DNA of 64,000 nt, taken from the NCBI GenBank assembly GCA_963719515.1, contig CAVRCJ010000001.1:192001-256000 (forward strand), given 5' to 3'. How positions within the stretch are numbered: position 1 is the stretch's first letter; every line of letters starts with the position of its first letter. Source of the DNA: an uncultured cyanobacterium. Lineage in GTDB: Bacteria > Cyanobacteriota > Cyanobacteriia > CAKZMO01. This document shows positions 1 to 64,000 of the stretch, one piece after another. The notes beneath the pieces are model-generated. The model saw nothing but the letters and a program-made list of their open reading frames with translations, was not told the DNA's origin and did not search any database. The position numbers were made by a program, and so were the translations under genes.

Positions 1-26
1 AAATTACTGCTATTGTCCTGGCTGGC

Positions 27-989
27 CTACTGGGGGGAGCTAACCGCGTAGACGTGGTCCACCTCAGCCTTCTGGCCCGGAACTGCTGCGTAGCAAACCG
101 TCTCCTTCACGTTGAACGCCTGATCGACCCAAACCTGTGCGACGCGGCTAATCTGCTGCCCCACTAGGGTCACTAGCGAAAAGTGCCGCCGCTGTTTGTC
201 GCCATCGGTCACGATGCGAGGCACATAGGCTCCGTTGAGATAAATTGTCTCTTGGTCGGTGCGCAGGTGGTCTCGCAGTCGGTCTTCGCGGTGGCGCAGG
301 TGGTGGTGCATATGGCCAAAAGCGACGAGGGGAACTGTCTTACCCTGCTCCTTGGCGTAGGCGATCGCCCGCTGCAGGTCAGGGTCGCCGTAGTCGCCAC
401 CGCTGGGTTTCCAGTCGCGCCCGCAGGGGTCTTCGCGGCGATCGCCTAGCCCGGCGGGGCCGCAGTGGCCGATAAAAATAACCGTATTGTGGGTCGCTGC
501 GTCTACGGCTGCCCGGATGCGCTCGTAGGACTCTTCAAAGTTGCTGACGTCAAACCACTGCTTGTAGAACTTGCGGTGCTTCCATTTCCTGCCGCCCCAG
601 CTAAAGGGTCGCCCGCCGACCACGGTCAGCCCAAACTGAGGAAAATCGAGCTGACGATAGCCGACGTGGGCGTCGCCGAGTAAATCGAGCTGCTGAGTGA
701 CTCGGTTTTCCTTATCCATATCGTAGGGGCAGCGCTTGCGTCCCCAGTCCGTGGCGTGGTACCAAGCGTCGTGGTTGCCCATGATAGCGGCTTTGGGCAG
801 CGGCACTTGGGAAATCTGCCGCACGATGTCTACCGACTCGTTGCCGAAGTCGCCGAGAAAGAGCACCAGGTCAGCGCCCAGATGCTGTAGCGCAGCGCGA
901 TCGCCGTCATCCCATAGGTCATGGACGTCGCCCACGACGGCGATAGTGATGGATGAATCTGTAGAGGACTGCGGATTGACCTGGCTCAT
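27..989 (-). CDS. Calcineurin-like metallophosphoesterase (cyanobacterial TIGR04168-type)
   Basis: Motifs GDVH, LGDFG, GNHD, GHMH in a 320-aa ORF. Confidence 0.85.
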   Translation of the reverse strand: MSQVNPQSSTDSSITIAVVGDVHDLWDDGDRAALQHLGADLVLFLGDFGNESVDIVRQISQVPLPKAAIMGNHDAWYHATDWGRKRCPYDMDKENRVTQQLDLLGDAHVGYRQLDFPQFGLTVVGGRPFSWGGRKWKHRKFYKQWFDVSNFEESYERIRAAVDAATHNTVIFIGHCGPAGLGDRREDPCGRDWKPSGGDYGDPDLQRAIAYAKEQGKTVPLVAFGHMHHHLRHREDRLRDHLRTDQETIYLNGAYVPRIVTDGDKQRRHFSLVTLVGQQISRVAQVWVDQAFNVKETVCYAAVPGQKAEVDHVYAVSSPQ

Positions 990-1566
990 GGTGATCTAGA
1001 CGTTGCGCTGCCACTTCAGCATAGGTCAAGACTAGCTATATTGCCTGTTTCATTGGCCAGATGCGAGCAAGTTGAAAGTAAATTATAAAAACGGGCTTTC
1101 TAGATTTGGCAAATGGCCTGAGAAGTTTTGATCAAGTTCTCCTTAATTTGATAGATAGCGTGTTTTTACTATGCTGTCTCCCTCTCCCAAACCAAAGGCT
1201 TATTTGAAACTTTAGATTATTCGTCCTGTTACTAAAGCAACCACGCTGTTACCTAAGTCTACGGACTGGGAAAGTTATATTCAGAGCCGAAAAGCGCTTT
1301 GAGATTGATTTAGTCAACTTTGAGCTGTCATTAAACTCTTTTGAGGATCGTAGCTTTTATCATACGTATTTTCACTAAAGAGCGCACCGTGTAAATACAG
1401 CTTAAGCCCTAATTCTCGAAGTGCTGGTGGATCAAATCAGGTTTGAGTGACTTGGTTAGATTTCTAGCCATGGATTTATTTTGTCAAATTTTGGGGAAAT
1501 AATTCCCTTTTTGACTTCGCTTTTTTGTAATTCACATCTACTTCCTTTTAGGGGTTAGTTTTTCGT

Positions 1567-4500
1567 ATGCCTATTTTGACGCTTGGTGATGGAAGCACAC
1601 TAGATACTGATGCTCTTACTGCTAGCCTCGCTGCTCTCAGTGGCGAAATCGATATCTTAACGAATGATGTTAGTGGCGCAACGGCTTCCGTTACTACGCT
1701 TACTAATGATGTTTCTACGCTCACTGGTAACGTGGCGACCGCTGATGGAACGATCGCCACGCTGACGACCACTGTCGGTGGCGCAGTCACAACGGTTGAT
1801 GGCCTGCTGGCGGATATCGCTACTGCTGACGGGGCGATCGCTACGCTGACAGGCGATGCGACTGCGGCTGAGGGTACAGTTGCCGGCTTAACGACCACCG
1901 TCGATGGCGCGGTTACCACGGTTAATGGGCTACTGACTGAGCTGACTACCGTGGACGGGGCGGTCACCACCCTAACGAATGATGTGGCGGCGGCGGACGG
2001 TGCAGTAACTGGCCTGACGACTACTGTTAATGGTGCGGTTGCCACTGCAAACGGGCTGCTGACTGAGCTGACGACGATTGATGGCGCGATCGCTGCACTA
2101 TCTGACGATGTCACCGCTACTGACGGCGTGGTGACTACCCTGACGGCTACCGTCGATGGCGCGGTTGCCACGGTCAATGGTTTGCTGACTGAGTTGACGG
2201 CAATTGACGGCACGGTCACCGCGCTGACCGACGACGTAACCGCTGCCGACGGTGCAGTGGCCACTCTAACTACCACAATCGATGGCGTAGCAACCGCAGT
2301 CGATGGTCTATTAACCGACCTCACAGCGGCTGACAACGCTGTGACTGCACTAACGGCCAGCATTGGCACTGCAGTGACCGACGCGACGGCGGCGGTGGAT
2401 GGCCTGACCGCCAGCGTCAATACGGCGGCAGACGGTGCCACCACCACCATCGATACGTTGCTCGCCAATCTGCTCACGAGTGTTGATGGGGCCGTTGCCG
2501 GGGCCACCACGTCTGTTGACGGACTAGCGGCTGGCGTCGAAACTGCGATCGTCGATACGACGGCGGCGGTTGATGGCCTGACGACTAGCGTCGACACCGC
2601 AACGACGGGTGTCACCGCAACTATTGAGGACCTGCTCGCTAATCTAATCACCAGCGTTGATGGTGCCGTCACTGGTGCTACTACTTCTGTCGATGGGCTA
2701 GCGACTGGCATCGACACCGCTGTTACTGACGCCACGACTGCCGTTGATGGTCTGACGACTAGCGTCAACACTGCAGCAACTGGTGCCACCACAACTATTG
2801 AGGACCTGCTCGCCAATCTGCTCACCAGCGTCGATGGTGCTGTTGCCGGAGCTACCGCTTCTGTTGACGGCCTGACTGCCGGTGTCGACACTGCTGTTGC
2901 TGACGCCACGACTGCCGTTGGTGGCCTAACGACTGGCCTCGATACCGCCCTTACTGACGCCAATACCGCGATCGACACCGCCGTTGCCGATGCGACCGCC
3001 TCCGTCGATGGTCTGACTGTCGGTGTCGATACCGCTGTTACCGACGCTACGACTGCCGTTGATGGCCTAACCGCTGGAATTGACACTGCTGTTACCGACG
3101 CTACGACTGCCGTTGATGGCCTGACTGCTGGAATTGACACCGCTGTTACCGACGCCACGACTGCCGTTGATGGCCTAACTGCTGGAATTGACACTGCTGT
3201 TGCTGACGCTACGACTGCCGTTGATGGCCTGACTGCTGGTGTTGATACCGCTGTTGCTGACGCCACGAATGCCGTTGATGGCCTAACGACTGGCCTCGAT
3301 ACCGCCCTTGCTGACGCCAACACCACGATCGACACTGCCGTTGCCGATGCGACCGCCTCTGTCGATGGCCTGACTGCCGGTGTCGATACCGCTGTTACCG
3401 ACGCCACGACTGCCGTCAATGGCCTAGTTACCGACGCCACGACTGCTGTTGACGGCCTAACAACTGGTCTCGATACCGCCCTTGCTGACGCCAACACCAC
3501 GATCGACACTGCCGTTGCCGATGCGACCGCCTCTGTCGATGGCCTGACTGCCGGTGTCGATACCGCTGTTACCGACGCCACGACTGCCGTTGATGGCCTA
3601 ACCGCTGGAATTGACACTGCTGTTGCTGACGCTACGACTGCCGTTGATGGCCTAACAACTGGCCTCGATACCGCCCTTACTGATGCCAACACCGCGATCG
3701 ACGCTGCCGTTGCTGACGCAACCGCTTCTGTCGATGGGCTTGCGACTGGTGTCGACGCGGCTGTTGCCGACGCTACGACTGCTGTTGATGGCCTAACCAC
3801 TGGCCTCGATACCGCCCTTACTGACGCCAACACCGCGATCGACACTGCCGTTGCTGACGCTACGACTGCCGTTGCTGATCTGAGCACCAGCATTGACGAT
3901 GCGGTTACCGGCGCAACCGGCGCAGTTGATGGTCTCAACACTACTGTCACTGACGCAACCGGTGCTGTTGATGCGCTAAACACTAGCGTCACCGCCGCCG
4001 TCACTGGATCGGTCGAGGCCGTTGACGCTCTAAACGCTAGCGTTACTGCCGCAGCTACTGCCTCTACTGACGCTATCAACGGCCTCGACACTGCTGTTAC
4101 CGATGCGGTGGCAGGAGCAACCGGCGCAGTTGATGGGTTCAACACTGCTGTCACTGATGCAACGGGCGCAGTCAACGGTCTCGACACTGCTGTGACTGAC
4201 GCGGTTGCGGGTGCCACTGACGCAGTTAATGGCCTCGATACTGCCGTTACCGATGCCGTTGCCGGTGTCAATGATGCCGTCGCGGGTGCGACTGGTGCAG
4301 TTGATGGGCTGACAACCGGCATTAACGATGCGGCGACTAGTGCCACTGAAACCATTGATGAACTGCTCAACGGACTGCTCAACGGTGTTAACGGCGCGGT
4401 TGATGGTGCTACTGGTGCCGTCGATGGTCTTAATACCGCTGTAGCGGATGCCACTGGTGCCGTTGATGGTCTTGATACCGCTGTGACTGACGCGGTTGCC

Positions 4501-6231
4501 GGTGCAGCTGACGCAGTCAATGGCCTCGACACCGCCGTTACCGATGCCGTTGCGGGCGTCAACGATGCCGTCGCGGGTGCCACTGGCGCAGTCGATGGGC
4601 TCAACCGCCGTCCGTGGACTGGAACAGTAGACGGTCTCAACACTGCTGTAGCGGATGCCACTGACGCAGTTAATGGCCTCGACACTGCTGTGACCAACAC
4701 AGTTACTGGTGCCACTGGTGCCGTTGATGGCCTCAATACTGCTGTTGCAGATGCGCTTACAAATGCCACTGGTGCCGTTAACGGTCTCGATACCGCTGTG
4801 ACCGACGCGGTTGCGGGCGTCAATACTGCCGTTACTGATGCAACGACTGCAGTTGACGGTCTTGATACCGCTGTTACCGACGCAGTTACTGGAGCCACTG
4901 GCGCAGTCGATGGCCTCAACACCGCCGTTGTTGGTACCCTCACAAATGCAACTGGCGCAGTCGACGGTCTCAACACCGCTGTCGATGATGCAGTTACTGG
5001 AGCCACTGGCGCAGTGGATGGCCTCAACACCGCCGTTGTTGGTACCCTCACAAACGCGACTGGCGCAGTCGATGGTCTCAATACCGCTGTCAACGACACC
5101 GTTGCGGGTGCAAATAATGCGTTCAATGAGTTCCTGAACGAGATCACAGGTGCCGCAGACGTGGTGACGGCCGCGAATGCAGCAGCCAATAGTCTCCAAG
5201 CGACTGTCGCGAATGCAGCCAGCACGGTCGATGGCGTCATGGGTGCGGTTGACGGTCTCTCTGAGAGAGTCAGCGGAGTCAACGGTGAAGTCGATGCACT
5301 GTTTGGCAGCGCGGCTACTCAAATTGATAGCTTCCTATCTGAGTTCGAGTTTGCGGTCGACGATGCGATCGCCTCTATAGAATCTCTTTTAGAAGATGCA
5401 ACAGTAGCAGCGGCTGATGGAGGAACCGGCGGCGGAAGTGGCCAAGGTGGCCAAGGTGGCGACCCCATGATAGGGGACAGCCCTACCGACGGCGTACCGG
5501 ATCTAGCCTCAGAGCCCGACGCTGAAGCCCCCGTCACCGACTCGGATCCTCTAGAAACGCTTGAGTTCGGGCGTATGCCAACTAGAGCTAAATTCCTTGA
5601 TGGTGCTGATTTTGCCGACGCAGACAAGGTCGTTGGCAGCAGGGAGCAAGACGCTTTAGCCGGTGGAAACGAAAGTAACTTTTTCTCAGGTATCCGGGGT
5701 GACGACAAAATCTCCGGGGGCGACGGCAATGACCGGATTAAAGGAGGCATGGGTGACGATATCTTGAAGGGTGGTCGCGGTGAAGACCGACTCAACGGCG
5801 CTGAGGATAACGACATCGTTTCCGGTGGTGCAGGCGACGACTTCCTCGCCGGTAATGCTGGGGATGATGAGCTGATTGGCGGTGCGGGCAACGACTTCCT
5901 CGTCGGGGGTGTGGGCGCCGATACCCTAACGGGCGGTTCAGGCAGTGATGCGTTTATCTTTAGGCGGGTAGCTGATGGCGGTGACACCATCACTGACTTC
6001 CAGAGCAGGGACGTCATCAGCATTCGCGATATCTTCGACAGGCAAGCGTTTGCGGCTGATTCACTCCGCAGTCAGTTTGAGCAGTTCATTGAGGTTGAGC
6101 AGATTGGATCTGACACTCGTATCAGCATCGATGCGAACGGCAACGGCGCTGGAGCAAGATTCCAGACTCTGGCAACCTTGACTAATGTCTCAGCGGACTT
6201 GGTCACCTCTTTGAACTTTGTTGTCGACTAG
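1567..6231 (+). CDS. Large acidic Thr/Ala/Asp/Val repeat protein with C-terminal RTX Ca-binding repeats; likely type I secreted surface protein
   Basis: ~1200 aa of repeats such as VDGLTAGIDTAVTDATTA; GGxGxDxL nonapeptides; C-terminal DTITDF...IDANGNG T1SS-target-like tail; no signal peptide. Confidence 0.85.
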   Translation: MPILTLGDGSTLDTDALTASLAALSGEIDILTNDVSGATASVTTLTNDVSTLTGNVATADGTIATLTTTVGGAVTTVDGLLADIATADGAIATLTGDATAAEGTVAGLTTTVDGAVTTVNGLLTELTTVDGAVTTLTNDVAAADGAVTGLTTTVNGAVATANGLLTELTTIDGAIAALSDDVTATDGVVTTLTATVDGAVATVNGLLTELTAIDGTVTALTDDVTAADGAVATLTTTIDGVATAVDGLLTDLTAADNAVTALTASIGTAVTDATAAVDGLTASVNTAADGATTTIDTLLANLLTSVDGAVAGATTSVDGLAAGVETAIVDTTAAVDGLTTSVDTATTGVTATIEDLLANLITSVDGAVTGATTSVDGLATGIDTAVTDATTAVDGLTTSVNTAATGATTTIEDLLANLLTSVDGAVAGATASVDGLTAGVDTAVADATTAVGGLTTGLDTALTDANTAIDTAVADATASVDGLTVGVDTAVTDATTAVDGLTAGIDTAVTDATTAVDGLTAGIDTAVTDATTAVDGLTAGIDTAVADATTAVDGLTAGVDTAVADATNAVDGLTTGLDTALADANTTIDTAVADATASVDGLTAGVDTAVTDATTAVNGLVTDATTAVDGLTTGLDTALADANTTIDTAVADATASVDGLTAGVDTAVTDATTAVDGLTAGIDTAVADATTAVDGLTTGLDTALTDANTAIDAAVADATASVDGLATGVDAAVADATTAVDGLTTGLDTALTDANTAIDTAVADATTAVADLSTSIDDAVTGATGAVDGLNTTVTDATGAVDALNTSVTAAVTGSVEAVDALNASVTAAATASTDAINGLDTAVTDAVAGATGAVDGFNTAVTDATGAVNGLDTAVTDAVAGATDAVNGLDTAVTDAVAGVNDAVAGATGAVDGLTTGINDAATSATETIDELLNGLLNGVNGAVDGATGAVDGLNTAVADATGAVDGLDTAVTDAVAGAADAVNGLDTAVTDAVAGVNDAVAGATGAVDGLNRRPWTGTVDGLNTAVADATDAVNGLDTAVTNTVTGATGAVDGLNTAVADALTNATGAVNGLDTAVTDAVAGVNTAVTDATTAVDGLDTAVTDAVTGATGAVDGLNTAVVGTLTNATGAVDGLNTAVDDAVTGATGAVDGLNTAVVGTLTNATGAVDGLNTAVNDTVAGANNAFNEFLNEITGAADVVTAANAAANSLQATVANAASTVDGVMGAVDGLSERVSGVNGEVDALFGSAATQIDSFLSEFEFAVDDAIASIESLLEDATVAAADGGTGGGSGQGGQGGDPMIGDSPTDGVPDLASEPDAEAPVTDSDPLETLEFGRMPTRAKFLDGADFADADKVVGSREQDALAGGNESNFFSGIRGDDKISGGDGNDRIKGGMGDDILKGGRGEDRLNGAEDNDIVSGGAGDDFLAGNAGDDELIGGAGNDFLVGGVGADTLTGGSGSDAFIFRRVADGGDTITDFQSRDVISIRDIFDRQAFAADSLRSQFEQFIEVEQIGSDTRISIDANGNGAGARFQTLATLTNVSADLVTSLNFVVD

Positions 6232-6234
6232 ATA

Positions 6235-6267
6235 TAGCAAATGTCCTAAGCACTAGGATATTTGCTA
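6235..6267. repeat. Short inverted repeat (TAGCAAATGTCCTA-5nt-TAGGATATTTGCTA), minimal MITE-like hairpin
   Basis: 14-bp arms with one mismatch immediately after the RTX gene stop. Confidence 0.55.
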
Positions 6268-6353
6268 GCCGCATTGCCATGCGATGTAGAGGTTTAGGCC
6301 CACGACATTGTCTTAAGCGATGCGGCCAGAGCTATAAGAGCAGCGGTAATTGT

Positions 6354-6387
6354 GGGCGTCGGGGCTTTAACCCGACGCCCTTTTGTT
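6354..6387 (+). terminator. Intrinsic terminator between the convergent RTX gene and tamB
   Basis: GGGCGTCGGG-GCTTTAA-CCCGACGCCC followed by TTTTGTT. Confidence 0.75.
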
Positions 6388-6417
6388 GCGGCGTAGAGAA
6401 AACTAAAGCAAAGAAAA

Positions 6418-9400
6418 CTAAAACCGCCGATTAAGCTCAATCACGACCCGGCTCTCGTCAGAAAAATTAGTCGAGCTGCGCAGCTGCAGTTCGTCGTTGA
6501 TGCGATAGCGCAGTCCCAACTGGGTCGGCTCTCGTACCGTGAGTAGCTGTAGTGCAGACACCGACAGATTGTCCGTAATGTTCACCCCTATCTCAGCTGC
6601 TAGGCCCAACGTCGGGTCAACATCATCTGAGCCGCGCTCCTCGCGATCGCCCTCTGTAATAACGGCTGGGAAGATACGGAAGTTGGTGATGCCCAAGCTG
6701 TTGCTCACCAAAGTTTGCAGACTAGTGAATAGCGCAGAACCCGCTAAGGCTAGAGCGCTACTGCTGTTGCTTGTCCCTTCGCCGACGCCCCCAAGCAAAG
6801 CCAAGATTTCGGCGTCGCTGCGGCCAGGACTGCTGCTGAGTTCAATATTGCTAAACAGCTGGCTAGCTGGCCCCTGCACCGTCGCCCGAATTTGCACCGT
6901 CTGCAGCTCTCCGAAGCGCTGACTGGGTAGCTCTCTGACCTCAAAGGCGGCAAAGGGATCTCTAGACCGGGTGACTGGGCGCGTCTGCTCCAGCACGGAG
7001 GTTTCTAGCTGTACGTCTAGAATAGGATCGGTGCTGCCAAGAAACCGAGCAATGTTGTCATAGCGGCGGATGAGATTGAACTGCGTGGTCAGCAGATTGA
7101 CCTGACCGCTGCGCAGGCGAATCGTCCCTTCAGGGCGCAGGTTTTGTAAATCGTTGAGCGGGCCGCTGACCCTAATATCTCCATCAGCGACAAAGTTAAG
7201 GATTGGGGCACGGGTAACCAGCAGGCGATCGCCCAATACCACCCGCAGCTCATCTAGCTCAGGGGCCTGAAAAATCCCAGAGGCCTCTTCCTCCGACGCC
7301 GAGGCAACCTCTAGCAAGCTGGCTTCGGGCAGCGAAATACGTCCGTCAGACAGAAAAATCTCGCCGCGAATCTTCGGCGCTAGGGCAGCGCCCCCGATTT
7401 GAATGCGTCCATTGGCGTCTCCGTTGTAGAGCCCTTTGAGATTGATGGCAAGGTCTTCTAGATCCACCTTGAGTGGAGCGACATCTTCATCGGCGCTGTC
7501 TGCGGTAGAGAGAGGAATTGACCCTTGAGCCAGCACGCGTCCGTCGCTAAACTCTCCCTGCAGCCCTTTAATCTCGATGCGATCGCTAATAAATTCGATA
7601 TCTCCCGTCACGCCGGTGAGAATGCCCGGCAGGACCGCTGCCGAGAATGCGGCGGCGTTAAAGCTAGCAAGCCCGCTGACTAAAGGCTGAAGTTCTAGCC
7701 CCTCGGGCGTTTGCTCTAGGGTGCCGCCGATATCTAGCGTGGCGCTTCCCCTGCCGCCCTCCCACTTAACCTGGTTGTTGAGTAGGTTAAGCAGGGCTAA
7801 TCCATCGTCTTCTAGCGCCACGCTAAGGCTGATGCTATTGTCCTTTGGTGGCACCGTCGCTTGGGGAAGCCGGTAGGGCAAGCTGCCCACGACCCGTAGG
7901 GGGCTGGTCTCATCAAGACTCATCTGACCAATGAGATTGAGGCGGGCATCGGTATAGCTAAATCGGGCGGCGGCGGACTGAAGGTCTTCGTTGTTCAAGG
8001 TGGCACTCGCCAACTCAATTTCTCCCCTCGCTTGAGGGTTCGTCAAGCTGCCGGAGATCGAAGCGGTGGCGTTGAGATTACCATCAATGTCGACTGGCAC
8101 GTCGAAAAAGTCTTGGAGAAAGGCCGCGGAGACGTTCTCGGCTCGCAGCTGACCCAGCGCTTCATCGCTGTTGCCCAGGGTGCCCGCGAAGTTGAGCTGC
8201 GTTTCCTCAGAGGCAAACCTCAGGGGCAGCAGCGTCAAAGCACCCTCGCTGATGTTGCCTTTAGCAATAAGCTGGTTAGAAGCGCTGTAGGGTCCCCAGC
8301 GCCAGTCCTTCCCGGCTAGGTCAAAATCTGCCGTTAGCTCTCGGTTTTGAAGGGCGAAATCGATGATGCCGGAGAAATCGCCGTCCAGCTGGGATAAGGG
8401 GGGCAGTCGGGCAGCGGTAGACGCTTCGGCCTGCTGCCGCCGGATCGCTTCGATTTCCGCGTAGCGCTGCAGGCGCTGCTGCAAAGAGAGATCGGCAGCC
8501 CCAAGGGTGAGCCTACCGATGGCCTCTGATGAGCCAAACTGTCGTGTGGACAGCCCCCGCGCGAAGTCCTCCAGGTCAAAAATCTGCAGCGCCAGCAGCA
8601 GATCCTGCACGTACCCTTCCTTAGCGACAATTTTTCCCTGGGCCGTTAGCTCCGGCTCGGTCGCGAGTTGACCACTGATGCCGTAGCGGCTTCGCCCAAC
8701 CAAAAGTGCTCCGTCCTGCAGGCGCACTACACCATCTGCCAGCTGAACTTGGCCGCGCACCTGCTGTCCGGCAATATAGCCTAGGCGAGGCGCATCAACG
8801 ACAACCTCACCCGCCGCCTTCACCTGGCGTAGCGCGGCCCGCCAGTCACTCCAAGACTGAGCCTGTAGCGATGGCCAATCCACCGTCAGATTGCCGCTCA
8901 AATCTCCCCCGAGCTGGCCGATGCGTCCGGCAGGCTTGAGGTTAAGGGCGGTGAGAGGAAACTGACGCACCTCTGTCACCAGGCGATCGCCTTCTCTTTG
9001 CCCCTCAATCTGCGTTTCCCCCTGCTGTGCCCTGAAGGATACCGGCTGCTGCGTCTCGTCTAGAGCGACGGCAATGGTGCCCTCGGAGCCGCTCAACGCT
9101 ACGCTGCTCCCGCTCGGAGAAAAGGTGATGGGTCCCGCCAGCGTCCCCAACTCGATGTCGTTGATGGCTAGATCGGCAAACTGAGTTTGCCCCGCGACCT
9201 CAAGGGCATCTAGCGATCCGGACACGCGCCCCTCAAAGCCAGCAATGCCTCGCAGCTGTAGCGCCTTGGAAAAGGGCGCGACTCGCGCTAAATTATATTC
9301 TTCTATACCGACGTCGAGGTCGAGACGCTGGAGCGACGGCTGCCAACCGCTAAAGGGAATATCGATTGTTCCTGCCACCCGCAGGTCTGGTGCGATCGCC

Positions 9401-11403
9401 TCTTCAACCGTGAGCTGCTGGCCCGACCAGCTAAACTGAGTTCGCAAAGGCTGCTCTAGCAGCGGCGCGTTGGAAAGCCGCAGTTCCCCGTCTGCCGTAA
9501 CGTCGCTGGGGGTGCGCGCCGATACTGGTCCCGCTAAGGTGACGATTCCGTTGACGATACTATTGTATGAGCCACTAGCAGGCTCCACCGCTCCAACCGC
9601 CTGACCAATTGGCGTTTGCCCCAGCTGCCCCAAGCGCTCCAAGGTGCCTTCCGGTAAAGGCAGCTGTGCCAGCGAGAGCTGCTCTCCTCGAGCGGTTGCC
9701 TGCCACTGCTGCTGCCGGAGATCTACCTCCCCCTCCAGCGAGACTTGGCCGCCTCCAATTTGGACTGTGGTATCGCGGGCGGCGATTTGGCTCCCCTGCC
9801 AGGTTACCTTCCCTTGGGCCGGGAACGTACCGTCCAAGGCCCGCCAGGAAGCCTGACCCGCGAGCTGACTAAACGGGCCGCCCACTTGGGCCGTGGCATC
9901 GACATCGCCTAAGGCTAGGGTTGCGGGCGCTTCAGGCCAGTAGCGCTGCAGCACTGTATCGCCGGGAATATCATCGGCTTGAAGCGCCAAATTCACCGTA
10001 GGCCGTGGGCTAAGCCGCAGCCGCCCGCTCCCAAACAGGGCCCCGCCTTCTCGGGGGAAAACCTCGATGGCGTTGAGGGCGATCGCCAAGTTAGCGGTCG
10101 TCACTGGGGTTTCAGTTGACCAGCGGGCGCGGGCAGTACCCAAATCCAGCTGATCGACCTCCAGGTTATTGGCCTGGACTGTTCCCGATAAAAGCGGCGC
10201 TTGGACGTCTCCAGTGACCTGAACAGCGGCGTCTAATAGACCGCCGAGGGCGACCGGCGGCTCGACTCCAGCCGCCGAAAGGAGCTGAGACAGATCGGCG
10301 GCGGTGGTTTCAGCCATCAAATTGTAGCCCTCACGCAGATGAACCGTTCCCGACAGCGTTACGGGGAGCCCCTCCACTTGGGCTGAGGCAGTTTCGACCC
10401 GCATCCGCTGCTCTTGAAACCGCAGACGCGCCCTCCCATCGGTCATCACTTGCTCAAAGGCGGCGACGCCAAAGGCAAGATTTTCTATTTGGGCGCTGCC
10501 GTTGAGGGACAAAGGCTCTTCAGATGGGTTGTCCCGCAGCCGAATTCGGAGGTTGCTGCTGAGCTGTCCGGCGGTAAGCTCTATCGGCAGCGCGACCGGC
10601 AGGAGTGGCAGCAGGGGCTCAAGATCTAAATTGCGAGTCTTGACCAGCAGGTTGGCGCGGCGATCGCGCTCTAAATCGGCCTCTCCTTCTAGAACAATAC
10701 TTGCCCCACTTCTCTCAAAGCTGGGGCTGCCCTCTAGCTCAAACTCAATGCGCTCTCCGCCCCTCAGCTTGCCCTGCCCGCCCGCCTGTAGGCTGATCCA
10801 GCGATCATCTGACTGGGAGAAAAGGGTGCCCTGCTCTAGCTGGGCCGCTGCGGCGACCTGCTCCTGCTCTAGTGCCTCTAGGGAGCCGGGGTAGGGAATC
10901 AGCACGAAGCGCCCCGATTTGACGCGGATGGTGTCTAGCTTAAATTCAATCCATCCTGGCTCCCGAATATCCACTTGGGTGGTTACCCAGCCCTCCGGCG
11001 TCTGATCTACGATGGCCTGGGGCTCTATTACCGTAATGGTGAGGTGGAGCGATCGCAGCAGCAGCGCCTCTAGAGGGTTAAAGCCCACCCGCACCGCAGC
11101 AGCGCTCACTTGGTCAAAGTCGGTGGCCGTGGGCGGTAGCTGGGTGGGTCCAAAGCGAATGCTGATGGGAGAGACGCCCTCTACTTCCCCCAACAGCAGC
11201 GGGCGGCCAATCAGGTCAGTAATGGCGGTTTCAATCCGGGGAGCAAGGTAGGCGTTGACCCAGCGCTGCAGAAGCCAGGTTCCTCCTCCGGCGGCGATCG
11301 CGACCACTGCTACGGCAACTCCAGTACGATACAGCCACCGCTGCCGCTGCCGCCGCACGGCTGATCCGCGATCGCGATTCGTCTCAGGACTTGGGGATGC
11401 CAT
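6418..11403 (-). CDS. tamB: Translocation/assembly module TamB (DUF490) family protein
   Basis: 1661 aa, N-terminal TM anchor, beta-rich body, C-terminal LSSSPGRSDAEILALLGG and GLRYRINDELQLRSSTNF typical of cyanobacterial TamB. Confidence 0.9.
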   Translation of the reverse strand: MASPSPETNRDRGSAVRRQRQRWLYRTGVAVAVVAIAAGGGTWLLQRWVNAYLAPRIETAITDLIGRPLLLGEVEGVSPISIRFGPTQLPPTATDFDQVSAAAVRVGFNPLEALLLRSLHLTITVIEPQAIVDQTPEGWVTTQVDIREPGWIEFKLDTIRVKSGRFVLIPYPGSLEALEQEQVAAAAQLEQGTLFSQSDDRWISLQAGGQGKLRGGERIEFELEGSPSFERSGASIVLEGEADLERDRRANLLVKTRNLDLEPLLPLLPVALPIELTAGQLSSNLRIRLRDNPSEEPLSLNGSAQIENLAFGVAAFEQVMTDGRARLRFQEQRMRVETASAQVEGLPVTLSGTVHLREGYNLMAETTAADLSQLLSAAGVEPPVALGGLLDAAVQVTGDVQAPLLSGTVQANNLEVDQLDLGTARARWSTETPVTTANLAIALNAIEVFPREGGALFGSGRLRLSPRPTVNLALQADDIPGDTVLQRYWPEAPATLALGDVDATAQVGGPFSQLAGQASWRALDGTFPAQGKVTWQGSQIAARDTTVQIGGGQVSLEGEVDLRQQQWQATARGEQLSLAQLPLPEGTLERLGQLGQTPIGQAVGAVEPASGSYNSIVNGIVTLAGPVSARTPSDVTADGELRLSNAPLLEQPLRTQFSWSGQQLTVEEAIAPDLRVAGTIDIPFSGWQPSLQRLDLDVGIEEYNLARVAPFSKALQLRGIAGFEGRVSGSLDALEVAGQTQFADLAINDIELGTLAGPITFSPSGSSVALSGSEGTIAVALDETQQPVSFRAQQGETQIEGQREGDRLVTEVRQFPLTALNLKPAGRIGQLGGDLSGNLTVDWPSLQAQSWSDWRAALRQVKAAGEVVVDAPRLGYIAGQQVRGQVQLADGVVRLQDGALLVGRSRYGISGQLATEPELTAQGKIVAKEGYVQDLLLALQIFDLEDFARGLSTRQFGSSEAIGRLTLGAADLSLQQRLQRYAEIEAIRRQQAEASTAARLPPLSQLDGDFSGIIDFALQNRELTADFDLAGKDWRWGPYSASNQLIAKGNISEGALTLLPLRFASEETQLNFAGTLGNSDEALGQLRAENVSAAFLQDFFDVPVDIDGNLNATASISGSLTNPQARGEIELASATLNNEDLQSAAARFSYTDARLNLIGQMSLDETSPLRVVGSLPYRLPQATVPPKDNSISLSVALEDDGLALLNLLNNQVKWEGGRGSATLDIGGTLEQTPEGLELQPLVSGLASFNAAAFSAAVLPGILTGVTGDIEFISDRIEIKGLQGEFSDGRVLAQGSIPLSTADSADEDVAPLKVDLEDLAINLKGLYNGDANGRIQIGGAALAPKIRGEIFLSDGRISLPEASLLEVASASEEEASGIFQAPELDELRVVLGDRLLVTRAPILNFVADGDIRVSGPLNDLQNLRPEGTIRLRSGQVNLLTTQFNLIRRYDNIARFLGSTDPILDVQLETSVLEQTRPVTRSRDPFAAFEVRELPSQRFGELQTVQIRATVQGPASQLFSNIELSSSPGRSDAEILALLGGVGEGTSNSSSALALAGSALFTSLQTLVSNSLGITNFRIFPAVITEGDREERGSDDVDPTLGLAAEIGVNITDNLSVSALQLLTVREPTQLGLRYRINDELQLRSSTNFSDESRVVIELNRRF

Positions 11404-11563
11404 CTAGGAGTCGAGATTGGAGAGCAACGAGCCCATGCACGTCTTATCGTAGACGATGATTTGCTTCCCTGTGTTACTGAAATAGACGCAAACTCAACTG
11501 GGGCATCCCTAGGTCAGCAATACTGTTTTAGCGCGCTGATTGGGGCTGAAGACTCAACAAGGA

Positions 11564-12982
11564 CTACTGTCGGAGGCGATCGGTGATTTGGCGTAGGGTG
11601 CGATTAAAGTCAGGGTTTTCCTCCAGCTTCTTAGAAACTTTATCGCAGCTATACATCACGGTAGTGTGGTCTTTACCTCCAAACACTTCGCCGATTTTGG
11701 GCAGGCTGAGGTCGGTTCGCTGACGCATGAGATACATGCCAATTTGCCGGGCCGTGCTGATTTCGCGGCGGCGGGAGTTGCTTTTAATGTCCTCAATAGA
11801 CACATCTAGCGCTTCCGACACGCACATCAAGATCGCGTCGGGAGTCACCTCAATCTGCTCAGCGGGCGGATCAATGACGGCAGCGATATTCTCTACCGTC
11901 ATCGGTAGGCCAGAAATAGAGATATAGGCCACAGCGCGGATTAGCGCTCCCTCTAATTCCCGAATGTTTGAGGTGTAGCGCGTTGCAATATACTCAATCA
12001 CCTCGCGGGGAAGACGCATGTTGTCGTACTCCGCCTTCTTTTGCAAAATCGCCATGCGGGTTTCGAGGTCAGGAGACTGAATATCAGCGATTAGCCCCAT
12101 GGAAAACCGCGAGCACAGGCGCTCTTGGAGACGCGGAATCTGGTTGGGCGGACGATCGGAGGCCAGCACAACTTGCTTACCGGCCTCGTGGAGGGCATTA
12201 AAGGTATGGAAAAATTCTTCTTGGGTGTATTCTTTACCCTCAATAAACTGAATATCGTCGATCAGCAGCAGGTCTACCGCCCGGTACTGCTCCCGAAAAT
12301 TTTGCATGCTGTCCTTGCGGATGGCGGTAATCAGGTCGTTGGTAAATTTCTCAGAGGAGACGTAGGTAATGCGGGCGTTGCCCTCGATCTCGCTGCGATA
12401 GTGGCCCACCGCCTGCATGAGATGGGTTTTACCCAGCCCGACGCCGCCGCACAAAAACAGTGGATTGAACTCTCGTCCCGGCGACTCCGCCACGGCCAGC
12501 GCTGCCGCATGGGCCATACGGCTATTGGCCCCCACCACAAACCGAGAAAAAATGTAGCGCGGATTGAGACGGTTGGGCTGAGCCGTTGACTTTGGCGGGG
12601 GCGGCGCGGTGTCAGCCAGCTCGACGATCGACGATTCATCGGCGGGCAGGCCGTTGGGTTCCCCGTTGAAGCCGCCTCGAAGGCGATCGCCGGCCCCCTC
12701 TGCCTCTCCGGCTTCGTCGGCGTCGGGCCGCACAAACACCTGAATTTCAACGCGGCGACCCAGAATGTCGTGAACGACATCTTCGATAGCGTTCAGGTAG
12801 TATTTTTGTATCCAGCTCCGGGCAAAGGGATTGCGCGTCTGCAGCACGAGCGTATCGTCATCGAGCAGCTCGACCGTCGCGGTTTTGATCCAGGTCTCAA
12901 AGGTAGGTCGACTCAGCTGAAGTTGAAGCCTCTCAAGAACTTGATTCCAAAAGTTATCTGAAACGGTTTTGACGTTTGTCAT
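11564..12982 (-). CDS. dnaA: Chromosomal replication initiator DnaA
   Basis: [33 protein letters not shown]. Confidence 0.99.
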
Positions 12983-13512
12983 ACCAAACCCTGCTTACCG
13001 CGAGGACGCTGTTTTTGCTTTAGATGCTGTTTTAGATGGCGTGAAGGCCGCGCCGATAGGCCACGCTGATGGACCACGTTGTGGGATCATCGACGATGTT
13101 TAGTAAGATGCCCTGTGGCTCACAGAAGACTCATCGCGCGGCGGGAAAAGAGGCGTGAGGTTTGCTGTGAGTTAGCGCTATGGACTCTCTAGACTACTAG
13201 ATATACGGGGTAATTTCCACAGCTCTTCTAGATATAGCGAGAATATTTACTATATGTACTATTTAGACGGACAGCAGGCTTTCCTTTCCGCAGCTCACCG
13301 CACGGCGGCTGTGGTGAGTCGGCCTCTATCATGAGTGGGTATAGATGCGAATACAGATACAGAGTTACGAGTCGATCGGGGTAAGTCACACAAGCTCAGC
13401 GGATTCAACTGTCCCTCATTCTGCCATGGTCTGTGTTCTACCCGACACTGGGCGAAGCAGCGAGCGGCATCGGTTGCCGCGCTTTCGTAAGCAGCTTCGC
13501 CTTTAGATTCTC

Positions 13513-14367
13513 TTAATCTATGCGGCTGAGTTGCCAAAAGCGATCGCCGTCAGGTTGAGTTGTGCCCTGCAGCTGAGCTTGAGAGACCTCCCAGTTTCGC
13601 CAGGTCCAGGCTTCCCCTCGCTGGGCGATCGCTGCCTCTGAGACCCCAGTGAGCGCCGTCAGTTCGGCAGCAGTGATCAAGTAGCCCTGCTGGGCTAGCT
13701 CGTCTGCCGCCCTCAGCTTGGTGAGCGCTGCTTCAATGCTGAGAGCTGGGTCAAGATCTGGGCTAGAAGCGGTACTAGATTTGGGCGTCATGGATTTAGG
13801 CGGCGATTTAGGTAGGAGCTCAGCGGATGCGGGCGCGGCCTGGGGAGAGGTTGAGGCCGACAGCGCACCGGTCTGAACGAGCTTGGGCTGCTCTCCAGTG
13901 GCAAAGGCGCGGGCGATCGCATCACAGCGATCGTTACCGGCATTTCCTGAATGGCCGCGGACGTAGGTCCACTTCAACGGCGCAGCGAGCTGGGCGTTGA
14001 CCTGCTGGTGTACCCGGTCAAGCGCTTCCCACAGATCTTGGTTGAGCACCGGCTTTCCCCCTGCGGTTTTCCAGCCTTTTTTCTTCCAGCCGTGGATCCA
14101 TTTGGTGATGCCATTTTGGACGTACTGACTGTCGGTGTAGAGGGTGGTGGGCTCGCGCTGCTCTAGCGCCGCTAGTGCTTCTAGGGCAGCGATCGCCGCC
14201 TGGATTTCCATGCGGTTGTTGGTGGTGTTTGGGGCAGCCCCCCCCAGTTCATGACGGCGATCGTCGCTGAAATAGAGGACGGTTCCCCAGCCGCCAGGGC
14301 CAGGATTGCCTGAGCAAGCACCATCTGTGTAGATCGCTTCGACGCGGGTTGAATTTAACGTCGCCAT
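13513..14367 (-). CDS. rnhA: Ribonuclease HI with C-terminal extension
   Basis: [41 protein letters not shown]. Confidence 0.95.
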
Positions 14368-14449
14368 AGCCTTGATATCTTGATGCGGTTGAGTTTAATC
14401 TAGGTCCACTGGCCACCAGCACACTCAGACAAACCGTGGGGCTCACACA

Positions 14450-15007
14450 TTATGTCTCAAATCGCCGCATTAAATAAGCAACCCCAAACTCACCGTTAGG
14501 GTGGTCCTCGAGCGCTTGAGCGAGGTCAAACAGGCGGTGGGCTAAGTCCTCACCGAGCTTGTCGATGGTCGCCTGACGCTCTCGGTGCTGATACTGTAAG
14601 GCTTTGACCTGAGCTTGCCAAGCCTCTGAAAAAAAGCTGTCGATCGCGCCGTGGAGACTGGCGGCGGCTAGGGTATCCCACTCTCCGGCGTCGCACCAAA
14701 CCCCTTTGCAGTTCTTGCAGCGCTCAATGAAAAAGGGCTGGGGTTGGCCGATACGCACCCGGGCCAGGTAATGGCCACAGCCAGGGCAAAAAGTGGCTTG
14801 GTTGTCGTAAAGGGATGCTGGGGATGACGAGGGCAAAATTTTGGGTGCGGCCTCGCGGATGTCCGCCGGCTGCTCCTGACGCCACGCACCGTAGTCCTCA
14901 CCCGAAATCCAGCTGCCGCGACAGCTTGGACAGCTGTGGTGGGCGGGACCGTTGGGAAGGGCGCCGGCATCGACTAAGTCAACAGACTTCTCTTTGGGGC
15001 ACTGCAC
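14450..15007 (-). CDS. zf-TFIIB-type zinc-ribbon protein
   Basis: Tandem CxxC ribbons (CPSCRGSW, CPGC, CKNCKGVWCDAGEW). Confidence 0.8.
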   Translation of the reverse strand: MQCPKEKSVDLVDAGALPNGPAHHSCPSCRGSWISGEDYGAWRQEQPADIREAAPKILPSSSPASLYDNQATFCPGCGHYLARVRIGQPQPFFIERCKNCKGVWCDAGEWDTLAAASLHGAIDSFFSEAWQAQVKALQYQHRERQATIDKLGEDLAHRLFDLAQALEDHPNGEFGVAYLMRRFET

Positions 15008-15112
15008 GCCAGTGATTATCCATAATGTGTCTTCTTCATTAAATCACGGTCAGATGAATCGCGGTTCGCGCAGGGTTTGATCTAGTCCTTCAGCCTACTG
15101 ATTTCCAACCGG

Positions 15113-15448
15113 TTACGTTGACCTTGCTATGGCTTCGGAATAGCCCTGCAGCGCTCGGAGGCGATCGCCTATGGTCTGCAGACGCTGGGCGCGGGTGGCG
15201 GGCTGGCGGGCCGATTTCAGGAACATGAGGTCGTTGCCCAGAAGCCTCAGCTGTTTGTGAAATTCGGTGACATAGGGCTGCTGAGCGGGTAGAAATTGTC
15301 CCCTGCCGAACGCCTGCTGGAGCTGTTGGTAAAGCGTCTCTAGCGTAGGCTCTGTGGCCAAACCGGCGGGGGATTCGGCAGACAGAACCTTCCTCTGCAG
15401 CTGCTTCAAGGTTGTCTGAAGGCGAGCGACATCCGAAAGCTCATCCAT
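15113..15448 (-). CDS. patD: PatD family protein (heterocyst frequency control protein homologue)
   Basis: TEFHKQLRLLGNDLMFLKSARQPAT motif; divergent from rel as in other cyanobacteria. Confidence 0.75.
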   Translation of the reverse strand: MDELSDVARLQTTLKQLQRKVLSAESPAGLATEPTLETLYQQLQQAFGRGQFLPAQQPYVTEFHKQLRLLGNDLMFLKSARQPATRAQRLQTIGDRLRALQGYSEAIARST

Positions 15449-15939
15449 AATGCGTATACAAAGTCAATTAAAAAATAATTAAGAGCTCAAGGTTGTCCTG
15501 AATGAGCCCCTTAGCACTAGTATGACGAACCATAGCCACAGCCGCTGCACCGCCCCCTTGCAGGTCTAGACCTGCCGCAGCAGGCTCAGAGAGCTCTTGA
15601 CAATACCCGCTAAGATTAAAGAGATATTAAGCTACCGTTTTGCCGTTAGCCGTCTTACCGCTGATGACGCAGCCGGGAGCGCTATAGCCTCTTTTGCTTG
15701 ACTTACGGACTCTTTCAGCTTAGCCTACAGCTTTCTGCTTCGGGCCAGTTGCCGCTTTGCCGCTGAGCCTAGCTGATTCCAGCGCTGACGGTTTGCGGCG
15801 ATCGCTGACCTTTATAGAGATAGGGAAATATACCTATTGATTGCCAATCCGTATATCCATGCGGAGAAGTTTGCCCTAGAATCATCGCAATCAGGACCCT
15901 CTACCCCACGGGATTTGTACCCACCCGCTACCGAAAACC

Positions 15940-18177
15940 ATGAACGTCATACCTACCCCTGCCATCCCCGATGATATTCAGCTTCCCGCCTGGCTGCGGG
16001 ACTGCCTCGTGGCTCCTGTCATCGGCGATCGTCTCAGCAATGCTGACCTGGTACGAGACGCATTTGAGTTTGCCTACTCCCTGCACCAGGGGCAGTACCG
16101 AGCATCGGGAGAACCCTACATCCTGCATCCCATTGCCGTAGCGGACCTGCTGCAGGATCTGGGAGGAAGCGCCGTCATGATTGCGGCCGGTTTTTTGCAC
16201 GATGTCGTAGAAGATACAGAGGTCTCTCTAGAAGACATTGAGCAGCGCTTCGGGGTTGAGGTGAGAACCTTGGTCGAAGGGGTGACCAAGCTATCAAAGT
16301 TTAACTTTTCTAGTCGCCTCGAGAGCCAGGCCGAAAACTTTCGGCGCATGTTTTTGGCCATGGCCCAGGACATCCGCGTCATCGTGGTCAAGCTAGCGGA
16401 TCGGCTGCACAACATGCGCACCCTGGAGCATCTGGCGCCGCCCAAGCAGCAGCGTATTGCCCGTGAGACCCGAGAAATCTTTGCGCCGCTGGCCAACCGA
16501 TTGGGGATCGGCCGCTTTAAGTGGGAGCTAGAAGACCTATCGTTCAAGTATCTTGAGGTCGACGCCTACCAAGAAATCAAGCAGCTGGTTTCTGAAAAGC
16601 GCACTGACCGCGAGGCCAAGCTTGACCATTCGATTGAGCTTCTGCAGCATCGACTCGCCCAGCAGGGGATCAACTGCGTCGACGCCAGCGGTCGGCCCAA
16701 GCATCTCTACGGCATTTATCAAAAGATGCAGCGGCAGCAAAAAGAGTTTGAGCAGATTTATGATATCGCCGCGATTCGCATCATCGTCGACTCCAAGGAT
16801 GCCTGCTACCGGGCGCTGGCGGTGGTGCATGATGTCTATCGCCCGATTCCGGGTCGCTTTAAGGACTACATTGGTCTGCCAAAGCCCAACCGCTACCAGT
16901 CTCTACACACTGTAGTAATTGGTCCCAATGGAAGCCCTATTGAGGTACAGCTTCGCACCGAAGAAATGCACCATATCGCTGAGTATGGAATTGCAGCCCA
17001 CTGGAAGTATAAAGAAGGGGGACTGGGTTCCCGCGTCACCACAGACGACGAGAAATTCACCTGGCTGCGCCAGCTTTTAGAGTGGCAAAACGACCTCAGC
17101 GACGCGCAGGAGTATTTAGAGAGCGTCAAGGTCAACCTGTTTGAAGACGAAGTGTTTGTGTTTACGCCTCGTGGGGATGTTATCGCTCTCAACCGAGGCG
17201 CTACCCCGGTCGACTTTGCCTATCGGATTCACTCCGAGGTCGGCAATCACTGCAGCGGCGCTCGCATCAACGGCCGCATTTTTCCCTTAGATACGCCGCT
17301 GCAAAACGGCGATATCGTCGAGATTTTGACTCAAAAGAACGCTCACCCTAGCTTAGACTGGCTTAACTTTGTGGTCAGCCCCGGAGCTCGCAACCGCATT
17401 CGCCAGTGGTATAAGCGATCGCACCACGATGAGAACCTCGCGCGAGGCCACGGCATGCTAGAGCGGGAGCTAGGTAAGAATGGCTTTGAGGCGCTGCTGA
17501 AGTCGGAGCCCATGCAGCAAGTGGTAGGACGCTGTAATTATCACGCCGTCGAGGACTTACTCGCTGGGCTCGGCTACGGCGAGATTACCGTCAACCACGT
17601 GGTCAACCGACTGCGAGAAGAAATCAAAGCGCAGCAGCCTATGGCACCCGCCGCGGATCTCAAGGAAGAGCTCAACGAATTTGCCCTCTCCTTGCCGCCG
17701 GCGGCCAAGCCCAGTACCGAGCCCATCCGCGGCATCGAAGGCCTGCTCCACAACATTGCGGGCTGCTGCAGTCCCCTACCAGGAGAACCGATTATCGGTG
17801 TGGTTACTTTAGGGGCTCACGGCATCTCGGTCCACCAGCAGGGCTGCTCCAACGTGGACGGCATTCCGGGCGATCGCCTGATTCCGGTGAGCTGGAACAG
17901 CGACGATGGTCAGGGACGCCCCCACACCTACCCCGTCCATATTCAAGTCGCGGTCCTAGATCGAGTCGGCGTACTCAAGGACGTCCTGTCGCGGCTTAGC
18001 GACCACAAGATTAATGTCAGCAGCGCCCAGGTCAAAACCGATCCCCACCACCAGCGCCCGGCCCTCATTGACCTGGAAATTGAAATTTCTGACCGCCAGC
18101 AGCTTGAGCGTATCCTGTGCCATATTCGCAAGATGAGCGATGTGCTGAATCTTCGCCGGTTTGCTCAGTCTGCCTGA
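15940..18177 (+). CDS. relA: Bifunctional (p)ppGpp synthetase/hydrolase (long RSH)
   Basis: HD motif LHDVVEDT, RFKDYI, YQSLHT, TGS and ACT domains. Confidence 0.97.
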   Translation: MNVIPTPAIPDDIQLPAWLRDCLVAPVIGDRLSNADLVRDAFEFAYSLHQGQYRASGEPYILHPIAVADLLQDLGGSAVMIAAGFLHDVVEDTEVSLEDIEQRFGVEVRTLVEGVTKLSKFNFSSRLESQAENFRRMFLAMAQDIRVIVVKLADRLHNMRTLEHLAPPKQQRIARETREIFAPLANRLGIGRFKWELEDLSFKYLEVDAYQEIKQLVSEKRTDREAKLDHSIELLQHRLAQQGINCVDASGRPKHLYGIYQKMQRQQKEFEQIYDIAAIRIIVDSKDACYRALAVVHDVYRPIPGRFKDYIGLPKPNRYQSLHTVVIGPNGSPIEVQLRTEEMHHIAEYGIAAHWKYKEGGLGSRVTTDDEKFTWLRQLLEWQNDLSDAQEYLESVKVNLFEDEVFVFTPRGDVIALNRGATPVDFAYRIHSEVGNHCSGARINGRIFPLDTPLQNGDIVEILTQKNAHPSLDWLNFVVSPGARNRIRQWYKRSHHDENLARGHGMLERELGKNGFEALLKSEPMQQVVGRCNYHAVEDLLAGLGYGEITVNHVVNRLREEIKAQQPMAPAADLKEELNEFALSLPPAAKPSTEPIRGIEGLLHNIAGCCSPLPGEPIIGVVTLGAHGISVHQQGCSNVDGIPGDRLIPVSWNSDDGQGRPHTYPVHIQVAVLDRVGVLKDVLSRLSDHKINVSSAQVKTDPHHQRPALIDLEIEISDRQQLERILCHIRKMSDVLNLRRFAQSA

Positions 18178-18239
18178 AGTGATTGCAATGAAGGCCACTG
18201 GCTGAAGGCCAGTTAGGCAAAAGATATAGGCGAAGGACG

Positions 18240-18983
18240 TCAAAGGTTTGACTCAAGCCACGCAGTAATCTGAGCGGCATTGTCCAACCGTTCGGCTAGC
18301 CGCGTCGTGGGGGGTGGCCATGTCTTAATCAGCGTTGGCGTTGCCGTAATCTGATGGGCCGCCATCTGGTCGGGGTGCTTATGGATATCAATCACTTTGA
18401 GGCTGTAGGGCCGACTCGACTGCTCTAAAGCCTGGTGGACGTGGGTAAGCGTGGTTTCCGTCTCGTCGGTCTGCCCGGCAACAAATAGAGTCAACACGCA
18501 CCCCAGTGATTCATCCTCGCTTGCAGAGAGCTGCGGCGCGGCAAAGGCCTGCATGACCAAATCGTGAGATTGCCAAAGCTGGGGAAATCGCTGCCGATAT
18601 TTGACCAGCAGTTGAGGATCGCAGAGATCTGGCGTAACCGGAATCCCTTTCCAGTCGGCCACATCAATGCCAAACACCGCATACAGGAGCGACCGATGAC
18701 GCATCACCAGGGGACGCGCCTCCGCCACCGTCAAAATTTGAGAGGTCTTTGGATCCTGCCAGCGGTCTACCGTTGCGGTGTAGCAGGGCACTAGGAAATA
18801 GGGCGGTTCAGGCAAGTTGAGGCGGTCTTGAAGCGCCGTACAGAGGTGCAGATGCCAGCGGCTCTGCTTGTGGACGTCGATGCAATAGGCTAAATCGCCT
18901 CCTGGCGTGAATAGAGCGATCCCTTTAAACAGAGGCGGCATGCTCTCTATAGGGTTGACCACTGGATTACCACTAGACGACAC
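18240..18983 (-). CDS. KaiB-domain protein with N-terminal extension
   Basis: C-terminal LTLFVAG...YSLKVIDIHKHPD...ITATPTLIKTWPPP KaiB-like motif. Confidence 0.8.
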   Translation of the reverse strand: MSSSGNPVVNPIESMPPLFKGIALFTPGGDLAYCIDVHKQSRWHLHLCTALQDRLNLPEPPYFLVPCYTATVDRWQDPKTSQILTVAEARPLVMRHRSLLYAVFGIDVADWKGIPVTPDLCDPQLLVKYRQRFPQLWQSHDLVMQAFAAPQLSASEDESLGCVLTLFVAGQTDETETTLTHVHQALEQSSRPYSLKVIDIHKHPDQMAAHQITATPTLIKTWPPPTTRLAERLDNAAQITAWLESNL

Positions 18984-19013
18984 AAAGCCCGAACAACGGT
19001 ACCGAAGCTGCTC

Positions 19014-20321
19014 CTAAACCCGGCCCCGAAGAATTTGTGCCATTTCGTTTGCCTTGGGCGACATCTCTAGGGCCGTCTCCTCAGTAATTCGGCCCGCTTC
19101 GTAGAGCTGGTAAAGAGACTGATTCATGGTGCACATGCCGTCAAAGGTGCAGCGGGGAATCAGCGCTTCTACCGCATCTAGGTCGCCCTTCGAGAGATAG
19201 TCCCTGACGGCGTCGGTGTTGATCATGATGTCGTGAAAGGCTGCCCGCTTGCCGTCGGTAGTGCGGCATAGTCCCTGGGAGATGACCGCTACTAAAGACT
19301 CAGCGAGGGATACGCGCACGGGGGCCTGCTCTTCCGGTTCGTACATGTTGAGCACCCGCTCAACGGTCTTAACCGCGCTGTTGGTATGCAGGGTTCCCAT
19401 CACTAGGTGTCCCGTTTGCGCTGCTTTGAGAGCCGTATCGATGGTCTCTCGGTCCCGTAGCTCTCCCAAAAGGATAATGTCGGGGTCTTCCCGCAGCGAA
19501 GCCCGTAGCGCCTGCTCAAACTTGAGGGTGTGAATGCCCACTTCCCGCTGTTTAATTAAGGAGCGCTGACTCGTATGAACGAACTCGATGGGGTCTTCGA
19601 TTGTGATGATGTTTTTGGGCATCTCACGGTTGATGTAGTGGATCATCGCCGCTAGGGTAGTGGACTTGCCTGACCCGGTTGGCCCCGTAATTAACACCAG
19701 CCCCTTTTGATAGTGACAGATATCCTTAAATACCGACGGCATGCTGAGCTCGTCCAAAGTCATGATGCGCTTGGGCACCAGACGCATCACCATGGCAGGT
19801 CCATGCAGCGTATGAAAAAGGTTGATTCTCACCCGAGCAAAGTCGTAGTCGGCAGCGCCGTCATAGTCTAGATGTTCTCTAAACTGCTCAATCACCAAAT
19901 CGGGTAATACTTCGCTCAGCCAGCCGAAAAAGGTCTCGTCATCGGTGATGGGATGATTGGTGCGCGTAATCTCCCCGCGATCGCGATAGCGAGGCACTTC
20001 TCCGACGCCCACGTGAACATCTGAAAACCCTTTGCTGAAAGCCTCTTGCACAATCTCCGCCAAAGAAGGCATCCCAGGCGATCGCCTGCGCCTCCGCTCA
20101 TCCAAACTTGCTGGCGGCTGCCCCATAGGTGGCGGTGCGGGGATGCCCCCTGCGGGCATAGCTTCCGTAGGCGCAGGGCCGACGGTTCTGTTGCCATGAG
20201 GGCCAGAGGCTTGGGTCCCGGTCCTAGAAGCTGCCTCTCCACTGGGCGACGTGGTGCGGCGCGGTGGCGGCGGTGGCATGTGGGATTGGGGCGGGGTGGG
20301 GGGGCGTTGTGAGTCAGTCAT
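19014..20321 (-). CDS. pilT: Type IV pilus retraction ATPase PilT (Pro-rich N-terminus, PilT2-like)
   Basis: GPTGSGKSTT, TIEDPIE, LREDPDIILLGELRD, TGHLVMGTLHT. Confidence 0.95.
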   Translation of the reverse strand: MTDSQRPPTPPQSHMPPPPPRRTTSPSGEAASRTGTQASGPHGNRTVGPAPTEAMPAGGIPAPPPMGQPPASLDERRRRRSPGMPSLAEIVQEAFSKGFSDVHVGVGEVPRYRDRGEITRTNHPITDDETFFGWLSEVLPDLVIEQFREHLDYDGAADYDFARVRINLFHTLHGPAMVMRLVPKRIMTLDELSMPSVFKDICHYQKGLVLITGPTGSGKSTTLAAMIHYINREMPKNIITIEDPIEFVHTSQRSLIKQREVGIHTLKFEQALRASLREDPDIILLGELRDRETIDTALKAAQTGHLVMGTLHTNSAVKTVERVLNMYEPEEQAPVRVSLAESLVAVISQGLCRTTDGKRAAFHDIMINTDAVRDYLSKGDLDAVEALIPRCTFDGMCTMNQSLYQLYEAGRITEETALEMSPKANEMAQILRGRV

Positions 20322-20409
20322 AGCTCAAATCCACGTCAATGTCGGAGTGCAGTCTGGTTACAGATTACCCCCGCTGTTTATGTTTCGCTGCAGTTGCGCA
20401 CGAGAATTC

Positions 20410-20806
20410 GTGACATCCTCCCGACGCTGACAGCAAGCTGTACAGCGCGGGCTTCCTCAGTGACTCCCAGCTATTGCCGGGACATATCCTGAGATAGGTT
20501 TATACTCCGCCTGATGCCCCACGGCAGAGTTTTGAATTTTCATCTCCGCGAGGGAGGATACGCACTATGTGTCGCAGATACATTTGCAAACTGAGGAACG
20601 GGTGACTTGCAGCTTTCGCCTACGGGCCCGTCACACTCTTTGCGGGGTGTATCACCTTGCTATCTCTATCATACCAACTGCTAGCCTCAGCGCTGAGCGC
20701 ACTATCGGCTGTGCATCATTTTGCGGGCGCACTTCGGCTAGCGCGACTCTCATCCCGACGCTCACCCTGACGGGTAGAGCGCGGGGCTTCCCGTCTAGTC
20801 GCTAAA
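20410..20806 (-). mobile_element. Non-autonomous IS200/IS605-family derivative (ORF-less, both end hairpins retained)
   Basis: Minus strand ends GGGAGGATGTCAC, like the tnpB right end at 45635-45649; both ends carry related imperfect hairpins CCCGACGCT..AGCGCGGG(G)CTTCC. Confidence 0.75.
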
Positions 20807-21201
20807 TTGAACCTCGTCTCAGCCGGGAGAGGGCTTTGATTTTCGGCGTAAACCGAGGTACTTTGCGCCACAAAGTGTAGTGAAGTAGACGGCATCGCTA
20901 CAGCGTCATGCGTAACGTCGGTAGATGACGCGTTTGTCAGTAATGCGTCCCTTGACGCCTGCTGAAGCTCGATACCCCTGACTAAGTATAGTAACGTCTT
21001 TCGGTAGTCCCTGAAGCAGGCCTATCTGCCAGGCAAACGAGCCGCAGCGACTAGCCACAGCTCACACCGGCGAGGGAGGTCATGGGTGAGTCGGGCAGTT
21101 AACAAAGCGTCGTAAGACGGCTTCTCAATTTACACTAGAGTATAGAGAGCCGCTACGATCTGATACTAACCAACACTAAAGATTTAGAAAGGTAAAGTTC
21201 T

Positions 21202-23106
21202 ATGCACCTGAGTGAATTGACCCATCCAAATCAGCTCCATGGGTTGTCGATTCATCAACTTAATCAAGTGGCCCGCCAGATTCGTGAGAAGCACCTGGAG
21301 ACGGTTGCCGCTAGTGGAGGGCATCTAGGGCCGGGGTTGGGCGTCGTCGAACTGACGCTAGCCCTCTACCAAACCCTTGACCTCGATCGCGACAAGGTCA
21401 TCTGGGACGTCGGCCACCAAGCATACCCCCATAAAATGATTACGGGGCGCTACCACAAGTTCCATACCCTACGTCAAAAAGACGGCATCGCGGGCTACCT
21501 CAAACGCTGTGAAAGCCGGTTCGACCACTTCGGAGCGGGCCATGCCTCCACCAGCATCTCGGCGGGTCTCGGCATGGCGCTTGCGCGCGACGCCCAAGGC
21601 GAGAACTTTAAAGTGGCGGCGGTCATCGGAGATGGGGCGCTGACGGGCGGTATGGCGCTGGAGGCGATCAATCACGCGGGCCACCTGCCCAATACCAAGC
21701 TGCTGGTGGTGCTCAACGACAACGAGATGTCAATTTCGCCCAACGTCGGGGCAATCCCTCGCTACCTCAACAAAATGCGCCTCAGCCCGCCCGTACAGTT
21801 TTTGGCGGACAATTTTGAAGAGCAGGTGAGACAGCTCCCCTTCATGGGGGACACCCTTCCTCCAGAGCTCACCCGCCTCAAGGAAGGCATGAAGCGACTC
21901 GCCATTCCCAAAGTAGGAGCGGTCTTCGAGGAGATGGGCTTTACCTACATGGGCCCTGTGGACGGCCACAATATTGAGGAGCTGATCAGCACCTTCAACC
22001 AGGCCCACAGTCACCAGGGCCCTGTGCTGGTGCATGTGGCAACGACCAAAGGCAAAGGCTATGCGATCGCCGAAAACGACCAGGTGGGCTATCACGCCCA
22101 GTCGCCGTTTGACCTCGCTACAGGCAAGGCCGCTCCAGCCAGCAAGCCCAAGCCTCCCGGCTACTCTAAAGTGTTTGTCCACACGCTGGTTACCCTAGCG
22201 GAAAACAATCCCAAGATTGTTGGGATCACGGCAGCGATGGCGACGGGCACTGGGCTAGTGAAGCTTCAGGCCAAGCTACCAAACCAATACATCGACGTGG
22301 GCATCGCTGAGCAGCACGCGGTCACGCTATCGGCGGGGCTAGCCTGCGAGGGGATGCGCCCGGTGGTGGCCATCTACTCTACCTTCCTGCAGCGAGCCTA
22401 CGACCAAATCATTCACGACGTCTGTATTCAAAACCTGCCGGTGTTCTTCTGCCTTGACCGGGCGGGTATTGTGGGCGCTGATGGCCCCACCCACCAAGGT
22501 CTATACGATATTGCCTCCCTGCGCTGCATCCCCAACATCGTGGTGATGGCCCCCAAAGACGAGGCCGAGCTGCAGCGCATGGTGGTTACCGGAATAAACC
22601 ACACCAGCGGCCCCATCGCCATGCGCTATCCCCGAGGTAACGGCTACGGGGTGCCGCTGATGGAAGAGGGCTGGGAGCCGATTCCTGTGGGCAAGGCGGA
22701 AATTCTGCGTCAGGGTGATGACGTCCTGCTGCTGGGCTATGGCGCTATGGTCTACCCAGCCATGCAGACGGCGGAGATCTTGAGCGAGCACGGCATAGAG
22801 GCTACAGTGGTCAATGCTCGCTTTGTCAAGCCCCTGGACACCGAGCTGATTTTGCCGCTAGCGGAGAAGATTGGCCATGTCGTCACCCTAGAAGAGGGCT
22901 GCGTGACCGGCGGCTTTGGCTCGGCGGTGGCGGAAGCGCTGCTGGACGAAGATCTTCTTGTCCGCGTGACGCGCATTGGCGTTCCCGACCAGCTTGTAGA
23001 CCACGCCAAAGCTGACGAGGCCAAGGCTGAAATCGGTTTGATGCCGTCCCAAATGGCAGAGCGTATCCTTAAGGCAAGGAAATCATCAGCGGTCTCGGTC
23101 GTTTAG
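21202..23106 (+). CDS. dxs: 1-deoxy-D-xylulose-5-phosphate synthase
   Basis: [51 protein letters not shown]. Confidence 0.99.
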
Positions 23107-23225
23107 AGTTAGGCGGGTAGGTCGGTCTGCGAGCCAGTTTGCCCAGCCCGGCTGAGCTACCCGCGCCTGTCTGCCTTGGGAGGCAAGACTGTCTTTAAAT
23201 TGAGATTAGGTAGGGTGAGGCGATC

Positions 23226-23513
23226 ATGCCAGCTTTCACATCTAGAGTGTCCGTCCACGTGCTGGTTTCTGGGGTCGTTCAGGGCGTAGGGTACCGCATG
23301 TCGGCGCGGGATGCCGCGCTCCACCACGGACTCGCAGGCTGGGTGAAAAACTTACCCGATGGCCGGGTCGAGGCGGCCTTTGAGGGAGGCTCAGAGGCGG
23401 TGGAAGCAATGATTCGCTGGTGCCGTCAAGGGCCTCCGGCTGCTGCGGTCGATGAGGTCGCGGTGGAATACCAGGAATTAGAGGGCGCGCAAACGTTCGA
23501 GATTCGGCGATAA
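23226..23513 (+). CDS. acyP: Acylphosphatase
   Basis: [10 protein letters not shown] and [12 protein letters not shown] signatures. Confidence 0.95.
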
Positions 23514-23555
23514 TCATCTCACCCGCTGTTGATGACGTAGGCATGGAGTGAAGCG

Positions 23556-23741
23556 ATGTTAGGTTTAGGTTGGCCCGAAGTGGTCGTAGTCTTGGTTGTG
23601 GCTTTGCTCATCTTTGGTCCTAAAAAGATCCCGGAGATTGGCGGAGCGTTTGGCAAAACGCTCAAGGGATTTAAAGATGAGATCAGCGGTAGTCCTGACG
23701 AAGACTTGATTGATGGATATGACGACGACGATGACGCTTAG
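23556..23741 (+). CDS. tatA: Twin-arginine translocase TatA/TatE subunit
   Basis: GLGWPE..ALLIFGPKKIPEIGGAFGKTLKGFK. Confidence 0.92.
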   Translation: MLGLGWPEVVVVLVVALLIFGPKKIPEIGGAFGKTLKGFKDEISGSPDEDLIDGYDDDDDA

Positions 23742-23862
23742 CGCCTGATATGGCGTCTGGAGGATCAAACCGCGGGGTGAGCGCGCCCAACACAGATCCG
23801 TGACCCAAACGCAACAGGCGTTGAGTATTGAAGCGCGGTCCGGAGCCCACGAGGCGATCGCC

Positions 23863-24426
23863 CTAAGGCTGCTGGATTGGCCAGGTTCCTGCCACAGACC
23901 AGCCGTCGCCATTATCTTGATAGAGCTTCATATCCCATCCAGCCCTTGCTGTCCAGTTAATCTTCTCCCCCAAAGACTGCAGCGCTTTATGCTGAGCCTC
24001 ATCTGCTGGGAACGCCAGGTGGAGATAAAGCGCCTCTTCCGGACAGATTTGCGTTTGAGTAGGCTGCAGGCGCTCCATGAGTGTGGCAATCACCTTGTGG
24101 ACCCAAGCAGAGGATAGCTCTAGCTGGTGGTGGCGAATTGAGTAGTGGGAATCGACGACTTCAACCACGGCGTCATTCTGTTTTGGGGCCCCCATAATAG
24201 CGGCATCAAGATGCGCAATGTAGTCGTCGGCAGAGACCGCCCCCCGAAAATTCTTTACGAGCGAGCAGTAAGGCGGCTCAGCGGGCTGTCCCACAATCTC
24301 AGACAGCTCGCCCTGGTACTGGGTAAGCTCCTCCGCCAGGTCTCCCGTCGCGTATAGCCGAATTGAGAACTGAGCCATCTGGCCTCCTGGGGTTATAGCG
24401 AGTTGGGGGGTTGTGGAAGGGGTCAT
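23863..24426 (-). CDS. Hypothetical protein translationally coupled to chlD
   Basis: 187-aa ORF whose ATG overlaps the chlD stop (ATGA). Confidence 0.65.
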
Positions 24427-26486
24427 GCAGGCGAGAGCGCATCCCTAATGGCTCCCTGAGTCATGGCCGCGATCGCCTGGTCGGTCGCCTTAGGGAGGTG
24501 ATAGTATTTTCCTCCGGCTTGCTGAGCCAGCTCTTTGGCAAACCCCGTGGAGACGAACTTGCGCTCGGTGTCGACAATCAAAAACTGAAAGCCCGTCCCT
24601 CGAATCTTACCCGCAATATCCAGCAGTTCAGCTTTGATATCGGGTTTTTCGTCGTCAGGGGTAAGCTCCCCCAACGATAGCGCTAGCGGGACGTTGCCTC
24701 GCCCGTCGGTAATTGCCACAATCAGCACCTGCCCGATGTCGCCAGATTTCTGGGCATTTACCCCAACCCTGACCGCCTGGGTGAGACCGTGGGCCAAAGG
24801 AGACCCTCCCCCACAGGCCATGCGCTCCAGCCTACGGCTAGCCGCAGAGATAGAGCGGGTGGGGGGCAGCAAGACCTCGGCCTGCTTACCCCGAAAAGGA
24901 ATCAGGGCCACCTGGTCGCGGTTTTGATAGGCTTCGGTGAGCAGCCGCAGCACGGCCCCTTTGGCGGCCTGCATGCGGTTGAGGGCCATAGAGCCGGAAG
25001 CATCTACCACAAACACCACCAGGGCTCCCGACTTACGGGCCAGCTGCTTGGTGCGGATGTCGCCCTGCTCAACAAAGACCCGGCGGCTGGGCTGGCGATC
25101 TTGGTTCTGGCGATCGCCTTTTTCGCGGCGGGCCTTTTGGTAGGGGGCCGCGGCTCTGAGGGTGGCGTCCACAGCGATGCGGCGCACCTGGCCCCGAGGC
25201 AAAATAGGGCGAATGTAGCGTCCCCGGTCTTCGGAAAAGATCAGGTTGCGGGATCCGGATTTACCCTGGCGCTGGGCGGTTTGGGCGAAGTAGAGCACCG
25301 AGGGGTCAAGGATGACCCCTTCTGGGTCGAAGATAAACTCTTCGGGGATGTCGGGGACGGAGTCCTGGTCCTGCTCTTCCTGGTCTTGGTCCTGGTCCGG
25401 GTCTTGCTCTTGCTCTTGCGAATCTTCGGTATCGGGCTCTGGCGGCGGGGGCGGGGGCGGCTCATTGGGAGGTTGCTCCACCTGGATGGCCCGGGGCACA
25501 ATCACCAGCTCCACCGCCTTGCGCAAATCTTCAGCGTTGATGCCGGTACGTCCGTCGAGCGCCGCATGGGCTTTAGCCACTCTCACCGCAAACAGCTCGG
25601 CCCGGTGGCCTTGCACCCCCGCCCTCAGCGCTTCGTTGACCAAGTAGGCCACCTGATCGCGGGTAATGACGACGTCGCTGAGCCACTCCCGCGCCAAAAT
25701 AATTTGGGTCTTAATGCCGTCAATATCTTCGGCGTACTGCTCTAGAAACGCCTGGGGAGATTCGGCGTAGCCCGTGGCCTGCTGCACTGCCTCTACGCGC
25801 TCATCTAGGCCCAGCACCTGGTCTGCGGAGAGGGCGATCGCAATGCGGTCGACCACATGGGGGCGCAGCTCGCCCTCGTCAGGATTGTAGGTGGCCACTA
25901 GGATGGGACGGCAGGGGTGCCAAGCGCTGATGCCTTCCCGCTCAATTTGGTTGCGGCCCTCGGTGACGGTGGCCAGCAGCAGGTTAGAAATCTGGTCGTC
26001 TAGCAGGTTGAGGTCGTCAATGTACATCACTCCTCGGTGAGCCTCCGCCAGCAGTCCGGGCTGCAGTACGGTAGCGCCCTGCTTCATGGACTGAGCGACA
26101 TCGACGGCCCCTAGCAAGCGGTCTTCGGTGACCCCGAGAGGTACTTGGATAAAGGGGCAGGGAATGACGGCTGTTTCTGAGGCCGCCTCTGGATTTGCCT
26201 CTGGGCTTATCTGCGGGCTTGTCTCCAGATTTATCTTTGGCGCTGTTTCAGACGATGGCTCTTGCTCATCCGGCGCGGCATTGTAGTACGAGCCTTTTAC
26301 CACCTCAATCGGGGGCAGCAGAGCATGCAGCGCCCGCGCCATCACGGACTTTGCCGTTCCCCGCCGTCCGGAAATGACCACCCCTCCAAGCTCGGGGTCG
26401 ATGGCCACCAGCAGCAGCGCCAGCTTGATGGCTTCTTGACCGACAACGGCGGTGAGGGGAAACGCAACGGGAGCAGTCGAAACCAT
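24423..26486 (-). CDS. chlD: Magnesium chelatase subunit D
   Basis: AAA+ N-terminus (GRRGTAKS), Pro/acidic linker, v[14 protein letters not shown]. Confidence 0.97.
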
Positions 26487-26656
26487 GTATCAAGCAGGAT
26501 AATCTAGCTTTCTAACGATATCAATATTTAACGTCCTGTAGCGGCAGGCGATCGCTATGATCACGGAATATGGCAATGCTACATTGACCAGATAAGCCAA
26601 AGCGTATAGATGTTAAAGAATGTAGCAGGGCATTTACCTCACAGCTGCGATCGCCT

Positions 26657-27148
26657 ATGTCCCCCCGTTTTGCCACCACCACAGATTGGGAGCAGGCCAA
26701 CCTGCTAATGCAGCCCACCTTTATCCGCGTCATCGACAACCTGCGCAAGCAGCTAGAGCGATCGCCCTGGAAGGGAACATACCGGGACGTGGCGGCTTGG
26801 CCAGACGGCACTTCGGCAGCAGAGCGCGAGCAGGTGCTGCAGCTGCAGGAGGCTCTCAAGTCGGCCCAGGCGGAGGAGGTAGCCCGCATTCAGGCGACGC
26901 TAGACCAGCTGCCCCAGCCCTATCCCGGCTATGAGCTTTGCCTAGCTCATGGGGAGCGTGAGGTGACGGTGGAGCTGTGGGAGCTGTGCTATCGCATTTG
27001 TTTTGTGAATTATGAGGAGAGCCCTGAGGCGATTGTGGATGCGCGCCTAATTGACGAGCAGGGAGAGGTGGATTGGCACCGGCTCGACGCCAAGACAAAG
27101 ACCTTAATTGGCGAGGTTTTCGCCAGGCTACCCCAACCCTCTACATAA
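26657..27148 (+). CDS. Conserved cyanobacterial hypothetical protein
   Basis: 163-aa ORF with MQPTFIRVIDNLRKQLE and LWELCYRICF. Confidence 0.75.
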   Translation: MSPRFATTTDWEQANLLMQPTFIRVIDNLRKQLERSPWKGTYRDVAAWPDGTSAAEREQVLQLQEALKSAQAEEVARIQATLDQLPQPYPGYELCLAHGEREVTVELWELCYRICFVNYEESPEAIVDARLIDEQGEVDWHRLDAKTKTLIGEVFARLPQPST

Positions 27149-27422
27149 TTTTTGGCACCTTGAAGAAGGCTTCGTCTCGCTCGGGGGCACCTTCCAGCAT
27201 AGTCTCACGCTCTAGAGTCGGCTCCTTCACGTCAGCGCGGGTGACGTTGCTCACGTCAATCGCCCGCGTAGTGGGGGGTACGTCAGCGGCCTCTAGCTCG
27301 TCGAGCTGCTGCACGTAGTTCAAGATGTCTCCAAGCTGGGCGGTAAACTGCACTTCTTCTGCTTCGGTGAGGGCGAGTCGCGCGAGGTAGGCGACTTTTT
27401 TCACTTGCTCTCGGTCTAGCAT
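27141..27422 (-). CDS. gatC: Asp-tRNA(Asn)/Glu-tRNA(Gln) amidotransferase subunit C
   Basis: VKKVAYLARL...FFKVPKIM. Confidence 0.97.
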   Translation of the reverse strand: MLDREQVKKVAYLARLALTEAEEVQFTAQLGDILNYVQQLDELEAADVPPTTRAIDVSNVTRADVKEPTLERETMLEGAPERDEAFFKVPKIM

Positions 27423-27504
27423 GGTCGAGTTATGGGTTGGTAACGGTTTTCAGTCGATTGGGGAGCCGATTTTGGAGTCGGACGTCTTGGAAGACCCCCT
27501 CTAG

Positions 27505-27642
27505 CTCCCCCTTGCTAAGGGGGAGAACTTCGGCATTGATGAATCAAGGTACGAATTCACAGCATTAAGTAAGCCCGAAGGCAGGCGTGGGGACATGGCA
27601 GTGCCATGTCCGTACAAGGCGCATACCCCAAATCAGCAACGC
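27505..27642. repeat. Cluster of short palindromic repeats: CTCCCCCTT-GCT-AAGGGGGAG hairpin and REP-like GGACATGGCA-G-TGCCATGTCC-GTAC inside a degenerate MITE-like frame
   Basis: Hairpins at 27505-27525 and 27591-27615; imperfect terminal inverted repeats at ~27533-27553 and 27622-27642. Confidence 0.6.
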
Positions 27643-27657
27643 TAGAATTTCTTCGAG

Positions 27658-28179
27658 TTAGAAAAACACGTCCATCTTAGAGCGTCCGGTGGTCTTTAAC
27701 CAGTTTTGAGCTTCGATGTAGTTGTTGGGGGCAAGGCGAATGGCCTGCTGCCAGTGATCGGCGGCCTGCTTTAAGTGCTGCTCGGCCTCTTCTTCTAGCC
27801 CTTCCTCTTTGGCCCGCTCCCCTAAGTAATGGTGGATGACGGCAATATTGTTCAGGGCCTGGGGCATCCGGGGGTTGAGGTCGATGGCTTCTTGGTAAAG
27901 CCCAAGCGCTCTGCCGTGCTCGCCGTTGCTGCCGTGGATCAGCCCCATATTGTAGAGAATGTAGCTGCGATCGTAGGAGTCTTCTTCGAGCTTAAGAGCC
28001 TCTTCGTAGTTGTCTAGGGCTTCAGCGTATTCGCCGTCGGCCTGGGCCGACATGCCGTCGCGATAATAGACGAAGGCCTCTTTAGCCTTTTGCTTGGCGG
28101 GCATGACTTTGAGGATGATGTCCGCCATTACGGTGAAGGACTTGTCGATGAAGTTGTCGTTTCGCTGCGTTCTAGGCAT
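27658..28179 (-). CDS. ycf3: Photosystem I assembly protein Ycf3
   Basis: [18 protein letters not shown] repeats, [13 protein letters not shown]. Confidence 0.99.
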
Positions 28180-28348
28180 GATGGGTGGGGCTGCGCCTTG
28201 GATTCACACCCCCGATTTTATCGCCTGCGATCGCTGCTGGGGAGAATATGCGGGAATTGTATCAACTTGCAACTGTTGCCAAGGTTCGCCCGAGACAGGG
28301 TGTCGCCTGCCGGGGGAAATGTGCTAGTTTTAGTGAACGCTATGCCTT

Positions 28349-28419
<71 letters not shown>

Positions 28420-28595
28420 TTAAACAAAGACTCAAGCCGCCTACGGTCGGAAACTGTCGGTGCTCTGCCCAGACAACGCCCAACGAGGCGGGCTCCACCG
28501 GTTGCCCGATGAAGCCCATGCTCTATTCTGAGTAGATGTTCGTAGAGAGATATTCGTAGAGCGGTTCCGCAAGAAGAAAACCGAGAGCATTCACC

Positions 28596-29033
28596 CTATT
28601 CGCCACCGCCTACGCTGATGGGCGTTCCCAAAACCTGAGCATTTTGAAGGTCTAGGTTTTCCATAGAGGCCCCGGAGACATCGGCGTGGTAGATCCGCGC
28701 CTCAGTGAAGTCAACGCCATCTAAATTTGCATTCGTCAGGACGGAATTTGTGAGTAGCGCAGACGTCAGGTCCGCGTCTTGCAGATTGGCCCCGGCCAAA
28801 TCGGCCCCTTCTAAATTCGCTCCAACAAGAGTCGCACCGCTTAAATCGGCGTTACGGAGGTCAGCACCGATTAAGTGCGCCTCCCTCAGGTCCGCGCCGC
28901 TCAAGTCGCAGCTTGCGCAGGCTCCCGTCATTAACAGCTGCTGAAGGTGCTGTGGGTCTTCAGCGCGGGCAGATGTTGCCGCCAAGGTGCTCGCTATCAC
29001 GCCGGTCGTTAGGGCAATCAATAGGTTTCGCAT
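28596..29033 (-). CDS. Pentapeptide-repeat protein with signal peptide
   Basis: A(D/N)Lxx repeats, CASC motif, N-terminal signal ending ARA. Confidence 0.9.
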   Translation of the reverse strand: MRNLLIALTTGVIASTLAATSARAEDPQHLQQLLMTGACASCDLSGADLREAHLIGADLRNADLSGATLVGANLEGADLAGANLQDADLTSALLTNSVLTNANLDGVDFTEARIYHADVSGASMENLDLQNAQVLGTPISVGGGE

Positions 29034-29428
29034 CTTAAAAATATCTCCTCGTCAAATTATTTAGCCATCTATGGCATGTCGCGCCCTTTTGTCTTGTCGT
29101 AGCTTGTGAAGCCCGTAGTCCCTAGATGAATTTCTAGGTCCGCAAGAGTCCTGAGCCACCCGGCGAAAGGCGTAGAGGATGCCGGTAAGACAGCGCTTGA
29201 AGTCGATCAAGAAACGCTGGCGCTAGTCGCCAAAAAGGGGTAAGGCAGCTTATTCTTTTATTTGCTATTGCCTTTTGCTACACCATTAGTATAGGATGTA
29301 GGGCTGCGATCGCCTTCCTTCTTCCGAATGATTTCCGAGCTAGGGATTGCTAAGCTTAAGGCTGATGCCTCTACGTCGGTACCATTTACCATAGAAGACG
29401 CTCCGTTCTTTATTTCTGTTGGGCTTCT

Positions 29429-30796
29429 ATGGCACTCGACTACGATTTTCTGGTGATTGGCGGCGGCTCTGGCGGTTTGGCCGCCTCGAAGCAAGCGGCC
29501 TCCTACGGAAAGCGCACGGCAATCGTTGAGCAGACGGCCTATGGTGGAACCTGCGCCAACCGAGGCTGCATTCCTAAAAAGCTGATTGTCTATGCGGCTG
29601 ACATTGCGCTAGAGATGCAGAGCGCCGCTGCCTTTGGCTGGCAGCAGACTAGCCTTTCCCTACAGTGGCCCAAGCTGACCGAGGCGATTCAGGTCCATGT
29701 CGACCAGATTGGCCAGTCTATTGCGTCTTCCCTTGAAGAGAAGGGGATAGACACTATCCGGGGGCAGGCCCACTTCGCGGATCCCCACACCGTTATCGTT
29801 GAGGGAGACGAGGGAAGGCGAGAAATTACCGCCGAGACCATTGTCATCGCTGTAGGGGGTCGCCCTAACCGGCTCGACATTCCCGGAGCCGACCATGCAC
29901 TGGTTTCAAGCGATATGTTTACCCTCCCCGAGCGACCCCAGCGGCTCGCGGTTATGGGGGGAGGCTACATCGGCGTTGAGTTTGCCAGCATGCTGGCGGC
30001 CTTTGGCACGCAGGTAACGCTACTCGACCCCAGCGGCCTCATTTTGAGCGGCTTTGACCAAACCCTACAGCAGTCTTTGCAAACGGCGCTCTGCGATCGC
30101 GGTATTACTATTCTGGGGGAGACCACGGCCAAATCTATTGAGAAGACCAGCAGTGGCCTGATGCTGAGTCTCAAAAGCGAGCTGGACGGACGCCCCGGCC
30201 AGCTTGAGGTAGACCAGGTGCTAATGGCGGTGGGTCGCCACCCCTACCTCAAGCCCCTGAACCTAGAAAAGGCCAACGTCGAGACGAAGGAGGGGGCGAT
30301 CGCCGTCGATGACTACAGCCAGACCTCCCAAGACAATATCTACGCCGTGGGTGACTGCACCAATCGTCTGCCCCTCACCCCAGTGGCGATCGCGGAAGGC
30401 GAAGCGGTGGCTCGCACCTGCTATGGCGGTGAGCCGGTACAGGTGGATTATCAGTGGGTTCCTTCCGCCGTGTTTGCCCGCCCCGAGCTGGCTGCGGTAG
30501 GGCTGACGGAGGCTGAGGCAAAGAAAAAGTTTGGCGACTCGGGAATTGAAGTTGTCCTCACCCGGTTTCAGCCGCTGAAGCAGCAGTTCTCGGGAGAGGG
30601 TGCCCCCGCCGTGATCAAGCTCGTGACCGATAGCGTGACGCAGCGAGTGCTGGGGCTACATATGCTCGGTGAGCATGCCGCTGAAGTCGTACAGGCCGCC
30701 GCGATCGCCATCAAGCAAGGCGTCACCGCCGAGCAGCTCAGCCAAACTATTGGCATACATCCCTCCACTGGGGAGGAGTTGCTAGATTTGGTCTAA
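29429..30796 (+). CDS. gor: Glutathione reductase-like pyridine nucleotide-disulfide oxidoreductase
   Basis: GGGSGG, GGTCANRGCIPKK, GGGYIGVEFA, IGIHPSTGEE. Confidence 0.85.
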   Translation: MALDYDFLVIGGGSGGLAASKQAASYGKRTAIVEQTAYGGTCANRGCIPKKLIVYAADIALEMQSAAAFGWQQTSLSLQWPKLTEAIQVHVDQIGQSIASSLEEKGIDTIRGQAHFADPHTVIVEGDEGRREITAETIVIAVGGRPNRLDIPGADHALVSSDMFTLPERPQRLAVMGGGYIGVEFASMLAAFGTQVTLLDPSGLILSGFDQTLQQSLQTALCDRGITILGETTAKSIEKTSSGLMLSLKSELDGRPGQLEVDQVLMAVGRHPYLKPLNLEKANVETKEGAIAVDDYSQTSQDNIYAVGDCTNRLPLTPVAIAEGEAVARTCYGGEPVQVDYQWVPSAVFARPELAAVGLTEAEAKKKFGDSGIEVVLTRFQPLKQQFSGEGAPAVIKLVTDSVTQRVLGLHMLGEHAAEVVQAAAIAIKQGVTAEQLSQTIGIHPSTGEELLDLV

Positions 30797-30840
30797 CCGG
30801 TATTTTAAGAATAGTTAGTTTTCACAAGAGGAGTTATTGT

Positions 30841-31035
30841 ATGGCAATGACATTTGACGTTCCGTCTATCACCTGTCAGGGCTGCGCCGACACGATCACC
30901 GAAGTGCTCAAAACGGCTGACTCTGAGGCTAAGGTGACTGTAGACGTTGAGAAGAAAACCGTCAGCATTGAGTCTGAAATGGCGGAGGCCTCAGCGCGGC
31001 AGGCGATCGTGTCGGCGGGTCACGACGTGAAATAG
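30841..31035 (+). CDS. Heavy-metal-associated (CopZ/Atx1-like) chaperone
   Basis: 64 aa with ITCQGC metal motif; AGAGGAG RBS. Confidence 0.88.
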   Translation: MAMTFDVPSITCQGCADTITEVLKTADSEAKVTVDVEKKTVSIESEMAEASARQAIVSAGHDVK

Positions 31036-31052
31036 CTGTTGATCTCGATAGA

Positions 31053-31084
31053 GTAGACCGAGGCTGGGCCCAGCCTCGGTCTAC
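31053..31084. repeat. Perfect 32-bp palindrome, probable bidirectional terminator / REP-like element
   Basis: GTAGACCGAGGCTGGG-CCCAGCCTCGGTCTAC between convergent genes. Confidence 0.75.
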
Positions 31085-32136
31085 AGGACGTCCTCAGCAT
31101 CAGGCTCAGCCTCAGGGCGGCTTTGCCCCAAGCCCACCGGCCCAGACGCTAGCGACGTCAGCGCTTCCCGCTGATTGATCAAATAAATGCTGACTAGCGT
31201 AATTAAAACCCCTGCCCACTGGATTCCGCTGAGGCGCTCCCTTAAAAACAGGTTGCCGAACGCCAGGGCAAAGATAGGCGTGAGGAACGTCAGCGAAGTA
31301 AAGCTGGTGAGGTCGCGGCTAGAGGCAAAGTAGAAAAACAAACCGTAAGCTGCAGCGCTACCCAAGATAGAGGCGTAGCTGAGGGCCAGCCAGTCAGAGC
31401 CAGTGAGCTGCTGCCAAGGGGCTGCCTCACTCCACAGAGAGAGCCCCGCAATCACCACGCCCCCCAAAACCATGTGCCAGCCCGTAGCCATCACCGGGTC
31501 GCAGTGGCGGCAAACGTAGCGTACCATCACCGTCCCTACCGCCATAGACAGCGCCGCCATGAGCATCAGCCACTCGCCGCTGCCCAACAGTTTCTCAAAC
31601 AGCGGCCCCGCCGCCTCGCTCAAATGGCTCAGGGATAAATGACTTGAGGGGAAGGCCTGCAGTACAGCGCCGTCTAGATGGCGAAGGGCCTCTAATCCAG
31701 ACTCAAACCAGGCGTCAGGAAGCCCCAGCAGGCTAATTCCCAACACGCCCAACACAAGCCCCGCAGCCCCTACAACCCCAATCAGCTCTCCAAATAAAAA
31801 TCGGGCCATCAGCGCCACGGCGATGGGCTGGGAGTCAATCATCACCGAGCCCAGTCCGGCTCCCGTACGCACCAGGCCCAGCGCCAAAAAGCCCTGAAAC
31901 AAAGCCCCGTCCACCAGCGCAAACAGCATTACCCACAGCCAGGCTCGCCAACCCGTCACCGCCGGGCGGCCCATGAGCCAGGCGACCAGCAGCACGAGCA
32001 GCCCAGCCGGTAGAAGGCGCAGGGTGGCCACGAATAGGGGAGCGGTGTGGGGCAGGGCTCCCTTCATGGCTACCATTGCCGTTCCCCAGAGAAAGAATGG
32101 CGCGATGAGCAGCAGAGATTTGGCCTGTGAAAGCAT
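31081..32136 (-). CDS. DMT/EamA family transporter
   Basis: Hydrophobic multi-TM ORF, FFLWGTAMVAMK, FLTPIFALAFG. Confidence 0.92.
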   Translation of the reverse strand: MLSQAKSLLLIAPFFLWGTAMVAMKGALPHTAPLFVATLRLLPAGLLVLLVAWLMGRPAVTGWRAWLWVMLFALVDGALFQGFLALGLVRTGAGLGSVMIDSQPIAVALMARFLFGELIGVVGAAGLVLGVLGISLLGLPDAWFESGLEALRHLDGAVLQAFPSSHLSLSHLSEAAGPLFEKLLGSGEWLMLMAALSMAVGTVMVRYVCRHCDPVMATGWHMVLGGVVIAGLSLWSEAAPWQQLTGSDWLALSYASILGSAAAYGLFFYFASSRDLTSFTSLTFLTPIFALAFGNLFLRERLSGIQWAGVLITLVSIYLINQREALTSLASGPVGLGQSRPEAEPDAEDVL

Positions 32137-32400
32137 AGGGTAGAGGCTAAGCGTATTGGGCTGACGTAGATGCTGAGCAGATAATGGACATAGAGCAGCG
32201 GGCTTTTGCCCGTCTAAATTCGAGCCTGAATGAGGCGGCTAACGCAGAGCATTCATTATCTCTCAACTGTAATGAATTGTTAAGTGCCGAGGAAATCCGA
32301 GACGTCACTCTACCTGAGGCCATCGCTAAAACTAGTCTATTGAGGCACACTAGAGTACTAAGCTGTTTTGTCCGCCGGGATACTCAATAGATAGTTCACT

Positions 32401-33219
32401 ATGATTTGGCCGTTTACGCCCCGATTCCGCAAGCAAGTTGCTCGAATTGAAGTTACTGGAGCGATCGCAGGATCAACGCGCAAGCGCGTCCTTGAAGCCT
32501 TAGAAGAAGTCAAAGACCGCAAATTTCCGGCGCTGCTGCTGCGCATTGACAGCCCCGGCGGCACCGTCGGAGACTCCCAGGAAATCTACTCCGCCCTAAA
32601 GCGCCTGCAGGAGAGCGTTAAGGTGGTCGCGAGCTTCGGCAATATCTCCGCCTCGGGCGGGGTCTACATCGGCATGGGCGCTCAGCACATCGTGGCCAAC
32701 CCGGGCACCATCACCGGCAGCATTGGGGTCATTTTGCGGGGCAACAACCTCGAAGAGCTGCTGGATAAAGTAGGGGTGTCCTTTAAAGTTATCAAATCTG
32801 GTCCTTACAAAGATATTTTGGCCTTCGACCGCGAGCTAACGCCGCCGGAGCAGGATATCCTGCAAGAGCTGATCGACACGAGCTACCTGCAGTTCGTAGA
32901 TACGGTTGCTGAGGCCCGAGGACTGAGCGTCGAGGCCGTCAAGGCGTTTGCGGATGGCCGAATCTTTACCGGACAGCAGGCTGTAGAGCTAGGCGTGGTT
33001 GACCGTTTGGGCACTGAAGAGGACGCACGGCGGTGGGCAGCGGAGCTAGCAGGGCTCGACCCAGAGAAGACGGAAGTTTATACTCTAGAAGAACCCAAAT
33101 CTTTGGTCAGTCGGCTTCTGTCAAGAAATCAGCTGTATTCTGCCGCCTCGGTGGGTGTCAACTGGTTAGAGTTTGAGATTCAGACCAGCGGTCTACCGCT
33201 GTGGCTCTACCGTCCTTAG
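32401..33219 (+). CDS. sppA: Signal peptide peptidase SppA (short 36K type)
   Basis: LRIDSPGG, SASGGVY, TGSIGV, KSGPYKD. Confidence 0.95.
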   Translation: MIWPFTPRFRKQVARIEVTGAIAGSTRKRVLEALEEVKDRKFPALLLRIDSPGGTVGDSQEIYSALKRLQESVKVVASFGNISASGGVYIGMGAQHIVANPGTITGSIGVILRGNNLEELLDKVGVSFKVIKSGPYKDILAFDRELTPPEQDILQELIDTSYLQFVDTVAEARGLSVEAVKAFADGRIFTGQQAVELGVVDRLGTEEDARRWAAELAGLDPEKTEVYTLEEPKSLVSRLLSRNQLYSAASVGVNWLEFEIQTSGLPLWLYRP

Positions 33220-33257
33220 GGGGACTGCCAGTAGTATTAAACTAACAGTCGTGGCGT

Positions 33258-33680
33258 ATGGAGAATAGGCGTGTGGAGTGGAAGGTCAAAGCAATTCGGG
33301 GGGCGACCACTGCCTCAGAGAACACGGTTGAGGCGATACGAGAGGCGGTTACCGAACTCGTCACCTTGCTAGAGGCATACAATCAAATCGACGCTGACCA
33401 GATTATCAGCACCACCTTCTCGGTGACCCGAGACCTAGATGCGGCTTTTCCAGCAGCGATCGCCCGCGAGCGGTCCCACTGGCAAGACGTGCCTATGATC
33501 GACCTGCAGCAGATGCACGTCGAGGGTAGCCTAGAGCGCTGCATTCGAGTGCTGATCCACGTCAATAGACCCACCACCGCGCCTCCCGTTCACCACACCT
33601 ATCTCCGGCAGGCCAGCGAGCTGCGCCCCGAGTGGAGTCTGGCCCAGCTGACGATGGAGAGCAATCGCAGCTCTGTGTAG
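33258..33680 (+). CDS. aroH: Chorismate mutase, AroH class
   Basis: AIRGATT, DLDAAFPAAIAR, LERCIRVLIH. Confidence 0.95.
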   Translation: MENRRVEWKVKAIRGATTASENTVEAIREAVTELVTLLEAYNQIDADQIISTTFSVTRDLDAAFPAAIARERSHWQDVPMIDLQQMHVEGSLERCIRVLIHVNRPTTAPPVHHTYLRQASELRPEWSLAQLTMESNRSSV

Positions 33681-34010
33681 CGCTGTCGGGCCGGTCTGCT
33701 GTCACGAGGCGGCAGCGCATGGTCTAGCGTTCTGCCGCACGACGGCCTCATAAGAAAAACGACGATTAGACTGCTCCAATCGCCGAACTCACCTTAGACA
33801 ACTACACTGGCCTGAACAATGCGTTAACCCGGTGGAGGGGGGTGCGGCCTGTCAGGCAAAGTTAGCAGACGCGCTCTGAACTCAATTCCCCGGAGCTTTA
33901 CCTCAAAGGACGCGATCGCCGCCAATTTGTTTCAGTCGGCGCTTCTTTTTCCTGCAGTTATTTTTCAGACTGCCAGAAACTGGTGGCAGAGCAGCCTGAG
34001 TGCAATCCCC

Positions 34011-34559
34011 GTGACTAAACAACTTCACATCCAGCCCGCCAACCTGTCCGCCGCCCAGCAGCTAGCACAGTTTGCCGAGCAGGCATTCCGTGACGCATTC
34101 GCCGACGACAGCTCGCCCGACGATATGGAGACGTACATCCGCGAGTCGTTCTCCCTTAGCCGCATCCAGTCCGAGCTGGCAGACGAGGCCAACCGATTTT
34201 TTGTGGCGGTTAGCCCTGACGACGCCCTGGTGGGCTACGCCAAGCTTCGAGCCGGAACGCTAGACCCGAGCGTGTCGGGCTCAAATCCAATCGAGCTTGA
34301 GCGGATCTACGTGGGCCAAAGCGCGATTGGCTGTGGGGTGGGTGCCGCGCTCATGCAGGCGAGCCTCACTGCTGCTCGGCTAGACGGATACCGTACCCTG
34401 TGGCTGGGGGTATGGGAGCGAAACCACCGGGCGATCGCTTTCTATAAGCGGTGGGGATTTGAGGTCGTGGGGGACCATGTGTTTCGGCTCGGCTCAGAAG
34501 ATCAAACGGACCTGGTCATGGAGCGGCCCGTGGCTCCTTCCGGCGACTGTATTGTGTGA
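34011..34559 (+). CDS. GNAT N-acetyltransferase (PaiA-like)
   Basis: ELERIYV, GCGVGAALM, LWLGVWERNHRAIAFYKRWGF; GTG start at 34011 inferred. Confidence 0.88.
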   Translation: MTKQLHIQPANLSAAQQLAQFAEQAFRDAFADDSSPDDMETYIRESFSLSRIQSELADEANRFFVAVSPDDALVGYAKLRAGTLDPSVSGSNPIELERIYVGQSAIGCGVGAALMQASLTAARLDGYRTLWLGVWERNHRAIAFYKRWGFEVVGDHVFRLGSEDQTDLVMERPVAPSGDCIV

Positions 34560-34638
34560 CACAACAGCGGAGCCGGTGCTCGCCCATACTGAAGGGCAAC
34601 TTTTAAGGTCGTTGATCCTATCGCCCGAGTCAAGTCTA

Positions 34639-35313
34639 ATGCGGCTGCTGTTGGTTGAGGATGATGTTCAGCTTGCAGACTCGCTGACCGAAATTCTAGA
34701 GTCTCAGCACTATATTGTCGATACCGTCAAAGACGGTGAATCCGGCTGGTGCCAAATGCAGCTGATGGAGTATGACCTAACGCTGCTGGACGTCACCTTG
34801 CCCTGCCTAGACGGCATTCGGCTATGTCAGCGTATTCGGGGGCAGGGGTACGGGCTGCCGGTGCTGATGTTGACGGCCCGCGACACCAGCGAAGACAAGG
34901 TGCGGGGCCTGGACTCGGGGGCGGATGCCTACATGGTGAAGCCCTTTGACCTATCCGAGCTGCTGGCGCAGATCAGGGCATTGCTGCGCCGGGGTGGCTC
35001 GCCCCTCGCGAAGCGGCTGACCTGGAAAGAGCTGACGCTGGATCCAAGCACCTACGACGTGAGCTACGGCAGGCGGCCACTGCGGTTGACGCCCAAGGAG
35101 TTCTCTATCCTAGAGCTGTTGATGCGCAACGGACGGCGCGTTCTGAGTCGGGCCTTTGTTTTACAGTCGTTGTGGTCGATGCAAAGCCCGCCGGATGAGG
35201 AAACGATCAAGGCCCACATTAAGAGTTTGCGCTACAAGCTCAAGTCAGTGGGGGCACCTAAGGCATTGATTGAAACGGTCCACGGGGTAGGCTACCGGCT
35301 GCAGCAGCCCTAA
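34639..35313 (+). CDS. OmpR/PhoB-family response regulator
   Basis: MRLLLVEDD, LLDVTLP, MLTARD, KPF, winged helix ETVHGVGYRL; real start ATG 34639. Confidence 0.93.
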   Translation: MRLLLVEDDVQLADSLTEILESQHYIVDTVKDGESGWCQMQLMEYDLTLLDVTLPCLDGIRLCQRIRGQGYGLPVLMLTARDTSEDKVRGLDSGADAYMVKPFDLSELLAQIRALLRRGGSPLAKRLTWKELTLDPSTYDVSYGRRPLRLTPKEFSILELLMRNGRRVLSRAFVLQSLWSMQSPPDEETIKAHIKSLRYKLKSVGAPKALIETVHGVGYRLQQP

Positions 35314-36066
35314 TCGATCTGCGGCAGCGTCACCTGGAAGGTGGTGCCCTGCCCCACGGCGCTGCGATACGTCAGCGTCCCGTGGTGGAGCCGCAGGCAG
35401 GCGTTGACCACCGACAGCCCCAACCCCGTTCCCCCAACCTCACCCACGTTTCTCCCTCGGTAAAAGGCCTGGTAAAGGCGATCGCGATCGCGCTTGGGGA
35501 TGCCAATGCCCTGGTCCTGCACTTCAAAGATAATTTGGTGGGACTGACGGGTGAGGGTGAGGGTCACCTGGGGGACAGGGCCAGAATACTTCACGGCGTT
35601 GGAGAGCAGGTTGGTCAAAATCGCCCGCAGCAGCTAGGGGTCAAGGTAGGCTTTGGCGTCACCGCTCGGTGATTTGGGCGGTGGGGCTGGTTTGGGCGCG
35701 GAGGGCGGCTTCAAAGCTGGGGCGATCGCCGTTGGTGATGACGGGAGCCCATTCGAGGGCCTGGATGCCGGGGTAGGTGGCCAAAGCGCGCTGCACAAAG
35801 GCGTTGAAGCGATCGCGGGGAATGGGCTCTGGCGAGACGCGGTAGAAGTCGCCGAGGGCCAGCAGTACGTCGGTGTAGCGGTTGAGGCTGCGCTGCAGGG
35901 CGGTGGTGAGGCTGTCGGTTTGGCGCTGGAACTGGAGGCGATCGTGGGCCTGCTCCCAGCGGGCGACGGCCAGGCTGGCGGCGATCGATAGGCTGGTGCC
36001 GAGGAGGAGGGAGAAGGCGATTGGGGGGGTGAGGCGATGGAGGTATCGCAAGGGCGATCGCGGCAT
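35310..36066 (-). pseudogene. CHASE-domain sensor histidine kinase with large internal deletion
   Basis: TM + start of CHASE (ALEWAP) joined out of frame at ~35660 to HATPase_c (NLLSNAVKYS, DQGIGIP, GTGLGL); additional in-frame TAG; no HisKA H-box. Confidence 0.85.
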
Positions 36067-36179
36067 GGCGAGTAGCGATGGAGATATCGCGGGGGCGTTG
36101 GGTGTTGGGCGATCGGGGCGGTTGGGGCGATCGAGGTGTTGGGGCGGGTTTGGCTGGGAGGTTTTGGGATGTTCAGATA

Positions 36180-37350
36180 TGTTACTGCTAAACCCGCCTG
36201 TACGGTGGGGAGGGGCGGTTGGGGAATTGGGAAATTAGGGGCGGCGGGATTTTTGTTGCCATGCGGTGGGGTTGGCCTGGATATAGCGTTGGATGTTTTG
36301 CATGGCGATCGTGTCGCGAATGATGCGTTCGTAGAAGTTGCGCTGCCAGACGGAGAGTCCTGGCGTTTGGCGGATTTGGTTGATGCGTCGGGTGGAGAAT
36401 GTCTTGAAGCCGCGAATGATTTCGGAAATGCTGTGACGCTTTGGGCGATTCTCCTGCGGAGATGCTGCGCAAACGCCTTTTGAAGGGGGCAGATCCATGC
36501 TGGACGGGTCGTGGTCGAGAATCAAGATACCATGCATGTGGTCGGGCATGATGATGAATTCGTCGAGGGTTAGATGCCGATGGTGTTTTGGTAGTTTCAT
36601 CCAGTGGCCTCGGGCGGTTCGTCCGATCTGGTTGAGCTGCATTTCGCCGTTGATGACTTTGCCAAAGAGGCGATCGCGCCGGTAGGCGCAGATGGTAATG
36701 AAGTAGGCTCCGGCGGAGGTGTAGTCGTAGCCTTTGAGGCGGATTGAGCGGCGGTGGTGTCTTTGGGGGTCGTATTTCATGAGTTGGCGTTTGGATGCAT
36801 CCGTTTGCAGGATGCCCAAATGGCGCGAATCGCGAGAGGGGAGGATGGGCGATGAGAATTTCGGAGGGGCGAGATGGGCGATCGCGTGGTGCGTGGATGG
36901 GGGATGGGAATTTCGGAGGGGCGAAAGGGGCGATCGCGCGGTACGTGGATGGGCGATGAAAATTTCGGAGGGGCGGGTTTGGCAGTAACGTTTTGGGCTG
37001 TTCCGATAGTTGCGGCTAAACCCGCCCGTACGGTGTGTGGAGGGGCGTTTGGGGGGATGAATTCGTGGGGCGATCGCGCGCAGCGAATTTATCGTATTCA
37101 TTGCAGAATGATGGAGGGGCGATAAAAGTTTCGTCGGGGTGGGATGGCGATCGCGTGGCGCATGGATGGGCGAGGGGAATTTTGGAAGGGCGAGAGGGGC
37201 GATCGCGCGGCGTATGGATGGGCGATGAGAATTTCGGAGGGGCGGGTTTTGCAGTAACGTTTTGGGCTGTTCCGATAGTTGCGGCTAAACCCGCCCGTAC
37301 GGTGTGTGGAGGGGCGTTTGAGGGGATAAATTCATGGGGCGGTCGCGTCG
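36180..37350. repeat. REP/REPIN-like repeats flanking the RAYT, including a tandemly duplicated unit
   Basis: GGGCGGGTTT..GC / GCTAAACCCGCCCGTAC inverted pairs at ~36970-37032 and ~37240-37300; half copy at 36187-36203; near-identical blocks ~36945-37080 and ~37215-37350. Confidence 0.8.
36235..36780 (-). CDS. REP-associated tyrosine transposase (RAYT, Y1/HUH)
   Basis: MKYDPQRHHRRSIRLKGYDY, YFITIC, IMPDHMHGIL (HUH), WQRNFYERIIRD; start ATG 36780. Confidence 0.9.
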   Translation of the reverse strand: MKYDPQRHHRRSIRLKGYDYTSAGAYFITICAYRRDRLFGKVINGEMQLNQIGRTARGHWMKLPKHHRHLTLDEFIIMPDHMHGILILDHDPSSMDLPPSKGVCAASPQENRPKRHSISEIIRGFKTFSTRRINQIRQTPGLSVWQRNFYERIIRDTIAMQNIQRYIQANPTAWQQKSRRP

Positions 37351-37414
37351 ATGCATCATGGAATTTGGCGTTCGTGTAGCGAATGCGCAGCATTATCGCG
37401 TAGCATTTATCGCA

Positions 37415-37687
37415 TCAGGGCATTTTTGATTTGGAAGATGGCATCGGATGAGGGGGCGAGGCTTCCGTTGATCCAGCGGTTGATGTTGTAGGCGGCGGCG
37501 CGAAGATGATGATGAAGGTGGCGTGGGGGATGAGGCGACGTAGGGTGCGGCAGTGGGCGTCGGCGTCGTTGCGTTTGCGGAAGCGGGCGACGGTGATGCG
37601 CTGGGCGTTTGGCAGCAGGCGGATGATGCACCAGGGGTGGAGCTGCTGGCGGTAGGATTCTGCGGCGAGGCGAGATGTTGGTACCAT
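37415..37687 (-). CDS. Small conserved cyanobacterial hypothetical protein (YRQQLHPWCIIRLLP family); 3' end runs into an HTH remnant
   Basis: HPWCIIRLLPNAQRITVARFRKRNDADAH; another frame near 37407-37495 reads NINRWINGSLAPSSDAIFQIKNAL. Confidence 0.65.
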   Translation of the reverse strand: MVPTSRLAAESYRQQLHPWCIIRLLPNAQRITVARFRKRNDADAHCRTLRRLIPHATFIIIFAPPPTTSTAGSTEASPPHPMPSSKSKMP

Positions 37688-37784
37688 GGGGGAATATTCC
37701 CCGCTTTTGCGGGGTTTGAGAGATGGCAACTGCCCGAAACTTGCCGGTGGGAGACAGTTGCCTTTGTGTTGCATAAGTCTCATT

Positions 37785-37810
37785 CAAATACGAGTATTCG
37801 TATTTGTCAA
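37785..37810. promoter_or_regulatory. Palindromic operator overlapping a minus-strand TTGACA -35 box
   Basis: CAAATACGA-GTAT-TCGTATTTG (37785-37806); TGTCAA at 37805-37810. Confidence 0.7.
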
Positions 37811-37816
37811 GGCGGT

Positions 37817-38029
37817 ATGGGTAAGATTCGCTTGCGGATTAAGGCGCTGGTTAAGGAGCGGGGATGGACGATGAAGGAGGTTGCGAGGCGGGCGGACATT
37901 CCTTACACGACGGTTGCGACCTACGCCAATTCTCCGGGTATGGCGACGGTGGATTATACCGCGCTGCATAAGCTGGCTCGGGTGTTCGAGATTTCTGTTG
38001 AGGAGCTGGTGGAGATTGTGGAGGAGTAA
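37817..38029 (+). CDS. XRE/Cro-C1 helix-turn-helix regulator (70 aa)
   Basis: MGKIRLRIKALVKERGWTMKEVARRADIPYTTV...KLARVFEISVEELV. Confidence 0.88.
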   Translation: MGKIRLRIKALVKERGWTMKEVARRADIPYTTVATYANSPGMATVDYTALHKLARVFEISVEELVEIVEE

Positions 38030-38164
38030 GCGGCAGTTCTATCTGAGAATGGCTGTAAATTGCTGATTTGCCGGATGAGTTGGGGCCTGTGGAGCCGTAG
38101 GGGTGAGGGAGGCGATTGCCTGAACGAACCTATCACGCGAGGTTGCCGAATATCAGGAGATATA

Positions 38165-39424
38165 GTGAGTCGATCAATTCCTCAAATTGTGTCTGATTGG
38201 AAAAGAACTCTCCTCCTAGACATACAGCCCAGCTACAAGGTATGGCAGCAGCGCTTCATGCATCAACGTCTTGTCATAGCGATCACGTTAACGCTGGGAA
38301 TTTATATCGTCCTCACTCTATTGCGCCTTATTACTGCTTCTACATCCCTTGCTCCTACTCCTGGTTGGCTTTCTATGGCACTTTTGGTGCAGCTCTCACT
38401 GTTGTTTTGCTTGTTATTACTACGCTTTCCTTTAGGCCGTCAACACCCCGAACTAATATTTCTAGCCGCGTCTTTGACGGTCACGCTGTTGGAACAAATA
38501 TGGGCTACACTTAACGGCTTTGCTTATGCTGGGCTACGCTCTTGGACGCTAGTTTTTCTTGTTCAGAGCACACTTATACCCATACGCTGGCCGCTTCATC
38601 TATTGTCTCAATCAATAGTGCTTATATACTTTTATGCCGTCAATATGGCACTCGATTTGCCCCTGGCCAACGACACTTTAGAGTGGAACTCTCGCCAAAC
38701 TATTTATATATTCTGCTTTTGTGGAATATCTACTCTATCAGTATATTTTTACGATCGTCTTCGGTGGAACGAGTTTAAGACCCAGCAAGTGCTAAAAGCG
38801 CAAAAAAATCGCTCTGAGCAGCTACTGTTCAATATCTTGCCTCAGGTGATAGCAGAAGAAAATATAAGCTCAGATAGCTTTGCGGAAGCTACAGTGCTAT
38901 TTGCAGATATTGTGGGTTTTGCTCAGAAGGCACCGAGTATATTACCTCACAAAACTGTAGATCTACTCAATCAAATATTTTCTATCTTCGATCAGCTCGC
39001 AGTACAGTATAAGCTAGAGACAGTTAAGGCTATCGGTAATGCGTATATCGTCGTAGGAGGCATCACCGCCGACAATTCAAATCATGCCGAGATGATTGCA
39101 GATATGGCATTGGCCATGCGGAAGGCATTTGTAAAACTAAGTCGTGAGCAAGGATATACCTTGAAACTTCGTATTGGCATCAATACTGGCCCTGTCTTTG
39201 CCACTATTATAGGGCGTAGCCGTTTTGTCTATGACATTTCAGGAGACACTGTTGACATTGCTAACTACATGGAGTCTAAAGGAGAGCCAGGAGCTATTCA
39301 GGTAACTGAAGCGGTATTGCTCTGTCTAGGCAACAATCGCTACCGTGTAGAGGAACGTGGACTAGTATATGTTGAAGAAGTAAAAGAAAATGTGCTTACC
39401 TACTGGCTCACAGGTAAAGTTTAG
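38165..39424 (+). CDS. Membrane-bound class III adenylate/guanylate cyclase-like protein with degenerate active site
   Basis: ~6 TM helices, SEQLLFNILP, ATVLFADIVGF, LRIGINTGPV; GTG start after AGGAGA inferred. Confidence 0.88.
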   Translation: MSRSIPQIVSDWKRTLLLDIQPSYKVWQQRFMHQRLVIAITLTLGIYIVLTLLRLITASTSLAPTPGWLSMALLVQLSLLFCLLLLRFPLGRQHPELIFLAASLTVTLLEQIWATLNGFAYAGLRSWTLVFLVQSTLIPIRWPLHLLSQSIVLIYFYAVNMALDLPLANDTLEWNSRQTIYIFCFCGISTLSVYFYDRLRWNEFKTQQVLKAQKNRSEQLLFNILPQVIAEENISSDSFAEATVLFADIVGFAQKAPSILPHKTVDLLNQIFSIFDQLAVQYKLETVKAIGNAYIVVGGITADNSNHAEMIADMALAMRKAFVKLSREQGYTLKLRIGINTGPVFATIIGRSRFVYDISGDTVDIANYMESKGEPGAIQVTEAVLLCLGNNRYRVEERGLVYVEEVKENVLTYWLTGKV

Positions 39425-39470
39425 AAATCAAAAACTTTTCTGAACACTATTACCTTTCATCTCAGCAAGT

Positions 39471-40208
39471 CTAGCTTTTGTATCTGGCTTCCCAAAAAGC
39501 AGTGTATTCATACGCCCACCACCGTCTTGGTGGGGATACGTGAGAGTTGATTTCTTGATAAGCTTTACCATTGTTTCTAGCATAGGAGGCCATGTGCTGG
39601 GCATAATTCAGGAGTGCTGAATATTCCTTAAGTGGGCTAGCGAGGTTGAGAATTAAAGTCGATATACGATTCAAGTCCGCCAAATCGTGCTTGTAGGTAT
39701 AAGAAAGAGCTTGACCTAGTTCTTGAGCCGCTTGAGCCGGCTGACTGTACGCCAACGCTCCCCACCGCTGCACCTGAATATACTCTTGTGATGTCAGTTC
39801 ACTGCTATGAAGCTGTTCCTCAACATAATCGAGAGTAAACTCTGCTAATTCTCGAATACGATCGCTACCAAATTGGGGATCGGCTTCTAAGATATGCAAT
39901 AGTGCTTGTCGCAAGCGTGGCTTCATTTCATAGAGGTCGTATCCCACGGATTCACAAAGACCCGATGCCACCAACAGATCGGTTACCGACTCCCATGGAA
40001 TTGGCTCTAGTTCTCCTTGAAACTCATCTCGGATATTACCCCAAATCCGATAGAGTAAGTCAGGCGTCAATGATATGGGAAATGCTGCATGGCAAGCCAG
40101 CCTTAAGCAAGCTTCACCGTAGCGTTCAGCAAAAGTCTGAATGTACGTCTGCGAATCTTCGGATGTTGAAATCTCATCATTTTTATACCGAACAGAGTTG
40201 CGTATCAC
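39471..40208 (-). CDS. vWA-MoxR ternary-system downstream helical-domain protein, no evident effector domain
   Basis: LACHAAFPISLTPDLLYRIW...LCESVGYDLYEM motif recalled from cyanobacterial MoxR-vWA operons; coupled to the vWA stop. Confidence 0.7.
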   Translation of the reverse strand: MIRNSVRYKNDEISTSEDSQTYIQTFAERYGEACLRLACHAAFPISLTPDLLYRIWGNIRDEFQGELEPIPWESVTDLLVASGLCESVGYDLYEMKPRLRQALLHILEADPQFGSDRIRELAEFTLDYVEEQLHSSELTSQEYIQVQRWGALAYSQPAQAAQELGQALSYTYKHDLADLNRISTLILNLASPLKEYSALLNYAQHMASYARNNGKAYQEINSHVSPPRRWWAYEYTAFWEARYKS

Positions 40209-41578
40209 GGATCTAATTTTGTCTTGCTTTTGCGACCACGTAGAACATCAATCGCTGAGCTTAACCCAGCACGATTGCATCCAAACATAGGAATCATCTG
40301 AGCAACTTCCGCTGCCGTTGTGCCGGTCCATCGCTGCTTTGGCATCGGGTTGAGCCAGGCAGCATAGCGCACTCGCTGAAACAAAATGTCAAGGAAGGTT
40401 TGGGTTTCTTCAATGCGATATGGGCTATAACCTCGGCGAGCTGCCCCTGCATCGCTAATAATTAACGTACTCAACTGCCGCAAGGGTAGTTGGTCAAAGA
40501 CATCATCTAAAGATTCCTCTTCTAAACAAATGGCGTCATGATAAAGGTATCCTACTGGACAATTGTGAAAGTAATAGACGTGAGTCATTCTAAAACGTCC
40601 ACCGCGCTGAGCTGTAGTCACCAAGCGTTCTGTCAGTTTATGAGATGGTATCATCGAGCCGCCCTGGTCTACCAACAACAGTAATGTGGCGCGATTAGTT
40701 CGGGGCGGCATCAACACCGGACTAAGAAAGATTCCCTGTTGGCCCACCTGCTGAATCGTTGCCGCCACATCAAGCTCAGTCGGTGTCCCCTCCCGCACAG
40801 GCCGGGAGAGATGGCGCCAAATCTGCTTCATTTGACGCTGAGTAATAGGAAAATATTGCCTCATTGTCAGAAAGCGAGTTGGCCTATGCTGAATCAAGCG
40901 CTGGTTGATCTGAGCTGCTTCAATTTCATCATCAATCGCCTGTGTTCCTCGAGAGAACTTGCTTGGCCGGGGCCGATATGGCTTTGCAGACGGTCTCTTC
41001 AGTCGCTGCTTAATCAGCGATGCCGTTATAAGTGATCCTACTGAAACAGCAATAAAGCTAATTAGGAGCGGCAATGCGGGAACATCGGAAACGGGCCGAC
41101 CTACCGGTATACCTGGTGCAGGAGCCTCGACGGTCGTCGATTGCTCTCGGTTTGCCTGCCAAAGTATCATCCCGACTCCTGCCCCAACTGCGAGAGATGT
41201 TGCAAAAAAAATTGAAGTCGAGCGAATAGAAAAATCATTGGGTGGTAGAACCGGCATCTGCGAAACTGCAGCCTGCTCAACTTCAAGTGGCATTAGCTGC
41301 TCAATGTGATATATCAGCTGCCGCTTTTCCTCCTCTGTCTTCGCCCACAGCGTCTCACACAGCCGCAGCAAAGCATCGCGATCGCCCACCCCAAACCCCT
41401 TACTCATCGCCTTTAGCGCCAGCTGATACTCATCAATCCCCAGCGGCATCCCGCTATCCCGCAGTCGAGTAAATAGCTCCAGCAGTGGCAAAGCATCAAC
41501 ATTCTCTGACTCCCCTCTCCCAAGGTTGGGAGAGGGGCTGGGGGTGAGGGCCTCAAAAGGTTTTTGAATGCGGACCAT
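40205..41578 (-). CDS. vWA (CoxE-like) domain protein with two inserted TM helices
   Basis: LLELFTRLR..GMPLGIDEY, LLLVDQGGSM, YYFHNCP, ISDAGAARRG, AWLNPMP. Confidence 0.85.
   Translation of the reverse strand: MVRIQKPFEALTPSPSPNLGRGESENVDALPLLELFTRLRDSGMPLGIDEYQLALKAMSKGFGVGDRDALLRLCETLWAKTEEEKRQLIYHIEQLMPLEVEQAAVSQMPVLPPNDFSIRSTSIFFATSLAVGAGVGMILWQANREQSTTVEAPAPGIPVGRPVSDVPALPLLISFIAVSVGSLITASLIKQRLKRPSAKPYRPRPSKFSRGTQAIDDEIEAAQINQRLIQHRPTRFLTMRQYFPITQRQMKQIWRHLSRPVREGTPTELDVAATIQQVGQQGIFLSPVLMPPRTNRATLLLLVDQGGSMIPSHKLTERLVTTAQRGGRFRMTHVYYFHNCPVGYLYHDAICLEEESLDDVFDQLPLRQLSTLIISDAGAARRGYSPYRIEETQTFLDILFQRVRYAAWLNPMPKQRWTGTTAAEVAQMIPMFGCNRAGLSSAIDVLRGRKSKTKLDP
41512..41551. repeat. Cyanobacterial dispersed hairpin repeat CCCCTCTCCCAA-GG-TTGGGAGAGGGG-CTGGGGGTGAGGGC
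   Basis: 12-bp perfect stem; related copy at ~56278-56340. Confidence 0.75.
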
Positions 41579-41598
41579 TGCCAAGTCTCCAATTAGCG

Positions 41599-42495
41599 TC
41601 AGCGCGATCGCCTCAAATACTTCACATGCTGCTCCCAATTCTTCAGCAGCACCCCCGCAAACGGCACCTGCCCCTCCAGCTTCGCTAGCGCCTCATCCTG
41701 CGGATACCGCTCCAGCACCCGGAACCAATCCAGCAGCTCGCTCGTGCTCACCTTCTTCCCCGCCGTATTCCCCATCTCGCCCCGCAGCGCCTCAAACCGC
41801 TGCACCGCCTTGTCCGCCACCTCCGGCGCAGCATCAGGATATGTGGCCCGAACAATCTGAGTCAGGCGATCGCTATTCGGAAATTCAATGTAGTGGAACA
41901 GACACCGCCGCAAAAACGCATCCGGCAAATCCTTCTCATCGTTGCTGGTGATGAACACAATCGGGGCCTTATCCTCATCCGCCCTTATCTCCTCCCCCGT
42001 CTCATCAACCACAAACCGCCGCTCGTCCAGCTCCAGCAGCAGATCATTGGGGAAATCAATATCCGCCTTGTCAATCTCATCAATCAGCACAATCGTCCGC
42101 CGGTCATTCTGAAACGCCTTCCCCAGCGCCCCCATCCGCACATAGCGCGATGGATCCTTAGCCCGGTACACTGCCTCCGGGTCAATATTCTGATTCGCCA
42201 GTTGCGCATCCCGCAGCCGCCCCACCGCATCGTAGGTATACAGCCCGTCCCGCGCCCGACTAGTGGATTTGATGTACCACTCCTCCATTGGCAGCCCCAG
42301 CTCGTGCTTCACCGCCCAGGCCAGCTGGGTCTTGCCGCACCCCGGCTCCCCCTTCAGCAGCAGCGGACGCTCCAAGAAAATCGCCAGATTCACCGCCTCC
42401 ACCAGCGCCTCATTCGCCAAATACGGCACCAGCCGCCGCCCCGTCTTAGGGTCGCGATCGCCTAGCTTCGGCTGCTTTTGCCCTGTAAACTGCAA
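41599..42495 (-). CDS. MoxR-family AAA+ ATPase
   Basis: GEPGCGKT, VLIDEIDKAD, ITSNDEKDLPDAFLRRC; TTG start just after the upstream stop is inferred. Confidence 0.93.
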   Translation of the reverse strand: MQFTGQKQPKLGDRDPKTGRRLVPYLANEALVEAVNLAIFLERPLLLKGEPGCGKTQLAWAVKHELGLPMEEWYIKSTSRARDGLYTYDAVGRLRDAQLANQNIDPEAVYRAKDPSRYVRMGALGKAFQNDRRTIVLIDEIDKADIDFPNDLLLELDERRFVVDETGEEIRADEDKAPIVFITSNDEKDLPDAFLRRCLFHYIEFPNSDRLTQIVRATYPDAAPEVADKAVQRFEALRGEMGNTAGKKVSTSELLDWFRVLERYPQDEALAKLEGQVPFAGVLLKNWEQHVKYLRRSR

Positions 42496-42497
42496 CT

Positions 42498-43867
42498 CTA
42501 AATCGAATACCAACTTGAAGACTCCATCCGCCAGTCGTAGCCGCACCGCTTACAGATTTCAAAGAAGACCCACTCCGGAACCCCCTCGTCTGACAGCTCG
42601 TACATTTCCCCAATTGTCGCATCTGTGTCGCGGGTCATCTCCGCTGGCAGGTGGTGAAACTGGCCGCCTATCCATTGATCTAGCTCTTCTTCAGAGAATT
42701 CCTTATTTTGCGGAGATTTGTATGGGTAGTAATTCGTGGTATCGGCGTCGAGCTTCTCAGTAAAGGGAATATTGCGCTGAGCCGTGACGGCCTCGTTGTC
42801 GATTAAGACATTAGCAGCTTGTGCTCGTTGCCCTGTTTGGTTCGCATCCCTTCTGCCTCATTGGCCAGCGGCAGCCAAAACTCCTGAATCAGCTTATTCA
42901 GCAGCTCCTCCGACAGGCAGTCTACGTCGTAGATTGCCAAAATCAAATCCTGCGTCTTCCACCACCGTAAGGCTCTCTTAGCGATCTCCTTCGGCTTCGT
43001 GTTGCGATCGCACTTCAGCTCCATCGCCAGCTCTGCCCACAGCCCCCTCACGTCACTGCGTCGCCCCACCCGGTCTAGGCTCACCCGCAGCTTCTTCCCA
43101 GACATACTAGTGGGCACATACTGCTGCAACAGCCGGTTCACCAGCCACTGCTGTCCGTACCGCTCCGTCGGCCCGTGAATTAGGTAGGCTCCAATGGGCT
43201 TTTTCTGCACCAGCTTGCGGAAGAGCTTCGCCTGGGGCCGATAGCCCAACTGCATTAGCGCCTCTTTGAGCTGGTTGCGGTCTACGGGTTGCCAAATGCG
43301 GTTTAGCTCTTCGATGGCGATCGCCGCCCCCACCCCGTCCCGCAGCGCGTGGCTCACCACCGCAAACACCTTGCCGGTTTGCGGGTTCACCACAGGAGCA
43401 CCGCTAAACCCACCCCGAACGCTGTCATCCTCAAACTTCAGCTCCCATGCCTGGATGGGGTTATTGGGCGGATGCGCCGTGATTTGAAAGGGCTCCGCCA
43501 GCGTCCCGGGTAGCTTCTGCGTCCGGTGATTCTGCGCAGAGGAGACAAACGCCTGGTAGCCTTCTACAACAACCTTACTGCCTATAGGTCCCGGCTCGCC
43601 CATGGCAAACAGCGTCTCGTCATCCTCCACTAAACCCTCTACCTTGATCACCGCCAAGTCCAGACCCAAATCATCCCCCGTCACCACAACGGTACCCGGC
43701 AGTCCATTCACGCAAATCGTCTCCGCCCCCACGTCGCGAATCACATGGGCGCAGGTGACAATACAGGCAAACTCTCCAACTCGGCGCACAATAAAGCCAC
43801 TGCCGTAGTCGCGGTTCCGGTCTGCACTACTAGCGATTAAAACAACGGGGTCAGCGATCGCCACCAT
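42498..43867 (-). CDS. Trypsin-like serine peptidase fused to inactive STAND (iSTAND) domain; frameshifted near 42808 and 42604
   Basis: Triad TCAHV / DLAV / GGFSGAP; LGYRPQAKLF..YLIHG..YGQQWLVNRL; continues in other frames as LIDNE...FSEEELDQWI and EGVPEWVFFEICKRCGYDW. Confidence 0.8.
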
Positions 43868-44201
43868 CGGCAGTATCTCTTGGCTTGGGCATCGGTTTAG
43901 GCTTCAGCACCAGTTTAACGGTCAAATTCGCTGTGGATTTGGCTTTTGTAATGTAGATGTTACCTTCTCCCTCAAAGCTCAGCCCCAGCTCCACCTCCGC
44001 TTGGTCAATCTCCACGTCCCGGTTTAACTCTTGGCAGGCCGACACAATAGGCCGACAGGCTTTCACAATCAGGGGCCGCACTTCCTCAAACGTCGCCCCC
44101 ACTTTCTGAGCAAACCGCCCAGACACCTCGCGCACCTGATCACCCTGCACATCAACCTCAACTAAAAGGCCGTCCTGAAACTCAACCAGCTGCGTTGCCA
44201 T
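43851..44201 (-). CDS. Trypsin-co-occurring domain protein (Trypco1 / CU044_2847-like)
   Basis: 116 aa, DGLLVEV...EVELGLSFEGEGNIYITKAKSTANLTVKLVLK; overlaps the peptidase start. Confidence 0.8.
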   Translation of the reverse strand: MATQLVEFQDGLLVEVDVQGDQVREVSGRFAQKVGATFEEVRPLIVKACRPIVSACQELNRDVEIDQAEVELGLSFEGEGNIYITKAKSTANLTVKLVLKPKPMPKPRDTADGGDR

Positions 44202-44299
44202 GCAATTAGTTCCTAGCAAAGTAATTAGTATACTTCTCTCAAAGAGAGTTTTTCGATGATAGCGCCGTCCTAAAATGAGCCGTCGATAAGGAAAATGAG

Positions 44300-44520
44300 G
44301 ATGCCGTCGCTCTGAGGCGGCGGCCCGCGCCAACTATCACGACGGTGCGCTGCGATCGCATGCATGTGGGCGATCGCACGCTGCTCATCGGCAACGCGAT
44401 CCATGCGGCTTCCCCCGCCATCGGCCAAGGCTGCAATGCCTCGCTGCAGGACGTGATGGTCTTCGCCCAATGTTTAGGCGCTATGACAACGAATTGGAGC
44501 CAGCGATCACCCTTACTCTG
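44300..44520 (+). pseudogene. Fragment of FAD-dependent monooxygenase
   Basis: LLIGNAIHAASPAIGQGCNASLQDV (GDAAH..GQG motif). Confidence 0.7.
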
Positions 44521-44619
44521 AAGTTCTCAGGCAAACTCAGGACTGGATTGAGCGGGTTTAGGTGACGGGATAGGCAACAAAGGCGGGTTTATGGCTTTGT
44601 CAATGGGAAAAACTATTCC

Positions 44620-44833
44620 GTCTGCCCCTCCGCCACAGGCGATCGCGGCGCTGACCAATACGACATCCGCGTGATGGACAATGGGGCTCACAGCGGCCCA
44701 AGGGCAGTCCGATTGCCAGGGCACTCACCAAGCCCAGGCGCTAGCGCAGCAGCTGGGCGGCCAGTTCCAGCGCCGCGATCGCTATCCCAAGGGCGTCTGC
44801 TGTGAACTTGTCTGGCCTGCTAGCCTCACCTAG
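44620..44833 (+). pseudogene. C-terminal HATPase fragment of a sensor kinase
   Basis: YDIRVMDNG ... QGTHQAQALAQQLGGQFQRR..PKGVCCELVWP across a frameshift. Confidence 0.55.
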
Positions 44834-44835
44834 GC

Positions 44836-45649
44836 TTGGCGGTACAACTGGCTTGGTTTTCCGTCAAGCAGGCCCGCGTCGTCCGCAAGGCGTCGGGCTA
44901 CTTTGTCATGCTGTCGCTAGAGGCTGATGTAGACATCCCTGATGTTCCCTTTCACGGCCACCCGGTGGGAATCGATGTAGGTCTCGAATACTTCCTCTCG
45001 ACTTCTGACGGCGAGCAGGTCAAGCGACCCCGCTTTTTCGACGAGCTGCACCGCAAGCTGAAATCGCTGCAGCGTAGACTCAAGACTAAGCGCAAGGGGA
45101 GCAACAACTGGCTGAAGCTGCAAAAGAAGATATCGAGAGTGCATCAGCGCATCGCCGACACCCGCAAGGACTGGCACTACAAGCTAGCGCATCATCTGTG
45201 TGATGGCGCAGGTGCTGTTTTTGTCGAAGACCTCGACTTCCGCATCATGGCGAAAGGGATGCTGGGCAAACACATCCTTGACGCTGGCCTAGGGCAGTTC
45301 ACCAATCAGGTGCTTCCTTGGGTGTGCTGGAAGCGTGATGTCTACTACGGCAAGGTGGACCCGAGGGGCACTTCTCAGGAGTGCCCAGACTGCGGCGCTG
45401 AGGTGCGCAAAGGTCTGAGCACTCGAATATCGCACTGCCGCTCTTGCGGTTCAGTCAAGCCGCGAGATGTGGCGGCAGCGCAAGTGATTAGTACCCGTGG
45501 GCAACGGGGAATAGAAACTGCCTGTGGAGTCGAGGCGGCGGGGGCTGGGGTAACTCAGTCTAGCTGGCTGGCAGCGAAGCAGGAACTCTTTGGGGTAACC
45601 CAGGGAATCTCCCTGCATACCCGATAGGGTTGCTGGGAGAGGATGTCAA
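44836..45649 (+). mobile_element. tnpB: 5'-truncated IS200/IS605 tnpB with intact right end
   Basis: RuvC GIDVG, VEDL, PRDVAAA; Zn finger CPDC/CRSC; right-end hairpin TCTCCC..GGGAGA then GGATGTCAA; N-terminal third and left end absent. Confidence 0.9.
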
Positions 45650-45774
45650 GCACACCCATTCTGACACCGCCAAACCGATCTTTATTATTAGGAATTAAAA
45701 CCTCAAAGCCGGACCAAATAGACTTCTGAAGGATCTATCCTGGACTCGGAGCGTTAACCCTGGCGAAATCTGAG

Positions 45775-48590
45775 TTGAACAACCCCAGACCCACTACTTC
45801 AGAACTCCCTCTTCTAGAGACCAAGCTTTACCTCCCGCAATGGTCTGCTGACTTAGTATCGCGCCCAAGACTCATTGATCGCATTCACCCGCAGCGCAAA
45901 TTAACCCTGGTCTGCGCCCCAGCAGGTTTTGGCAAAACGACACTGCTAGCAGAATGGGCAGCAGCCGTACCAACAGGGCCCGTTGCCTGGGTTTCCTTAG
46001 ACCAGAGTGACAACGATCCGGCTGTTTGCTGGACCTATCTGATCACTGCTCTGCATAAAATTCGGCCCAGCCTAGGTGAGCGATCGCTCGCGTTACTGCA
46101 ATCACCACAGTCCCCTCCAATTGAGCCGGTCTTGATGACGCTGCTCAATGAACTTACTGCAGTTGAAGAGTCTGTTGTCTTGATCCTTGATGATTACCAT
46201 GTGATCTCAACCCAGGCCATTCATGACGGGGTCGGTTTTTTTCTCAGTCATTTGCCGCCCCAAGTGCATCTAATTATTGCCAGCCGCGCTGACCCGCCTC
46301 TGTCTCTGGCGCGTTTAAGATCCCACAAAGAATTGACCGAGCTTAGGGTAAGCGATTCGCGGTTCACCCCGGCGAAGCTGCCGCTTTTTTGAACCAGGTG
46401 ATGGGATTGGAGATTTCGGCAGCAGAAGTTTCCGCCTTGGAGCAGCGGACCGAAGGCTGGATTGTAGGACTACAGCTCGCGGCGCTGTCCCTACAAGGGC
46501 ATGAGGACGCTGCTGGTTTTGTGGCGGCTTTTTCGGGAGACGATCGCTACATTGTGGACTATCTGCTGGAAGAAGTTTTGCAGCGGCAGCCCGATCGCGT
46601 TCGTCACTTTTTGCTGCAAACAGCCATTTTGGAACGTTTGAGCGGTTCTCTATGTGATGCCGTTACCGGCCAAGCCGGTGGACAGGAAATGCTGGAAGCG
46701 CTAGAGCGTGGCAACCTGTTTATCATTCCGCTGGATAACAAGCGCCAGTGGTACCGATACCATCACTTGTTTGCCGATGTTCTTCAGGCCCATGCCCTGA
46801 TGGAGTGGCCAGAACAGATACCCAGCCTGCACGGACGAGCAAGTGACTGGTGTGAGCAGAACGGCTTGTTCTTTGATGCAATTCGTCATGTCTTGGCCGC
46901 CCAGGACTTTGAGCGAGCAGCAGGTCTAATAGAGCAGGTGTGGCCTACCATGCGTCGGCGTCAGCGAGAAGCCACTGTACTGAGCTGGATCAGGTCACTC
47001 CCTGACTCCCTGATTCGCAACCGGCCCGTCCTCAGCGTTGCCTACGCCCTAGTGCTGCTGAACGATGGCCAGCTAGACGCGGTTGAATCCCATCTGCAGG
47101 ACGCAGAACGATGCCTGGGAGCGGACACAGCCGTAGATTCACAGGAGCCGCTAGCGGTTGGGAGCGCTGTAATGGACGACGCACAGTTGCGGTCTTTACC
47201 CGCCTCCATTGCCAATGCCCGCGCCTATCGGGCTCAAGCGCTGAAGGATGTGCCCAGCACTGTGGCTTACGCTCAGCAGGCCCTCGAACTGTTGCCAGAA
47301 AATGAGGAATACGAGCGCGGCACAACCGCAGCCCTGCTTGGGCTCGCCTACTGGACCAGCGGCAGGCCAGAAGCCGGCTACCGTTCCTTTGCTAAGGGTC
47401 TGGCAATTTTCAAGCAGATGGGCCTCCCCCAGATGGCCATTGGCGGCACCTTGATCTTGGCACAGATGAGTATGGCCCAGGGGCGTCTCCACCGGGCAGC
47501 TAATATTAGTGAGCAGTCCTTACAGCTGGCGATAGAGCAGGGCGGCCCGGTGCTGCCGGGCACGCCAGAACTGTATTTGGCCTTGAGTGAAGTGCGCTAC
47601 GAACAAGGCGATCTGGCGGCTGTCAGTCAGCTACTGCTGAGCGGTGAAACGCTACGTCAGCAGGCTTCGCTATCGGGGGCTGCCTATCTTTGGTGGGCGG
47701 TACAGGCACGATTAAAAGCCGCCGAGGGCGATCTGGAGACTGCCCTCGACCAGCTTCATGAGGCCGAGCGGCTCTACGCCCGAACGCCTATTCCAATCCC
47801 AGATGTGCGCCCGATTGAGGCTTTAAGGGTACGGTGGTGGCTGCGGCAGGGAAGATTGGCCGAAGCGCTGGGCTGGGTGCGGGAGTGCGGTTTGTTGGCG
47901 TCCGACCCGCCGAGCTATCTACACGAATATGAACACCTGACTCTGGCCAGCGTTGAGATCGCTCAGTACAGGCGTAATGGCACACAGGATGGACAGACGG
48001 CGAGGGAATGCATCAGGACTACGATGATTGATTGCTGTCCGCCGCTGAAGCCCAAGAGCGCACTGCCAGCATGATCGAAATTCTGGTGGTTCTGGCTCTC
48101 GGCGAGTAGCGGCTCAGGGTGATCTCCCGGCGGCATGGCCAAAGACCGGCCTTCGGCCATCGCATCGCTAGAACGGGCCTTGCTCCTGGCTGAACCGGAG
48201 GGACATGTTCGCATCTTTGTAGAACATGGAGCACTGATGGTGCTACTGCTGCGGGAGGGGAGTCGCACCACTCACGCATCGCTCCATGGATGTTTCAGCA
48301 GCTATTCGACGCCCTTAAACCGGGGCCGCTCCAAGAAGAGGTACTGATGGCTGCTGGAGACCTGCTTCGAGCAACCCTGAATCGTTCTCCCTCTCAGTCA
48401 AATGAGAAACTGTCTCTTCCTCCGACGTCACCAAACACTGAGAAGTTCCTGGCTCGAAAATAGCTGTGAGCTGGTCTGTGGGCTTTGAGCAACAGTGGTA
48501 TGGACACCAAGTGGATTGCAGCAAACTTAATGTCACGAATCGTTGTTGAGCTGCTTGGCGAATCGAGTGAGCTAGATTTGATTCAGCGAG
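45775..48590 (+). CDS. MalT-like STAND/LuxR transcriptional regulator (multiple frameshifts)
   Basis: ETKLYLP..LVSRPRL, APAGFGKTTLL, LILDDYH, TEGWIVGLQL, WYRYHHLF; corrupted LuxR HTH (..SKLNVTNR..SELDLI) recoverable at ~48390-48590. Confidence 0.85.
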
Positions 48591-48744
48591 TACTCTCTCG
48601 GATCATTTTGACAAGACTTGCTCAAATTCTCACGTCTAATCCCACCATGGGGGTACAATGGTTTCCTGAGTACCGTTTGTATCTTTGAGCTGTTAATGCG
48701 AACCGCGGTCGAGAGCAGGTGAGAGCACTTTGATGAATCAACTA

Positions 48745-48990
48745 TGCAATCAGCTCATAAATCTGTCACCCACTTGAACAGTACTAGATTTGTATCAAGG
48801 GACATTTTGATTGTCGTTGGAGCGTGGCTTGGGGACTTGTGGATCGCGCCAAGGAGTACGGTGAACGCTGTTGATCTGTCCAGTGGTTGATCAGGTAGTG
48901 CTTGATGGAATTGTCGATTAAGGTACGTAATTTGGGACTGCCGCTGGTCTCGAAAGTCACGCTGACCAAATCCTATGAACAGTAATATTT
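48745..48990 (+). pseudogene. Small conserved protein typically found downstream of MalT-like regulators (frameshifted)
   Basis: Fragments CIKGH.DCRW, PVVDQ, KVRNLGLPLVS across frames. Confidence 0.5.
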
Positions 48991-49044
48991 CCAGAACATC
49001 CAAAATGAAGAATGACGATGAATTCTACAGAAACAGATGCTCAT

Positions 49045-49440
49045 AATGAAAATGAAAAGCGAAGCTCTCGGCGCTGTGGATGTTTTATCTTCAATACGAT
49101 ATTTTTGCAGATCCATGAATTGATCCAGTGGATTTATGGAACAAATGATGATGGGACACTTCAATGGAATTCAAATCACAGAACAACTGTCGCTGTTTGG
49201 TGGTCTGGTGGCAGAAGGTGCCATTGCTATGGGTGCTTCTCCTCCACTGTTCGCTGGATGGTGGTAAATCGTTGGGCTAACATCATCGACCGCTGTGATG
49301 ACCCTTGTGTTTGAAATCAATAATGGTACTACTGATTTAGACGATACCTTTTGACTACTCCAGAGAAATCTGCTGCTTCGTCCTTCATTGTCTTGGTCGG
49401 CATGGTGGTGGCGAAGTCTGATACGAAGTGTGATGAATGA
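49045..49440 (+). pseudogene. DUF6326-like membrane protein (frameshifted)
   Basis: Fragments KLSALWMF, IHELI, GFMEQMM, GIQITEQL, VNRWANII, DLDDTF. Confidence 0.55.
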
Positions 49441-49502
49441 GTCAGGAAGCATTAGCTTTCAAAATAAAATGCCGATATTTAGACACAATAGGAGAAATTA
49501 AA

Positions 49503-49890
49503 TGTGATTAAAGGAAGAACTTGTTGTTGTGGGTAAAAGTTCAATTTGAGTTAATTAAGTGCCCACAATGATGGGTATGTGCCATTGCAGCCTATGTTGA
49601 AAAAGTTGGCGTGAGCACTCTCGTATTTGTCAAGGTCGTAAGATTTCAGATTTAATAAGGTAGGTGTGATCAAATATCTATCTATAAAGCTGAATCTCAG
49701 CATAAGATCGATTGCTGTTTTTGCTTGGCTGCGGTTCTGCATGGAGAGGTGTTGTCAGAAAATGATTCATTTCCTTTGGCGGTCAACTGCATAGACGGGG
49801 ATATTGGACTTGAAAAGATAGTTTTCATGAAATTGTTTGGGAAATGCTGCCAAACTTGCACACTGTACAGCAATTCTGATTCAGCATCGA
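49503..49890 (+). pseudogene. GFA/CENP-V family Zn protein (frameshifted)
   Basis: Fragments CCCG.VQFEL, MCHCSLC, CFC..CGS, LAVNCIDGD. Confidence 0.55.
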
Positions 49891-49990
49891 TTCAAATCAT
49901 AAGTGCAATGATCGACCGCCTCAATCTTCCCGTTCGCAATGTTCTGGCACAAGGTGACAACCAACGTCACGTCAACCCAGGAGTTGAACC

Positions 49991-50607
49991 ATGACTCAAG
50001 CGGCCCAATTTTGGGACAAGGTTGCAAAAAGTATTCCAAACAGCTGATTGCTGATGAGCTGGAATTTATCAGAAAAGCTAGTGGTTACTGTGACTACTCT
50101 TCGGCCCCATATGGAAGTGTTGGAATCGGCTGCGGTACGGGTCAATGGCGATCCTCCACGCCCCCTATTTGAAGTATATCGGCGCCGTTGATTTCTTCTG
50201 CCAATATGATTGTGATTGCCCAGGGCAAGGCCAAGCACATCGATAATGTGACCTTTCTGAACAAGCCACCATTGAAAGATCTCGAATAGTCCTGGTTGGA
50301 GTCTAGATGCGGCGTCAGGTTTCAGCATTTTGCATCTTCTAAAAAACAAAAAGAAAGAACGTATCGCTCAGGTGATCAAGTTACTCAGGTGGTCTCTTCG
50401 TCACGAGTACTGTCCGCAATGGGGGACACCATGGAGCTGGCTCAAGCTCATCGTGCTAATTGGCTCAATTCCTCGGAATCTTCCGTTCGCTTCAGGTTAT
50501 TACTGTGCAAGCACTGGCTGACAACTCTTATCAGGCTGCATTCTAAATGGGATGACCAATGGAACCGAACAAGGGCAAGGGAGTGTTCATTGTGGCCAGA
50601 AACCTGA
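49991..50607 (+). pseudogene. Class I SAM-dependent methyltransferase (frameshifted)
   Basis: MTQAAQFWDKVA, MEVLE.GCGTG, ANMIVIAQGK, SILHLL across frames. Confidence 0.7.
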
Positions 50608-50614
50608 ACAAACT

Positions 50615-51420
50615 ATGAACGAAACTGAATCAACAAAGCGTCTAGTCTCTACACCAAGAGGGTTCAATTTAGCCATGCTGTTAAAGACAGCAATCTCAAC
50701 ATTAGAACGCTGGAAGCCGCTCCTGAGTGTCGACATGCTTCTACGCACTGACGATGTATCTGCCCCTCAATGGAAGAACAAATTTAGCCGCTCTTGGTCA
50801 GCTCTGCAATGATCATCTGCTGTTGAGTCAGGCCGCGCGCCTCTCTTACTCTATTCATCTTAGCTACTTGTTAAAATTCTCACCGGCCGGGGTAGGAATA
50901 GGAGCCTTCAGTCTTGCAACTTCTCAGAAAAGACTGCCTCAGTCAGCCCATGCTCCGGTGTCGATATTTCTGACGGCATGATCCAGCCTACTTAGGTTAA
51001 AATAATTCCTGAAAAATCGCTGACGATACTTTCTACTCTGACAGATGCGGGGCAGATTAGGCGCTGACCCTTTGCCGATGAGTCCTTCGACGCGGTCATT
51101 TTTCCGCCCATGTTTTGGAGCAGATATGGCCGAACCCGTAGAAACGCTGCGTGAGATGATTGAATTCTGAAACCAGGGGCTCTCAGCTGATTGGCTCTAG
51201 TAACCGAAAAGGCCTAGGTCAAGTTCTTACGTCCGCACTGGCACAATCGAGGCTACAACCTCAACGAGCTAGCCTCTCTTCGACAAGCGACAGGGCTCGA
51301 GCTGTCAACGCCTTCGACTATGGCACTGGCTGGTCGAGATGTATGCGCCTGCTGCGGTTGGGTCAAAAGAAAGAAATCGAGAGAGACCTTGGAGGTGAAC
51401 TGCAGTATGTGGGCTAGATC
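50615..51420 (+). pseudogene. Second class I SAM-methyltransferase-like gene (frameshifted, boundaries approximate)
   Basis: PFADESFDAVI, AHVLE, ETLREM..ILKPG at ~51065-51185. Confidence 0.5.
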
Positions 51421-51439
51421 ATCAGTGACCGCATCTCCA

Positions 51440-51720
51440 ATGTTTTGAAGGCAAGCCCTTGGAGGCCTGAGGGTCGACCTGCAGGTGGCGCTGTCCTTTT
51501 GCCGCAGCATGAAGCAGTGGCGCTCGATGCGCTGCTGGGCTATCAGTTGCGATTGAGGCACTACGGGATCGTCGCGAGGTCTTCACTCAGGGAGGCTTAC
51601 GTCGATGCCCACGTGCTGAAGTCGGCCCTCATGCCGCTGATCTACGAGGGGCGGCTGACCGGCATCTGTATCTGGAGAAAGATCTGGTGGAGGGGGCTTT
51701 ACGGCGATGGCTCCATGGTA
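51440..51720 (+). pseudogene. Possible GAF-domain fragment of a sensor kinase
   Basis: MPLIYEGRLTGI then YLEKDLVEGA in another frame. Confidence 0.35.
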
Positions 51721-52189
51721 GAGCGTAATTCATTGAGCTTAGGGACGATGTCGTGTGGTATTGGGAACATCGCGACTTTCCCAGCCGAACGACGCCCTGT
51801 TCGGGTTGAGCTAGAGCAGCCGGCGTATAGCGCAACGCTGTATCGCTCTGCCAGCTGCGCTGACGGCGTTTCTCGGCTCAGGCAATTATTGTTCGCAATG
51901 AGGAGCGGCAGGTGATTGAGTGCATCAACTATGGCGATACTGGTCAGTTAGCGCAACCTCAGCCGGGCAGCAGCGCAGCAGCCGTCTTGGGCTTTGCCTG
52001 TGAGCAAGCTCAGTCAAGCTCTGATGCGTCCCAGTGATAGCTTTACAGCGCGGATAGAAAGTTTGGGTTTAGCCTCGAAAAAGACCTTTAAGTCCCTCTC
52101 TTACCATAATTTCAAGCTGCCCAACGCTATCCATTGCCTACCATAGATAGTTTTTCGCATCATATCAGCGCGAAAAATTCTGAAGCGAT

Positions 52190-52500
52190 TATAGACCACG
52201 ACCATCGCAGCCGCCACCATCAAAGCCACGGCCATCGTAGCCGCTACTCCCGTCGCAGCTACTTCCACCATCGATGCTACCTCCACCGTCAATGCTGCTT
52301 CCAGAATCAGAGCCGCCGTCCAAAAAGCCACCAACATACAGAGAAGGCGAGTATCCCTCGTTCTAGCTGTTCGGCGCGTTGATAGATTACGGCTGGAAAG
52401 AACTTTGCGAGAAAGACAAAAAGTATTAAGACAGCGATGAGCAAAATAATCGGATGAGTTCCTCTTTTTAAGAAGAAGGTTTACTAAAATGCGAATAAGG
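52190..52500 (-). CDS. Small hypothetical protein with Gly/Ser/Asp-rich tail, 5' end abutting IS4 element
   Basis: Frame reading DGGSDSGSSIDGGGSIDGGSSCDGSSGYDGRGFDGGGCDGRGL-stop. Confidence 0.4.
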
Positions 52501-52508
52501 CTTGAGAT

Positions 52509-53815
52509 CTGAGTGACTGACAAAAGATGATGCGGCAGAGGCTGAAACGATGAGCCGGTGGGGATTGAGGGATAGCTAAGTGGAGTCGAGCGTTCGAAGA
52601 TTTAGATTCCACTGAAAACCGTTAGAACCTGTGAAAAAACTCCGCCTCTACAATGCCTTGAGCCAGTGGCTACGTCAAGCCTGCCCGTGGAGCACAAAAC
52701 ACATCTGGTAGGCTGCCTGTGGATGGTGGTGGCATTATTCAAAGCGGCGAGGCGAACTTGACCCGCTGGCTGTCCTACCTGCCGTGCCGAGGAAAGTATG
52801 CCCGAAGTAAGCAACGGCGGCTATCGAGATGGCTGAACAATAGGCGCATCAAAGTGCACAAGCTCTACATGCCACTGATTCGCGCTGCTCTAGCGGACTG
52901 GGAGGAAAGCTGTCTATATCTGAGCCTTGATACCGCGCTGTTCTGGGACGAATACTGCTTGGTGCGTGTCGCTGTCGTCTACCGCGGGCGGGCACTGCCC
53001 TTAGCTTGGCGAGTGCTGCATCATAAGAGCGCATCGGTGTCGTTCGACGCCTACCGAGGGATGCTACATCAGGCCGCTGCTGTCTGCCGAGCGGTAAAGG
53101 TGATTTTTCTTGCAGACCGAGGCTTTGTGCAAAGCGAGCTGATGCGCGCCTCGCTCGCGCCACTGGCGATGGCACTACCGCATTCGGCTCGAAGAAGGAC
53201 ACCTGGGTATGGCGAAATGGCAAGGGCTGGCGGCAGCTCAAGGACTTCCACTCGCTCGGGGTGAGGCTTTCTGCTTCCACAACGTCCGCTTACACAAACA
53301 GCAGCGCTATGGCCCAGTCCACATTGCCTTTGGCTGCAACAGCGTCAACGGTGAGTTTTGGGCTATCATCAGCGATGAACCTACCACCCTGCAAACCTTT
53401 CGTGAGTACGGTCTGCGCTTCGATATCGAGGAATCCTTCTTGGACGACGAATCCAACGGCTGGAATGTCCAAAAGTCCCACATTCGCTCTGCCCAGGCCT
53501 TCGAGACCATGGTTCATCCTAGCGCTAGCAACGCTTTACGCGACTGCCCAAGGCACTGAAGTGGTCAGTGCAGGAAAGCGTCGCTGGATTGACCTCATCG
53601 GTCCCGAGGCAACAGCTACTTCGCATCGGCTGTGAGTGGGTCAAAGCAGCTCTCGAAGACGGTTGGCGACTGATTCGCTCTGTCATCTTCTCTTCCGGTT
53701 ACGACCCTGACCCCGTCATGCCATCGCGAAAGCAGCACCGCATACGAGCCGAGCGCCTTGAGTTTAAGGTACAAACGTACCGCTATCCCCCGACTAACTT
53801 TTGTCAGTCACTCAG
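52509..53815 (+). mobile_element. IS4-family insertion sequence (1307 bp), transposase frameshifted
   Basis: Perfect 18-bp TIR CTGAGTGACTGACAAAAG; 10-bp TSD GGCTTGAGAT (52499-52508, 53816-53825); DDE motifs LSLDT, LADRGF, YGLRFDIEESF. Confidence 0.92.
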
Positions 53816-53828
53816 GGCTTGAGATATA

Positions 53829-53944
53829 GCATAACGGCTCAAATCAGCGGCGGCGATCTAACTTAAACCTAACACCAGAAGTGGTGAGCCACAAATAAAC
53901 GGTGTGGAGGTTCGCCCCGCCGGGGGGCGAACCTCCTGTTAGCG
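53829..53944 (-). other. Partial/hybrid attC-like site
   Basis: Minus-strand 3' half GCCGCCGCTGATTTGAGCCGTTATGC is attC-like; 5' half is GCTAAC plus a 13-bp perfect hairpin. Confidence 0.5.
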
Positions 53945-54189
53945 TCGTTCAGTTATGGCCTTCTACTTAATGAGCATGTTGGGTTAGAGCGCAAGCGGAA
54001 TCGTACGAATTGAAGCCAATGAGCCTCTTCTAAATATCTATTGTATTGGTTTAGTTGCTTAAGACAGACCGGTTGGCTCAAAGCCTCACGTTGTGTAGGC
54101 AACTGAACGCGCAGATGGCTTTGGAGTTGATCTGTAGGACATAAACGTATAACCATAGGTGTCGTTAAATTGTTCAACAGTGTAATTTT

Positions 54190-54853
54190 CTCCTCTGTTT
54201 CACGAATTATGGCTTCAGTGATTGGGGCGACTTCGTGCTGCTGTATCGCTTGTGGAGCGGTTCATAAGATTGATTGATGAGGGCGACTGGCAGCGGGTGG
54301 GAGAAAGCACGCTAAAGCGAGACCGATGGCCGGGTCTATTCTCCATCTCGCCGCCGATCGTTGAGTAGGCGTTTTGCCGACAGGCGATCACAGGCTCGGC
54401 GCATCATCAGAAACGAGCCGAGCTCTGAGATGACGGCAATGCCGCTGTTGGCAAGCAGCGATCGCCAGCATTCGAGCGCGGCTCAAAGCCCAGATTGTAG
54501 ATGGCCTCTCCGACCAAAGCAGGTTGATTGACCCCGCCGGCCAATTGAGTTCGCCCATGTCTTCGGAGATGGGAAGAATCACGGCGCCAGGCTACGGGTT
54601 GGGCTGGGTTTTGAGTTCATCGATAAAAACCGGCGAGGTATCCGACCGCCCTACGGGGGCTGATAACGCTGGGCCAGCAGCAGGGCACAGCGCCACTGCC
54701 TGACCCCAGGTCAGCGATCGTGGGCGGGCGGCAGCGTCGTAAGGCCATCTAAAATGCGGCGCGAGAAGGTGGAATTGCTGGGCCTTGGTAAGGGAGATCG
54801 TGGCGCAAGTCAACGGAAGTGGTAACGTATTGGGTCTGGTTGTCCGTGCTCAC
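54190..54853 (-). pseudogene. Class I SAM-dependent methyltransferase (frameshifted)
   Basis: IADLGSGSG, DTSPVFIDEL, DMGELNWPAGSINLLWSE, AIYNLGF, IAVISEL. Confidence 0.65.
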
Positions 54854-54899
54854 GCCAATTGTTGCGATCGCCAATAGCAAGCGGCTTTGGTGTATAAAC

Positions 54900-56140
54900 G
54901 CCCCCGACTCACCTCCAGATAGAACAGACCTCAACGTCGATCCTCCGCCGCAACCAGCGGCTCGACCGAACCGTCACGAAACAGCGACGTGGGGGTCCGA
55001 AGACCCCCAGCGTTATTCGCCTCAGCAAATCCTCCGCCAAGCACAGTCCGCCCGCCCCAACATTTTCGCGGTAGACCGATAGCCCTGGTCGCGATCGCTG
55101 ATGACCTTGACCTCAATCGTGTTCTGTTGGCTGTTACGCCCCAGAAGCGCAGGTCACCAACCCCTCGGCCTGGCGGTTTGGCGAGGCCCCTCCCTGACTT
55201 TGGGATCAGCGTATCGCCGAGGAACCAGCGGGCGGCGCGAAAGCGATGGCTGCCGCCAGGCACCAGCTCAACGGTGGAGGCCTGGGGGCCAGCCAGCCGC
55301 CGACGTTAGGCCGGGTCAAGATGCCTCTTCGTATTGGAAGCCTTCGCCGTAGGGGTATCGAGCAGGGCATTGGAGTGCAGCACGATGCGGGTACGATGGC
55401 GTGATCACAAATGGTGATATCGACGCCGAAAGTCCGGGTCATACTGCACAGGGACGAGGGCGGGGGGATGGGCCGAGTGGGCGGATTCGAAGATAGCTCT
55501 GGCCTGCTTCTGGGCATAAAGAAGAGGGACGATCCAGCTTGGCGAGGTCAAGAGCCCAGCGCTGCCCTCGAACGACATCTATGCTGCTGGCGACGGTGCC
55601 CTCGAGACGCTGCCCTGGGTCGATTCGCACCGTATTTTGACGCCATTGCAGGGTTCACCCAACTGCTGCTGCGCGCGCTGGAGGAGCGGGACCTCGAGAT
55701 CAGACGGAAGGGTCAAACCGCAGCAGTGAACGATATCAGTCCGGAGCCCTGGGTGATGCTGCTATGATCGCACAATCATCTGGCGGACCCACGGGCTTCC
55801 CTGGGGAGATCGCAGCAGTCGGTGCTCGTTCGGGCGGAAGCTTCATCAGGGTCTCCCCGTAAGGGCGCAGGCCGAACGCGGAAAGAACGACCCGCGTTCG
55901 GCGTACAGCTTTCCCAAGCCCGCCTCATCGGCGGCATCGCCGTCAGACAGGGTACGTCTGCCGACCTGAGTTCGGTAGCGAGGGCCTTTAGCTTACCTCA
56001 GAATGTACCGGTGATGGCCTATTTAACCGAGCCGCTTGTCCCGATTGTTCGCCAAGGACCCGGCAGAGGATATGCCCAGAAATCCCGTTGCGCCAAAAAT
56101 GATGAAGTCTCGCTCGGAGGTGATTGCCGATTAAATATCC
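54900..56140 (-). pseudogene. Saccharopine dehydrogenase-like / trans-acting enoyl reductase family oxidoreductase (frameshifted)
   Basis: DFIIFGATGF, PYGETL, PWVRQMI, IVHCCGFD..PSDL, VKVISDRD.GY.STAKMLG. Confidence 0.65.
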
Positions 56141-56229
56141 TCTGTTCTCTGCGGTGATCTTTAATCTGTCGTAATCGAGAAAACTATTCCACTGGGAAGG
56201 GTGGGCAAAGATCTGTTCAGCACTTGGAA

Positions 56230-56385
56230 GCCCCCACTCCCAGCCTCTTCCCCGAATGCTGAGGGAAGGGAACGAGCTCCCCTCTCCCTTTCTGAGCGTG
56301 GCTGGAGGCCGTAGTGGGAGAGGGGGCCGGGGGAGAGGGCGAGGATTGCGCCAACCACATACGTGGGCAGTGCCCACCCCTACAC
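56230..56385. repeat. Dispersed CCCCTCTCCC/GGGAGAGGGG repeat plus GTAG-type REP
   Basis: Same family as 41512-41551; minus-strand GTAGGGGTGGGCACTGCCCAC at 56363-56384. Confidence 0.65.
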
Positions 56386-56438
56386 CTTATTCTGCCAGCC
56401 TAGAATCTTCTCACAATCCCATCCCACCTTTTCTGGCC

Positions 56439-57206
56439 ATGACTCGAACTCAAAGCCGCACAGTTCAACTGCAACGGAAGCTGCGGGCGGCTTTGGGCAG
56501 ATTCTGACCCGGCAACTGTTGCGAAGGCAGTCAAAACGGGTTTCGCAGATCATCCGTCTGCAATCTCGTCATCTGAGCTCAAAACCCTCCAGGTAGGGGG
56601 CCAGCGCGGGTAAGGTAATCGCTGTTCAGACATTGATTTGGCAGATGCTGACGGATGCGAAGCCCCTGGATGCTGCTGTGCAGCAGCTCAAAATTGCGCT
56701 CGATGTTTCCATCAACAACGCTGGCATGGCCTCATAGGTCCGACGGACGAACTGCCTGCTGACCGGTGGGAAATGATGCTGCAGGTCATGATGATCTCTA
56801 TGCGCCTGAAGGAGCCGCTTTGCTGCCGACAGCATGTAGAGTTTAGGGCATATCGTTGATCTTCTTGGCGGTATGGATTGCAGCGCCTGGGCTGAGCGCT
56901 TATGCTCAGAGCAATACGGCTGCGAGGCTTCAGCGAGGGCTGCGCCACTAGCTTGCCCCCTACAAGGTGCGGGTCACTCCACTGTCTATCCTTCTCCTTC
57001 AGCTGGACGCCGCCGCTGGACAGTCCTCGCGTTTGGGCAGACTTGCTAAATCCGACGTCACGCGGCCCCGGGGGCGCTGACGACGCACCCACTGGATTAT
57101 GGCTGCTATGGTTCGAGCGGGTCGAGTGCAATCAGAATGAGGTGTTTCTAGATAAATTTGCCTTAGTCGGCCATTGGGTGAAGTCGTCATTCTCCTGTTG
57201 TCTCTA
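56439..57206 (+). pseudogene. Short-chain dehydrogenase/reductase (frameshifted)
   Basis: GGFG near the start, INNAGM, IGPTDELPADRWEMMLQV, LRGFSE. Confidence 0.55.
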
Positions 57207-57209
57207 GGC

Positions 57210-58143
57210 TTATCAGGGCGGGTCGTTCCTTTGAGCCAAGCCTGATCATGGTGTCAGACTGGTCCACCCACCGGTGTTGCCAGGCTTCCTCGACTATTCC
57301 CGAGACTCTTCAAGCGAAATATCATAGCGATCGCTCAGCAGCTTGGGAATGCGATCGCAGTCGCGATTGGGATTCAGGGGTGGCTGCTGGGCGTAGGCCG
57401 GTAGGGCAATGTGACACAGAAAAGGCGAGGGTTTGGCCTCGAGCTGAAAGGGTTCGAGGTTTAAGGCTGCTGTGAGTTGAGGAAAAACAGCAGGGCCTCG
57501 CTGAGATTGGCGTCGCTGAGGTTGGCGTTGGTGAGCAGGGCGCAGTTGAGGTCGGCGTCGCTGAGGTTGGCATGGCTAAAGTCAGTATCGCTGAGGTTGG
57601 CGTATCTGAGGTCGGCCCCGCTGAGGTTGGCGTATCTCAGCGTCGCCCCGCTAAATCAGCTCCGTTGAGGTTAGCGCCAATTAGGTTGACGCCGTTGAGG
57701 TCGGCCGCCTAGGTTAGCGCCGATCAGGGCAGTTCCATTGAGGGTGGCGCTGCTCAGGGCGGCCCGCTAAGGTCGGCATTGATCAAGGTGGCGCCGCTGA
57801 AGTTAGCCCCGTTGAGGTTGACCCCGCTGAAGTCGCTGCCGCCTGATCAGCGCCGCAGAAGTGGCGGTGAGGCTGAGGTCTGGGGTGTCTGCTTTGGCAG
57901 TGCGAAGCTTAAGCAACAGAAGGGCGACACCGGCAACCGCCGCAATCATCCCCAGATCACCGAGCAGGCTAGCACGGTGAAGTTGAACCAGAGCTTCGCG
58001 GGGAGACTGGTGACCATCCGGCTGCAGTCTGCGCTCAGGAGCCCCCCCCACATCATCCACAGCAGCGCTGGAGCGGCGATCGCGTTAATCACCCATCGCT
58101 TTCTGGGCCTGACGGGTTGCCGCTGCTTAGATTGCTCCTGCAT
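57210..58143 (-). pseudogene. Membrane-anchored pentapeptide-repeat protein (frameshifted)
   Basis: Hydrophobic N-terminus; runs of GCCAACCTCAGC/GCCGACCTC (ANLS/ADL) at 57490-57840. Confidence 0.7.
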
Positions 58144-58205
58144 TTTGAGCCTCCCTCGATGCTGAGCCCATTGTTACGCGCCTAGATCTGGGAAGGCTCC
58201 AATCT

Positions 58206-58905
58206 TTATGCGGGCTTAAGTACTTCGTCGCGATAGCGCTGCACGACTTCAACAGCCTGCTTAACGCCATCCTCGGCCCGAACTGCCGCCCCGATCGCCT
58301 TGGCTTGCTGTTGCATTTTGGCATCCGAAACCGCCACTGCGATCGCTGTTGCCAATCGGTCTGCGGTGAGCTGAGACTTGGGAACGGGCGCCGGACTGGT
58401 GCCCAGTCGATGCACCCGGTCGCCCCAAAACGGCTGGTCTCCAAAGAATGGAACGACGACCGACGGAACGCCCGCTTTGAGGGCTGCGGCGGTGGTTCCC
58501 GCACCGCCGTGGTGGACGATCGCCGCCATTTGGGGGAATAGCCAATCGTGGGGGGCGGAATCGAGCAAAAACACCTGGTCGGGCAAATCCGTCTGAGAGA
58601 TCCCACCCCAGCCTGTGAGTAAAACGCCCCGCTGCCCTGTCAGCTTGAGCGCTTCTAAAACCACCTGGGTGAACTGGGCTGGGTTCTCGCCGCTCATGCT
58701 GCCAAAGCCGACGTAGACCGGCGGGGATGGCCTGGACATCGCCAGCGATCGCGGTAAACTCCAGGCCATAGCGCTGCACCATCGCCTGAAAGGTATCGTG
58801 GGTCGCGAGTTTGACCTGGTGTCCAGCCTGCTGCAGGCCCAGGCCTAGGGCGATAAAAGGCTGAACATCTCCCCGCGATCCAGTGGTCAAGATGGTGATC
58901 TTCAT
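58206..58905 (-). pseudogene. GT1 (sterol glucosyltransferase-like) glycosyltransferase with internal deletion
   Basis: MKITILTTGSRGDVQPF joined out of frame at ~58727 to PPVYVGFGSM...HHGGAGTT...PFFGDQPFW. Confidence 0.85.
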
Positions 58906-59569
58906 AGGGCAAGCTGTCATCACGCTGAAACCTTAAAGCGGGTAGCGCTGCCCACTAACCCACCGCACGTCCTCTATAAGCGTTATTACTGCTCTCGCAT
59001 TCGCCGAAGTGCAATAGTAATCGTCCTGATGGTATGTGAGGATACTCTTCTATGGAAAGAGCAAGCAGCAGTTATGCCCATGGTACAACCAGATCATTTG
59101 GAGGCCATACTGTGGTGCAACTCATCAAGCGGGTGATTTCGGTTGGAGCAGCGGCAGTAATTGGCGCGTTGGGTATGGCCTGCTCGGGCGAGCGCAAGCT
59201 GGAGGCCTGCCGATTTATTGAAATTGAACCCGCCGAAAGGAATTCGATCCGCGAAACTATAACGGAGCGGGCAATTCGCGAGGGCTGGGAACTGGAGGCG
59301 CTTTGCGAGATTCGCTGATTGATTTTAAGGGAAGCTGGCTTTTGAATCAGCTAGGGGTAGATATCAAAAGCGCGTATGACGAAGCTGATCCCAAGTAGGG
59401 CGCTGCGACACTCGCCCGAAATGGGCTATCTATTAAATCGATGAGGCTTCGGGCAGGCGTAATCCGAAAATTCGGCGACCTCACGCACTGTAGACGATGA
59501 ATTTCGGCTAAGAAGGGAAACACCTGGAATTTTGATGATTGGCGGTATCAGGGTGCAGACTGCAGCTGC

Positions 59570-60874
59570 CTTAGAGGTGCAGAAATCTCGAAGGAGGCTT
59601 AAGCGGCTCATCGTGAGAAGCCGACCACCCTGAGAACTCGATTGGCAGTCTAAAGCGGCTCGCTTGCGCCTCGAGGCACAGGCTTTAGGTGGACTTTGGG
59701 GCGGCGGGCGATCAGCGTTGGCAGTCACACTCGCCTGTAGCAGCACCGTCCTATATTTCTCGACCAAGCTGCAGAAAACTCAGTCCCCTATCGCCATGCC
59801 AGTCGAGCTTTGAGCGTTGACCGCTGTGAACAAGGATCATGCCAACGATCAGCGCGATCAGATAGGCCGTGTCCAACAGCATGAATAGACACGTCAGGGC
59901 TTGAGCATCCCTCAGACCGGAAGCGACAACATTGAAGGCCGCCGACTTGTAGTCTTTGAAGTACGGCTCTATGCCGCCAAAGCGCTTGCCGTAGAGCGCG
60001 AAGGTTTGCAGGGAGGGGGGCGTGCTGATAGACCGCCCGGGCTCGCTGGCGTTGGGAAGGTGGCCTGTGACGAGGTGCGCCTCAATGTCCTCTAAGACAG
60101 TGACATTGTGTAATAGATAAGCTTGCTGCTCTGGGGGGATCGATATTGCACCGAACGAGTCGCTCCGGTGGCGAGGCGGACCTGCATGTCACACTTGACC
60201 CCAACCGCCCACTGCCACTGGCGCTCCTCGGCCGGACCAGCAGTTCTCTGTGGGCAAAGCTCGGTCAGCCGACAGCGTCACCCCGCAACCGGAGGGCACC
60301 AGCGCTTTGGCTGCCTCGAGAACGGGTTTGTCGTCCTTGAAGGCGACACTAGCACTCTTGTGCTCTAGCACCACCTGAGCCAAGGCAAACGAGCGCCCAC
60401 CCCACACCAGACAGACTTCCACCAAACAGAACTGCTCCCACAGCATGCTGGTGTCTAAAGTTAGGGTAATCTCGCTGCCGTCAAATGCTTGCAGAGCATG
60501 GCGTAGGAGCGGTACGTAGAAGCGCTCAGCGCTGATGTGCTGGTTGTGAACCAAGTAGCTTAGGCGCTCCATGTGTGCTCTAGCCTCGCAGTTTCGATGG
60601 CTCAGGTAGGTGACCCATTTCCCCAGACAGGCGCTTTGAGATTGCAGGATAGCAGCGACTGCTTCTGCAACGCCTTGCAGGTGACGCTCGTCTTTTGGGT
60701 TGACCCATTGACGTAGTTGGTCCATCAGCTGACGATAAAGCAGGGGTGTTTCCATTGATTTAGCTTTGAGTTGGGGAACTTAAGCTTCTCATGGAACACC
60801 CCTACCGTTAACCCCTGTCCTAGGCTGAGACTTTATGTATACCAATACTTTCAGGACTTCCCTGCACCACTAAG
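59570..60874 (-). mobile_element. Second IS4-family insertion sequence (1305 bp), transposase frameshifted
   Basis: 13-bp TIR CTTAG(A/T)GGTGCAG; 10-bp TSD CTGCAGCTGC (59560-59569, 60875-60884); LTLDTSMLW, RFGGIEPYFKDYKS. Confidence 0.9.
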
Positions 60875-60899
60875 CTGCAGCTGCGAAGGGCGTCGAACC

Positions 60900-61706
60900 T
60901 CGCCCGCGGATGGATCGCTGGCTAATGAAGGACACCCGCTCAAGCGGCGTTAAGATACTCCGGATAGGCGTTTCAAGAACCGGATGACGGCAGCGGGCAA
61001 CCTCCATCACTCGATTTCCAGCCTTGCTCAAGGGGGAACCGGTAGCGGCATTAGACGGGAGGCTCCGCTGTGCCCACGGCGGCGGCACTGTGGGCGTGAT
61101 TCCGGCGTTTCTCGACCATTGGACCAGCTGGAATCAGGACGCTGAGTTTTCGGTGATTGCGGTTTGCCCTCTCGCTGCTGAGCCGGGCTACTCGGGCGCA
61201 GGGTGAAGTGGAGCTGGTTCCTCAGGTTTCGGTTGAGGATTTGGTCGTTGAGCAGCTGGCCTGGCGCTCGGGCGAAAATCCAGACGGGCTGTCTGTCTGG
61301 TCGGCTGTATGGCGAGCCGTTAGGGATAGCGATCGCGGCTCGTTTGGCGGGGAATTACGGGGGTCGTGGCCGAAGGTTAAGGCCAGTGGGTTATCGCGAT
61401 CGCAGCTGGCGCGGGTCGTTGATTATATGCAGGCGAATTTGGCGCGGGATTTATCGGTTTTCGATTTGGCGGCTTTGACAGGGATGAGTGAGTCTCCTTT
61501 GCTCGCTCTTTCAAGCGATTGGCGGGGGTGTCGCCCTATCGATATTTGTTGCGGCTGCGGGAGGACGGGCGAAGGTGCTGTTGGCGGGGCGATCGGTTTC
61601 GATTAGCGCTGTTGCTCTGGATTGTGGGTTTGCGAATCAGACGCGTTTGACAAAGGTTTTTCGGCGGGTGATGGGGGTGACGCCTGGAGTTTATCGAAGG
61701 CGGTGA
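60900..61706 (+). pseudogene. AraC-family transcriptional regulator (frameshifted)
   Basis: GLSRSQLARVVDYMQANLARDLS, ISAVALDCGFANQTRLTKVFRRVMGVTPGVYR. Confidence 0.8.
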
Positions 61707-61736
61707 TTTAGAGGATGTCAAATCTGCGCACTGTAG

Positions 61737-61821
61737 AGGTAACAGTCACGCTCACCGGGCGCAGACAACCTTTGCGGCACGACCGAAGTTTTGGGTCGTT
61801 CCGGTGACGCGGTTGTTAGAC
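61737..61821 (-). other. attC-like integron recombination site
   Basis: Minus strand GTCTAAC-AACCGCGTCACCGG...CCGGTGAGCGTGACT-GTTACCT; 85 bp. Confidence 0.7.
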
Positions 61822-61849
61822 TCTTGGTGGGTTGCAGGTAATTAGCTGG

Positions 61850-62880
61850 TAATCAACGATTCATGGTTTTCCCAGTTTTACCTCTAGTTTCTGTGCGAGC
61901 TCTGCTGCATCTGTAGCTTTTAGCTTTCCAATATCGAAATATTGCTTACTGCCGAACATCCTCCTGAACTTGCTTGACAAGATTAGTGGGATGCATATCA
62001 TCCAATATAAATACCCTTACTGGATACCAAGATTCTCCAATTTCTTGGCGACATTTTATCGCAATCTGAATCATATCTTTTTCTAATCGGCTGACATTCG
62101 CTCCACAACAGACTCGCTTCATCTTCGTCTTCAGATTCCGAATCTACGACTGCTCGATTCGCGATACTTGTTCGACACATTTGTTGCGATATGCCCCAAA
62201 GTACAACTACGACGATGATTATAGGCTCCAGTTTGTGCTGGACAAGTGTATATCTTTGTGTTCAGTACATATCAAACTTCCCTGTGCAGTTTACGACATC
62301 CAAGCGATACCTCCAAGACGGCAGCAAGCTATTTTCATCAAATATTGCGCCCAAATCTGAACTGCATCAATCAGATTTTTCGGCAGATAAGGCAACTGAA
62401 TTGCTTGAAGAAATTGTTCAAAACTAACAAATGTAAAAGCAATACCCCTTCTTTAGCCTTGATTTCAACGTCCCGTAAAACCGGGTAGTTTGCTCGATGT
62501 TGCTGCTCAAAGTTGCCTAAAGCTATAAGTATTCTCTCTCCTTGCCTTGCTTCCGATATCTGTCGATGGGCTGGAAGACGTTCTTCCCCGAATCGCTGCC
62601 AAGCTTTGTCTCGATCAAAGTGAGAACGATCTTGAAAATTTCACCATCTGGCACGCTGTCTTTCCCACGGCGCTGTTGAATGAACTTTACACCTACCGTT
62701 CCTGAAAAGCTTTCACCGATAGTAATCCTCGTGCTCCGAGAGAAATTTCGGATTCTCTTGGTTCAGCATCTTAGAATTAAAAGACAGTGATTTGTTGTTT
62801 GATTTTCTCTCTGCCAGTAAGTTCGGAACAGACGTATGCTTCGACCCCGTCGTTTGTCGTTGTTAAGTTGACTAGAATGT
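61850..62880 (-). CDS. Cassette gene: putative PD-(D/E)XK nuclease-fold protein (frameshifted)
   Basis: Fragments RENQTTN, ENPKFLSE, VGVKFIQQRRGKDSVPDGEI, IETK, TGAYNHRRS, YFGAYRNKCVE; low GC. Confidence 0.5.
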
Positions 62881-62941
62881 CGATTCTACTTTCAAGCTCC
62901 TAGCTGATTTCTTAAATTGTACGCAGTCGTTGATTTAAGAG

Positions 62942-63024
62942 GGCTAACGTTCGGGTCACGGTTATCAGGATCTTTACGTCTTATCAAGCGGGTATGGTAA
63001 TCTACTGCACCCGAATTGTTATGC
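62942..63024 (-). other. attC-like integron recombination site
   Basis: Minus strand GCATAAC-AATTCGGGTGCAG...GTGACCCGAAC-GTTAGCC; 83 bp. Confidence 0.75.
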
Positions 63025-63040
63025 GGCGTCGTTGACAAAG

Positions 63041-63158
63041 TGCGGGGTAGGGGAATCGAACCCCTCAGCGTTGCTCTTGGATGAGGCACTCTTCCGAACC
63101 TACACCGCTCCCAGTACATCTGGGTAGTCATCACGACCTCCGCAGCACCGCTCCCCGC
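63041..63158 (-). ncRNA. tRNA-like structured element
   Basis: GCGGGG/CCCCGC acceptor-like stem plus perfect T-arm AGGGG-TTCGATT-CCCCT. Confidence 0.5.
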
Positions 63159-63191
63159 ATGAACCGACCGACGTATAGACAACAGGTGCAA

Positions 63192-63780
63192 TCATAAGCC
63201 CCTCCTTAATGTTGGTGAACAACGGAACCATTCGTGCACTGTTGAGCAGCCCTTAAGTACTCCAGAAGTACCCGTATCACCAAGATTTTGGGAAGGCTTG
63301 AGTACCAACCACCCCCATGATGTTGTAATTCTAGCTTTCCAACTGGACTCGACACAACTGTTGTAGATGTATTTAAATGCTTTATTTCTTCTTGCAATTC
63401 TCTCAAACCACCTCTCAGCGGTCAGTGCTCCCGCCCCACTGATGCGGTGCTGTCGACAAGGGTTCCCACATCCCGTTGTCCGGGTTTGCGTACCATTCGT
63501 TGAGAATGAGAATTGCTCCGAACGATAAACCCAACCCAACTCCAGCAGCAAGTCTCGAGCAAAGGAAAGCGACCCACTGTGGGATCTCGTTTTTGTCCTC
63601 AGAGACCTTCTCCAGAAATACTGCTGCTCTCGAGAAAGTTGCCCAAATTCCCCCGAAAATAGTTAAATGTTCACTCTGAGTAAGGATACCTCCAGACGGA
63701 AAGCGAAGCGTGATGATGATGAAGGGAATGAAGATGATGAGCCCCTCGACAGCATACAGAATTTCTTTGGGTTGTCTCAT
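63192..63780 (-). CDS. Cassette gene: hypothetical membrane protein (frameshifted)
   Basis: Three hydrophobic segments in 63415-63780 continuing in overlapping frames to ~63200; low GC. Confidence 0.5.
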
Positions 63781-63937
63781 CTTCCTCCTCGTGCCTCCTC
63801 CATAAATTTTCTATTCATTTTTGTAGGATCTCTTGATGAGAAACTCTGAAATATCAGCGTCCCAATGACCTGAGTTAACATAACGCTATATGCAAAAATA
63901 ATAACCACTTAGCTATTATCTCAACTGGAAGAAAGCG

Positions 63938-64000
63938 GCATAACTATATATTCAACGTCAGATCTGACGGATAACACCCTGCTTCCCAGATCTTATCAGG
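63938..64000 (-). other. Candidate integron attI site
   Basis: Minus strand GAATATATA-GTTATGC with no attC palindrome; core is the exact complement of GCATAAC in the next attC. Confidence 0.55.

Follow-up and report, generated by a model that had tools for sequence, protein, structure and literature searches.

Based on the comparison of homologous sequences, the tRNA-like stretch found on the minus strand of the window (the whole 64,000-nucleotide stretch of cyanobacterial DNA that was analyzed) is the 3' domain of a conserved predicted RNA of ~280 nt, extending from about 63321 to 63041 (-). That the element is genuinely a conserved, structured RNA which includes a tRNA-like domain is very probable. 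Regarding its function, the reading tentatively preferred here (probability of about 0.4) is that of an mRNA for a small peptide, similar to type I toxin mRNAs, that has its own promoter and is locked against translation, with the tRNA-like end serving as an RNase P/CCA processing handle. An earlier note on this DNA had described a tRNA-like RNA of 118 nt; the tRNA-like domain is real, but instead of being free-standing it forms the 3' end of the longer RNA, together with a promoter-like -10 hexamer, a leader and an open reading frame (ORF) (Table 1).

The tRNA-like sequence reads GCGGGG-A...AGGGG-TTCGATT-CCCCT-ACCCCGC-A (63158-63041, minus strand). Its acceptor-like stem consists of 6 bp, with GCGGGG (63158-63153) opposite CCCCGC (63047-63042); the 3' strand is abutted by an A at 63041, in the position of the discriminator, and immediately preceded by a T-arm (AGGGG-TTCGATT-CCCCT, 63065-63049) with a perfect 5-bp stem and a canonical 7-nt loop. 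Acceptor pairing, T-arm and discriminator were therefore all present as first described, and the acceptor and T stems are kept in the homologues. The folding energy of the 118-mer alone was not significant (z = -1.77; 8 of 200 shuffles folded equally well), and it is the conservation of the stretch in 18 distinct full-length homologues that makes it more than a chance resemblance. Neither ARAGORN with default settings nor Rfam 15 at the gathering threshold made a call on the sequence, the sole tRNA of the window being a tRNA-Gly(UCC) (28349-28419), and five homologue loci likewise gave no match. A permissive Rfam scan (E up to 10, positions 62700-63500) returned only a 17-nt match of the T-arm to cyano_tmRNA, with 13.2 bits vs. 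a gathering score of 70, while the ARAGORN tmRNA search (-m) returned nothing at the tRNA-like sequence. When its threshold was lowered to 60-80%, ARAGORN proposed an "intron-containing tRNA-Gly(acc)". Given the negative results of ARAGORN and Rfam, which the earlier note had named as checks, identity as an ordinary tRNA, an intron-containing tRNA or a tmRNA was rejected.

In a first set of 61 related genomes, two long matches were obtained, reaching ~160 nt upstream of the 63041-63158 domain. A class-wide sample of 401 genomes gave matches in 17 of them at E <= 0.001, of which 11 (window genome included) span most of the element, four cover the attC part only and two are short and partial. 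A second sample of 401 genomes, centered on another carrier, yielded eight matches, five of them new, and a metagenome scan yielded nine contigs with the element, representing three distinct variants. No match to the element was found in plasmid and phage collections; viral contigs gave five chance pattern matches, none of which was matched by the profile. At least two named carriers, Sphaerospermopsis aphanizomenoides BCCUSP55 and Anabaena sp. UHCC 0451, are among the matches listed. The homologue search, which had been suggested as a check, thus produced 18 distinct full-length copies with covariation present in their fold; these make up the alignment used throughout (A3), from which the copies of G112 (leader replaced) and G508 (last ~90 nt only), both retaining the tRNA-like part, and a weak match in G357 were left out.

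The full-length copies are all cyanobacterial or metagenomic, occur once per genome, share 72-90% identity and are patchily distributed across families. The window genome (5.28 Mb, 21 contigs, 57% GC) has a single copy, and the element was found in none of the 16 genomes sampled from its own family. Identity to copies from other families reaches up to 87%, and the element is situated in a low-GC block of the window genome, a combination that fits horizontal spread. Similarity among copies starts ~35-40 nt before the -10-like hexamer and stops 2-3 bases past the discriminator A; these limits and the hexamer itself together delimit the unit as the ~280-nt RNA.

Table 1. Position of the element, its parts and the neighboring recombination sites in the window
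Feature	Positions	Strand	Description
-10-like hexamer TAGAAT	63328..63333	-	TAnRRT 9-29 nt before hairpin P1 in 17/18 homologues; predicted start ~63321; putative promoter activity
Hairpin P1, 5' end of RNA	63290..63315	-	8 pairs, 6 with changes on both sides
Leader strand (50 nt)	63235..63284	-	Pairs with 63118-63076; 28 pairs in 6 segments, 91-100% of cells paired, 7 changed on both sides
Shine-Dalgarno-like AAGGAGG	63201..63207	-	5 nt before ATG; conserved in alignment, with variants
Small ORF	63100..63195	-	31 codons + stop; MIAPVVYTSVGSCGERCCGGRDDYPDVLGAV; first 22 residues conserved, tail variable
tRNA-like domain	63041..63158	-	Coordinates and pair counts (helices 10-14) from the 18-copy alignment; strand specificity from G-U/A-C counts
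Acceptor 5' strand	63158-63153	-	Part of domain 63041..63158
A8	63152	-	Single unpaired A; part of the domain
P2 5' strand	63151-63145	-	Part of the domain
Hairpin H1	63141-63123	-	Part of the domain
Leader-pairing strand	63118-63076	-	Part of the domain
P2 3' strand	63074-63068	-	Part of the domain
T-arm	63065-63049	-	Part of the domain
Acceptor 3' strand	63048-63042	-	Part of the domain
attC	62942-63024	-	R'' GCATAAC, L'' TTCGGGT, L' ACCCGAA, R' GTTAGCC; 66.9 bits, E = 1e-14, model R1
Second, weaker attC-like site	61737-61821	-	33.7 bits, E = 4e-5, model R1; closes next cassette-like unit and low-GC block

The fold was modeled with RNAalifold and by inspection, and pairs were counted on alignment A3 (68 pairs, 1222 cells). 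In the model 94.2% of the cells were paired, vs. 49-58% when partners were slid by 1-3 columns and a mean of 90.2% in 500 shuffles, and 21 pairs were changed on both sides, vs. 3-9 in the slid controls and 9.1 ± 1.9 in the shuffles, none of the 500 reaching the observed value; relatedness of the sequences inflates such pairing statistics, and the slid controls, which keep that relatedness and are clearly lower, are the fairer comparison. Cells with G-U were far more numerous than those with A-C (128 vs. 19), and reading the opposite strand would drop pairing to 85%, indicating that the constraint acts on a transcript of the minus strand and not on duplex DNA. A pseudoknotted fold of the ~280-nt RNA, in which the acceptor and P2 pairs are crossed by the helices that the leader forms within the 3' domain, is strongly supported by this comparative evidence.

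Among the long-range helices, the leader pairing CUUGG:CCAAG is replaced by CUUCG:CGAAG in four copies, and the first pair of CUGCUC:GAGCAG (columns 118/276) is C-G in eight copies, U-A in four and unpaired in six. The former swap, from G-C to C-G, speaks against the shrunken tRNA-Gly fold that the earlier note had offered as an alternative, since the CCAAG taken there as an anticodon loop pairs with the leader instead. In the homologues the acceptor stem has 7 bp (GCGGGGU/ACCCCGC), the 6 bp of the window copy being the result of a 1-nt deletion (U7 lost). Its cells are paired in 97.6% of cases, with none of the seven pairs changed on both sides, only one-sided changes of G-U type, and pair 6 broken in two copies. 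The T stem is paired in 100% of the cells (homologue T-arm, GGGGG-UUCGAUU-CCCCC), and one of its five pairs is changed on both sides (A-U in four copies, G-C in 14). Together with the negative results of standard tRNA models, these values uphold the notion of an acceptor/T-arm mimic distinct from tRNA. Helix P2, separated from the acceptor stem by a single unpaired A, has 7 bp (GCGUUGC/GCAACGC), with three of the seven pairs compensated, and its 3' strand stops 1-5 nt short of the T stem. Since there is no break in the 3' strand between the segment that pairs with the leader and P2, stacking of P2 on the long helix could produce a single extended, irregular helix beneath the tRNA-like "top half". 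In addition, small hairpins are modeled in the region of the Shine-Dalgarno sequence and along codons 1-12 of the ORF.

Of the two long hairpins that had been proposed to replace the D and anticodon arms, the inner stem of the first was kept in the model as H1 (GGUC-UGGU-GACU, one of four pairs changed on both sides), whereas its outer part is paired in 84% of the cells and shows no covariation, and the second hairpin (AGCG..CGCT, second AGCG) is paired in 76% and conflicts with P2. The 10-mer GGGAGCGGTG, rightly noted to occur twice in the window, is present in only one of the 18 copies and is peculiar to the window copy. The suggestion of a decoy for anticodon nucleases appears unlikely, because no free anticodon arm is conserved.

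Upstream of and across the 5' half of the tRNA-like domain runs a small ORF, codons 13-19 of which are the acceptor and P2 strands themselves. Its frame is open over at least 19 codons in all 18 copies, the ATG is invariant, and the gap between Shine-Dalgarno sequence and ATG is five or six bases across copies. The conserved start of the deduced peptide (M-I-A-P-V-[VI]-Y-[TV]-[TI]-[VA]-G-S-C-G-V-A-L-L-R-R-S-G) is hydrophobic and then has RR, while total length ranges from 22 to 57 residues as the tail and the position of the stop vary. The ORF ends after 22-24 codons in three copies and runs on in several; an early stop results from insertions (three copies) or from the loss of 1 nt (a fourth), and in one copy a frameshift after codon 19 goes uncompensated. 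In the window copy the -1 indel at acceptor U7 is followed 22 nt later by a +1 indel in the H1 loop, restoring the frame and the usual C-terminus. Variable sites at first, second and third codon positions numbered 3, 0 and 6 over codons 11-20, and 9, 10 and 12 over all 22 codons, with no third-position excess in the latter case; the three compensated changes of P2 are all synonymous on the coding strand. The strong Shine-Dalgarno sequence, the invariant ATG, the synonymous-type variation in codons 11-20 and the frame-restoring indels point to translation, while the distribution of variable sites over all 22 codons, the uncompensated frameshift, the early stops and the fact that the invariance of GSCGVALLRR could stem from the RNA helices alone count against it. 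On the whole, the small ORF is probably translated, as judged from these sequence patterns.

A scan of 1.84 billion representative proteins recovered eight clusters, all with the same core and thus belonging to the same element; the peptide had no family in Pfam or NCBIfam and no usable atlas match. Partition-function folding, of both the full RNA and a truncated "nascent" form, gave the Shine-Dalgarno sequence a mean unpaired probability of 0.26, vs. 0.38 for all positions. In local folds its predicted partner is a UCUCC-type pyrimidine stretch 19-25 nt upstream, and the ATG is predicted to pair with a CAU just before G1; both pairings are predictions on invariant bases, without covariation support.

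Downstream of the element, the attC core (GCATAAC-AA-TTCGGGT...ACCCGAA-C-GTTAGCC) begins 17-19 bases past the discriminator and was recognized by a covariance model built from 10 cyanobacterial attCs (model R1). Its inner boxes L''/L' covary in homologues (TCCTGGT/ACCAGGA, CCCCGT/ACGGGG), and short BLAST matches in other cyanobacteria correspond to an 87-nt attC family. The location of the domain between an ORF stop and an attC, as originally reported, was accordingly borne out. The claim of an integron cassette stands on the downstream side, where the attC is genuine; upstream, no attC bounds the element in any of the 19 loci whose flanking DNA was examined with model R1 and filters off, and the only other site near the window element is the downstream one at 61737-61821. 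An attC lies 3' of the element in six of the 18 copies and is absent from the other 12, among them four Nostocales-type copies placed directly after the 6-phosphogluconate dehydrogenase gene (gnd). The element is therefore not confined to integrons.

Model R1 detected seven further sites in the window genome (the weaker site of Table 1 among them), at least 127 in G397, nine in G268, 12 in G081 and four in G038, and no attC in G336, a carrier from the Nostocales. The G397 copy belongs to a single-contig array of six attCs that share one orientation, and in that genome an integron integrase IntI (465 bits, above the NCBIfam cut-off, one TGA counted) adjoins attCs; integrase fragments of ~100 bits were found in G268 and G081, and the window genome gave no better match to the integrase model (TIGR02249) than a fragment of 28 bits, located on a different contig. 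A tRNA-like end next to attC, looked for in five genomes as a general cassette feature, was found only at this element. Integron cassettes that carry their own promoters are usually toxin-antitoxin modules. This association, the -10-like hexamer and the rarity of promoters in cassettes were counted in favor of a toxin-type reading. Both the rarity of cassette promoters and the presence of integrons in cyanobacteria are stated by Cury et al. 2016 (PMC4889954).

No recurrent protein neighbor was found among 74 flanking ORFs from 18 loci analyzed with Pfam, and a partner protein for the RNA was rejected, as the neighbors are inconsistent across copies. In particular, the upstream membrane ORF of 121 aa (63415-63780), which had been put forward as a possible partner, has no counterpart beside any other copy, the upstream flanks differing in every homologue. 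Toxin-antitoxin or defense-type genes are often near, including a PIN_3 pair (G042), AAA_21 and DUF4435 (Sphaerospermopsis) and Uma2 (three loci); Uma2, PIN_3 and AAA_21-type genes, found at 2-3 loci each, were treated as island background.

In the preferred reading, translation would be locked much as it is in type I toxin mRNAs, by local hairpins that hold the Shine-Dalgarno sequence and the AUG and by the clamp of the long-range helices (28 bp) that join the leader (P1 and the 50-nt strand) to the interior of the 3' domain. The tRNA-like end would serve to attract enzymes that act on tRNAs. Cleavage by RNase P at U-1/G1, which falls within codon 13, would inactivate the message and leave a stop-less fragment of 12 codons and a stable tRNA-like piece of ~120 nt, possibly still paired to the leader, and the 3' end would be set and shielded by RNase Z and the CCA-adding enzyme. 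As a whole, the unit would act as an addiction or defense-type cassette with its own promoter, which fits the location before an attC in six of the 18 copies. Bacterial RNase P and the CCA-adding enzyme need a 12-bp acceptor/T stack, a T-loop, a U at -1 and a purine discriminator in their substrates. The element has a 7+5 bp acceptor/T stack, the T-loop UUCGAUU in 16 of the 18 copies, and U at -1 and A73 in all 18, with CCA not encoded at the 3' end of the domain; processing by RNase P/Z, already considered in the earlier note, is thus a live reading as far as sequence requirements go.

The traits of a type I toxin (a small hydrophobic peptide, a structured mRNA and a sequestered ribosome-binding site) are predicted ones, and for an antisense or antitoxin partner no conserved antisense promoter was recognized, either by a simple promoter scan (uninformative in itself) or by inspection of the alignment. 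Several observations weigh against the locked-message reading: a domain as elaborate as this one, with its conserved H1 loop, exceeds what a cleavage signal needs, cleavage by RNase P would split the ORF, the peptide tail is variable (early stops and a frameshift), and 12 of the 18 copies have no attC, with none found upstream of any.

The same data bear on whether the RNA itself could be the product, a noncoding tRNA mimic acting either whole or as a 118-nt piece released by RNase P, with the Shine-Dalgarno-AUG-ORF arrangement being regulatory or incidental. Such a mimic would bind or titrate those proteins that read the acceptor/T-arm "top half", namely the CCA-adding enzyme, a synthetase, EF-Tu, or toxins that modify tRNA ends or cleave tRNAs. 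Conservation is indeed strongest in the T-loop, acceptor and P2, and in the helices over the peptide tail; the Shine-Dalgarno sequence and AUG are predicted to be paired; the tRNA-like part is what persists both where the leader was replaced (G112) and in the 3' remnant (G508); and several copies lie amid the PIN_3, AAA_21+DUF4435 and Uma2 genes mentioned above. However, a strong Shine-Dalgarno sequence at the right spacing, the invariant ATG, the pattern of codons 11-20 and the frame-restoring indels favor translation, no protein neighbor recurs, and there is no free anticodon arm for anticodon nucleases to act on. A noncoding role of this kind is regarded as rather unlikely.

A split, self-contained relative of tmRNA is suggested by an architecture in which an acceptor and T-arm occur without an anticodon arm and in which P2 and the long-range helices, continuous in their 3' strand, form an extended irregular helix toward a part that looks like a message. 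The pieces cut by RNase P would remain held together by 28 bp, and the aminoacylated end, tethered to its own mini-message, would act in cis on ribosomes stalled on that Shine-Dalgarno-AUG message, which a cut at G1 would leave with 12 codons and no stop. Such an RNA might capture or tag the 12-residue peptide, or arrest ribosomes as a defense switch; RNAs directed at the ribosome and carried by integron cassettes would then form a class of their own, not seen before. The reading is, however, very improbable: G3-C70 (pair 212-353) is present in all 18 copies, leaving no alanine identity pair, the element has A73 while the tRNA-Gly genes of the window genome have U73, tmRNA has no Shine-Dalgarno sequence or AUG, Rfam tmRNA models and the ARAGORN tmRNA search were negative, and a normal tmRNA, with a tag presumably of cyanobacterial type, is present in the window genome. 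Still less credible is an explanation at the DNA level, as a tRNA-Gly 3'-half relic of site-specific integration or a tRNA-end-like cassette recombination site. The closest tRNA of the genome is indeed tRNA-Gly(UCC), alike at 25 of 32 compared acceptor and T-arm positions; yet the 5' acceptor strand lies 118 nt away and is conserved and paired, P2 and the long-range helices covary, the G-U over A-C signal is strand-specific, and the similarity to tRNA-Gly fades beyond T-arm and acceptor. The 3' end, moreover, recurs nowhere else in the genome, tRNA genes included, and an att scar of a resident tRNA was rejected for this reason. Derivation from tRNA-Gly(UCC) is only suggestive, because the similarity is limited to the T-arm and acceptor.

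The ~280-nt RNA is apparently undescribed: it has no Rfam 15 family, and a search of the full text of articles found no description of it, the papers combining 'tRNA-like' and 'integron' being irrelevant by title. A term search of PMC12873609 gave nothing on the element. If the unit is a toxin-type or defense module, it would be a new kind of stabilizer for cyanobacterial integron arrays, and it provides a testable instance in which tRNA-processing enzymes possibly gate a message.

Few bacterial RNAs are known to contain a genuine tRNA-like domain, tmRNA (SsrA) and YrlA among them. Like tmRNA, the element combines an acceptor and T-arm with the lack of an anticodon arm, and a P2-like helix leaves the junction just before the T stem toward a message-like segment. 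It differs in having G3-C70 where tmRNA has G3-U70, in the one nucleotide between acceptor and P2, which leaves no room for a D-loop analogue, in an ORF that has its own Shine-Dalgarno sequence and AUG, begins upstream of the acceptor strand and runs through it, and in a long helix that is formed with the 5' leader, creating the pseudoknot topology. With YrlA and other bacterial Y RNAs it shares a tRNA-like module within a noncoding RNA. In YrlA, the ends of the RNA form the Ro-binding stem and not an acceptor stem. The kinship with YrlA raised in the earlier note was not sustained, as there was no Rfam match, and Ro/TROVE (PF05731) was not found in the one genome in question, that of the window, while control genomes were detected.

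No toxin mRNA is known, or was found in the literature searched, to end in a tRNA-like domain. Type I toxin mRNAs such as hok and aapA1 of Helicobacter pylori (PMC5416894) resemble the element in a hydrophobic peptide of ~30 aa, a high degree of mRNA structure, distant 5'/3' pairing and a sequestered ribosome-binding site. Further common traits are an own promoter (promoter-like in the element) and a location in mobile or accessory DNA; unlike in those systems, no antisense RNA partner was found for the element, and its likeness to toxins rests on prediction. The MALAT1 mascRNA is a tRNA-like processing element at a transcript end. In the plant mitochondrial t-elements, a tRNA-like fold likewise lies at an mRNA end and may recruit RNase P/Z to define termini (PMC1920247); unlike the present element, t-elements and mascRNA are organellar or eukaryotic, do not overlap a coding sequence and are not known from integron cassettes. 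Self-promoted integron cassettes, whether the toxin-antitoxin cassettes of sedentary chromosomal integrons or promoter-active, gene-less ones (PMC11014356 and PMC6557892), are comparable in the downstream attC, found in six of the 18 copies, and in the internal -10-like hexamer, and differ in that the element has no upstream attC and that its cargo is a structured RNA with a mini-ORF in place of a protein gene pair. Whereas the usual cargo of an integron cassette consists of promoterless protein genes, the element shows that this cargo can also be an intricately folded RNA that brings its own promoter-like sequence. It adds to the known systems a family of tRNA-like RNAs that is supported by covariation and differently built, its acceptor stem and P2 doubling as coding sequence for a mini-protein.

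The covariance model built from cyanobacterial attCs gave seven further matches in the window's own genome (G000), which has no integron integrase. Two pairs occur among them, with a spacing of 1.6-2.5 kb, and the sites are scattered CALIN-like remnants. The same model matched at least 127 sites in G397, another genome carrying the element, distributed over many small contigs, some of them adjoining an IntI gene that scored above the curated cut-off; the integron of G397 is very large.

Disrupted genes were also found in the window, next to its low-GC block: a family-28/UDPGT glycosyltransferase gene, split into two frames, and an AraC-type HTH gene, of which only a 72-aa C-terminal piece is present. 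Two repeat groups were detected near the window's element copy (locus L009). A motif, AGGGTGTTATCCGTCA, located upstream of the 121-aa membrane-protein ORF, may represent an operator or recombination array. The units of a tandem array, of the AGAACTCC-GAGCAGC type and flanked by GCGATCGCCC repeats, look like iterons or a binding-site array.

Coordinates of repeats, attC-model matches, broken genes, decayed element copies and doubtful tRNA calls
Feature	Sequence	Position	Strand	Remark
Tandem array	L009	2316-2525 (window 64316-64525)		~ten 21-nt units; just past window end
AGGGTGTTATCCGTCA motif	Window	63955-64000, continuing to 64153 (L009:1955-2153)	both	~6 copies
attC match	Window	61737-61821	minus	
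attC matches	G000 C11	442941-443027; 444559-444646		
attC matches	G000 C1	273701-273785; 276194-276280		
attC match	G000 C4	91761-91846		
attC match	G000 C14	57179-57265		
attC-bearing stretches (examples)	G397	C276:674-6767; C32:120-3587		
Broken gene	Window	58206-58923	minus	next to low-GC block
Broken gene	Window	61157-61706	plus	next to low-GC block
Decayed copy (G508)	L175	1270-1597		only last ~90 nt of tRNA-like domain kept
Decayed copy (G112)	L024	1506-1822		unrelated leader, then SD, ORF and tRNA-like domain kept
ARAGORN tRNA-Gly(gcc), 102 nt	G000 C3	733936-734037		GC-rich DNA
ARAGORN tRNA-Pro(ggg), 94 nt	G000 C7	100578-100671		GC-rich DNA

Decayed copies of the element were recovered from two other genomes. 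The poor acceptor stems of the two ARAGORN calls in G000 suggest that these are false positives.

The four Nostocales-type copies (loci L023, L041, L077 and L160) share one position, immediately 3' of the 6-phosphogluconate dehydrogenase gene gnd; no attC was found at any of them, and Uma2-family genes come next in two. AAA_21-type genes are neighbours of the element copies in G208 and G508, and also in Sphaerospermopsis aphanizomenoides BCCUSP55, where genes for an AAA_21 ATPase and then a DUF4435 protein (L041:4448-6772) lie approximately 300 nt downstream of the copy, a combination that resembles the PARIS defence system.
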